Shown here one piece after another: positions 1 through 64,000 of a DNA stretch of 64,000 nucleotides. The stretch lies in NCBI RefSeq assembly GCF_011386835.1, contig NC_088797.1:30194001-30258000 (forward strand). The letters are read 5' to 3'. The notes beneath the pieces are model-generated. The model did not search any database and was not told where the DNA came from. It worked only from the letters and a program-made list of their open reading frames with translations. A program made the position numbers and the translations under genes. This DNA is from Chrysemys picta bellii. Taxonomy: Eukaryota. Positions within the stretch are counted from its first letter, which is position 1. Each line of letters begins with the position of its first letter.

Positions 1-13250: not shown

Positions 13251-14327
13251 GCGGCGGCGGCATAGTTCTTACCAGGGGAGCCGAGTGACACGGGCTGTGC
13301 TGGCCGCCCCGCGGCACAGAGCTGCCCTTTGCAGACATTGCGGATTGTGGCAGGCGTCAAAGTGTCGAAGAATTAAAACAATGAGCCATCAAAGAAAGGC
13401 TGGGATGGGGGGCAGCGCACCGCCCCGCCCGCGGCTGTACACAGCCAGAGCGAGGACACCTTGGGCAGCGGTGCCCCATCCAGCCCAGGCTCAACCATCT
13501 CATCCACCTCATGGTTTCTAATGGCTCTGTGAGCTGCTTCAGACGTGCCTTTGGACCCTGTACAGCTGCCTACTTACTGTGTTGTTTAGTAAGCCCAGCA
13601 AGTCCAAACCAAACTATGGCAATGCCATTGCAAGCAGAGAATTTAGCCTGGCTTGGGAAGACCCGTTCTTGTTTATAGAAGGGAAAGAGTCTAGGCCTAG
13701 AGTGGTGGTATGGAACACTGCAGCCCTATGGAAAATGTTTGATTTTTAGTGGCATTTTACATAAACCTCTGCAGAAATTAGCAAAAAATATCCCACTGGA
13801 TCGGCTTTGCAGGGGGAGTTAGTGCTCCACTGGAATGTTCATTGGCTGTCAAAGGGAAAGGATCTCAAAAGGTTTGGGAAACAAAGAGGACCAGTGCTAA
13901 CATTTTTGGAAAAGAGGAATGAACTCGTTGACAATTGCAAGCTTATTAAAGGCAAGGACTAGATAAGTGATCTAGCTTTCCTTATCGATATTGTGTTTCA
14001 TCTCAACACGTACAGGGAATCATTTGCCTTTTTGCTACACTGTTCAGTTGAGTTGCCTCTTTTATATAAAAACTGTGACTCTTTCAAAATAGTTTGTCCA
14101 AATAATTTGGACCACTTCATTCATTTTGCATCAGTTAAAAATTGAGAATGACAGGGGTATAAATGATGAGAAACTCCACCATGCAGTGTCTTCACTGTTA
14201 GAGTCATTTGAGAAGATTTTTAAGGTTGATAAGCACACCATGGCCCTTCTTACTACTTCTTTCACTGTTTTGTACGCTGATGTTGATAATTACCCTCCAA
14301 ATTTACAGAAATTCTTAAACTAATATA

Positions 14328-14880
14328 CGCAAAATAATTAATGGACACAAATCTGACATCGGGAATCATAATACTCAAAAACCAGTGGGAGAACACTTTA
14401 ACCTGTCTGGTCATTCAATGACAGACCTGCGGGTGGCTATCTTACAACAGAAAAACTTCAAAAAAGAGACTCCAAGGAGAGACTGTTGAGCTGGAATTGA
14501 TATGCAAACTAGATACAATCAACTCAGGATTGAACAAGGACTGGGAATGGCTGAGCCATTACAAACATTGAATCTATCTCCCCTTGTAAGTATTCTCACA
14601 CTTCTTATCAAACTGTCTGTACTGGGCTATCTTGATTATCACTTCAAACGTTTTTTTTCTCTTACTTAATTGGCCTCTCAGAGTTGGTAAGACAACTCCC
14701 ACCTGTTCATGCTCTCTGTATGTGTGTATATATATCTCCTCAATATATGTTCCACTCTATACGCATCCGAAGAAGTGGGCTGTAGCCCACGAAAGCTTAT
14801 GCTCCAATAAATTTGTTAGTCTGTAAGGTGCCACAAGTACTCCTGTTCTTTTTGCGGATACAGACTAACACGGCTGCTAC
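14328..14880 (+). mobile_element. 5'-truncated Penelope-like retroelement (GIY-YIG C-terminus plus terminal repeat)
   Basis: Encodes PVGEHFNLSGHSMTDLRVAILQQKNF...ELICKLDTINSGLNKD; 15-bp TSD TCTTAAACTAATATA at 14313-14327 and 14881-14895. Confidence 0.85.
14763..14802 (+). ncRNA. Minimal type I hammerhead ribozyme motif (U4C core variant)
   Basis: GCAU-CCGAAGA-A-GUGGGC(UGUA)GCCCAC-GAAA-GC-UU-AUGC: stem I 4 bp, stem II 6 bp, palindromic AGCU stem III. Confidence 0.7.
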
Positions 14881-15298
14881 TCTTAAACTAATATATTAAT
14901 TCTGGACCTGAGAATAAATTCAAAGAATTCTGTACATCTCCAGTGAACCAAGACATGACACCATGTTGGAAATTTTTCCCTAAAGGAGATTTTCCTCAGA
15001 TAGATGACCTGGCCCTTCGATATGTGGGCAGTCTTGGATCAACGTATCAAAACTTCCATTTTCAGAGAGGAAGTTTATTAAAGGTAAATATCACGCCTAG
15101 GTCACCATTTCCTAACTCACTGACTTACATGTACTAGCATCAGCAAAGCTGAACCCAGGGATTGATGACATTGTGGATAAGAAGGGACATTCAGAAACCC
15201 CTTTAGACTGCTACCATGACACCCAGATCATGGTTAGTTTTATTCTGCATTAATTACATTATAGGAAATACTGTAATTAACTGTCATATTTTTTAGAC

Positions 15299-15429
15299 CA
15301 GTGGTTTTCAATCTTTTTTTATTTGCGGACCTCTAAAAAATTTCAAACACAGGTGCAGACCCCTTTGGAAATCTTAGACATATTCTGCAGACCCCAAGGG
15401 ATCCATAGATCACAAGTTGAAATTCACTG
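15299..15429. mobile_element. Short hAT MITE
   Basis: TIRs CAGTGGTTTTCAA / TTGAAATTCACTG; perfect TSD TTTTAGAC. Confidence 0.85.
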
Positions 15430-16712
15430 TTTTAGACATGTTAGTAATAAAGTGATATTTTGGTATGTTATAAATTCATATTGTGCCATGGCTGGCAAAA
15501 AAAAGTTGGCCACCAATGATATAAACCATGAAGGTCCTGCTCTCCTAATAGGGGAACATACTATCGTGCTGGGGGTGGGGTTAGTTATACAATTTCTTCT
15601 CCACACCTCAGCAAGAGTTGGGAATGGTTTGTACTTAATACCCCTTCTCTGCTTTATAAATATATCTATACCCAGGGAGAAACCCCATTGGGAGTGGGGG
15701 AAAGAACCATCACCCTCCCCGTGGAAGGGAAAGTATAAGCCATATACCCTTTTGTATATACAAGGGGAAATACCATTGGGAGTGGTGGGGAGAAGACTCA
15801 TTCCCTCCCCTCCAATGTGGAAGGGATGCTATGATCCATACACGCTTCTGTATTAGGGGACATATCATAAGGGGAAATCAGTTCATCCCCCATTGGGGCC
15901 AACAGACTGAGAGGAGAGTGTGCCTACTGAGTCATCAACACCCTAGCTTGTGAAAACACACAATCCTAGCCTGGTGCAACATCTCTGCAGACTCCCTCCT
16001 ACTTACACTTGCGCCTTAGGATAGTAACTAATATAAATATTTTACTTTAGGGCCTGGTTTGTTTCTTTAAATACTGCCAGCCAAAGCAGCCCTATATAAA
16101 TATTTGAAATAAGCCCCTGGTTATCTCTTAAATCATTCTGATCCCTAAAAAAAAAAAAAAGATACATCTTTCTTGGGCGTGTTAGGGGCTTTCTATGCAA
16201 AAAGCTGGCATCCTGGTGGAGATGGAGCCAGCAATGCAGAGCTGTAGATCCTGGTGGCAGTTAATAGGAGTAAGGGCTGAGTCGTTGGAAAAACTGACAA
16301 GAGGAAGAATAGGAATACAACAGGCCCCAAGGACTGTGCAGATATTCGGTAACTATATCACATTCTCCCTTCCTCTGCTGCCTGTGAGAAAAGGAAATAT
16401 CTCCATGCCACAGGAAAATGGAAGCACAGGGAGGTGCAGATCCAATTATGATGGGGGCCAGATAACTAAGAGGGACTTGCCTCGAGATCACACAGAAAAT
16501 CAGGGCCAAAGAACAGGGATACAGGTGTTCTGGCAGTCAGCCCCTACCCCCACCCTGCCCTTCTCTAGCCACTAGACCACACTCCTATCCCAGAGCTGAG
16601 AATAAAACCCAGGAGTGCTAACTCCCAGTCCTGAGCTGTTCTTGCCCCTAGACCTCACTCCTCCCTCAGCTGGAAATAGAAGTCCTGGTACCTAATATAC
16701 CCTGCACTAACC

Positions 16713-17186
16713 CAGTGTCCCAATCAGTGGGTTGTGAGAAGGTTGTAGATGAGTCATGGGCCTGGTGTGGATGGGAGGTCCCAGCAGGCTAAGGGGGTTA
16801 GAAAGAGAGCCTGCATTGCACTCACCCCCCAACAGCAGCTCCTGTCCTGCAGGGCTGGGCCCAACTCCCATCTCTGGCCATTCTGGGCCAAAGCTGAGTG
16901 GCGCTGCAACCCCACGCGCCAGGTTGGGGAACTGGGCCCAGCACCATGGGACAGGAGCTGCTGCTGCAGGGTGAGTGTAGAGCAGACTTGCTCTCCAGCC
17001 CCCTTTCCCTGCAACCTCCCCTCTGCACTGGGCTGGGATTAGGGTTGCAGTGCTGGTCCCCTGTCTGTGGAGGAGGAGAAGAATGCTGACCTATGATTGG
17101 GGAGGAGGTGGCATGAATTTGGACCTACACTAAAAAAAGAAAATGCAGTCGGTGGGTCACTTGAGTAGAAGGTTTGGGAACCCCTG
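16713..17186. mobile_element. hAT MITE
   Basis: Termini CAGTGTCCCAA / TTTGGGAACCCCTG; TSD CACTAACC/CTCTAACC (7/8 match). Confidence 0.7.
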
Positions 17187-19119
17187 CTCTAACCTACTAA
17201 ACCCTACTCCTCTCCCACAGTTGGGGAAGAACCCAAGAGTCCTGAGTCCCAGCTCCCCCACTGCTCTAGCCCACTAGACCCCACTCCCTTCCCAGAGCTG
17301 GGGATAGAATCCAGGAGTCCTGACCATCACCCCTCCCCTCCCCTTCTCTAACCATTAGACCCCACTTTCACAGCAATGCAAGGGGCAGGGAGTGGAGATA
17401 GCATTTCCCCAAGGGCCCCCTACACCTCATCTTGTATTTCCAGTTCAGCTTCTTTTTTCCCCGCTATACAGAGGGTTATTTCAGGGCATTACCCTGGCTC
17501 CTGGCCAGGTACGAAGGAGCTGCTCTCAACTCCTTTGCTGGTTCATAACCCGAGTGCAATGGGAGAGATGTAAACAGGAGCTTAGGGGGTGAAATTGCAG
17601 CTCTCAGCATGATCAGATAACATTCCTGTGACTGCCCAGGGCTCTGCTGCTTGTTCAGCTCCCCTTCTCCGGCCTCTTGCTGCCAAGGAAGCTCAAAGCT
17701 TGTTCATAAATTAACCCTTGGTACAGGCAAAATGAGGCATAGAGAGGAAGCAAGCTGGCTATGGTCATAACGGCAGGAGTAGGTACAGAAACCGGGAGTC
17801 CTGACTCAGCGCCCCCGTCATGCCAGGCCTCGAGACAATCAGAGAGACAGCCCTTGCCCTGAAGAGCTCACAGTCTAAGTAGACAAAGAAAGGGTTTGTA
17901 GATGGTTAAACTGAAACCCAGAGAGATGAAGTGACTTGCACGAGATCACACAGGGAGGCTGTAGCAGAGCTGGGAATGGAAGCCAGATCTCCTGGGTCCC
18001 AGCTCTGTGCCTTAAAGACAAGGCCAGCCTTCCTGTCTCTTACAATGATCAGGGACTGCGTCTTTGGTGTTGCCATAGAACAGCATAGCTCAGGCAATCG
18101 CAGGGTGAGAGAAAACACTCCCCAGCAGCCTGATTCTGTCCAGCAGGAGGCAACGACACACAGACACACAATACATTGCAGCCAGCACAATTCATGGACA
18201 ACGCTGTAGTTATTGTGTAGCATCATTTACCTGCTGCGAGAAGCACCATGTACAGTTTGTGTTGCTGCCCATTTTCGACCCAAGCAGCTAGTCAAATTTC
18301 AGGACTCCGGGAATGTTCCAGTGAAGAGGAGAAATTGCTGATACTCAGGTATTTCTTTGATGCACTCTTGGTTATTTATAAGAAATGTACACAAAGCCCT
18401 GATTCTCTGAATGCAGGAGGAACCAAGAACAAAATGAGAGGATTTCTGCATGTTACCAATTAACTGCATAAAAAATGACCCTTTCAGTTGCAACTCAATA
18501 GTCTAAATCCAAATTTTACAGCTGAGAGAGCTGTCTCCTTCTGATACACCCCTGGGATAAGTCTATGCACCACAGCCCCTAGTTCCATGCTGGGGTCAGC
18601 ACTGACTGCGACAGGAGAGCACCCCCTACTGACCTCCCATCCTGCTCCCTGCAGCAAAGAACCCTCTAGTGTCACACTGGGGCATTGGGGGGAGCACTTA
18701 GTGTGAGGGGAGTGCTCCCTACTGAGCCGTTCATCCCTCAGGCATGGCGGCAGTAGCAGCTTCCCTAGCCTTCTCTGGATATGTATCTGGGCTGCATGAG
18801 AAACTCAATCTCTGCTTAGTCAGCAGGAGGCACTGTGGGGTGGTCACCCATGGGCTAAGCAGCAGCACTGTAGCCAGACGTCAAGGACTAAGATGGCAGC
18901 CTCGGATTCAGAGCCGAGCCTCCAGAGAAGAAGCAGTTCTTGGAGTCTGCATGAGGGAGATGTAGCCACACCTCAACGGGGAAATATCCTCCAGGAGGCA
19001 AAGATGGCCTCCAAAGAACACTGGCCAACCAGTCAGCCGAGATGTTCACTAAGGAAAGCTAGAAAATCAAGATGGCCACAAAGAAAAGTAGACCACCAAC
19101 ATGGCCACCACCATGGGGC

Positions 19120-20310
19120 CTAGCAGGCTAAAGCAGGGTCATGCAGGCCTCGCCACAGCCGGATGATATCCTGGGGTGTCCTGTGATCCACCATGATGAG
19201 TTCCTTGTAAGCACACAAGTCCTCCTGTCCCTCGGCCTCCATGTTGAAGGTCCAAAAACCAGGGTGGTTCTGTGGCACCAGCGCCAGTTCTCTCAGGCAG
19301 ATCCCCAGGTAGATGTTGTCGATGGGAAAGAGGGGCAAGTGGCACGAGGCCTCGTGGAGCCGGGTGGCCACATCCCGTGAGCAAAGGATTCCTCCACCCC
19401 CCACATAGGGTGGGTAGGTGCCCTGATAGAAGGACTCAGGGACATAGTGCTTGTGTTTGCAGTCATGGACTGGGGCAGCATCCTGTATAACATGGCCAGC
19501 AAAGAGGCCCCGGCGAGTGACAGCATCAAAGCTCCCAGCGTAAGCCATCAGGGTGTCCACCCTAACAAAGACATCATCATCCCCCAGGAAGATCAACTCC
19601 ACACTGGGGCAGTGGCCCCGCAGCCACCCTAGGAACAGGATGTTCTTTAGGCTGAGATTGTAGAAGGTATCCTGGAAGTCCCAAAGCAGGAGATCCCTGT
19701 TTTTCCATCTTTCCAGCTCTAGAAGCGCCTCCAGATCTGGATGCCCGTCCCCTGAGCCCTGCCTGCCCAACAGGAAGAGCGTCTGCACTGTCACATTCCT
19801 CACTAGCCCCGTTCGGCCCCATGTCTGCCGGATGGCTTGACGTCGGTCAAAGTTGGCCATCTGGGACCTAACAGCCACCAGCAGTTGGGTCCCATTTGGG
19901 CAGGCCTCATCATCTGCTGGCCCAACTAGCAGCGGGTAGTCCCTGCAGTGCATGGAGAGGACGAAAGCCTGGAGGTGGCTAGGGTAGGAGGAGAAATCTA
20001 CTAGCCTCTGGGAGGCTTCATGGAAACTCTCTCCACACGTCCCTGGCAGTGTGAGGTTGAACTGGGCTGTGGTGTTCCTCAGTATGGGGTTTTCCAGCCG
20101 GTCCATGTAGAGCAGCAACAGGTCCCAGAGGGGAAGGCCATGGAGGTCCCTGTGCTGCCACAGCCTCAAATGGCCCCCAATGAAAGCTGATCTCCCTGAA
20201 GCCTGTAGACTGAGCGGCCTCCTTGAGAGCGTCACTACAGTGTAGACTATCACATTGGCGACAAAGACGCAGGACAGCCAGACATAAGCTTTGATGTAGC
20301 GGAGCTTCAT
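19120..20310 (-). CDS. GT31 beta-1,3-N-acetylglucosaminyltransferase, B3GNT2/B3GNT8 subfamily (B3GNT2-like), 396 aa, single coding exon
   Basis: N-terminal type II TM anchor; motifs RRQAIRQTWG, LFLLG, DTFYNLSLK, GDDDVFV, YPPYVGGGG, FPIDN and C-terminal Cys. The ATG at 20310 follows an acceptor at 20330. The upstream 38 codons in the ORF track are intronic. Confidence 0.9.
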   Translation of the reverse strand: MKLRYIKAYVWLSCVFVANVIVYTVVTLSRRPLSLQASGRSAFIGGHLRLWQHRDLHGLPLWDLLLLYMDRLENPILRNTTAQFNLTLPGTCGESFHEASQRLVDFSSYPSHLQAFVLSMHCRDYPLLVGPADDEACPNGTQLLVAVRSQMANFDRRQAIRQTWGRTGLVRNVTVQTLFLLGRQGSGDGHPDLEALLELERWKNRDLLLWDFQDTFYNLSLKNILFLGWLRGHCPSVELIFLGDDDVFVRVDTLMAYAGSFDAVTRRGLFAGHVIQDAAPVHDCKHKHYVPESFYQGTYPPYVGGGGILCSRDVATRLHEASCHLPLFPIDNIYLGICLRELALVPQNHPGFWTFNMEAEGQEDLCAYKELIMVDHRTPQDIIRLWRGLHDPALAC

Positions 20311-20774
20311 GGTGTGTATGGGGGGGGTGCTGTGGAGCAAGGAAGGGAAGGGGTTAGAGGGTACATCCCAATTGCATTTGAGGCACCTCCCTGTACCACC
20401 ACACACACCCAAACAGCCTCCCACAGCCGATTAACTACCCCCTCCCACAGACACCTCACTGCCCAGCAGGACTTTTCAGGTACCTGCCTCCCACACACAC
20501 CAACAGCCCCCCGTGGCCATTCAACTACCATCTGTGTGCATACTCTCCACAGCCATTCAACTACCCCCTGCACACACACACCTTGACAGTCTCCCAGAAT
20601 GTATCAGGTATCCCCACACAGACAATCCCATGTTTCAGGTACCCCCACATGCACCCTGACAGCCCCTCCAGGACTTTCCAGATAACTGCTCTCCCCCAAA
20701 CCCTGACAGATATCCATGGCCATTCAGCTATCCCCCCCACACACACACACACCTCTGCCCTTTTTGGTACTTAC

Positions 20775-20836
20775 ATGGCACTTCTGCTTGACTTCGTTCT
20801 CAGAGCATTTCACCCAGGTGGGTTTGTCTCTTTATA
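20775..20836 (-). promoter_or_regulatory. TATA box and short non-coding first exon of the B3GNT2-like gene
   Basis: Minus-strand TATAAA at 20831-20836; GTAAGT donor at 20774; pyrimidine tract and CAG acceptor at 20330-20332. Confidence 0.6.
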
Positions 20837-21339
20837 TCCATTGTAGAGTGGGAACCGGAAGCCTGGAGTTGGGAGGGGCAGCAGTGACAGAGTCTGGAGT
20901 TCTAGCCTCCCTGCTCTAGCCACTAGCCTCCATTCCCCTTCCAGAGCCAGGATAGAACCCAGGAGTCCTGGTTCCTAGCCCCCTGCTCTAGCAACTAGAC
21001 CTCACTTTGCCCCTAGAGCTGGGAGCTGATCGTCCCTTCTGCAGAGGAGCTGGTTTCAGCTTTCAGTGGGTGGGGCGATGATCGGCTCTTATCTTGAGTC
21101 AGGTGCAGAGTCCTTTAGGGGGAGGGAAGCAATTGGGACAGTGCAATGAGAATAAGAGGTGGGGGGGGGACATTAATCTCGAGAGTCAGGCAGCAGCAGT
21201 GGGGTCAGTACAAACCGGTTCCTAGCTGTTCATAGTGCTAGTGCTGCTTCCCACCCACCCTCCCCATTTGGCACAGGGAGGGCAGGGGTGGGTCCTGGCT
21301 CCCAGTCCCTCCTGTCTATCCCATGAGGCCCCCCTCTCC

Positions 21340-21520
21340 TCCCAGAGCTGGGGATAGAACCCAGGAGCCCTGACTTCCAGCCCCACTCCCATTGTAGCCA
21401 CTAGACCCCCCTTCCCAGACCTGGAAATAGAACCCAGGAGTCCTGACTCACAGTCTCTCTTGTTCTAACCCACTAGACCCCACTCCTCTCCCAGAGCTGG
21501 GGATAGAACCCAGGAGTCCT
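21340..21520. repeat. GC-rich dispersed tandem repeat (CCCAGAGCTGGGGATAGAACCCAGGAGTCCTG...CCACTAGACCCCACTCC)
   Basis: The unit recurs here and at about 16570, 17190, 20920, 23440, 23740, 24420-24620, 39680 and 46450. Confidence 0.75.
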
Positions 21521-21903
21521 GTGTCCAACCTGGCTGGGCCGGGGGCCTGGGGCTCTTTAAACAATCAGCGGGGAGGCAGGTGTGCTCCAGACAAGATCCG
21601 GGCTCCGCGTGCTCTCCCACTCCCAGCCTTGTTTCCCACATTCAGTGCCTCTCACCTGGATTCTGGGGTGGGAGACGTCAGTGCCTGTGCAGCCCCGCGG
21701 GGGGAGCCAGGGAAAGACAGAGCTAAGTAGGGGTGAGGGGAGAGAAATGTTGGATGAGCTTGAACAGAGCTCTGGCTCTTGGGAGGCACTGGCAGGCGGC
21801 TGCTTAGGTCGGGTGGGGCAAGGAAGCCTGCAGGGAAGGCGGGATCCAGGGCTGTCCCAGGTGGAGCGGGGGAGGTGAGGGGATCTGGGCTGTGGGGGAG
21901 AGG

Positions 21904-22460
21904 CAGGGCTGGCTCCAGGCACCAGCCGAGCAAGCTCATGCTTGGGGCGGCAGATTCTAAGGGGCGGCTTCCCTCCAATCCTTTTTTTTTTTTTTGCTTT
22001 GCCACTCCGGCCGCCCTGCAGAGTTTTTTTTCTTTTTGGTTTGCCCATCTGGCCGCCCTGTAGGGGGCGGCGGCGCAGAGGAGGGGGAGCACCCTGCTGG
22101 GAGCGGGCTGCGCGCTCTGTCTGCCCCAGCCAGTGCCAGGACTGCAGCAAGCCCGGCAGTCCACGTCCTTCCCTGCCCGCCGACCGGAGTGGCGCGGAGC
22201 TCTCCCGGCAGGCGGCGCAGCGGGAGGGGCCACGTGGCGAGCGCCCCGCTGAAGGAAGCCCTGGCCACCCCCCTTCTCTACCCCTCCCCCCGCTCTCTCC
22301 TCTTCCCCCCGCTAGCCGGGGCACACATTCCGCTGCCCGGGGCACATCTGCAGCGCAGGGAGTCCCCCTGCACCCTGGCTCCGGCCGGCCCGCACCGCAC
22401 CGCACGGTTTTGTTTTGGTTTTTTTCGCTTGGAGCAGCAAAAAAGCCAGAGCCGGTCCTG
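21904..22460. mobile_element. CpG-rich hAT MITE (CAGGGCCGGCTC family)
   Basis: TIRs CAGGGCTGGCTC / GAGCCGGTCCTG; perfect TSD GGGAGAGG; same family as 38735-38981. Confidence 0.88.
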
Positions 22461-23570
22461 GGGAGAGGGAGAGAGAATCCAGGGCTGTCTGGGGTTGTCG
22501 GGAGTGGAGGGGGGATCCAGGGCTATGGGGAGTAGGGGGACCAAGGGGATCCAGGTTGGAGGGAGCAGGGGTCCGATGGGGATCTGGGGCTGGGGGAAGT
22601 GGAGGGGCGAATCTAAGGTTGAGGGGGACTCAAGGCTGGAGGGTGAGAGGAACATGGGCTGTAGGAGGATACAGGGTTGAGGGGCTCTAGGGCTGGGGGC
22701 AACAGGGGAGATCCAGAGCTGACAGCTTCCCTCGCCCCATGCCACTGGTTGCAGCATTGCTGGACTCTTACCTCCCCCCGGCCATGTTTTCTCCCGCCGT
22801 GCTCCAGGACACTAGGGTTCTGTCTCTCCAGACTGGGGCGCTCCCAACCCCCTGGCAGCATATTTGATCTCTTTACTGTCCCTAAGCTGGATTTCCCACT
22901 ACCCCCCTCCTGTTTCTAATTTCATCTGCCAGGGCACCATTCCTTCCATGATCCCATGGTTGCCACCAAACAGCACCCCACAATCCCAGTATTACCAATG
23001 CAGCAACACCTGCCTGAGTCTGCAGGGAGCCTGAGCTGATTGCTCCAGAAAGGGGGTGCTGCTCCAGGCTTCTCAGTGAGGCATTAACCCTGAAAACTAG
23101 AGACTGTGAGTTCATCTGGGTAAGGACTCTCTCTCTCATTGTGTCTGTGCAGCGCCAGGCAAAATGGGGCACCTGATCTCAGTTGTGGCCCATGCAGTGT
23201 CTGGCATGATGGGGGCCATGACCTTGGTCAGGGTCTGTGGGGGGCCCTGATCTCACTTAGGGGTCTATGCAGCGGACAGCACAATGGGGGCCCAAATCTC
23301 AGTCAGGGTCTGTGCAGCACCCAGCACTACAAGGGCCCCCATCTCAGCCAAGTCCTCTAGCTGATACTGTAATAAAAACAATAATAATAATAATAATAAT
23401 GACTCCCAGCCTCCCCCTCCTCTAACTACAGGGCCACATCCTCCTTCCAAAGCCAGGCGTAGAACACAGGAGTCCTGGCTGGCTCTCAGTTTCCAGCTCA
23501 GCACGCCCCCTGCTCGATTTGGTGCAGTAACCCCAGTAAGAAAAAAGCAAACTCTGCTCTCAAAGACTCA

Positions 23571-23576
23571 TTTATT
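23571..23576 (-). terminator. Probable TSGA10IP polyadenylation signal
   Basis: Minus-strand AATAAA about 530 nt past the stop codon. Confidence 0.6.
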
Positions 23577-24100
23577 TGCCGGTACTTTGCGTCTCTAATG
23601 CAGGGAGCTGTATGTGACCCTCTCCGTTCCAGACGGGGTTATTTTCAGGCGGTGTCCAGAGAGTCAAGAGGAGACTCTAGCCTCTTGTTCAGCTGCAACC
23701 TGTCAGCAGGACATGAACCAAAGGAACCACTAGATTCCCCCTCCCCTCCCAGAGGTGGGAGTAGAACCTAGGAGTCCTGAGAGGGCTAGATGAGCCAGGA
23801 GGTTCAGCAGGCCCTGTGCTGGGAGATGTATAGCCCCTGGACAAAGGAAAATGGAAGATCCAGCTGGATCTATAGTGCCTGGAGTACCCAACATCTGGGT
23901 GATCCATAGTGCTCGGGGCTGGGACAGCCAGCTGGTGAGCTATAGGATCCAAGGCAGTGAGATCTATAGGGCTCAGAGCTGTGTAATCCAGGGGGACTCT
24001 ATCAGACCTGGGGCAGTGGGATCCAGCAGGGATCTACAGGGGCAGGGGGATGTATAGGACCCAGGAAAGCGGGATCCATGGGGGATATCCAGCACCTGGT

Positions 24101-27100
24101 CTAGGAGAGGCTCCGTGACCGCCCCTGTGTGGCTCTTCCGGCTGTCCTGGCAGTGTTGCCCTTGGCCAGGCGCCCTGCATGTCTCCACAGCAGCCTCTCA
24201 TCGATGCCCAGCGCTGCCAGCACCTGGGAGAAGCGCCGCTCCACAGCCAGGCGAGCATTGGTCTGTGAGGTGAGAGGCAGGGACATCATTCACATCACCC
24301 ACAGAACGGAGCTGGGCTCAGGCTGCCCACCCCACTGCCCACACTTGAACCTCTCCCAGCTGAGCTAGCAGGGATCTACTATAGCCAAGAGAGCAATAGG
24401 AGTTCACAACCAGGAATAAAATCCAGGCACCCTGGCTCCCGGCCTCCCTGCTCTAACCACTAGACTCCCCTCCCAGAGCTGAAGATAGAACTGAGGAGTC
24501 CTGGGTGCCAGTTCCCCCTGCTCTAACCATTAGACCCCACTTCCCTCCTAGAGCCAGAGATGGAACCCAGGAGTCCTGGACTCCCAGCCTCCTCCCCCTG
24601 CTCTAACCCACCAGCTCCCACTCCTTTCTCACCTGCATGACACGCTCAAAGAGGTAGGGGCGGCTCTCCACCCTCTCTTGGATCTCCCGCAGCTGGGCAT
24701 CGTACTCTGTCATGCGCTGCTGCTCCAGCCTCCTAGAGCAACAGCACAGAGAGGTAACAGAGGGGTAGCCGTGTTAGTCTGAATCTGTAAAAAGCAACAG
24801 AGGGTCCTGTGGCACCTTTGAGACTAACAGAAGTACTGGGAGCATAAGCTTTCGTGGGTAAGAACCTCACTTCTTCAGATGCAAGATCTGAAGAAGTGAG
24901 GTTCTTACCCTCGAAAGCTTATGCTCCCAGTACTTCTGTTAGTCTCAAAGGTGCCACAGGACCCTCTGTTGCTTAGCACAGAGAGGGTGACTGCAGCAAA
25001 TCCCACCCCCAATCCCTGCCCCCCCTTCAGTGCCCATTCACAAGGACACTCAGGGATCTGCTGGATCCTCTGCCCCAGGGCACTGGCTGTACTGGGGAAA
25101 TATTACTGCCCACCAGGATCAGAACAGATACCCCAATCCCAACACCTAGGCCCCAGGTCCTTTAGGATCTGGTCCAGTAGAGTTGGAGGATCCAGGGGGA
25201 ACTATAGGGTCTGGGAGAACCAGGGGATCTATAGCTGCTGGGCCATTGGGGCTGGGAGATGCAAGAGGCTCTGTGAAGTCTGGGAAATCGTGGGAGATCT
25301 ATAGGGTATGAGAGATCTGGAAGCTCTATAGGGCCTGGGTGAGGGGAGGACTGGGTGATCCTGCAGGATCGTTGGGTTTAGATCAGAATCTGAAATCTGC
25401 CCATTAAGCTTATCTCAAATCTTCCTTTTTCACTTAATGACAGGTTTCAGAGTAGCAGCCGTGTTAGTCTGTATCCTCAAAAAGAATAGGAGTATTTCCG
25501 AAGAAGTGGGTTGTAGCCCACGAAAGCTTATGCTCTAATAAATTTGTTAGTCTCTAAGGTGCCACAAGTACTCCTGTTCTTTTTCACTTAGGTAATTTAA
25601 CACCTGTCCCAGTCACATGGCTCCTCAGTTTCAGCCCAGCACTCCTGCAATGTCTGAGCCCAGGAGTCCTCAGGGGTCTTTGTGTGTGTCACTGTTGGTG
25701 TCCGTGTGGTGTGTAGAGTGTGGATGTGTGTCCAAGTGTGTTTGTGTCGGTATAGGTGTTGGTGTAGTTGTGTGTATTATGTGTGTGTCTGGGCATTGGG
25801 GGGGTGTCTGTATGTAGGTTTTATGTCTGGGTGTCAGTGTGTCTGCATGTTTGTGTGTCAGGGTGTTCAGGGTATGTGTGTTGGGGGGTGTCGTGAATGT
25901 TTGTGGAAGTCGGTGTGTCTGTATGTTGGGGTGTGTGTGTCAGGCTGCCTGGATGTCAAGGGGTGTTGGGGTGTCTGGGTGTCAGCGTGTTAGGAGGGAA
26001 TCTGAATGTTGGTATGTCTGGACGTTGGTGGTGGTCAAAGTGTCTGGGAGTTGGTGTGTGTGTGTGGAGGGATTAGAGAGGGGTGTTGGTTTGTCTGGAA
26101 TTGGGAGGTGTCAGGGTGTCGGAATGTGTGTGTCAGTGTCTTTGCATGCATCCGAAGAAGTGGGCTGTAGTCCACGAAAGCTTATGCTCTAATAAATTTG
26201 TTAGTCTCTAAGGTGCCACAAGTACTCCTGTTCTTCTTTTTTCAGTGTCTTTGGTTGTCAATGTGAAAAATCAGTGTGTTGGGGTGTCAGGGGAGGGTAC
26301 CAGAGAAAGGTGTCAGACTGTCTGGGTGTCAATGTATTGGGCTGATGTTTCGGTGTTGTTGTGTCTGAGTATTGGGAGGGGCGGGGTATGGGAGGTGTTG
26401 TGGAAGTCGGCATGTTTAGGTGTCAGCAGGGAGATAGTGTGTATGGGTGTAGCTGTATAGGGGTGTGTCAGCGTGTAGTGGGTGTCTGAGTGTTGGCGGA
26501 GTCAGGGAGTCTCGTGTCAGCATAGCCAGGGCATATCTTTACCAGATGTTTCCATGCTGACAGTCTCTCACTCTTGGTTTATGTGTGTGTGTGTGTGTTT
26601 TTTTAACTCCTAATTTTTTTAACTCCCACTTTTGGGCCCCATTCACCGTAAGACCCAGTCAGAAGAGGAGCAGGATTTTTGTGGGGAACCAGCCACACCT
26701 AGTGGTTAATAACAATAATAAATACTAAATAGCTATTGATCACCATTATTAATAATTACTACATCTATATTAAATAGGGTGACTAGATGTCCCAATTTTA
26801 TAGGGACAGTCCCAATTTTTGGGTCTTTTTATTATATAGGTTCCTATTACCCCCCACAGCCCCGTCACAATTTTTCACATTTGCTGTCTGGTCACCCTAA
26901 TATTAAATAACGAAGATAAAATACTATTGATAATCATTAATACTACAATATTAATCACTATTATAAATAATTATTCAATTAATATTCATGCTAAAGGAGT
27001 ACTCAAGGACGAGAAGGCCATTGTGGAGAAACTAAATGAATTCTTTGCATCAGTCTTTACGGCTGAGGATATGAGGGAAATACCCAAACCTGAGCCATTC

Positions 27101-30100
27101 TTTTTAGGTGACAAATCTGAGGAATTGTCCCAGATTGAGGTGTCATTAGAGGAGGTTTTGGAACAAATTGATACATTAAGGAACAGATGGTATTCATCCA
27201 AGAGTTCTGAAGGAACTCAAATATGAAATTTCAGAATTACTAACTGTGGTATGTAACCTATCATTTAAATCAGCTTCTGTACCAAATGACTGAAGGATAA
27301 CTAATGTGACGCCAATTTTTTAAAAGGGCTCCAGAGGTGATCCCGGCAATTACAGGCTGGTAAGCCTGACTTCAGAACTGGGCAAACTATAGTAAAGAAT
27401 AGAATTGTCAGACACATAGATTAATATAATTTGTTGGGGAAGAGTCACCTTGCCAAATGCTCTTAAACAAAGTAAACTGTCGTGGGATAAGAGGGAAGGT
27501 CCTCTCCTGGATCAGTAACTGGTTAAAAGATAGGAAACAAAGGGTAGGAATAAATAGTCAGTTTTCAGAATGGAGAGAGGTAAATAATGGTGTCCCCAAG
27601 GGGTCTGTACTGGGCCCAGTTCTATTCAACATTTTCATAAATTATCTGGAAAAAGGGGTAAACAGTGAAGTGGCAAAATTTGCAGATGATATAAAACTAC
27701 TCAAGATAGTTAAGTCCAAAGCAGACTCCAAAGAGTTACAAAAGGATCTCACAAAACTGAGTGACTGGGCAACAAAATGGCAGATTAAATTCACTGTTAA
27801 TATATGCAAAGTCATACACACTGGAAAACATAATTCCAACTATATATATAAAATGATGGGGTCTAAATTAGCTGTTACTACTCAAGAAAGAGATCTTGGA
27901 GTCATTGTGGAGAGTTCTCTGAAAACATCCGTTCAATATGCAGCAGCAGTCAAAAAAGCTAATGATGTTGGGAATCATTAAGAAAGGGAAAGATAACAAA
28001 ACAGAAAATATCATATTGCTGCTATATAAATCCATAGTACGCCCACATCTTGAATATTGTGTGCATATGTGGTCACCCCATTTCAAAAAAGATATATAGG
28101 AACTGGAAAAGGTTCAAAAAAGGGCAACAAAATGATTAGGGGTATGAAACAGCTTCCATATGAGGAGAGATTAATAAGATTGGCACTTTTCAGCTTGGAA
28201 AAGAGACGACTAAGGGGAGATATTATAGAGGTCAATAAAATCATGACTGGTGTGGAGAAAATAAATAAGGAAGTGTTATTTACTCCTTCTCATAACACAA
28301 GAACTAGGGATCACCAAATGAAATAATAGGCAGCAGGTTTAAAACAAACAAAAGGAAGTATTTCTTCACACAATGCACAGTGAACTTGTGAAACTCTTTG
28401 CCAGAGGATGTTGTAAAGGCCAAGACTATAAAAGAACTAGATAAGTTCATGGAGGATAGGTCCATCAATGACTATTAGCTGGGATGGGCAGGGATGGTAT
28501 CCATAGCCTCTGTTTGCCAAAAGCTGGGAATGGGCGACAGGGGATGATCACTTGATGATTACCTGTTCTGTTCATTCCCTCTGGGGCACCTGGCATTGGC
28601 CATTGTTGGAAGACAGGATTCTGGGCTAGATGGACCTTTGGTCTGACTCAGTATGGCCGTTCTTATGTTCTTAATATTTGTAACAAATATTAAATTAATA
28701 TTGATTAGTATCCATAACTACAAACTACTATTATTCTCTATTAAAATATCAAAATATTGTTTAGTACTGTTCATAAATACTAAATTAATATCAATCATTC
28801 ATCAATACTAAATATTAGTTACTATTAAGAGACAAAAGATGAGTTGTGGGACAACAGATAAAGTGGTGGAGGCTTGTGGATAGGGAAGTTAGTCTGAGAT
28901 TTAAGGATTCTATGGAGGTAAGACAATGACCAAACCAACAGTGATGATACTAACAAGATTTTGGAGAAAATATCCAAACTTATTAAAAAAGTACACAAGC
29001 TGTCTGTGGCCTAACAAAAGAAAGAAAATATGGCAAGGAGCTGTGGTGATGGTCCATTAATGTGTAGAAGGCAGTAAAGAAGGAAAGGTTGAAGCGATGG
29101 CAGAAAGTAAGAACAGGGGAAAGTTATGAGGAATACAAGCGGGTAAAGAAAAGGGTGAAAAGAGCAGTTGTGGAAGCTAAGAGTCAGGCATTTTAGAGCC
29201 TTATATGCACACCTACTAACAAAGAAAGGTGGAAAAGAAATATTAGATTCGCCACAATTAAGCAAAGAAGCAAAGCAAAGAAACAGAGGACTTGGAAGCT
29301 GTGAAGTGTGTCAAAGATGAAAATGGAAAAGTACTGCTGGAAGACGGTGGAATCATTAGGAGATGGAAGTAGTTTTATGAGAAACTGTTAAATGAAGAGA
29401 ATGTGATGAAAACATTGAGGGAAGTATCCACAAGCAGTAACCTCACAGGACCTATCAGTATGATGGAGACGCAGACAGCGCTAAAGATGATGAAGCTTGG
29501 GCAGGCAATGGGACTGGCCAGTGTCCCAATCAAGCATTTAAAGCATTAGGCCATGAGGGAGTGGGATCAATGACAAACTTCTTCAACTTAATTCTCTGTC
29601 CTGGGAAAAAGCCTGAGGTGTGGAGCAAGAGCACATTGGTCCCTAACTTTATTCATAAAGGAGATGTGCAAGAATATAGTCGTTACCAACCCGTCATTGT
29701 AACGAGTCACATGAGGAGCTGGCTGGAAAGAATTATCGACAAAAGACTTTGGGAGAAGCTCTGCATCAAATAAGCAACAACCCGTTTGGGTTTATGCCAG
29801 GAAGGCTAACAATGAACGCAGTGTTTGCTGCCCAAATATTGTAGGAGATGTACAGGGAAATAACAGTATGTTCTGTTGTGAAGATAAATACAACTGGAAA
29901 GGGACCTAAGAGCACTGCATTAGAAGAAAATGGCTTACAAATCAGCCAGCAAAAAACAGAATGTTTTGTTGAGTGCGACAATGAAAAGCCAGTAAAATTA
30001 GGTGGTACAAAGTATGTGCAATAATTTAAATACCTTGGTTTAGTGCACTGCTGAGCCATGATGGGAATATAGATGCAGATGTTAGGAGCTACATGAAGAG

Positions 30101-33100
30101 CGCTTGGTATAAATGGAGGAAGTTGACAGGAATTATCTTCTATACAAATATGCCAAGTATTCAAAAGAGCAAAGTGTGTAGGATCATGTTTAGGCCAGCT
30201 ATGACGTATGGGTCGGAATAATTGCCAATGAGGAAGAGAGAAGAACAACTACTTCACACTGCCACTGCCAAAGCTCAGGTGGACACTGGGTAAGAGGAGA
30301 GCTATTAGGCTATGCAGTGAAACAGTACAGGCCATGATGCAGGTAGCCACCATCACAGAAAAGCTGAGGGAGTATCAACTGAGATGGCTGGGACATGTGA
30401 GACAACGAGATGTGTGATATGGTAGCCAGAGACAAGAACGACTAGTCACAGGACAAAGACCATAAGGAAGACCTAGAAAAAGATGGTTAGAGATGTTGAA
30501 GGAGGAGATGAAGCAGGTTTTTGTCAGCTTGGAAGACCCACTTGACAAGAACACTTGGAGATGAGGGTCAAGAGCTGCTGATCCTGAGTGATGGGACAAA
30601 GCGAAAGAGAAGACGAATAGATACTTAGCTCTTCTATAGTATTTTTCATCAGTAGATCTCAAAGTGCTTTATAAAAGCGGTTGGTATCGTTATCCCCATT
30701 TTACAGATGGAGAAACTGAGGCACAGAAAGGTGAAGTGGCTTCCTCAAGGTCACCCATCAGGCCATTTGCAGAGCCATGAATAGAACTCAGGTCTCCTGA
30801 GTCCCAGTCCAGTACTCTACCCAAGAGTATGCACTGAATACTAACATATATTGTAATGTTAATAAATATTAAATTAATATGATCATAAATACTAAATATT
30901 ACTACTACTAATTACTAAATATAAATTACTATTGTTAATAAATGTTAAAATATCAGTAGTTCCTGACTACTAAGTTAATATCACTATTAACAATTACTAA
31001 ATTAATACTGAGAGAGACAAGCTGGGTGATGTAATATCTTTTAAAGGACCAAATTCGGTTGGTTACCTGACCCAGCTTGTCTCTCTCATATCCTGAGACC
31101 AACATGGCTACAATAACACAGCAAACAATAAATTAATACTAACGACTATGTTTAAAAATATGATGTGAATCATGATTTATATTCATAAATAATATTCATC
31201 GCTATTAAGAATAGGAATATATTCACTAAAGCAGTTAATATTAAAATTAATATAAATAATTCATAGATACGAAATATCTATATTAATAATTATAGACTCA
31301 TAGACTTTAAGGTCAGAAGGGACCATCGTGATCATCTAGTCTGACCTCCTGCACATGGCAGGCCACAGAACCTCATCCACCCACTCCTGTAATAGATGCT
31401 TAACCTCTGGTTGAGTTACTAAAGTTCTCAAATCATGGTTTAAAGATTTCACGTACAGAGAATTCACCATTTCAACTAGTTTAAACCTGCAAGTGAACTG
31501 TGCCCCACGCTGCAAAGGAAGGTGAAAACTACCAAAGGTCTCTGCCAATTCCCAAATATGGCAATCAGTCAGACCCTGAGCATATGGCCAAGATTCGCCA
31601 GGCAGATATCTGGGAAAGAATTCTCTGTACTAACTCCGAGCCCTCCCCTTCTAGTGTCTCATCTCCAGCCATTGGGGATTTTTGCTACTGGCAGTCACAG
31701 ATGGGCCACATGCCATTGTAGGCAGAGTCCCATCATACCATCTCTTCCATAAAATTATCAAGCTCAGTCTTGAAGCCAGTTAGATATTTTGCCCCCACTG
31801 CTCCCCTGGGAAGGCTCATCCAGAACTCCACTCCTCTGATGGTTAGAAACCTTCACCTAATTTCAAGCCTAAACTTGTTGATGGCCAGTTTACATCCATT
31901 TGTTCTTGTATCCACACTGGTGCTTAACTTAAATAGCTCTTCTCGCTCCCTGATATTTATCCCTCTGATGTATTTGTAGAGAGCAATCATATCTCCCTCG
32001 GCCTTCTTTTGGTTAGGCTAAACAAGCCAAGGTCTTTTATTTCCCTCTCATAATGTAGGTTTTCCATTCTTTGGATCATCCTAGTAGCCCTTCTCTGTAC
32101 CTGTTCCCTTTCTTAAAGATGGGAGACCAGAATTGCACACAGTATTCCAAATGAGGTATCACCAGTGCTTTGGATAATGGTACTAACACTTCCCTGTTTC
32201 TACTGGAAATACCTAGTCTGATGCTTCCTAGGACTGCATTAGCCTTTTTCACAACCGTATTACATTGATAGCTCATAGTCATCCTGTGATCAACCAATAC
32301 ACCCAGGATTTTTCTCTTCCTCCGTTGCTTCCAACTGATAAGTCCCTGGGTCTAGCTTTTAGCAAAAATTCTTGTTGTTAGTCCCTAAATGCATGACCTT
32401 GCACTTTGCACAATTAAATTTCATCGCTTTTCTATTACTCCAGTCTACAAGGTCATCGAGAGCTTTTTGTCTGATATTCCGGTCCTCCTCAGTATTGGCA
32501 ATACCTCCCAAATTTGTGTCATACTCAAATTTTATTAGCACACTCTCACTTTTTGTGCCATGGTTAGTAATAATAATTTTAAATAAGATTGGTCCCAAGA
32601 CCGATCCCTGGGGAACTCCACTAGTAACTTCCCTCCAGCCTGACAGTTCACCTTTCAGTATGACCTCTTTGTAGTCTCCCCTTTAAGCAGTTCCTTATCC
32701 ACCTTTCAGTTCTCATATTAATCTCCATCTTCTCCAATTTAATTAATAATTGTTCATGTGGAACTGTATCAAATGCCTTACTGAAATCTAGGTAGATTAG
32801 ATCTACTGCCTGTCCTTTGTCTAAAATATCAGTTAACTTCTCAAAGAAGATTGGTCTGGTATGATCTACCTTTTGTAAAGCCATGTTGTATTTTATCCCA
32901 ATGACCATTCATCTCTATGTCCTTAACTACATTCTCTTTCAAAATTTGTTCAAAGACCTTGCATATAATTGAGGTCAAACTAACAGGCCTGTAGTTTCTT
33001 TTGCCCTTGCTTAAAAATAGGAACCATATTAGCAATTATCCAGTCATAGTGTTAATATTAAATATTGATCATTCATAAATACTAAATATTATTACTCTAT

Positions 33101-36100
33101 TATGAATGCAAAAATATTAATGTATATGGTTCATAAATATTATGTTAATAATGATCATTGATAGACACTGGGTTAATATCACTATTAACAAATACTACTT
33201 GCTTATAATTAATTTGTGTTATTATTATTATGATTAATTATTATTATTAGTAGTAGTATTGTTATTATTAATAATAATAATCATCATGTTTATTATGGTA
33301 GTGCCTAAGGGCCAACCAAGGTCGGACCCCATTTTGCAAAGCACTCATCTAACACCAAGTAGCAGATGGTCCCTGCCCTGAAAAGTTTACAGTCTACATA
33401 GACCAGACAGACACAGGTTGGGGGAAAGGGTGTAACACACAAGCAGAGTGAACACTGTGATTAATTAATAATTGAATATTAATGTGTGTGGGGGTATGTG
33501 TGAAATGTCATTGAGGCTGGTGAGAGTGGCTGCTACCCTTTATTTAAGATAGCAGAAAGAGACAGTAAAGCACCACTCCCAGTACAACAAAGGCAGTTGT
33601 GCGTTTGCCCAGGGATTGGAACAATGTGGGCAGATGGTTTTGGTTAGGCATGGACCACGTGTGTGGCTTACTTTACACTACAAAGTTGTGCCGTCATAGC
33701 TCTGTTGGCTAGGAGTGCGAAAAAAACCACACTCCCTGGCTCACATAGCTGTGCCAGCAACGCTTCTGGTGTAGACACAACTATACTGACACAAGAGCGC
33801 TTCTGTAGATTTAGGGCTGGTCTACAGTAGACAATTAGATTGACCAAATTATATCACTAAGTGACGAAGTTAAGCCGACTTAACCCCCAGTGGAGACAAC
33901 ACTGGTTCGATGGAAGAATTCTTCCACTGACCTAGCCACCACCTCTCAGGGAGGTAGATTTGCTACAGTGACCGGAGAATCCCTCCCATCACTGTACTAA
34001 GGGCTAGTTTACACTATAAGTGCCACATCAGCGCAGCTGCGCCGCTGTAGCACGTCTGGTGAAGACGCTCTATGCCGACGGGAGAGAGCTCTCCCATCGG
34101 CATTATAACTCCACCTCCATGAGAGGCGCCAACATAGCGCTGTCCGCACCGGCGCTTAGGTTGGTATAATTTACGTCACTCAGGGATGTGGATTATTCAC
34201 ACCCTGAGTGATGTACGTTATATTGAAGTAAATGGTAGTGTAGACAAGGGCTAAGTGTTTATGCTGAAGCACTACAGCAGGGCAGCTGCAGCACTGCTGT
34301 AGGTTTTTAAGTGTAAACATAGCCCTAGCTAATGTCATTCAGGGAGATGGTGTAGCTATGCTGGTGGAACTCCTTCTGCTGACCTACACTGCATCTCCAT
34401 TAAGGGGCTCTACCAGGATAGCTATGCTGCTATACTATGCCAGCAAAACATTCGCAGTGTAGACAGGCCCTATACCCGTGTATGCGTAAGAGAAGCAAAA
34501 GAGACCACACAGGAAGACAGACACAGACTCAGCCCAGACAAGCACGGTGTAGGACCCAGAGAGAAGCCTGAAGAGGCTTGAGGACTTCTGGGCCTGGTGC
34601 TACTGAAGAGGCTTGGGGCTGTGAGCAAATAAACTACCTCCTGTTTGGTTCCTCCTGTGTTCAAGGAAACAGGACTTTGTACAATCTTTGTTAAAAAACA
34701 GAATTGCACCCCAAAAAATAAATAAATAAATACCTGACTCCATCATCAATTTCTCCTCCTAACTGGAACAACTCACACCACCCTGAATTTGGCTAACTGC
34801 TCACATCAAAAGAAGTAGCAATTAACTACTACTGTTACCAAATATTAAATTAATATGATTCACCATTAAAATACTAACTGATATTAATCACTAACATTTA
34901 TTACTAAATTAATATTAGCTGCTATTTTTAATAAATATTGAAATAATACTGATCACCCTTAACACTAAATTTCTAATAATCACTAATATTTAAAAGTACT
35001 ACATTAATATGAACTGTTGTGAAACAATTACATTAATATTGATCACCATTATTAGCATTACATTAAAATAAATCAATATTATTTATTACTGAATTAATAT
35101 AGGCTACCACTGATAATTATGCATGTTGATTTAATATTGATCACTGTTAATAACCATACATTATTATTACATTTATTAATACATTATTTTAAATTGTTGT
35201 TGGTTATAATCAATATTAAATTATTGTGTATCTATATTATGAACAATTATTACAATTAATTATTAGTATTTTATCAAGCCCACTGATTTCAAGAAGGCCA
35301 CTTATGTGAGAAAAGTTACACATAAATAGAAGTGTTCTCTAGATCGTTATTATTAGGTGTATCGGTATCTAGAGGCCCTGACCAAGATTGTGGCCCCTGT
35401 TGTACCAGGTGCTGCACAGACACACAGGGTCTGTCTACTATGCAACTGGGAAGTGTGACTGCAGAATATGTAGCCAGGCCTGAGCTAGCTGATCCAGCTA
35501 GCGTGCTAAAAATAGAAGTACAGTCATGGCCGCACAGACGGTGGAACAAGCTAGCTACCCAAGTACAAACATACCCAGGGTTCTGAGTGGGATTGTACTT
35601 GGCTGCTAATCTGTGCTGCCACGGCTACACAGCTATTGTTAGCATGCTAGCTGGATCAAAGGTAGTTCAGGTATTTCTACATGTTCTGCAATCACACCTC
35701 TCAATTGCACTGTAGACAGCCTCCCAGTGAGAGCCGGTCTCTGCCCCAGTGAGCTGCCATTCTAAACAGACAAAGGGGCAGAGAGCAAACTGAGGTTCAG
35801 AGTGGAAAAAGGGACTTGCTGAAGTACAGTGGTAGAGATGGGAGCACAACCCAGGTGTTCCGAGCACCCGTCCTCTGCCCTATCTACTGACAATTGATTC
35901 CTATAAGAGAGGGTAGGGGGCCATGGGTCAGATTTAAGGGGCACCGTCAGAACTTCGGGGGAGCCCAAGGCTGGGCTAGCAGGGGGCTGAGGGTCAGGAT
36001 TGAGAGGCACCAGCAGCACCATGTGGTGGTTTCCACACTCCTCTCTCTCTCACACCAGGCTACTCCCTTCTTCCCCTCTCTGTTACCTCAGCTCTTCCCT

Positions 36101-39100
36101 CTTCCTTTGCGTGGTCTGGGCCAAGCTGCCCGGGGGACTGTAGGCTGCCAGGCACTTGGCCACTTCCCTCTGCACCTGCTGCTGCTTGACCCGGCGCTGC
36201 TCTGCTCGCCTCTTCTCCTGCTTCTCCCGACGCTCCCACTCCAACAGCAACAGCCTGCACCAGGAGCAAAGGAGAAGGCTCAGCCAGGTGGCGTCTATAA
36301 AAATTGTTCCAACTCCCCTGGCTGGGGGGAACCTCTGGCTGGGATAGCAGAGGGCTGTGGGTCAGGATTGAGGGGCAGAGCTGGGGGCAGTGGGGGCTGG
36401 AAGCCAGGGCTGGGATAGCAGGGGGATCTAGGTAGGCAGGCCAGTTGTCTGCTTTTAGCTGGACAGTCCTGCCTTTCTAACATTAGTCCCCTATCTGGCA
36501 TGTTCTTCAAAATGGTGCCCCTCGTGTGGCACTGGCAGAGGCGGGCTCGTGCCATTACCAGTAGCACTGGAATGTTCGGTACTTGGGGAACGTGTGAGTG
36601 GCCACCCTAGCTCTAGGGTCAGGATTGAGGGTTACCAGCAGATCTAGGGAGGGGGGAACCTAGGGCCGGGATAGCAGAGGGGCTGCAGCAGAGCTGGGGG
36701 GAGGCCAGGGCTGGGATAGCTGGGGTGGGAATTGATTTAAGGGCACTGTCCATACCTGGTGGCCTCCTGCCGTTTGTCAGAGGCTCTGGTGGATGGCACT
36801 GAGGGCAGGGGGTCGAACTCTGAGCAGGACTGGGACCCGCAGTGGAAGCTCCAGAGCTGGCGCAGCTGTTGCTGCTCCCAGTCTCTGAGCTCGTCCTCAG
36901 GCTGGTGCTGAGAGCTGCTGGCCACGTGGAGGTGGAAGGGTTTGCAGATGGTCAGCTTGGCTGAGAGGGGGACACAGAAAGCATTAACGGAGGGTCCCAG
37001 AACCCCTCCCTCATCAGCTGCACTGCCCCACCCCAGAAACAGCTGCATCTCAGCACCAGGGAAAGGGTCTCTATAAACAGCTCCTGTGCCCCACCCCAGG
37101 GATTCCTGTATAAACAGCCCCACCTCAGAGGCAGCTCCACCTTAGCGCCAGGCAAGGGGTTCTGTATAAACGGCTTCTTTACCCTACCCCAAAAGCAATT
37201 GCATCCATCTCCTTGGCTCACCTCTCACTTTCCTCTTCTCCAGCTGCTCCTGGAACCTCTTGTGGAGTGTCTCAAAGTCGGGGATGGTTTGGTTGATGAT
37301 GGGCTGGAACCGGGTCTTGTCTTTGGGGGCCAGCCCCCTGCCCTTCCTTCTGTGCCCCCTGGGGCTTGGGTCCTGGGGCTCTGTGGCCAGGCACAGGGCC
37401 TCAGCTCTCAGCCTGGCCCGGAGCTGCTGGGCGGAGGTGATTGCCTCCCAGGCTGGGGAGGACACAGCCTCTTCCAGACTCAGCAGCTGCTGAGCCAGTT
37501 GGAGCCAGTGCCTCCGCTCTTCCTGGAGCTGGCGTTTGCGGGCCTCGCTCCGGGCCTCCATCTTCCAATACAGCGAGGAGAGGGTGCTGGGGGAGGGATG
37601 GGGGGCTTGCTTGATCCTGCCCCGCTCAGTGCTGCTGCGCCCCCGTAAGCTGCCAGCACGTTGGTCTACACGGCCCTGCAAATCTGTCACTGTTGGGCGG
37701 ACACTGTCACGGGGGGAGTTGTTGGGGGCTCTGCGGGGCTCCCCCTTCTTCCCCTTGTCCAGGGAAGGGGCTGGGAGGAGGGCACGACCGTTAAGCGAGA
37801 ATTCCTCCCACATCCACTGGAAGGGGAAGGAGGGGCGGGGACTGTGGGGCAAGGAATCAGGGGTGCAGGAGTGAGCTGGCTTGGAGAGAAGGGTGTCCTC
37901 AGTAACGTCTCTCTGCCTGGTGGTGGGAAGGAGAGGAGATGATGAGTGTCAGGTCAGAGCAACGGGGCCATCTAGTCTGGTAGCCTCCAGATCAGACCTA
38001 ATGGACTCATCTAGTCTAGTATCACCATCCCGCCCTGGCCATTCTAGACTGGACCAAAGGGTTCATCTACAGGGCATACCAAACCCCTGACCACATCTCC
38101 CTCTGAGCTGGCAACAGACTCCTAGCTGCCCCCCTCCCCACCGCTCTAACCCAGTAGAGCCCACTCCCCTCCCTTTGTCTGTTCAGACTTTGAGCTCTTT
38201 GGGATTGGGACTGTCTCTCACTGTGTGTCAGGGCAGTGCCCAGTGCAGTGGGGGCCCCGATATTGGTCAGGGTGTGTGCAGTGCCTGGCACAACTATGGC
38301 CCTGGTCTTGGGATCTGTGCAGCACCTGCCACTAAACAGGTGCTGATCTCAGTTGGCACATCCAGGTGCTACTAATATAATCTCCATGGAGCTGCAGCAA
38401 GGATGAGTTTGGCCCAATGGCCATAAGGATCCCATCCAACCTACTCACCTTCCTGCAGATGGTGCTGAGTCCTGGTCTCCGTCAGAGGTGTCACTCACAC
38501 ATGGCTCCTGCATCTTGCACTGTGGGGCCTGGCTGCCTCTTCTCCCTGAAGGGGGGCCTCTGGGTGATCCCTTCCTCTTCCCTTTCCTCATCAAGACCAC
38601 GATTCCGTCACCGGAATTGAAAACCTCCTCCTGAAACCGCAGAGCAGAGGCAAGAGGGACCCAGCTTTTCCCCAGGGAGACTGGCTGGCTCAGGGCAGCA
38701 GGGAATGGGACACGGGGCCTTTCCCCTCTAGGAGCAGGGCCGGCTCCAGGCACCAGCTTAACAAGCAAGTGCTTGGGGCGGCCAAGGGAGAGGGGCGGCA
38801 CGTGCGGCAATTAGGGGGCAGCAGGTCCCTCGCTCCCTCTAGGAGCGAAGGACCTACAGCCGAACTGCCGCCGCCGATCGCAGCTTTTTTTCCCCCCCCA
38901 ATTGCCGCCGCCGGTCGCAATTGCTATCGCGGCTTTTTTTTTTTTTTGCTTGGGGCGGCAGAAATGCTGGAGCCAGCCCTGTCTAGGAGATCCTGGCTCA
39001 AAGCTCCCTAGTCCACTAGCCCCCACTCCTCCCAAAGCTGGGAATAGAGTGTCCTGATGACCTGACTCCCTTGCTCCTTAGCCAGTGGTGTCGCTCTACA

Positions 39101-39470
39101 AACACCAACCCAGGATAGTGAGGGCGAGAGACATGCACCAATTAAGGAGACCCTACAAAAACTAACCCCAACCCAACAATTTTCCCCGAGTGTTTGCCCC
39201 TTGGGGGGAGTCCCCAACAGCAGGGAGATGAAGTTAGAGTTTGGGATGGTCTAAAATAGAGGTTGGGTTCCCCAAGAGTGGGGGAAGCCAGTATGCAGTG
39301 GGGGAGGGAGGTACAGGTGTTACCTCTTGGGGAAGAGAACCTGAGAGCAGCCCTAGTAGGTGCACCCTGCCTTTCTTCTGGTAGAGGGTGCCAGGTGCCC
39401 GGGCGCTGGGGTCCAGGGAGGGGCTGATGCAGGCGTTGGTGAACATGGAGCGGCGGTGGGCCCCCAGCAT
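24101..39470 (-). CDS. TSGA10IP: Testis-specific protein 10-interacting protein (FAM161C), about 527 aa: join(39324-39470,38449-38630,37222-37841,36756-36960,36087-36254,24633-24732,24101-24262)
   Basis: PRPSFPFQW, KRQEATR, QREVAKCLAAY, ERVESRPYLFERVMQ and NARLAVERRFSQVLAALG match recalled human TSGA10IP. All introns are GT-AG and in phase (1584 nt). The gene lies upstream of SART1 on the same strand, as in human. The start codon is less certain. Confidence 0.9.
24755..24974. mobile_element. Palindromic Penelope terminal-repeat insertion
   Basis: 89-bp inverted arms 24792-24880 and 24886-24974 with one mismatch; 12-bp TSD AGCACAGAGAGG at 24743-24754 and 24975-24986. Confidence 0.88.
24842..24882 (-). 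ncRNA. Minimal type I hammerhead ribozyme with canonical CUGAnGA core, sense in TSGA10IP pre-mRNA
   Basis: Minus strand GCAU-CUGAAGA-A-GUGAGG(UUCUUA)CCCAC-GAAA-GC-UU-AUGC. Confidence 0.72.
25437..25579 (+). mobile_element. Penelope terminal-repeat fragment with hammerhead core (stem I damaged)
   Basis: CCGAAGAAGTGGGTTGTAGCCCACGAAAGCTTATGC; 11-bp TSD TTTTTCACTTA. Confidence 0.8.
25660..26560. repeat. Degenerate GT-rich low-complexity tract
   Basis: Dominated by GTGT/GGTGTC; similar tracts at about 20340-20740 and 43280-43680. Confidence 0.8.
26145..26241 (+). mobile_element. Penelope terminal-repeat fragment starting at a hammerhead motif (26148-26187)
   Basis: GCATCCGAAGAAGTGGGCTGTAGTCCACGAAAGCTTATGC; 12-bp TSD TCAGTGTCTTTG. 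Confidence 0.82.
26776..26898. mobile_element. Small MITE with AGGGTGAC termini (PIF/Harbinger-like)
   Basis: AGGGTGACTAGA ... TCTGGTCACCCT inverted termini. Confidence 0.65.
26993..28671 (+). mobile_element. 5'-truncated CR1 LINE (decayed ORF2 RT plus 3' UTR)
   Basis: EKLNEFFASVFT, WISNWLKDRKQRV, GVPKGSVLGPVLFNIFIN, KFADD, RLGLFSLEKRRLRGD-like motifs; ends in TTCTTATGTTCT. Confidence 0.93.
28829..30617 (+). mobile_element. 5'-truncated, decayed RTE-clade LINE
   Basis: KWWRL, ELW.W, GFMPGR and FKYLG remnants of EN/RT-linker and RT regions; 3' GAA-like tail; many stops. Confidence 0.8.
30618..30815 (-). mobile_element. MIR/CORE-type SINE
   Basis: CCCCATTTTACAGATGGAGAAACTGAGGCACAGA core motif. 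Confidence 0.7.
31294..33046 (-). mobile_element. 5'-truncated, internally deleted CR1 LINE
   Basis: Minus-strand NYRPVSLTS, DLIYLDFSKAFDTVPH, WIRNCLKGRLQR, HLEYCVQFWSP; CR1 3' end at about 31295. Confidence 0.92.
33628..34470. mobile_element. Stack of nested Harbinger-type MITEs inside an LTR-like sequence (about 33500-34805)
   Basis: Repeated GGGC..GTCTACA(C/G)T / AGTGTAGAC...CC termini at about 33670, 33810, 34000, 34240 and 34460. Confidence 0.6.
38735..38981. mobile_element. CpG-rich hAT MITE (CAGGGCCGGCTC family)
   Basis: TIRs CAGGGCCGGCTCCAG / CTGGAGCCAGCCCTG; perfect TSD TCTAGGAG. Confidence 0.9.
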
Positions 39471-40254
39471 GGTCCCTACCTGACTGCCCCACCCCCAGCT
39501 GTTACTGCGGTGACTGACCTGGTTCCAGAACAAGGCAAGGGTGGGCGGTTCCAGAACTAGGCCCTGCCCCCTTCATATAGTCACCATAGCAACTGTGATG
39601 GGGAGGGGGGCAGATGTGGTACTTGTATGGACCCCAGCAGAGAGGGAGTGAGGGGAAGGGGTTTGGGAGTTCAGAGATCCCAGCTAAGAGGCAGGACTCC
39701 TGGGTTCTATGCCCAGCTCTGGGAGGAGAGTGGGGTCTGCGACTGCTGGGTTTCTTGCACCCTCCTGTGAAGTATCTCATGTCAGCCACTGTCCAAGACA
39801 GGATACCAGGGTAGAGGGACCTTGACTCTGATCCGGGTCAGTGGCCCCAGTGTTCTGGGAGAGACCCTGCTGTTAGATCCCCAAGGAGGGGAGAGCTTGG
39901 GAGGGACAGTAGAAGTCTCAGGGACATTGTGCAGCCCATGGACTGCGTGGGGAACGCCCATGTATTCAGAACAATGCCATGGCCCTTCCAACATATTGGA
40001 GAGTACCTGCCATGGGGAAGGAGGAGGAGGGGAGCAAGGTGTCTAGGGTCACAGGTGGCCCAGAGGGTGGGGCACTGTACTGAGACCCAGGATAGCTGGC
40101 TTCTATTCCTGGCTCTGCAAATGACTTTGGGAAAATCCCTTCCCCCACTGCGTGCCTTAGTTTCCCCTCCCACCCTTTCTCTAGTTTGGCTGTGAGCTCT
40201 TCAGAGCAGGGACTGTCACCATGCAGCTGTGCAGCACCCACAGTGATGGGGCCC

Positions 40255-40902
40255 TGTAATGGGGTGGACACCCGCTCCTGCCCTGAGAGGTTTGAAACAG
40301 CCCTGGGAGAAGGCTGGGGCAGGGTAGACTGGGCTGATTGGGGAAGTAGCTGCAGCTGGGCCATGCCCCAATCAGAGCCCAGCTGGCCCTATAAAGAGGC
40401 TGGGAGCCAGGCACTCAGCAGTTTCTCTCTGCAGTGAGCTAGAGACAGAGTACCTGAGTGGAGCAGGGCTGGGGAAAGGCTCAGCCTTTCTGAGCTGTGG
40501 CACTCCAGCCTGGAAAGCCCTAGGCTGTGGCCTAGCATAGGCCAACAGGTACTGGGGGTTGCAGAGGGCAGCCCAGGTGTAGGCCAAGGCAGCAGGTCCA
40601 AACCCTCCTTGCCTGTGATGAGTGGTTGATGCTGCAGTCTGCCCCAGGGAGTGGGGCTAGATGGTGACTGGCAGTAGCCTTATTCTGAGGGGAGGTGGGG
40701 TTAGGGGGTGGGGGTTCCCCTGGGAGGGGAGACCCAGTGTGTGTGGGGACTGCCGGGGGCAGCGGGGTCCTGGGAGGGACATGGGAGCCAGTAGGAGGAC
40801 AAGGTGGATCACTGGCCTGCAGAGGGTGCTATGAGCTGGACAGTACTAATTCCCTGGAGTAACCAGCAGGAGGCGCCCCAGGGGTGAGCCTGACCCCTTA
40901 CA
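40255..40902 (+). mobile_element. Solo LTR (probably Gypsy/ERV type)
   Basis: TGTAATGGGG...CCCCTTACA termini; 5-bp TSD GGCCC; TATAAA at 40390-40395. Confidence 0.82.
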
Positions 40903-43900
40903 GGCCCCCAATCTTGGTCATGGTCTGTGCAACAACCGGTATAACAGGAGTCCCTGATCTCAGTCAGGTTTTCTTCAGGATCCAGGGGGACCCCAGTCTT
41001 GCACCAAAATTCAGTCTGGGCCCTACTAGAATGCAAACAAATAACAAAAATGAGAGACAAGGACCTGGATTTTATTGTAGAACTTAAAGATGGTGCTGCC
41101 AGGAGCACAGTGCCCCTAGCACCACTGTGGGACATTGGGGGCCTGCCGTGAGGGGAGAGTTTCCCCCCTGCTGAGCTCCCCATCCCGCTTTCTGCAGCAC
41201 CATGCCCTTTGGTCACCTGGGGCATTGGGGACGGCACTGACTCACTAATCCCTGTAGGGACAGCTCCAGTCCTGGATGGCTCATTCCCAGCCATGCTCCC
41301 TATGATTATAGCCTTGTTTACATCCCTGCCTTGGAGCCCAGCCAGGCAGAGGGGGAGAAGGGATTCCTCTGCTCTGCATGCCTTCCTCTGATTCCTAGAA
41401 CTTCCTGTCTCTTGGCAGGACAGGGGGTTCATGACCCATCCCATCCCTTGGTGCCCAGCTGCAGAATTTGAGGGGAAGATATGGTGGGGAGCAGGGCATG
41501 GCCTCCCCTAAATTCACCCCTGTTTCTTGCACTCTATGGGTCATTTAAATGTGGTTTGGGGCTCTGCATTTTCCTGGATCTGGGTTGGGAGTGTGAACTG
41601 TGTGTGGAGGGGGGAATCCATCTGGGCCAGAGGAGGGGGACACAACTTAGGCTGGGGGAAGGGACCAGGGCTGGAGATGGACCTGGAGGTCTGAGGCTGG
41701 GTTATTGTGAGTCTAGGTGGGGTTCTGGGTTGGGAAAGGCCTAGGCCGGGCAGGGGGAAATTGGGGGAGTTAGGCTGGAGGGGGAGTAGAACCTAGGCTC
41801 TGGGAGAAAAAGGCTGAGCAGGTCGGGTGTAGGGAATTCTCTCTGTCTCTCTCCAGCTGCAAAACATGCTACAACAACAAACAGCTGAGCAGAGCCCCTC
41901 CCCTCCCCTTGAACTGGCCTGGCAGGAGCCCAGGGCTGGGACTGGCCTCATTAATAACCCCAGACAGCTCCTGTTCCAGCAGCAACAACAACTGGGGGAG
42001 GCTTCTGCCAGGAGCACACACGGTCTGTGGGATAAACAGGGTTGGAGGAGAGGCAATAGATTTAGGTGGAGAGAGGGTCAGTGGAGAAGACTGGGGCCTG
42101 GTGAGGGGAAGGCTGGGGATTGATTGGAGTACTGGTGGGTGAAGAGGGACATGGGGGCCAATGGGGCTGGAGGGGTAATGGGGGCTAGACACTGTAGGCT
42201 TGGGGGACTGATGGGGGTGCTATCAGCAAGGGCTGCCAGGGATGACGGGAGACACCAGAGGCTGGGTGAGCGGAGATACTGGGAGTGGAACAGTGGAGAT
42301 CACTGGTGGCTGGGATGGGCAGTAGGGGTCACTGAGGGCTGGATGTATGGGGGAACTGGGGATCAGTGGACACTGGGGTATTCTGGAGCTGGGCAGTAGA
42401 AGCTGGAGCGCTGGGAATAAGGGGAGTGTGGGTGTGTGTGTAGCTGAACAGACTCTAGTCATTCAGGCTGAAACCCCCAGGTTAGGGCAGGACCCATAAG
42501 AGTCTCCCATAACCCCAAGCTGAGGGTTCTGCAGCCCTGACTCCCTGAGGAAATGCAGTGTGTCAGGGGGATGTATCCCCTTCACTTTGTCTAAGCAGGG
42601 CAGCTCCTCTCGGGGCTGAGATCAGCAGAGCTGGGGCTTCCATGGAGCCTGCTTCTTCTGCCCCAGCCCAGAGACCCACGCAGGGAAGGTGCCCCCTCAG
42701 CACTGCCTGTGGCCCCCAGGCCTGGCCCCTTAGGAAATGACACCCAATCCTGATGCTGCCCCACAGTGCAACCGTGGCACCAGTTGGCGTGGGGGTGCCC
42801 CTTTCTCAGTCATCGCAGGCCCAGGGGCAAGCATTAAGATGCCGAAACAAAGATGACTGCCAGGCAAGGGGTGATGGCTGTCGGGGTGATAACACAGAGA
42901 TGACTGCCAAGAGGTGGCACAATGATGGCTGCCAGGGAGGATGAGGGCTGCTGATAGGGGAGACACAAAGATGGCTGCCTGACAGGATGCAATGGCTATT
43001 GGGGGGTGGGTGGAAACACAAAAATGGCTGCCAATGCGAGAGTGGTACAAAGAGGCTGCTGGCAGCCATTTTGTGTAATTCTCCCAAGATGGCTGAACTG
43101 GAATCCCAGGACTCTGCTAGGGCCCAGACTTTCCCTAGGGCTGTGAATTCTTCTCCCATTCCTGGCGCCACCCTGACTGGCTGGCAACATGGGGCAAGAA
43201 GCATGTGGGATCCATCTGTGGCTCTGGAGCAGCATCTTGGCGCCTGCTGTTTTCCTCCCTGTCCCTCCCACGCCCTCGGCTTTAGGAGGATTCAAGCCCC
43301 AGCATGACAATGTGGGAGCCTTCCCCAGGTTTTGACTGTGTGTGTGTTGGGGCGGGAGGGGAGAACTGGAGGTGTATGCACATGGCAGGACAAGGGGCAT
43401 AGGTGGGGGGGGGGGGTAGGAGAGATGGGCGGCAAGGGGTAAGTATGTGTGTACAGCCTGGAGGAGGCCAGGGGTGTACACAGAGTGGCAGGATCAAGGG
43501 TGTGTGTGCAGTGTGGGAGATGTTGGAGGGCACATACAGCATGGGGGAAGCCAGGTAGCACATAGTGTGGCAGAAAAAGGGGTCCCACAGAGTGGGTTGA
43601 GGCCAGGGGGCACAAAGTGTGGGGTAAACGAGGGGGTATATACGCAGTGTATGGAGACTGAGGGGTGCTGAGAGAGGCAGGGGGCTGGTCAGGTCAGGGG
43701 GATTGCCCATGGAAGGAGGTGGATGAATTGGTCTCTGGTTACAGCTTGTGTGACTGGCACTTGTTTACAGCCCTTGCCTGGCTGTAGGCCATCTTTGGTG
43801 GGTGTGGCTCCTGGTCTGTTCTGCTGAGTCAGGTATTGCTGCTTACTGTGGCAAAGCTGGAGCTCCAGGTGTGTGGGGATCAGCACCTCAGCTCTGGCAC

Positions 43901-45479
43901 TAGGGCTCAAACCTCCCCCTATCCCTGTTCCACACCTCTGGGGCAAATTCAGTGCTAGAGTGGGGGGTAGTTCGGTGCCAGCTGCCATATACAGAGGCCT
44001 CTGGGTGCCCAGCACAGAGTAGTGGCCCCACTAAAACCCCTGCCCCTTTCTATGGGGAGACAGGGGCACTCTGTCTTCATGGTCAGATCAGCCCCGGAAG
44101 CCCTGCCCATTAGTGCCATTCAGATGCAACTGACAACTAGACTCCATGTAGAGGGTGGGGGGTGTTCCAGGACCAGGAGGCAGTTGGGAGTGTTTACTGG
44201 TGGGTGGGAAGCCCACAGGTAAGAGCAGATCTGTATATAACCTTTTGTGGTGTTAGCTGGGTGGGGGTAGGATTAGCTGGGGGGGCACTGGGAGGTTAGC
44301 GGGGAGCACTAGGGGTCACTGGCTCCTGGGAGGTTACTTGGGGAGGAGGCTTGATTAGCCTGGGGGAGGAATAAAGGAGTGCATCTCCCCCAGATTGCCT
44401 TCCCCACCCCCACCCCTTAGCCAGGGTTGGGGTGGGGGAGTTGGTCACATATTCTCAACAGCACACGATGGGGCCATTCAGAGCTTGAGGCTTCCCAGGA
44501 GGGTCAGAAAACAAGAGGAGCTGCTGCAGCCCCTTCAAGAAGCCCATAGGGCCCTCTCTGCTATGTGTAGGGAGCCGGCTCAGTTGTGTGGGGCTGGGGC
44601 CGCGGCAGGGGTTTCCCATCATGTGACAGAACTGAAACAGGGAACAATCAAGTGTTTCTTGTGATTGCCAGGGCCGGAGGGAAGGGGTTGGATTTCCAGC
44701 CTTTGATTGTGGCTCCCCCCCACCGTGTTCCCAGACTCTGATCCCAGTCCCCACCACTTCCTAGCCTTTGATCTATCCTTCCCCCTTAGGGTTCCCAACT
44801 GTGATCCCTCCCCTGCTCCTCGGGTTCCTGGCCTTTGATGTATAGGGTTCCCAGACACTGATCTCTGTCCCCTTCCCATCCCTGTGAGACAGGGTTCTTT
44901 CTCAGCAAGAAGGCTTGGCTCCAAGGGACAGACTGAGTCAAGAGTAGATATGGAAAGCGAGGCACACTGAAGGAAAAGGACTTGTCCAGCCACATACAGT
45001 GAGTCAGTGTAGCTGGGATTTGACCCCGCAGAATCCTGCCTCCACTCCCCTGCTCTAACCACTAGATACCACTCCTGCCAGAGTTGTGGATAGAATGCTG
45101 GTGGTAAAGTGGTGTCCTGACACCCAGCCCCCCAGCTTTAACCATCAGACACCCCCATGAGCCTGTTCTCTTCAAGCCAAGTTACACACACCCCCATATG
45201 GAGCTATCCAGGCCCGATCTTTCTGTTTATCCCCAGTTGGAAACTTTTCCATTCTCATCTCACCCCCAAACTTTCCATGAAGTGGCAACCTCTCGTTGTC
45301 ATCTCCTCTGAAATCCAGGGCCTTGTAGCAGGTACAGACCCCTCACCCCTTGGGGCACTGCTCTCTCCACAGCCCTCAATTGCCCATAGTCCCTCTTCCC
45401 CCAGCTCTGCAACAAGCAGGATCCTCTCCATTTCTCCAAGCCCTAGATCACGGTAACACGGAGTAATTAACTGTCTCCA

Positions 45480-45730
45480 CCTTAAGGCGGGCGGGGGGCG
45501 GATCTGGGAGGCGGAGTCGGAGGCGGGTCGGGATATATCAGTGCCGGCTGAGGCGGAGCGCCAGTCTCACAGTCAGAGGAATCAATCGGGGTTGCTAGGT
45601 ATGATCCGACGCAGTGTGCCGGGCGCGTGGGAACGGCGTGATCTAGCGCCGCGCCCTAGGCGCATGGGCTGGGTACCTACCAGCGCGCACAGGGCTGTGG
45701 GGAGGCGGCGAGCAGGGGGGCACGAGGTGA
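45480..45730 (+). promoter_or_regulatory. SLC3A2 CpG promoter with GC boxes and a probable non-coding exon (donor 45599, acceptor 45939)
   Basis: Tandem GGGCGG/GAGGCGG boxes, high CpG density, AG|GTATGA donor. Confidence 0.7.
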
Positions 45731-45975
45731 GAAGGCAGCATGGCTGCGGCTGAATCCCGCGACTGGCCTAGGAAAGGGGGCTCAGGCTGGGGAGGGGGGA
45801 GTCTCTGTCCTCGGCGGAGAAATTTCTCTGCCTGCTGGGAGGGCTGTGTGCCAAGGTCAGGGGAGCTTGGCTCAGGGGCCGGGTGGTGGAGAGTGCTCTG
45901 CCCGGGGCACATGGCTCTGCCTCTCTCCCCTCACCGCAGGCCCTAGCGATACCCGGTGGTATCTAGCCAGGCATT

Positions 45976-47285
45976 ATGAGCCAGGACGCAGAGGTGGACA
46001 TGAAGGAGGTGGAGTTGAACGAGATGGAGCCAGAGAAGCAGCCCATGACGGGCTCCCCCTCCTCGGGATCCCCGGGCACCCTGGGCGAGAAGAACGGGAT
46101 GGTGAAGGTGAAGGTGCCCGAGGAGGATGGCGAGGCGGATGCTGGCACCAAGTTCACGGGGCTGTCCAAGGAGGAGCTGCTGCAAGTAGCGGGCACTCCA
46201 GCGTGGGTGCGCACCCGCTGGGCCCTGCTCATCCTCTTCTGGCTGGGTTGGCTGGGCATGCTGGCGGGGGCCATCGTCATCATCATCCAGGCTCCCCGCT
46301 GCAAGGAGCTGCCTCCCCAGGAGTGGTGGCACAAGGGGGGCATTTACCGCATCCAGGCACTGGAGGCCTTCCAGGACTCGGATGCCGATGGAGTCGGGGA
46401 CTTAGCAGGTGAGTCCTGATTTTCCCCCCTCCCCCCCCCCCAACCCACTAGACCTCACTCCCCTTTAAGCTGGGGATAGAACCGAGGAGTCCTAACCACC
46501 CCCCACCCCCATAACCCAGTAGATCCCACTTCCTTCCCAGAGCTGGGGATTAAACCAGGAGGGGGTTGGGATGGGATGACCCTGGTGTGCGGGGAGAAGA
46601 GGTGTTATGGGTGGGAAAGGAGAGAGGTTTGGGGTAGCGGGAGGTAGCTGCTGGGGGGGTGGCAGGAACTCCGGGTGAACATTGGGATTTGGTTGCCTTC
46701 TTGGCACAAACTGGAGCCCAGGTGCTCCTGGGGTGACCCCCCCCCTTCCCCCAGTTCTCCTTATCTGGGGGGGCTTATGGAGGTGGGAACGCTTCCCCCC
46801 ACCCACCCCCATTTCCCATACAATCTGTCCCCCACGTGCTCCTTGCGCAAGCAGGTGACTGGCAGCCGGCGGCTGGCTGTCTGCCGCGCCTGGGAGGGCT
46901 GAGGGTGGGTTGGAGTTGCTCCCAGCCGGTTCTAGCCGGTTGGCAGCAGCAACCAGTAGGCTTTGTTTCATCAGCTTTGACGTCAGCCCAGCCTGAGCTG
47001 ACTCAGCTGTTCGGGGGGGGGGGGGGGGGAAGCTGGGGTTAAGGTCCCATGCAATCTGGGGGCAGGGGAAGAGGGGAAGGGAGCTGGGGTTAAAAATCCA
47101 GTGGGCGTGGGGGGGAAGGGAGCTGGGGTTAAGGTCCCATACAATCTGGGGGCGGGGGAAGAGGGGAAGGGAGCTGGGGTTAAGGTCCCATACAATCTGG
47201 GGGCGGGGGAAGAGGGGATGGGAGCTGGGGTTAAGGTCCCATGGGCTTGGGGGGAGGGAGCTGGGGTTAGAGATCCTGTGGACTG

Positions 47286-47323
<38 letters not shown>

Positions 47324-50300
47324 GAGGGAGGGAAGGGAGCTGGGGTTAAAGGTCCCACCATGGGGAGATGGGGTGGGGAGCTGCTGGGGTTAAAGGTCCC
47401 GTAATGTACAGAGGCAAATGTGAACTGGGGGGATTGGCTGGGTTAAAGGTTTCTTTCTCGGTGGGGGAGGAAAGGGGATTGGGGGAGTATGCTTCACCTG
47501 ACGGGGAGGGGTAATGTGGGCAAGATGCAGGGGCTATAGGGACAGCTTTTACCTGGGATGGGGAGGGGATTATGTGGGACTGGGGGAGCTGCCAACCTCT
47601 GATCCTTGTTCGCTCTCCCCCCAGGGGTGGAGCAGCGCATCGATTACCTGAGCTCCCTGAAGGTGAAGGGGCTGGTAATTGGGCCCATACATGTTAACAC
47701 CCCTGACAACCTGGTCCGCTCGGACCTGCAGGAAGTGGACCCCCAGCTCGGCACCAAGGAGACCTTTGCCAAGCTGTTGGAGGCTGCCAAGAAGAAGAGT
47801 AAGAAAATGTCCCAGTATGGGGTCTTTTCCCCTGGGGGTGCTGGATCTGATCTGGCCCCAGGATGGGTGGTGGGGAATGGGATATGGAGTTTTTGGGAAG
47901 GGGAGCTCTCCCTGCCCCAGGATGTACATCTGACCTCCCTTTCTCCCTAGGTCTCAAGGTCATCCTGGACCTGACCCCCAATTACCGTGGACAGATGCCC
48001 TGGTTCAGCCAGGAGACCCCCCGCAACAGTGATTTCCAGTCTAAAATGAAGGTGAGGGTGGGCTCCAATGGGGGGCATCTTGAGGAGCAGCACCTGAGGG
48101 GAGCTGGCAATCTAACCTGAAGGCTGTGTTCTGGGGGAGAGGGTGTCCTGCTTTCTCTCAGATTCTCCCTAGGGATCTGTGAGGGCCTGGTTTGCCACGT
48201 CCCCTGAATCCTCACTATTTTTGGGAAAGCAGCTGGGACCACTGTTTGGGTTTCTCATGCAGGGGGGCTAGGGGTATGGAGACCTGGAGGGAGGAGGTGT
48301 TGGCTACACTGGAGTTGGGGAGGGACTGTCAGTTGGTGGGAGGATGCAGGGCTGGTGGCTGTGGGGCATGCCAGATGCTGATGCTTGACACACGCTCTCT
48401 GGGCAGGCTGCACTGGAGTTCTGGCTGGAGTTTGGCGTGGCAGGGATCCAGATGGAGGGAGTAGAGAAGCTCAATGTAAGTGACTGGCTTGTCTATGTGT
48501 TGTGGGGTATTGGGGCGGGAGGTAATGTGAGGAGTGACTGTCTGTCTCACAGATCTTTTTCTCCTCCAGGACTCCCAGCTTCTAGTGGAGTGGAAGAACC
48601 TCACCAGCCAGTACAGTTCTGATGGCAATGCCAGGTGGGTGCCAAGCCCACACCAAATGGTTCTGGCCCTTTTGCGGTGGTGGTTGACTGGCTGCACCTG
48701 TGGGATGCCAGCCCTCTTGAATACGCCCACCTTCCAGGCTCCCTCCCTGGGATGCCTCTCTCCTCTCCTGGTGCCAACCCCCCCTCAAGCACCCATAGCT
48801 CCCCCATGTCCCCTCATCCTCTAGAAAATACCTCTCCATCTTCTGACTCTGTACCCTGCCCCACCCCAGCCTCCCACACCCTCCTTCCCATTCCTAGCAC
48901 CTCACAGCTGACCCCGGTACTCACTGTACCCTGACTCCCTTCTCCCCAGGGTGCTGATCGCTGGGACAGGTCAACGAGATTCCTGGCAGATCTTCTCCCT
49001 GCTGAACGAGACCAGCGCTGACCTCCTGGTCAGCCCGTATCTGATGGGGCTGGGGGAAGAGCCCACTGGGGAGAAGGTGGAAAACGCGATCAAAGAGTAC
49101 ATCCAGGCTTCAGGAGAGAAGTGGCCCAGCTGGAGTGTGAGTGCTGCCCTCCCGCCCACTCTGTTTCCCCAGCTCTTGGAATTGGGTGAGGGGGCTGGGG
49201 CATGGACCCACCTTCACCCCACCCCTGCCCCACCGGTTCCCCATGCTAAGCCCCCCCATCTGTATCATAGCTCCCAGTGCTCAGAGTGGGCTCCCTTTTG
49301 GAGACAGGGCAGGAGCTGAGCTCCAACAGATGTGTGCCATAAAGCATATGGGTTCTGTGTGGGCTGCTAAAGGAGGATAGGCTGGGGATGTGACCACTAG
49401 CCCCCCATCCCCTCCCAGACCTGGGGATACGTCCACCTCCCACCCCCTGTGCTGACACTGCATTTCTGCTGTCTCTTCAGGTGGGGGGCCCAAGGACAGG
49501 ACACATGGCCTCTCTTGTGAAGGAGCGGTTGCTGCGGCTCTATCACATGCTACTTTTCACGCTGCCAGGGACACCCTTCACCAACTACGGGGATGAAATT
49601 GGGCTGCAGGAGCAGCCAGGACAGGTAGGGGCAGTGTGGGGCTAGGGGATCCCTCTGGAGGAGGGGGCGGGAGGGTTAGTTAAGGTGATGGGGTGGGGAG
49701 GGGGGCAGTGAAGTCCCAGAAGGTGCTGGCAGGTGGGGAATGTCAGGGCAGGGGGAAGGGCAGTGCAGAGGGGGGAGGGGATGGGGAAGTTTGTTCAGCT
49801 CCTGGGTGGGGAAGGGGTGTCTGGGGAAGGGATGGGCTGGGTTGGTGCAAGAAGGATGGGCAGCCAGCTGTGCAACTCCCTGTAACCATGTCCGTCACTT
49901 CCCCAGTCCGGCGTACCCCACATGCAGTGGAATGATTCGGCCAACTTTGGCTTCTCCTCAAAGTCATTGCCTCAAGGTGGGGGCAGCAGCAGCAGCAACA
50001 TCACTGTGAAGGTGAGGGCAGGGGTACAGACTGCTTAGGGGAGGAACATGGGTGGTGAGGTGAGGGTGGGCTTAGATGGGGGCAGAGCTCTGGGGGATCT
50101 CAAGGGGTATGGGAGGAGCTGGGGGAGGGCATGGTCTGCCTCGCAGTAACCCAGCATTTCTCAAATGCTGCCACTGTGGCCAGCAGGGGCTTTTCTTATG
50201 GCCACAGACTTCTGGGCAGTGGTGGTGGTGGTTGGGGTAGGGGGGCAGACAAAGCAGTAACTCCTCCTCTGGGGCCACCAGCAGGGTTTGGGCCCTACCC

Positions 50301-51473
50301 CCCTCTGAGGACACAGTGGCTGCCTGCTCCTCCAGCATTTGAGTTCCCCACCTTCTGGAGATGGAGACGGTCTGGCTTCAGCCCTGGGGTAGCAGGCAAC
50401 TGGCTCCAGCTGAGCAGCAGTTGGCTCTGTCCTCTGGCTACGGGGCCCCAAGCTCCAGCCATGGGAGGCAGGGCTTTGGTCTCCGTCCATGGCGCCGCCC
50501 CCCCCCCCCCCCCCCCCGGCTCCCTTCTCTGGCGTCAGCTGCACAATGGCAGGCCCTGGCCCCAGCCCTGTGCTTGTCACCCACCCCCATTTCCCTGGCC
50601 CCCAGCTGAGCAGCGATAGGGCTCTGTCCCCCACTGCTTCCCCCGGCCCCTATCCAGGGCTCGTTGGAAGCTGAGTAAGTCTTCTGTGAAAAATGATATC
50701 TGTATGTTTGTTAATATCACTTTTCACAGCAGACTTAGCAGCTAGCTTGGAGGCTGTGAAAAGGGATATTGACATACAAGTATCACTTTTCACAGCAGTA
50801 GACTTGCTAGCTAGGCAACCAAAAGAAAGAACAATAAAGACAAGAATGTGCCAAACACCTTATTTGTGTTTCAATTTTGTTTAGGTTTAGTAAACCATAG
50901 ACACAACTGAACATTATTTGTATTTTTGAGTCTGCAAAAACACCCTACATAGACATGTCCAAATCACTGTCATTTGTTTGCATGCATATGTATTTGTTTT
51001 TCCTAAAGTTAATTACGTATTTTAGGAAAAATAGACAGAGCAGCCACCTGCAAGAGTGGGTGGCTTCTCTCTAAGGTCATCAAAATGTTGTTGTGAGAAC
51101 TCCTGCACTAATCCCATGTCTCCCTCCCCAGGCACAGAGTGAGGACCGCTCCTCACTGCTCTCCTTGTTCCAGCACCTGAGCGAGCTGCGGGGCAAGGAG
51201 CGCTCACTGTTGCATGGGGAATTCATGATGCTGCCCACGGTGCCGAATGTCTGTGTCTACCTGCGCAGCTGGGACCAGAACAAACGCTTCCTGGTGGTCC
51301 TCAACTTAGCTGGCACCCACAGCTCTGTCACCCTCTCCCACTCTCTCCTGCCTTCTGAGGCCACTGTGGAGCTCAGCACTGACCCCCAGCGCCAGGAGGG
51401 GCAGCTGGCCCTGCAGGGCCTGACATTGGAGCCCTCTGAGGGGTTGCTGCTGCATTTCCCCTATGTAGCCTAG
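45976..51473 (+). CDS. SLC3A2: 4F2 cell-surface antigen heavy chain (CD98hc), 539 aa: join(45976-46408,47625-47798,47951-48051,48407-48475,48570-48634,48950-49136,49481-49624,49907-50011,51132-51473)
   Basis: MSQDAEVDMKEVELNEMEPEKQPM, KFTGLSKEELL, WVRTRWALLILFWLGWLGMLAGA TM helix, LFTLPGTP..NYGDEIGL, EGLLLHFPYVA; all introns are GT-AG and in phase (1620 nt). Confidence 0.97.
46830..47010 (+). promoter_or_regulatory. Candidate SLC3A2 intron-1 enhancer
   Basis: CACGTG 46833, TTGCGCAA 46843, GTTTCATCA 46965, TGACGTCA 46978, TGACTCA 46999. Confidence 0.7.
47015..47405. repeat. G-rich minisatellite (about 52-bp unit) with a 35-G run
   Basis: GGGAAGGGAGCTGGGGTTAAGGTCCCATACAATCTGGGGGC repeats; G35 at 47288-47322. 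Confidence 0.85.
50152..51105. mobile_element. Non-autonomous hAT element filling SLC3A2 intron 8
   Basis: Termini CAGCATTTCTCA / TGAGAACTCCTG; degenerate TSD CAGTAACC/CACTAATC (6/8 match). Confidence 0.65.
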
Positions 51474-52140
51474 GGGAGGAGGCCTCCCCTGCGGGCCAGG
51501 GCCTTCCGTGTTCCAGGGAGGGGTTTTATTCATGTGAGTCCTACTAACACCCCCAGGGGCAGCACTGAGGCCTTGGGGCAGGAGGAGGGAGCTGCAGCCA
51601 TAAGATAAAGAAGGCCCCTAGGTTCTGCTCTCCCGAGCCCTGGATGTCTGTCCTGATACACCCCACAGGGCTGGAGGGGGGTGGGGTGGGGAGCTGGTGC
51701 TCAGTGAGCCCCAATTCCTGCTAGCCTCACTTTGGCACCATCCTCAGGGATGCTATGGGAGCTCTGAGCTGATGTGGGGACTGAGCTCTGTGACATCTGT
51801 TTCCCCATGGTGGGGTAGCAACTAGATTTAGGGACCAAAGGGTTCAGGCCCCACTGGCTGCAGCTTCACCCTCCCCCAAAGTCATTCCAGCTCCTGAGGG
51901 GCTGGCCCTGCCCTGCTGTTATCCCCCCACTTGGGGTCACCCCCTCCTTTTGGGTGCCCTGTATGATGGGATAGGTGGGGATGACTGATCAGGACCAACA
52001 GTCTGTCTCTCCTCCTCTCTCCCCCCTCCCCATGTTGTAGTGGCCAGTGCTGTGTGTGAAATGGGGTTGATGTTTGGGTGGGGGGATGGATGGCTTTGTG
52101 CTGGGCTCCTCCGGAGTGCTGCTGGGATCAGCATGGAAAT

Positions 52141-52146
52141 AATAAA
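52141..52146 (+). terminator. SLC3A2 polyadenylation signal
   Basis: AATAAA followed by U/GU-rich sequence. Confidence 0.7.
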
Positions 52147-52899
52147 AGGCTCTGCTTAATGATTCTGGCTTGTCTCTTCCTTTAGCGTGGCCCTGGCATT
52201 TGCCCCCTATGCTTCAAGTGCCCCACGGCCTCCTTGTTTTCCCTGTGGCTGCTTCATGCCTTAAGGGAGGGGGGAAGGAGGACCCCTTGCACTTCATCCT
52301 CACTGGCTATCTCTTCTACTGCTGCAGGTTCCTACCTGCACTGTGAGGACCCCTTTTCCCCCCTCCTGTGACCACTGAGTAGCCTGGGGGCAGATCTCTG
52401 CAATTCAGGGGTCTGGGTGCTGCCCTGGAGCAATCTGCCTAGCATGGGGCTGGTGCTGTTAGTGGAGATGGGTTCCCCTAACCTTGGCTGTGCCTTCAGG
52501 GTATGGACCCATCACAGATTGCTCCCTCTGCATTAGGGGAGGAACAGTTGAGCTGGCAGCCCTAGGCCAGCCCCCCCAGATGTGAGAAGGGGGTTGATTC
52601 TATCTGCAGGGCTTGTACCAGGCTCCTGGGGTCCCACCTGGACAGCTACCTTTATGGGAAGGACAGGGGGGTGCATGCTGGGCCCACCTGTCAAGGACCG
52701 CCCCCCTAGCGCAAGGCACTTGGCAGAGGAGCCATGGGCACTGGTGCATGCTGGGAGCTAGTGTTTTAGCGTGGGGAGGCCCCTACTGCTCCCTAGGGGC
52801 ACTTTACACCTTCCCCTTTAACACGCCACCTCGCCTTTAAATCCACCTGCTCTTCAGTGCCCGTCCTCTTTAACCCACCCTGGCCGCTTTCTGTCGGCC

Positions 52900-53170
52900 G
52901 AACGCCGGCCCCGCCGCCGCCTTCCCCTTTAAGTGGTCTCCCTGACGCATTGCAGGTGGGAGCTGGCCAATGGGCTCGGGGCAGGCGGGTCACGTGGCCG
53001 TGCCGGGCGGGCGGTATTTAAAGGGCTCGGTGCAAAACGCAACGGAAGGCCACTGCTGAGTCCGGGACTCGTTGCGGGCGGAGGGATCTGGGCGGCGCGG
53101 CCCGGGCGGAGGGAGCCTGAGACCACGGGGAACTGAGCGGTCGTAGCACCAGCCCCCCGCCGCCGCCGCC
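52900..53170 (+). promoter_or_regulatory. Calmodulin gene CpG promoter and 5' UTR
   Basis: TGACGCA 52943, CCAAT 52967, GTCACGTGG 52989, GC boxes, TATTTAAA 53015, Kozak GCCGCCATGG. Confidence 0.8.
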
Positions 53171-56064
<2,894 letters not shown>

Positions 56065-56606
56065 GCTCTGGTAGGGCATCCCCCTCACCTGTACAGACTG
56101 GATGGACTCTTCCTACTGCTGCCACATGTCACCCCTGCCCTGTCCCAGGTGCCATCCTGTCATCAGCAGCTGCTCTCCTTTGAGGACAGTGCATGCTTTC
56201 ACCTCTTCTGCAATGTGTGCTTGTATGCTGGGCACCACAGGGACAGGAGCCCAGCAGGGCCTATGGCCTGCTTCCCCCAAGTGTTTTGGTGGAGCAGGCC
56301 CCTGGCTGCTGGAGGGCTCTGCAAACTGCTTTCCATCTGACAATTCTTCCCCCTCCCTCCCATATTCAGCATCTCACCTGAATGCTCATGGACTGTGGTA
56401 GGGCAGCTGACAGTGTCTCTTTGACTGGCCACTGTTGCCTTCCTGGACGTGTCTGCATATGTTGGATATTGTGACTGTTAATTTCTTAACTGCTTAATAT
56501 TCACCCCCCTTAATCTCTAATTCCTTTCCTCCCCTCCCCCCCCAAATCCATATTGGCTTCCGGGGATGCTTCGGTTCCATTCCAGATGATGTAAGGTTTT
56601 ATTTTC

Positions 56607-56612
56607 AATAAA
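56607..56612 (+). terminator. Calmodulin polyadenylation signal
   Basis: AATAAA followed by a GU-rich downstream element. Confidence 0.7.
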
Positions 56613-57399
56613 GTCTCTGTGTGGTTTCTATTCCAAGTGCTGCCTCAGCATGTTCAGTGCACAACTCCATTGGAGGAGCCCCAGCACCCTGTGGGGCTTG
56701 GTGCTATATTGATAAACCAAGCGGGGTGGTGTGAGTCTATAGGCAGAGTCTAGTTGGTGTGGTGTGGGCTAGTTTCACCCTAGGGCAAAGCAGGTACAGC
56801 AGCAGCAAAAAGTTACTATGACCTCATGTAAATGTCTGGGTCAGGACTTGAACCTAGTTCTCCCAGAGTCTGTGTAGCTTGAACTCCTGCCAACACTGCT
56901 AGTGTATAGTGAAGCTACTATCTAGATAGTCCACTGTTGAGACCCCCTGGTACTACTGAAAAAAAGTCTGACTTGTAAAATATGCTATTTATATACTAAA
57001 CTAGAACCCTCTTAGGCCAGTACCAGTAATTCTATTCTCAACAGTGCCATATCTCAATATACAATATATATATAGTGTCTACAGGCCAGCTTCATGGGTT
57101 AGTTACTGTAGCAGTGTTAGGCTGCACAGCTGAAGTCCTGCTATGTCACAACAGGCTACTATCCAGCATCAATCACTGTACTAAAAGACAGCTGCAGCTA
57201 GTCCTGCTAACACTGCCTGCAGTAAAACTACACTAGAGAACAGTTGATTATGCTATGCCTGATGAGAGACAATATCCACTAAGCTAGCCTGTGGACAGTG
57301 GGCTAGCACACTCCTCCTCCCCACAGCACAGGTCTTCTCCAAAGGCTTAATCAGAGTAGGCGGCCTGAGCCTCGCCGACTCCAAAACCTGCCCACTATT

Positions 57400-57750
57400 C
57401 ACCTACTCTGGACACCTTGCTCCGGGAGCGCCGCCAGCTGCATTTATACTGACTTCTCTCACCTCATTGGCCACTGTCAGAACCAATGAGAAGCGGCCTC
57501 GCCCCACGGAAGTACTACTAAGAATGGGTGGCGCGCGCAGAAACGCCTGGGCCGCTGGGCACGTGGCTACGTTCTTAGTTGGGCTAGGCGGCTTCGCTTT
57601 GCCAAGCAGCGGGGTCCGGAAGCTGCCGCAGCCCGCTCCAGCGCCCCCAGGGGGCTTGAGATGGGCGCTGTTTCCCGTCATACCCAGCAGCAGCCCAAGG
57701 AATAGAGCTCCCCGCCCGCCCGGACCCGCACAGACTCGGTGGCGTCAGAG
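57400..57750 (-). promoter_or_regulatory. Orphan CpG island with promoter architecture
   Basis: Minus-strand TATAAA 57443-57448, CCAAT boxes 57466 and 57483, CGGAAGT 57507, CACGTG 57560, donor at 57403. Confidence 0.55.
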
Positions 57751-57754
57751 GAGT

Positions 57755-57760
57755 TTTATT
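57755..57760 (-). terminator. Probable RPS6KA4 polyadenylation signal
   Basis: Minus-strand AATAAA about 1.8 kb after the stop codon. Confidence 0.55.
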
Positions 57761-59543
57761 CTCAAATACAAAATACAGGTGGTTCGCTCAGACAGATGAG
57801 AGGCGGCCCCCTGGGCGGAGCTGCAGGAGCTTGGGGTCCCCCCAATCCCACGTCATCCTAAGGACTGGGGCCCCGCCCCTCCCTTCTAAGTGCAGTTGCA
57901 CGGGGGGCCTCGGACAACTGCCCACATCCCGAAATCCTCAGCCCCTGAGTCTTAGCTGCTCTCAAGGGACAGAAACCAGGAAGCTGCGGGGGGATGCTCA
58001 GAGCCCCAGCTCCTACCCAACCCCGACTGGGGCGGTGAGTCGGATAGACGGGGTCGGGAAAGGGCAGCTGCAGGAACAGACACTAGCCAGCCCGGGAGGG
58101 CGGGGAAAGGAACACAAAAGATGGCAGCACCCAGGAAGTGGGATGAACCCAAGCCCCCTGTTCCCCATTCTGGCCTCTGACTCCCCTAGGGACCTGTCCT
58201 CCTTTCCCCCACCCACCTCAATCTTTGGAGGAGCCAATTGCACAAACACCCCTTAAAGTGACTGATTCAGGCCCCCCCACCCCCAAGTCTAAACTAGTCG
58301 TCTCCGCCCCCAGTAAGCTTTTTCTGCCCATGCTTCCCCTTCATCTGGCTCGCTCTGAAGGGACGGTCTAGGGATTAATTTGCTTGGGTGGTGGCTAGCT
58401 TTAGCCTCACTCCCAGCTGGGGAGGAGGGGGGCTGTACTCTGAGACCACCCCAAGCACCCACCCCCAACATTTTTAGTTTAAAAATAGATAGAAATTTCT
58501 GTCTCTTAATAAAAAAAAACTCTTCCCTTTCCTTCTCCCCCCACTCCAATCTTATCCAGGGGGTGCAATTCTAGCCCCTCCCTTGCAGGGACTAAATGTG
58601 GGGTACTGTTCACCTCCCTCCCATGTGCTCCATTGCTCAATGGGGGTCCTGCCCCATTCCCCTACAGCAGGGATATCGGATTAGCAATGGAGCTGGGAGA
58701 TGGGGGAGATATTGATTGGGACATCAGCTGGGTCTGGCCCCTTGTGCTGGGGCTCTCCCGCAGCATGCAGCCCTGAGGGGAGATGGTGCCCTATACTGCC
58801 TGCCTGCCCACCCACCCTCCCCCCAAAAGAAAACGATTAAAAGAAATAAAATATAGAATCCAGTAAACCCCCCCCCCCCTTTGGCTGGGCTAAGGTGACC
58901 CTACCGGTCTGACCTTCACTTTTCATTCCAGCCCCAGAGCCTGGCTGAAGGGACCTGCCCTCAGATCTTAAGGGGTGGTGGTGGCAGTACTCACAGAATC
59001 TCCATCCCCTGTAGGGAACAGCTTCCCCTTCCCCTGCAACAGTGGTGTGTGGGGTGGGACGGGGCAACCCTGAACTGTCGTGGCAGAGATGGACCCTAGT
59101 CTGACCTGGAAGCCAACGGAGGGTATGTGTCTTAGAACAGCTCCACAGGCATGTGCATCCACCCCAGAGACACCTCCTTGCCCTATGGCCCCCACACCTG
59201 CCCCACAAAACACCACCCATAATCACCCCAGGGCTGCCCCACTTATCTGTCAACCCAAAGACCACCCTCACTTTAGCTCCTAGGGGACTTCACATTTCTG
59301 TCACACAGAGACAACCCCTTATGGCCCCCAGACATACACAGGGCAACCTCCAGGTTTAAATCAAAATGAAAAAAACAAAAACAAGATGAATGAAAAAACA
59401 TGTCCACATGGGAGGGGGGGAGCAGAATGCCCCCCAAAGAGGCTCATCCCCCCCCTAAAAAACCCCAAATGAGATACCCGCCCACATTCTCCCCCACAAG
59501 CAACAGAGACAATAAATAGCCCCCCCTCCTTGCCCCACAGGTG

Positions 59544-64000
<4,457 letters not shown>

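Follow-up and report, generated by a model that had tools for sequence, protein, structure and literature searches.

The B3GNT2-like gene in this part of the Chrysemys picta bellii genome raises the question of whether a glycosyltransferase whose modelled fold is intact has given up catalysis, and if so what it has been kept for. An earlier note on this DNA had described an intact B3GNT2 paralogue with substituted catalytic residues as a candidate pseudoenzyme. Here we describe the gene and its locus, its place among the B3GNT2 relatives, and the pattern of active-site loss and selection across turtles; by "the window" we mean the whole 64,000-nucleotide stretch that was analysed.

Gene structure, locus and predicted protein

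The gene lies on the minus strand between a TSGA10IP(-like) gene and SART1, with its ATG at 20310 and its stop codon at 19120-19122; a listed 434-aa version of the open reading frame corresponds to a start at an upstream GTG. Its parts and its neighbours are as follows.

20831..20836, minus strand: TATAAA box, from the sequence
20775..20805, minus strand: putative non-coding first exon, a conserved block whose start is placed ~30 nt after the TATA box
20330..20774, minus strand: putative 5' UTR intron, from sequence signals (GT at 20773-20774, AG at 20330-20331)
19120..20310, minus strand: single-exon coding sequence of the B3GNT2-like protein, 396 aa plus stop, from the ORF list and sequence
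20221..20289, minus strand: signal anchor or transmembrane helix of type II topology, about residues 8-30, the hydrophobic stretch YVWLSCVFVANVIVYTVVTL
19267..19848, minus strand: GT31 catalytic domain, Pfam Galactosyl_T (PF01762, E 1.3e-36), residues 155-348
988..10242, minus strand: SART1, the downstream neighbour, with exons at 988-1518, 6706-7125 and 9829-10242, from Pfam SART-1 and HIND matches
24100..36776, minus strand: FAM161A_B-family gene (TSGA10IP-like), the upstream neighbour, from collinear alignment with Emydura

The earlier note had proposed a TATA box and a spliced 5' exon, and sequence signals for both are found and are largely conserved in the turtles aligned. Chelonia, Gopherus and Mauremys share the TATAAA, which is TCTAAA in Emydura, and the putative first exon carries a block, GTGAAATGCTCTGAGAAC...AGCAGAAGTGCCAT, that is present in the turtles aligned. 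The putative intron has a GTAAGT donor (20769-20774) and a polypyrimidine tract followed by a CAG acceptor; conservation of the putative exon and of both splice sites extends to five other turtles (the donor being GTAAAT in Chelonia), and the intron interior differs in length among turtles. Tandem Repeats Finder detected nothing but a CA run in the intron and promoter.

Orthologous single-exon genes were called in Emydura, Carettochelys, Chelonia, Gopherus and Mauremys, and two assemblies carry the exact window protein on record (P0121). The Emydura locus is collinear with the window: SART1 occupies the corresponding position, and an Emydura gene carrying PF10595 (L001 1-7056) aligns collinearly to window positions 36776-24100.

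The protein scores 126.7 bits against PF01762 Galactosyl_T (cut-off 23), which places it in CAZy family GT31. Its closest solved relative is human B3GNT2 (8sz3_A, E 1.8e-85, HMMER alignment), and its signal anchor aligns with that of the human enzyme. The AF2 model has a pLDDT of 89.4 and an intact GT-A fold, with a helix at residues 2-30 that corresponds to the signal anchor; the 396-aa ORF and membrane anchor reported previously are thus borne out by the ORF list, the sequence and the model. Foldseek superimposes the model on human B3GNT2 structures with TM 0.92-0.95 and rmsd 2.1-2.6 A, and the top 27 matches are all human B3GNT2, with B3GALT5 and B3GALT6 coming next. The cysteine pattern is the same as in human B3GNT2, as the earlier note had it. 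The product is best explained as a type II membrane protein of the Golgi that belongs, within GT31, to the B3GNT2/B3GNT8 group.

A third clade beside B3GNT2 and B3GNT8

Phylogenetic analysis resolves three clades, each with support of at least 100/97 and each with cartilaginous fishes. The canonical B3GNT2 clade (platypus, goat, Hemiscyllium and teleosts; support 100/100) does not contain the window protein, and the B3GNT8 clade (100/99) holds separate turtle genes. The window protein falls in the third clade (100/97), which comprises sharks, ray-finned fishes, lungfish, coelacanth, salamanders and turtles, with the lungfish, coelacanth, salamanders and turtles grouped together within it (100/99). 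By the tests of membership of the canonical clade and of B3GNT8 orthology it belongs to neither group.

It is highly improbable that the gene is simply a turtle orthologue of B3GNT8 or B3GNT2 that already has a name and has acquired lineage-specific changes. NCBI does name these genes "B3GNT2-like" ("B3GNT2" in Chelonia), and mammalian B3GNT8 proteins are among the matches to the window protein at ~42% identity. Against this stand the three well-supported clades and AU tests that reject grouping the window protein with tetrapod B3GNT8 (p-AU 0.006) or with the canonical B3GNT2 clade (p-AU 0.027). Moreover, against human B3GNT2 the cod B3GNT2 scores 539 bits, a salamander third-clade member 382 and the window protein 290. 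Emydura also has a separate B3GNT8 at the conserved BCKDHA/EXOSC5 locus, adjoined by an E1_dh gene (BCKDHA-like) and then an RNase_PH gene (EXOSC5-like), with an LRR gene ~9 kb upstream that we take to be DMAC2-like. B3GNT8 orthology, to which marsupial and monotreme matches had pointed, is accordingly ruled out: the tree and the AU test both speak against it, as do synteny and the presence of separate B3GNT8 genes in turtles.

A recent turtle-specific duplication of B3GNT2 is ruled out as well, since the clade spans sharks to salamanders in species-tree order. The description of the gene as a B3GNT2 paralogue therefore holds, although it belongs to an ancient third clade rather than being a recent copy. 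On the sequence evidence, the gene is best explained as a third ancient vertebrate B3GNT2 paralogue that has survived in turtles. No third-clade member was found among the mammals, birds, crocodilians, squamates and frogs searched, and no canonical turtle B3GNT2 was among the matches listed in word searches, which were dominated by fishes, frogs and B3GNT8.

Active-site substitutions and selection in turtles

Comparison with human B3GNT2 was made through solved-structure searches (8sz3_A). The alignment is gapless from about window residue 137, so that the human number is the window number plus one. The positions concerned, assigned from this alignment, are these.

19867..19869, minus strand: codon AGG, Arg148 (human K149, donor GlcNAc contact)
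19573..19581, minus strand: DxD motif D244-D245-D246 (human D245-D247)
19447..19449, minus strand: codon CAC, His288 (human Y289, donor and acceptor contact)
19315..19317, minus strand: codon AAC, Asn332, the catalytic-base position (human D333), from the HMMER alignment to human B3GNT2
19183..19188, minus strand: codons GAT CAC, Asp375-His376, the C-terminal metal-ligand position (human H376-S377)

These assignments agree with the motif changes noted earlier: PIDDVY to PIDNIY at the base, LVHSRKP to MVDHRTP at the metal ligand (where the equivalent of H376 is Asp and a His follows one residue later), AIKS to AVRS at K149, and retention of the DDD motif. The change of KYYIP to KHYVP is present in this genome, but the His at Y289 is private to it; the other 18 turtles have Tyr, encoded by TAC or TAT in the five with DNA. 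Measured against an active inverting, metal-dependent GT-A enzyme, the window protein has the last Asp of the DxD and lacks both the base Asp and the C-terminal His.

Loss of the base is common to turtles. Across 19 orthologues spanning Pleurodira and Cryptodira, the base position is Asn in 18 and Thr in one (Chelydra), and Asp, which is present in 62/63 of the non-turtle family members compared, was retained in none. All six turtles for which DNA was available carry AAC at this codon, and a salamander relative carries GAT. Fixed loss of Asp, on which the earlier note had made its reading depend, is thus what is found, and a private allele or read error at this codon is ruled out by the 19 sequences and the shared AAC. 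The suggestion that GAC changed to AAC at a CpG is plausible; the codon before AAC ends in C, and the salamander relative reads GAC GAT.

Other catalytic positions vary among the turtles. The position of K149 is K or R (K in 63/63 other family members), the first Asp of the DxD, which contacts the donor GlcNAc, is D, G or Y, the equivalent of D332 is D, N, G or S, and that of H376 is His in pleurodires but acidic (Asp or Glu) in cryptodires. All five positions involved in catalysis or donor-sugar binding (K149, D245, D332, D333 and H376) vary, against a background of 124/297 variable columns (P 0.012). In human numbering, the UDP and metal-Asp contacts D215, K223, D246, D247, Y300 and Y303 and the Gly loop are invariant, the last Asp of the DxD, an Mg ligand, being the same in 76/76 family members. 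The acceptor contacts I276, A279, I331 and F356 are largely kept, with alterations in single species only. Relaxation in the turtle gene is therefore specific to the active site; a 15-residue variability profile of the turtle proteins gave no sharp pattern.

Purifying selection acts on the protein as a whole in each of the turtle lineages examined. Pairwise dN/dS among turtles is 0.23-0.35, and a codon model gives an omega of 0.334 and rejects omega = 1 (2dlnL 93.9, p 3e-22), where the earlier note had considered that a ratio near 1 might be found; a value of 0.33 is moderate constraint, not strong. No nonsense changes are seen on a six-turtle tree, with ~28 expected under neutrality (P 5e-13), and full-length ORFs of 396-399 aa are present in all 19 species, the Pelusios record being partial. 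With turtle B3GNT8 as the control, the Emydura-Terrapene comparison gives an omega of 0.37 for B3GNT8 and 0.23 for the third-clade gene across the same lineage split; the third-clade gene is at least as constrained.

These data bear directly on whether the gene is a functionless relic that looks intact through slow turtle evolution and an ORF so far unhit, which we regard as very unlikely. Several positions at which the rest of the family is invariant drift in turtles and the turtle stem branch is long (0.45-0.5 changes per site), as a relic would predict. The omega, the missing nonsense substitutions, the uninterrupted ORFs, the comparison with turtle B3GNT8 and the conserved splice sites and promoter block all argue against it. 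Because the whole protein is under purifying selection, the turtle gene is better described as a maintained pseudoenzyme than as a decaying gene. It combines the properties by which a pseudoenzyme is recognised, namely a kept fold, a key residue lost in all orthologues, and purifying selection, and the core claim of the earlier note is upheld. The protein is probably a pseudo-glycosyltransferase conserved since the turtle ancestor, judging from the sequences compared.

Candidate function and known systems

Knock-out cells do not regain poly-LacNAc when given human B3GNT2 with D333N, H376E/Q/L, D245A, D332A, K149A or Y289F (PMC7948737). Because the base Asp is absent from every turtle examined, the protein most likely is a "dead" enzyme, retained for something other than catalysis. 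The alternative that it is still a working glycosyltransferase, using another base, substrate-assisted catalysis or a different donor, with the substitutions reflecting a change of specificity, we consider unlikely. The invariant UDP-uracil, ribose and metal-Asp contacts and Gly loop, together with the largely kept acceptor residues, would also fit an active enzyme, as would purifying selection and an intact fold, and metal binding could persist with Asp or Glu in place of H376. However, D333N and H376E are both inactive in the human enzyme (PMC7948737), the base is Thr in Chelydra, and the lost residues have no fixed replacement; since the equivalents of D332, D245 and H376 differ between turtle lineages, the pattern is one of relaxation and not of a new conserved active site.

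The explanation we favour, and think somewhat likelier than all others together, is that of a maintained B3GNT2-fold protein that lacks GlcNAc transfer and acts as a non-catalytic subunit or binder. The base Asp would have changed to Asn on the turtle stem lineage, after which constraint on the second metal ligand and on the residues that grip the donor GlcNAc would have been lifted. The resulting protein would keep the whole B3GNT2 fold and be incapable of the inverting GlcNAc transfer of the family. The conserved alpha1 / loop-alpha2 / alpha8 dimer face may serve to pair it with active B3GNT2 or B3GNT8, its intact cleft may hold UDP and Gal-terminated LacNAc chains, and it could tune poly-LacNAc extension instead of performing it.

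A complex model with platypus B3GNT2, a stand-in partner such that proteins of two species are paired, gives an ipSAE of 0.84 (best of 3 controls, 0.01); that mark is reached by 51/78 solved complexes and 2/108 mismatched pairs. At least 98% of contacts agree between runs, and the partner pLDDT is at least 85. The modelled interface (window residues 152-162, 188-203 and 379-387) matches the homodimer face described for human B3GNT2, and the model may simply reproduce the solved B3GNT2 homodimer. Variable positions among turtles number 6/24 in the interface and 118/273 in the rest, a trend only (p 0.089). For the regulatory or lectin-like role in poly-LacNAc synthesis suggested in the earlier note, the evidence is indirect, consisting of the invariant UDP and metal contacts, the largely kept acceptor contacts and this dimer model.

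Human B3GNT2 (6WMM, 7JHI, 8SZ3) and the window protein share the fold over ~335 residues, type II topology, stem helices, the Cys pattern, the N219 sequon, the DxD metal Asp, UDP contacts, Gly loop and acceptor residues, and the same modelled dimer face. They differ in sequence (~39% identity), in D333 to Asn, H376 to Asp, K149 to Arg and Y289 to His, and in clade; the TSGA10IP-SART1 locus is presumably also distinct from that of human B3GNT2. The other members of the third clade (sharks, sturgeon, teleosts of ~445 aa, Protopterus, Latimeria and Ambystoma), annotated "B3GNT2" or "B3GNT2-like", nearly all keep K149, D245-D247, Y289, D332, D333 and H376, the exceptions being the two salamanders, with Glu at D246, and the lungfish/coelacanth pair, with Ala at D332. 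Within the third clade the base is lost in turtles only.

The nearest functional analogy is mammalian B3GNT8, which is weakly active, associates with B3GNT2 and raises poly-LacNAc synthesis (PMC8022947, PMC7948737). It belongs to the same B3GNT2/8 group and likewise has degraded donor and metal residues (D245, H376), but it is a different paralogue and retains the catalytic base and some activity, 20-fold lower (PMC8022947, PMC7948737). The parallel with a degenerate B3GNT8 drawn in the earlier note applies to the mammalian protein and not to that of turtles: B3GNT8 of turtles, lizards, amphibians and coelacanth has a complete catalytic set, and its degeneration is thus confined to mammals, a mammalian novelty rather than an old property of B3GNT8.

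To our knowledge few pseudo-glycosyltransferases have been described, among them Cosmc, CHPF and mammalian B3GNT8. Cosmc (C1GALT1C1) and CHPF (CHSY-CHPF) have the GT31 fold and little or no known activity and act through an active paralogue, and Cosmc is not known to carry any DxD motif. CHSY3-CHPF structures are distant fold matches of the window model in Foldseek. Both proteins are of distant subfamilies (12-17% identity), and any partner of the window protein is putative.

The origin of pseudo-glycosyltransferases is poorly documented, and the turtle gene offers an unusually clean case: loss of the base can be placed on a single branch, that of the turtle stem, selection afterwards can be measured, the exact substitution inactivates the human enzyme, and salamander, lungfish and fish relatives are available for comparison. 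A more specific proposal, which we put forward tentatively and think less likely to be right than wrong, is that this last amniote copy of a third B3GNT2 ohnologue is a non-catalytic Golgi subunit or lectin that would dimerise with B3GNT2 or B3GNT8, bind UDP and LacNAc ends and set poly-LacNAc length, a lineage-specific parallel to the less complete change in mammalian B3GNT8. On that proposal, turtles would have maintained a natural D333N "substrate trap" since their common ancestor, which lived over 200 million years ago. The B3GNT2/B3GNT8 pair appears to be a trio, which bears on the naming of "B3GNT2-like" genes and on the comparison of poly-LacNAc synthesis across vertebrates.

The gene, its protein and the active site

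The 396-aa open reading frame noticed earlier is real and occupies one exon of the minus strand (ATG at 20310, stop at 19120-19122). Its product matches Pfam Galactosyl_T (PF01762, E 1.3e-36), and among solved structures human B3GNT2 is the closest (8sz3_A, E 1.8e-85, residues 12-396 aligned). With an alignment of 76 family sequences as input, AlphaFold2 gives a high-confidence model (pLDDT 89.4, pTM 0.83), which matches structures of human B3GNT2 over ~335 residues (TM 0.92-0.95, rmsd 2.1-2.6 A); the proposed membrane anchor appears in it as an N-terminal signal-anchor helix (residues 2-30). The TATA box and spliced 5′ exon that had been proposed were also located:

20831-20836, minus strand: TATAAA, upstream of the CDS
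20769-20774, minus strand: GTAAGT donor, closing a short conserved block
20330-20331, minus strand: AG of a polypyrimidine-CAG acceptor

Five further turtles retain the 5′ exon, the donor and the acceptor, with an intron interior that differs in length. This putative 5′ UTR intron (20330-20774, minus strand) is made of loose repeat units, GGTAGTTGAATGGC ... GTACCTGAAA, on which Tandem Repeats Finder makes no call and whose number differs among turtle species. A SINE-like interspersed repeat (core ggactcctgggttctatcc) sits immediately 5′ of the promoter (~20900-21020), with further copies at ~17180-17370, 21290-21520 and 24430-24630, and appears as cross-hits when Emydura is compared with the window.

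Alignment with human B3GNT2 is gapless from window residue ~137 to the end, so the human number is the window number plus one. In the human enzyme D333 is the base, Mg is held by D247 and H376, UDP by D215, K223 and D246, and the donor GlcNAc by K149, D245, Y289 and D332, with an acceptor site formed by I276, A279, H282, Y300, Y303, I331 and F356 (PMC7948737, PMC7948508). The window protein compares as follows:

Human D333, window N332: catalytic base in human B3GNT2
Human H376, window D375, with His next at 376: Mg ligand
Human K149, window R148: donor GlcNAc contact
Human Y289, window H288: donor and acceptor contact
Human D245-D247, window D244-D246: DxD motif, kept

The earlier note had thus read correctly the Asn at the D333 equivalent (PIDNIY), the displacement of H376 and the retention of the DDD motif. 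The protein departs from an active inverting GT-A enzyme at two defining points, as it has neither the base nor the C-terminal His. In B3GNT2-knock-out cells D333N gives no poly-LacNAc rescue, and neither do H376Q, H376L, H376E, D247A, K149A, D245A, Y289F or D332A (PMC7948737).

A third lineage beside B3GNT2 and B3GNT8

When a frog protein of the B3GNT8 clade was used as the search seed, bona fide B3GNT8 was recovered from Emydura, Terrapene, Malaclemys, Gopherus, Pelodiscus and Chelonia, and also from Ambystoma and Latimeria, both of which carry a member of the window clade as well. At the Emydura B3GNT8 locus (L008, 1-21212) an E1_dh gene and then an RNase_PH gene lie downstream and an LRR gene lies ~9 kb upstream; we take these to be BCKDHA, EXOSC5 and DMAC2, from the gene order of human 19q13.2. 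Human B3GNT2 and CALM2 are on 2p, and B3GNT8 and CALM3 on 19q, positions that may reflect a 2R paralogon. The window gene is flanked by SART1 and a FAM161A_B-family gene (TSGA10IP-like), as it is in Emydura, where the locus is collinear with the window over 28 kb:

988-1518, 6706-7125 and 9829-10242, minus strand: SART1 exons (Pfam SART-1, HIND motif), directly downstream of the window gene and on the same strand
~24.1-36.8 kb: TSGA10IP-like gene, upstream of the window gene, in an order common to Emydura

A maximum likelihood tree of 58 proteins (LG+C20 PMSF; support as UFboot/SH-aLRT) has three clades, with cartilaginous fishes in each:

B3GNT8 (100/99): mammals, turtles, squamates, tuatara, amphibians, coelacanth, fishes
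Canonical B3GNT2 (100/100): platypus, goat, Hemiscyllium, teleosts
Third clade (100/97): sharks and rays, sturgeon, teleost ~445-aa 'B3GNT2', lungfish, coelacanth, salamanders, turtles

The third clade (proteins P0036, P0067, P0324, P0009, P0061, P0027, P0044, P0008, P0065 and P0007 plus turtles) groups as the sister of canonical B3GNT2 (99/93), with internal branches in species-tree order. Bit scores against human B3GNT2 agree with the split: 539 for cod B3GNT2, 470 for b3gnt2a, 382 for a salamander and 349 for a Danio third-clade protein, and 290 for the window protein. The window protein is a GT31 and B3GNT2/8-group member, and a B3GNT8 identity is rejected by the separate turtle gene at another locus, by the tree and by an AU test against joining the window's sarcopterygian group with tetrapod B3GNT8 (p 0.006); grouping with canonical B3GNT2 is rejected likewise (p 0.027). 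Members of the clade carry no annotation beyond 'B3GNT2' or 'B3GNT2-like', and the gene models are already public under the latter name. That the window gene is simply a mis-named B3GNT2 or B3GNT8 is extremely improbable. No third-clade member was found in birds, crocodilians, squamates, frogs or mammals, an absence limited by word-search sensitivity and by the 50% clustering of the full search. Petit et al., surveying GT31, give B3GNT2 and B3GNT8 as the sole ohnologues, assign extra teleost copies to the teleost duplication and name no third subfamily in their main text (PMC8022947); our literature search found no description of this clade or of the base loss.

The earlier statement that B3GNT8 has degenerate motifs holds for mammals (D245E/Q, K288P, H376R/Q and loss of F356) and fails elsewhere. 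Comparison of the B3GNT8 proteins P0398, P0394, P0395, P0397, P0420, P0400, P0404, P0370 and P0451 with P0106 and P0286 gives turtles, lizard, tuatara, amphibians and coelacanth the full canonical catalytic set (K149, DDD, K288, Y289, D332, D333, H376), so the degeneration is confined to mammals. Separately, the top-scoring library representatives P0135, P0136 and P0137 (1900-2160 aa, seven Galactosyl_T-like stretches each) probably represent tandem B3GNT-like genes that gene models have joined into one, or else genuine multi-domain proteins.

Conservation and selection among turtles

The exact window protein is on record, and its 90% cluster holds 31 further turtle sequences. We aligned 19 turtle proteins, among them the window (emydid-like), Platysternon, Chelydra, Mauremys, the tortoises Gopherus and Chelonoidis, six sea turtles, Dermochelys, Pelodiscus, Carettochelys and the pleurodires Emydura and Pelusios. 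Asp occupies the base position in 0/19 (Asn in 18, Thr in Chelydra), and the codon is AAC in all six turtles with DNA and GAT in a salamander relative. As 62 of the 63 non-turtle proteins of the 76-member family alignment keep Asp, the change falls on the turtle stem, before the pleurodire-cryptodire split (more than 200 million years ago), and is no private allele. Y289H (codon CAC, 19447-19449, minus strand) is private to the window genome: the other 18 turtle proteins have Tyr, encoded by TAC or TAT in the five with DNA.

Further catalytic positions are relaxed, with D, N, G or S at the D332 equivalent, D, G or Y at D245, K or R at K149, and at H376 His in pleurodires and D or E in cryptodires. 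Outside turtles these four, as with the base, are invariant except in mammalian B3GNT8 and for one lungfish/coelacanth sequence with Ala at D332. Catalytic positions vary among turtles in 5/5 cases versus 124/297 background columns (P 0.012). No variation occurs in the UDP and metal-Asp contacts, in the Gly loop or at Y300 and Y303, and the acceptor contacts I276, A279, I331 and F356 are altered in single species only. An active enzyme with changed chemistry might retain just such contacts; set beside the missing base and the relaxed donor-sugar and second-metal positions, we consider it unlikely.

Coding DNA of the window and of Emydura, Carettochelys, Chelonia, Gopherus and Mauremys gives pairwise Nei-Gojobori dN/dS of 0.23-0.35 and, under the Goldman-Yang model, omega 0.334 with kappa 5.05; when omega is held at 1 the log-likelihood drops by 47 units (2dlnL 93.9, p 3e-22). 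A yardstick from the same genome, turtle B3GNT8, has omega 0.37 (Emydura-Terrapene) versus 0.23 for the window gene across the same lineage split (Emydura-window). With a synonymous tree length of 0.72 and nonsense changes making up 3.3% of point mutations, ~28 stop codons would be expected under neutral decay, and none is seen across the six-turtle tree (P 5e-13). Early pseudogenisation, raised before as an alternative, is not borne out, and a functionless relic, for all its lost catalytic residues, is very unlikely. Since all tested branches are younger than the base loss, selection acted on a protein already without its base.

A modelled dimer and candidate roles

Because human B3GNT2 is dimeric, with a face that the structure literature assigns to alpha1, alpha2, alpha8 and the beta2-alpha2 loop, we modelled one complex, pairing residues 50-397 of platypus B3GNT2 with residues 50-396 of the window protein. 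This cross-species pair scores 0.84 and the best of three controls 0.01; 51 of 78 solved complexes attain that mark, as do 2 of 108 mismatched pairs. Contact agreement among runs is at least 98% and partner pLDDT at least 85. The interface (window 152-162, 188-203 and 379-387) is exactly the human dimer face. With a like complex already among the solved structures, and a partner this closely related, the pass shows likeness, not binding. Interface residues vary among turtles only a little less than other residues do (6/24 versus 118/273, p 0.089).

Intact fold, absent base in 19/19 turtles, relaxed donor-sugar and second-metal positions, invariant UDP contacts, largely kept acceptor contacts and purifying selection occur together, in support of the candidate pseudoenzyme of the earlier note. 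A maintained pseudoenzyme with a non-catalytic role is the reading we favour, with some reserve, as the dimer model speaks to likeness, is cross-species and is accompanied by no more than a trend at the interface. GT31 pseudo-partners include Cosmc with C1GALT1 and CHPF with CHSY; the window protein may work in a similar way to these, and to mammalian B3GNT8 with B3GNT2, although it is a different gene from all three. It is predicted not to transfer GlcNAc and would have been kept for a non-catalytic job, either as a partner subunit or as a binder of UDP/LacNAc.

What the first reader, a model, noticed from the sequence alone, without database searches (positions are those of the whole stretch)
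24733..24986. Self-masking hammerhead hairpin inserted at a TSGA10IP 3' splice site
Seen: a Penelope-derived insertion with a 12-bp TSD begins 21 nt upstream of exon 6, and the TSD is part of the polypyrimidine tract. It forms an 89-bp near-perfect hairpin. The arm nearest the exon carries a canonical CUGAAGA/GAAA hammerhead on the pre-mRNA strand, and its complement is transcribed first. The insert also supplies a consensus-like branch point GACUAAC (24773-24779) about 40 nt from the AG. Inference: the ribozyme is neutralised co-transcriptionally by its own antisense arm, which makes the insertion tolerable. It could become a switch through A-to-I editing or helicase unwinding, controlling pre-mRNA cleavage or exon 6 inclusion.
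Basis: partly seen in the sequence, partly recalled or inferred. Interest (0 to 1): 0.72.

Follow-up and report, generated by a model that had tools for sequence, protein, structure and literature searches.

The report
Penelope fold-back insertion at TSGA10IP acceptor
A young copy of a very common turtle jumping gene, shaped like a hairpin and carrying a small ribozyme motif that almost certainly cannot cut on its own, landed 22 bases in front of a coding exon of the testis gene TSGA10IP; its only unusual feature is that it now probably supplies that exon's splicing branch point.

Summary
A 220-bp insert (24755-24974) lies between perfect 12-bp target-site duplications. It sits 22 nt upstream of the 100-nt penultimate coding exon of turtle TSGA10IP (minus strand, 24732-24633).

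- **Hairpin:** it folds into an 88/89-bp hairpin (-175 kcal/mol, z = -28).
- **Ribozyme motif:** the exon-proximal arm carries a complete hammerhead core on the pre-mRNA strand.
- **Branch-point motif:** GACUAAC lies at -42 from the acceptor.
- **Age:** a DNA contig from a related organism (about 1% divergent) joins 24742 directly to 24975. That is an exact empty site, so the insertion is young and lineage-specific.

The hairpin is the standard Penelope-like-element insertion form: a 5'-truncated copy plus an adjacent inverted copy. A second copy in this window has the same form, and the scan already holds 32 notes on such hairpins elsewhere in this genome.

The ribozyme is the minimal PLE type. 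It has no helix III, a 4-bp helix I and no Rfam hit. Published tests found no cleavage for single motifs of this type. Masking by the antisense arm is therefore physically real but not needed to explain why the insertion is tolerated. Nothing supports a switch.

The specific point worth keeping is that the insert split the old weak branch site from the acceptor and probably replaced it. Interest is low.

The parts
24633..24732 (-). Penultimate coding exon of TSGA10IP (100 nt; ...RLEQQRMTEYDAQLREIQERVESRPYLFERVMQ). It is the fifth of six coding exons mapped in the window.
   Evidence: Translation. 88-97% identity to turtle TSGA10IP proteins. A spliced RNA contig joins 24633 to 24262 (X16 record 22).
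24733..24734 (-). AG of the 3' splice site
   Evidence: Read directly from the sequence. The exon boundary agrees with the annotated turtle proteins (...REELR|RLEQQ...).
24743..24754 (.). Proximal target-site duplication AGCACAGAGAGG (CCUCUCUGUGCU in the pre-mRNA; intron positions -11 to -22; part of the polypyrimidine tract)
   Evidence: D5. The empty site in organism D keeps one copy only.
24755..24791 (-). Unpaired 3'-terminal part of the element (...UUUUUACAGAUUCAGACUAACACGGCUACCCCUCUGUUA). It contains the branch-point-like GACUAAC at 24779-24773, with the branch A at 24774 = -42.
   Evidence: In RNA contigs 24755 is a recurrent copy end (table 7). The stretch has no stable structure of its own (z = 0.05).
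24792..24880 (-). Sense arm of the hairpin. It carries the minimal hammerhead (24882-24842): helix I GCAU (24882-24879) pairing with AUGC (24845-24842), CUGAAGA (24878-24872), unpaired A (24871), helix II (24870-24854), GAAA (24853-24850), palindromic AGCU then U, with predicted cleavage after 24846.
   Evidence: The architecture matches the min-HHR description in PMC4209133.
24881..24885 (.). Hairpin loop (CUUGC in the pre-mRNA) and inversion junction
24886..24974 (-). Inverted 5' copy. It is antisense to the ribozyme on the pre-mRNA and is transcribed first. On the + strand it reads as a second hammerhead copy with a helix II mismatch at 24911.
24975..24986 (.). Distal target-site duplication AGCACAGAGAGG
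   Evidence: D5.
24987..24991 (-). Candidate ancestral branch site GUCAC (A at 24988). It would be at -24 in the empty allele and is now at -256.
   Evidence: reconstruction of the empty allele by deleting 24743-24974. That deletion is exactly the form seen in organism D.
24104..24262 (-). Coding part of the last TSGA10IP exon, joined to the exon above in RNA
   Evidence: X16 record 22; X15 record 17.

Best explanation
This is one ordinary, recent copy of an abundant turtle Penelope-like retroelement (PLE). Only the element's 3' region was copied, about 125 nt including the PLE minimal hammerhead. As is usual for PLEs, an inverted 5'-truncated copy was laid down next to it during integration. 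That, not selection, produced the 89-bp hairpin. The element's endonuclease left a 12-bp duplication.

The copy landed in the last intron-exon junction region of TSGA10IP, between the old weak branch site and the polypyrimidine tract of the 100-nt penultimate coding exon.

The hammerhead motif is inert here for three reasons:
- It lacks helix III and needs a second sense copy to dimerise.
- The transcript has only one sense copy.
- That copy is locked in a -175 kcal/mol duplex.

The gene most likely keeps splicing because the element's own unpaired 3' end supplies a near-consensus branch site (GACUAAC at -42) followed by a 74% pyrimidine stretch with no AG before the original acceptor.

Shown: the anatomy, the TSD, the empty site in a relative, family membership, the fold energies, and inclusion of the exon in an RNA contig of one organism.
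Inferred: the inertness of the ribozyme (from literature on this class), use of the new branch site, and the snap-back or twin-priming origin of the hairpin.
For: - **Insert boundaries:** TSD and hairpin. The exact empty site in organism D (contig joins 24742 to 24975) and a probable one in organism E are.
- **Same family elsewhere in the window:** three other copies at about 14.3-14.9 kb, 25.45-25.57 kb and 26.15-26.27 kb. All three short copies have 12-bp TSDs. The 25k copy also has an inverted 5' arm.
- **PLE origin:** the 14k copy has a degenerate GIY-YIG-like endonuclease C-terminus directly upstream on the same strand. The protein Atlas gives GIY-YIG as a weak lead at 0.86.
- **Abundance:** summed contig depth over the hairpin bins is about 1.8 million against about 31 for single-copy flanks. 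The scan has 32 earlier notes on such hairpins in this genome.
- **Literature on insertion form:** PLE insertions often carry an inverted 5'-truncated copy adjacent at the 5' end and a tail (PMC8557442).
- **Literature on the ribozyme:** min-HHRs with a 4-5-bp helix I, a long helix II, an unpaired nucleotide 5' of helix II and no helix III lie in PLE repeats and occur in turtles. A single motif gave no detectable cleavage, and dimers were low (PMC4209133; PMC6765202).
- **Splice signals:**
- **Expression:** the exon is joined to the last exon in RNA of organism C.
Against: - No RNA evidence covers the acceptor itself.
- I could not show that the RNA run's organism carries the insertion.
- Use of the branch point is not measured.
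- The hairpin base is only 17 nt upstream of the proposed branch A, which might hinder U2 snRNP binding (my inference from the known upstream anchoring site).
- Pfam did not recognise the endonuclease remnant, so the PLE assignment rests on motif reading, architecture and literature.
- No cleavage assay exists for this turtle subfamily. Its core is fully canonical, whereas the other three copies in the window have C at core position 4.
Confidence: 0.8

Rival explanations
1. The hammerhead is a live ribozyme that is kept silent co-transcriptionally by its antisense arm. A-to-I editing or helicase unwinding can release it, giving conditional pre-mRNA cleavage or control of exon inclusion.
For: The core nucleotides are all canonical, and helix I and helix II can form. 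The antisense arm is transcribed first, and the duplex is extremely stable. The position next to a frame-critical exon would make cleavage consequential.
Against: - This ribozyme class shows no detectable activity as a single motif and low activity even as dimers.
- The transcript holds one sense copy only.
- The local hammerhead fold is not better than shuffled sequence (z = -1.08).
- There is no Rfam hit.
- The hairpin is the generic insertion form of the family.
- The insertion is absent from close relatives, so no conservation argues for function.
- Editing would also alter the essential core adenosines (inference).
Confidence: 0.04
2. The insertion is mildly harmful. It weakens or disturbs the acceptor (exon skipping, cryptic acceptors, intron retention) and is a young variant, possibly still polymorphic, that selection has not yet removed.
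For: - It separates the ancestral branch site from the acceptor by 232 nt.
- It places an 89-bp duplex 59 nt from the AG.
- Skipping a 100-nt exon would shift the frame.
- The insertion is young: one arm mismatch, identical TSDs, and an empty site in relatives about 1% divergent.
- In Xenopus, PLE-derived retrozyme copies are depleted from introns and exons (bioRxiv 10.64898/2026.07.22.740005).
Against: The insert supplies a better branch consensus and a longer pyrimidine tract than the empty allele had. The exon and the downstream exon are intact in the window and 88-97% identical to other turtles. The exon is included in the one spliced RNA contig seen.
Confidence: 0.13
3. The old branch site (GUCAC, A at 24988) is still the one used. 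The hairpin loops out 183 nt and brings it back to within about 70 nt of the acceptor, so the hairpin itself, not the element's GACUAAC, rescues splicing.
For: The hairpin base (24792/24974) lies 14 nt from the old site. With the stem treated as a compact unit, the path from the old site to the AG is about 72 nt. From my own knowledge, RNA structure is known to shorten effective branch-to-acceptor distances in yeast.
Against: The old site is a poor match to yUnAy and sits in a G-rich context. The new site matches 6 of 7 positions of UACUAAC, lies at a typical distance and is unpaired. AG dinucleotides at -48 and -54 lie between the hairpin and the acceptor and would compete if scanning started from the old site.
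Confidence: 0.08

Closest known systems
Penelope-like element (PLE) insertions with an inverted 5'-truncated copy (Evgen'ev & Arkhipova 2005; Craig et al. 2021, PMC8557442)
   Same: 5'-truncated copy ending at a constant 3' terminus, an adjacent inverted copy forming an inverted repeat, a short variable tail at the 3' end, a TSD, and a hammerhead in the terminal-repeat region.
   Different: This copy is very short (220 bp, no ORF), so the two arms form one nearly perfect hairpin. It also sits inside a 3' splice-site region.
Minimal hammerhead ribozymes of PLEs (Cervera & De la Pena 2014, PMC4209133; Lunse, Weinberg & Breaker 2017, cited in PMC6765202)
   Same: Canonical core boxes, a 4-bp helix I, a long helix II preceded by an unpaired nucleotide, and no helix III but a palindrome (AGCU) that allows dimers. 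The type has been reported in turtles.
   Different: Helix II here has a bulged A. No activity data exist for this turtle subfamily. Only one sense copy is present in the transcript.
Intronic hammerheads of amniotes (HH9 and HH10; de la Pena & Garcia-Robles 2010, cited in PMC6765202)
   Same: A hammerhead motif in the sense strand of an intron of a protein-coding gene.
   Different: Those are complete type I ribozymes with helix III. They are ultraconserved, active as monomers, and represented in Rfam. This one matches no Rfam model and is lineage-specific.
L1 5' inversions by twin priming, and inverted-repeat Alu pairs in introns (from my own knowledge)
   Same: An inverted 5' segment is joined to a sense 3' segment at microhomology. 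Here the TSD AGCACAGAGAGG resembles the element's AGCAACAGAGGG at the outer end of the inverted arm. The result is a long intronic dsRNA of the kind ADAR edits.
   Different: The retroelement class and endonuclease differ. The apex lies at a recurrent position just 5' of the hammerhead box rather than at random positions.
Transposable elements that donate splice signals (for example antisense Alu polypyrimidine tracts in exonisation; from my own knowledge)
   Same: A mobile element supplies a branch site and pyrimidine tract that an exon can use.
   Different: No new exon is created here. An existing, conserved acceptor appears to have had its branch site replaced.

Membership tests
Penelope-like element insertion | Target-site duplication flanking the copy | tested here: met
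   Perfect 12-bp TSD. The empty site in organism D keeps one copy. Two other copies in the window also have 12-bp TSDs.
Penelope-like element insertion | 5'-truncated copy with an adjacent inverted 5'-truncated copy | tested here: met
   Sense copy 24755-24885 plus inverted copy 24886-24974. Matches the description in PMC8557442.
Penelope-like element insertion | Derivation from an element encoding RT plus a GIY-YIG endonuclease | tested here: inconclusive
   The related copy at 14319-14882 has an endonuclease-like C-terminal remnant on the same strand just upstream of the hammerhead. Pfam gives no hit. The Atlas gives GIY-YIG only as a weak lead (0.86). No RT of PLE type lies in the window.
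Minimal PLE hammerhead (min-HHR) | Conserved core: C3 U4 G5 A6 N7 G8 A9, G12 A13 A14, A15.1/U16.1, H17 | tested here: met
   CUGAAGA ... GAAA-GCU-U on the minus strand at 24878-24846.
Minimal PLE hammerhead (min-HHR) | Short helix I (4-5 bp), long helix II with an unpaired 5' nucleotide, no helix III, and a palindrome for dimerisation | tested here: met
   GCAU/AUGC helix I, 6-bp helix II with one bulge after an unpaired A, and an AGCU palindrome, compared with PMC4209133.
Minimal PLE hammerhead (min-HHR) | Self-cleavage (as a dimer) | not testable with these tools
   Needs an in vitro transcription and cleavage assay.
Rfam hammerhead families (types I, II, III, HH9, HH10) | Match to the covariance model | tested here: not met
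   No hammerhead hit at the gathering threshold in the window, nor at E <= 10 in 24600-25100. The only hits are generic hairpin matches to miRNA models, all below their gathering scores.
TSGA10IP (FAM161 family) | Sequence similarity to named orthologues and the family domain | tested here: met
   92-96% identity to turtle proteins that NCBI names testis-specific protein 10-interacting protein. Pfam PF10595 at E = 9.8e-8, above its cut-off.
Functional branch point | Lariat formation at 24774 | not testable with these tools
   Only motif, distance, absence of AG and lack of structure could be checked.

The most novel reading that the evidence does not exclude
A lineage-specific PLE insertion has rewired the acceptor of a frame-critical TSGA10IP exon. 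Splicing now depends on a transposon-borne branch site 17 nt from the base of an 89-bp dsRNA. Exon inclusion would then be sensitive to dsRNA-binding proteins, ADAR or helicases in testis, with ribozyme cleavage possible only if the duplex is opened and a second copy is supplied in trans.
Probability: 0.06. Interest if true: 0.6.

Novelty: new member of a known kind. Interest (0 to 1): 0.24.

Why it matters
It matters little as a ribozyme story. The hairpin-plus-hammerhead form is the routine footprint of an abundant turtle retroelement, and this class of motif does not cut as a single copy.

Two small points are worth keeping:
- It is a clean natural case of a retroelement landing between branch site and acceptor of a conserved exon and apparently bringing a replacement branch site. 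Filled and empty states exist in closely related turtles, so the effect on splicing can be measured directly.
- Together with two neighbouring lineage-specific copies, it shows that this PLE family was active recently in this turtle lineage.

Tried and rejected
- **Rfam:** scans of the whole window (gathering threshold) and of the region (E <= 10) gave no hammerhead. Only miRNA-model hits appeared, all far below gathering scores; these reflect any long hairpin and were rejected as miRNA evidence.
- **First hammerhead pattern search:** it failed because I miscounted the spacer. The gapped pattern found both copies.
- **Pfam:** no hit on the exon alone or on several candidate open stretches. No hit on the endonuclease-like remnant.
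- **ARAGORN:** no tRNA in the window.
- **Read laying:** the single call gave contigs only. There is no strand, start, end or editing information, no coverage of the acceptor in RNA, and no way to tell whether organisms A, B and C carry the insertion. A-to-I editing and exon skipping therefore could not be assessed.
- **Hairpin as assembly artefact:** considered and rejected. It is TSD-flanked, belongs to a family with the same form elsewhere, and has a precise empty site in a relative.
- **Absence in organism D as a deletion:** considered and rejected. The contig keeps exactly one TSD copy.
Full report
**What is there.**

The gene lies on the minus strand. The stretch 24732-24633 translates to (R)LEQQRMTEYDAQLREIQERVESRPYLFERVMQ. 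It is bounded by an AG at 24734-24733 and a GT at 24632-24631.

A 254-aa open stretch further upstream (37948-37187) hits Pfam FAM161A_B above its cut-off. It also finds turtle proteins that NCBI names testis-specific protein 10-interacting protein, at 92-96% identity. Those proteins contain this exon at 88-97% identity, with the same boundaries.

Tblastn of those proteins on the window maps six coding exons:

| Coding exon | Coordinates (minus strand) |
|---|---|
| 1 | 39470-39321 |
| 2 | 37564-37217 |
| 3 | 36967-36755 |
| 4 | 36259-36086 |
| 5 (this one) | 24732-24633 |
| 6 (last) | 24262-24104 |

So this is the fifth coding exon and the penultimate one. It is 100 nt long, so skipping it would shift the frame. 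'Exon 6' could not be verified. TSGA10IP is confirmed.

**The insert.**

AGCACAGAGAGG occurs at 24743-24754 and at 24975-24986. Between the two copies lie 220 bp (24755-24974). The repeat finder reports 97-nt arms, but the outer 8 nt are a chance extension into the TSD. The true arms are 24792-24880 and 24886-24974: 89 nt, a single mismatch (24855/24911) and a 5-nt loop.

As RNA the 183-nt hairpin folds at -175 kcal/mol. Shuffled sequences give -50.8 +/- 4.4, so z = -28.

On the pre-mRNA strand the order is as follows:
- distal TSD;
- an arm that is antisense to the ribozyme;
- the loop;
- an arm that carries the ribozyme in sense;
- 37 unpaired nucleotides of element sequence (24791-24755);
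- proximal TSD (intron positions -22 to -11);
- GUUGCUCUAG, then the exon.

The insert therefore starts at -23, not -21.

**Direct proof of insertion, and its age.**

I laid public contigs on 21500-27400. A 633-nt DNA contig of organism D (run X11, record 5, depth about 30) matches 24595-24742 and then, without any gap in the contig, 24975-25459. It lacks exactly 24743-24974, which is the insert plus one TSD copy. That is an empty site.

A contig of organism E (X13, record 10) starts 139 nt before its match at 24975. It is probably empty too, although its other piece was not listed.

The flanks of D differ from the window by roughly 1% (table 8). The arms differ at 1 of 89 positions and the TSDs are identical. 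The insertion is therefore young and lineage-specific.

A second small copy of the family, at 26145-26266, is also skipped in both D and E. The family was evidently active recently in this lineage.

**What family it is.**

The window holds three more copies of a related subfamily (alignment A1).
- **14319-14882 (+):** the longest copy. Directly upstream of the hammerhead region, on the same strand, it reads in two frames ...INGHKSDI...VGEHFNLSGHS...RETVELELICKLDT..GLN.... From memory I recognise this as the C-terminal part of a GIY-YIG endonuclease. Pfam gives no hit on the fragment. The protein Atlas lists GIY-YIG clusters first, but at 0.86, which is only a lead.
- **About 25450-25572:** this copy has a 12-bp TSD (TAAGTGAAAAAG) and also an inverted 5' arm joined to a sense 3' end.
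- **26145-26266:** this copy has a 12-bp TSD (CAAAGACACTGA).

In RNA contigs 24755 is a recurrent end of alignment with unrelated flanks (table 7). It therefore marks a genuine terminus of the element.

Summed contig depth over the hairpin bins is about 1.8 million, against about 31 for single-copy flanks in run X11. This is not a copy number, but it shows a very abundant repeat.

The literature fits:
- PLE insertions are highly 5'-truncated. [quoted passage not shown]
- PLE terminal repeats contain minimal hammerheads. These motifs were found in turtles, and pairs on opposite strands 100-700 bp apart were already noted (PMC4209133).
- The scan itself holds 32 earlier notes on Penelope hairpins with hammerheads in this same genome. 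Two were followed up and judged ordinary. I treat these as leads, but they agree with what I see in this window.

**The ribozyme motif.**

On the pre-mRNA strand the arm reads GCAU-CUGAAGA-A-GUGAGGUUCUUACCCAC-GAAA-GCUU-AUGC (24882-24842). All core positions are canonical.
- Helix I is 4 bp (GCAU/AUGC).
- Helix II is 6 bp with one bulged A, preceded by an unpaired A.
- There is no helix III. Only the palindrome AGCU is present, and it can pair only with a second molecule.

This is the published min-HHR architecture. It is not a canonical hammerhead, and no Rfam hammerhead model matches even at E <= 10.

For this class, a single motif gave no detectable self-cleavage. Dimers and trimers gave low activity, mostly at non-physiological Mg2+. 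[quoted passage not shown]

The pre-mRNA contains one sense copy only, because the other arm is its complement. The local hammerhead-like fold is worth -10.8 kcal/mol and is no better than shuffled sequence (z = -1.08).

The complement is made first, and the duplex outweighs the ribozyme fold by more than 160 kcal/mol. But masking is not needed to explain why the insertion is tolerated. The hairpin is a by-product of integration, not a device.

I infer that promiscuous A-to-I editing of such a duplex would also change the seven conserved adenosines of the core. It would more likely destroy the ribozyme than release it.

**The splice-site consequence.**

I rebuilt the empty allele by deleting 24743-24974, which is exactly the form seen in organism D, and compared the last 120 intron nucleotides of the two alleles.

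| Feature | Empty allele | Filled allele |
|---|---|---|
| yUnAy motif within 120 nt of the acceptor | none | CUAAC within GACUAAC |
| Best branch-site candidate | GUCAC, A at -24, just after an AG at -28, in a G-rich context | A at -42 (24774), 6 of 7 matches to UACUAAC |
| Tract between branch and acceptor | about 22 nt | 74% pyrimidines, no AG before the acceptor |

In the filled allele the old site now lies at -256. The segment 24791-24733 has no stable structure of its own (z = 0.05).

The element's 3' end thus brings a ready-made branch site and pyrimidine tract. The GACUAAC belongs to the conserved terminal sequence of the family (CAGACTAACACGGCT in all copies that reach the 3' end).

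The most likely reading is that this site is now used. That is an inference. The only RNA evidence is one spliced contig (X16, organism C, record 22) that joins 24633 to 24262. It shows that the exon is included, but it stops at 24715, short of the acceptor. I also could not establish whether organism C carries the insert.

One caveat is that the hairpin base lies only 17 nt upstream of the branch A.

**Origin of the hairpin.**

The outer end of the inverted arm (AGCAACAGAGGG) resembles the target duplication (AGCACAGAGAGG). This fits priming of a second cDNA at microhomology, or snap-back synthesis.

In all three short copies in the window, the copy boundary or inversion apex falls 1-8 nt upstream of the CYGAAGA box. 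This agrees with an earlier scan note (s1-337942). It suggests that the template RNA begins there, perhaps at the promoter that PLE terminal repeats are said to contain. This is a side observation that I did not pursue.

**Verdict.**

- **Right:** a Penelope-derived insertion with a TSD in the polypyrimidine tract; the order of transcription of the arms; a plausible donated branch point.
- **Not supported:** a ribozyme that needs neutralising, and a switch.

The thing is a new copy of a known and locally very common kind. Its modest interest lies in the replacement of a branch site at a conserved acceptor, with filled and empty states available in close relatives for a direct test.

**Limits.**
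- I had one reads call, and it returned contigs only.
- The window has no N stretches.

Noticed in passing
window 26145-26266: A short copy of the same PLE family with a 12-bp TSD (CAAAGACACTGA). DNA contigs of organisms D and E skip it exactly, so it is a second lineage-specific insertion in the same intron.
   Followed up: partly
window about 25440-25585: Another PLE copy with a 12-bp TSD (TAAGTGAAAAAG). An inverted arm of about 80 nt that includes the hammerhead region is joined to only the last 60 nt or so of the sense 3' end. It has the same inversion form as the finding, but with an internal deletion.
   Followed up: partly
window 14319-14882 (+): A longer 5'-truncated PLE copy. A degenerate, frameshifted GIY-YIG-like endonuclease C-terminus is followed by the hammerhead region and the element's 3' end. 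It ties the hammerhead repeat to a PLE ORF on the same strand.
   Followed up: partly
window 14766-14772, 25500-25506 and 26155-26161 versus 24872-24878: The three copies of the abundant subfamily read CCGAAGA (C at the invariant core position 4). The copy in the finding reads CUGAAGA. The difference is a CpG/TpG transition, so either state could derive from the other.
   Followed up: no
window 24881-24885, about 25496 and about 26150: In all three short copies the inversion apex or copy boundary lies 1-8 nt upstream of the hammerhead box. This hints at a fixed 5' end of the template RNA, and it matches scan note s1-337942.
   Followed up: partly
window 24446-24624: Three tandem SINE-like units of 70-80 bp (CCCTGCTCTAACCACTAGAC...GGAGTCCTGG) start about 8 nt downstream of the exon's splice donor.
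   Followed up: no
window 7068-7140 (+): Rfam tRNA match at 36.5 bits, above the gathering score, but ARAGORN calls no tRNA. It is probably a tRNA-derived SINE head or a pseudogene.
   Followed up: partly
window 24700-24760 (-): In the minimum-free-energy fold of the pre-mRNA, the polypyrimidine tract (CUGUGCUGUUGCUC) pairs with the start of the exon (GAGCAGCAGCGCA). This local stem spans the acceptor. It would exist in the empty allele as well.
   Followed up: no
window 31850-33040 (-): LINE-type reverse-transcriptase fragments (YLDFSKAFDTVPH...) lie inside the 11.3-kb intron upstream of the exon.
   Followed up: no
window 36086-36259 (-): The fourth coding exon is present in the Emydura and Chelonia protein models but absent from the Caretta model P0001. 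This could be alternative splicing or an annotation difference.
   Followed up: no
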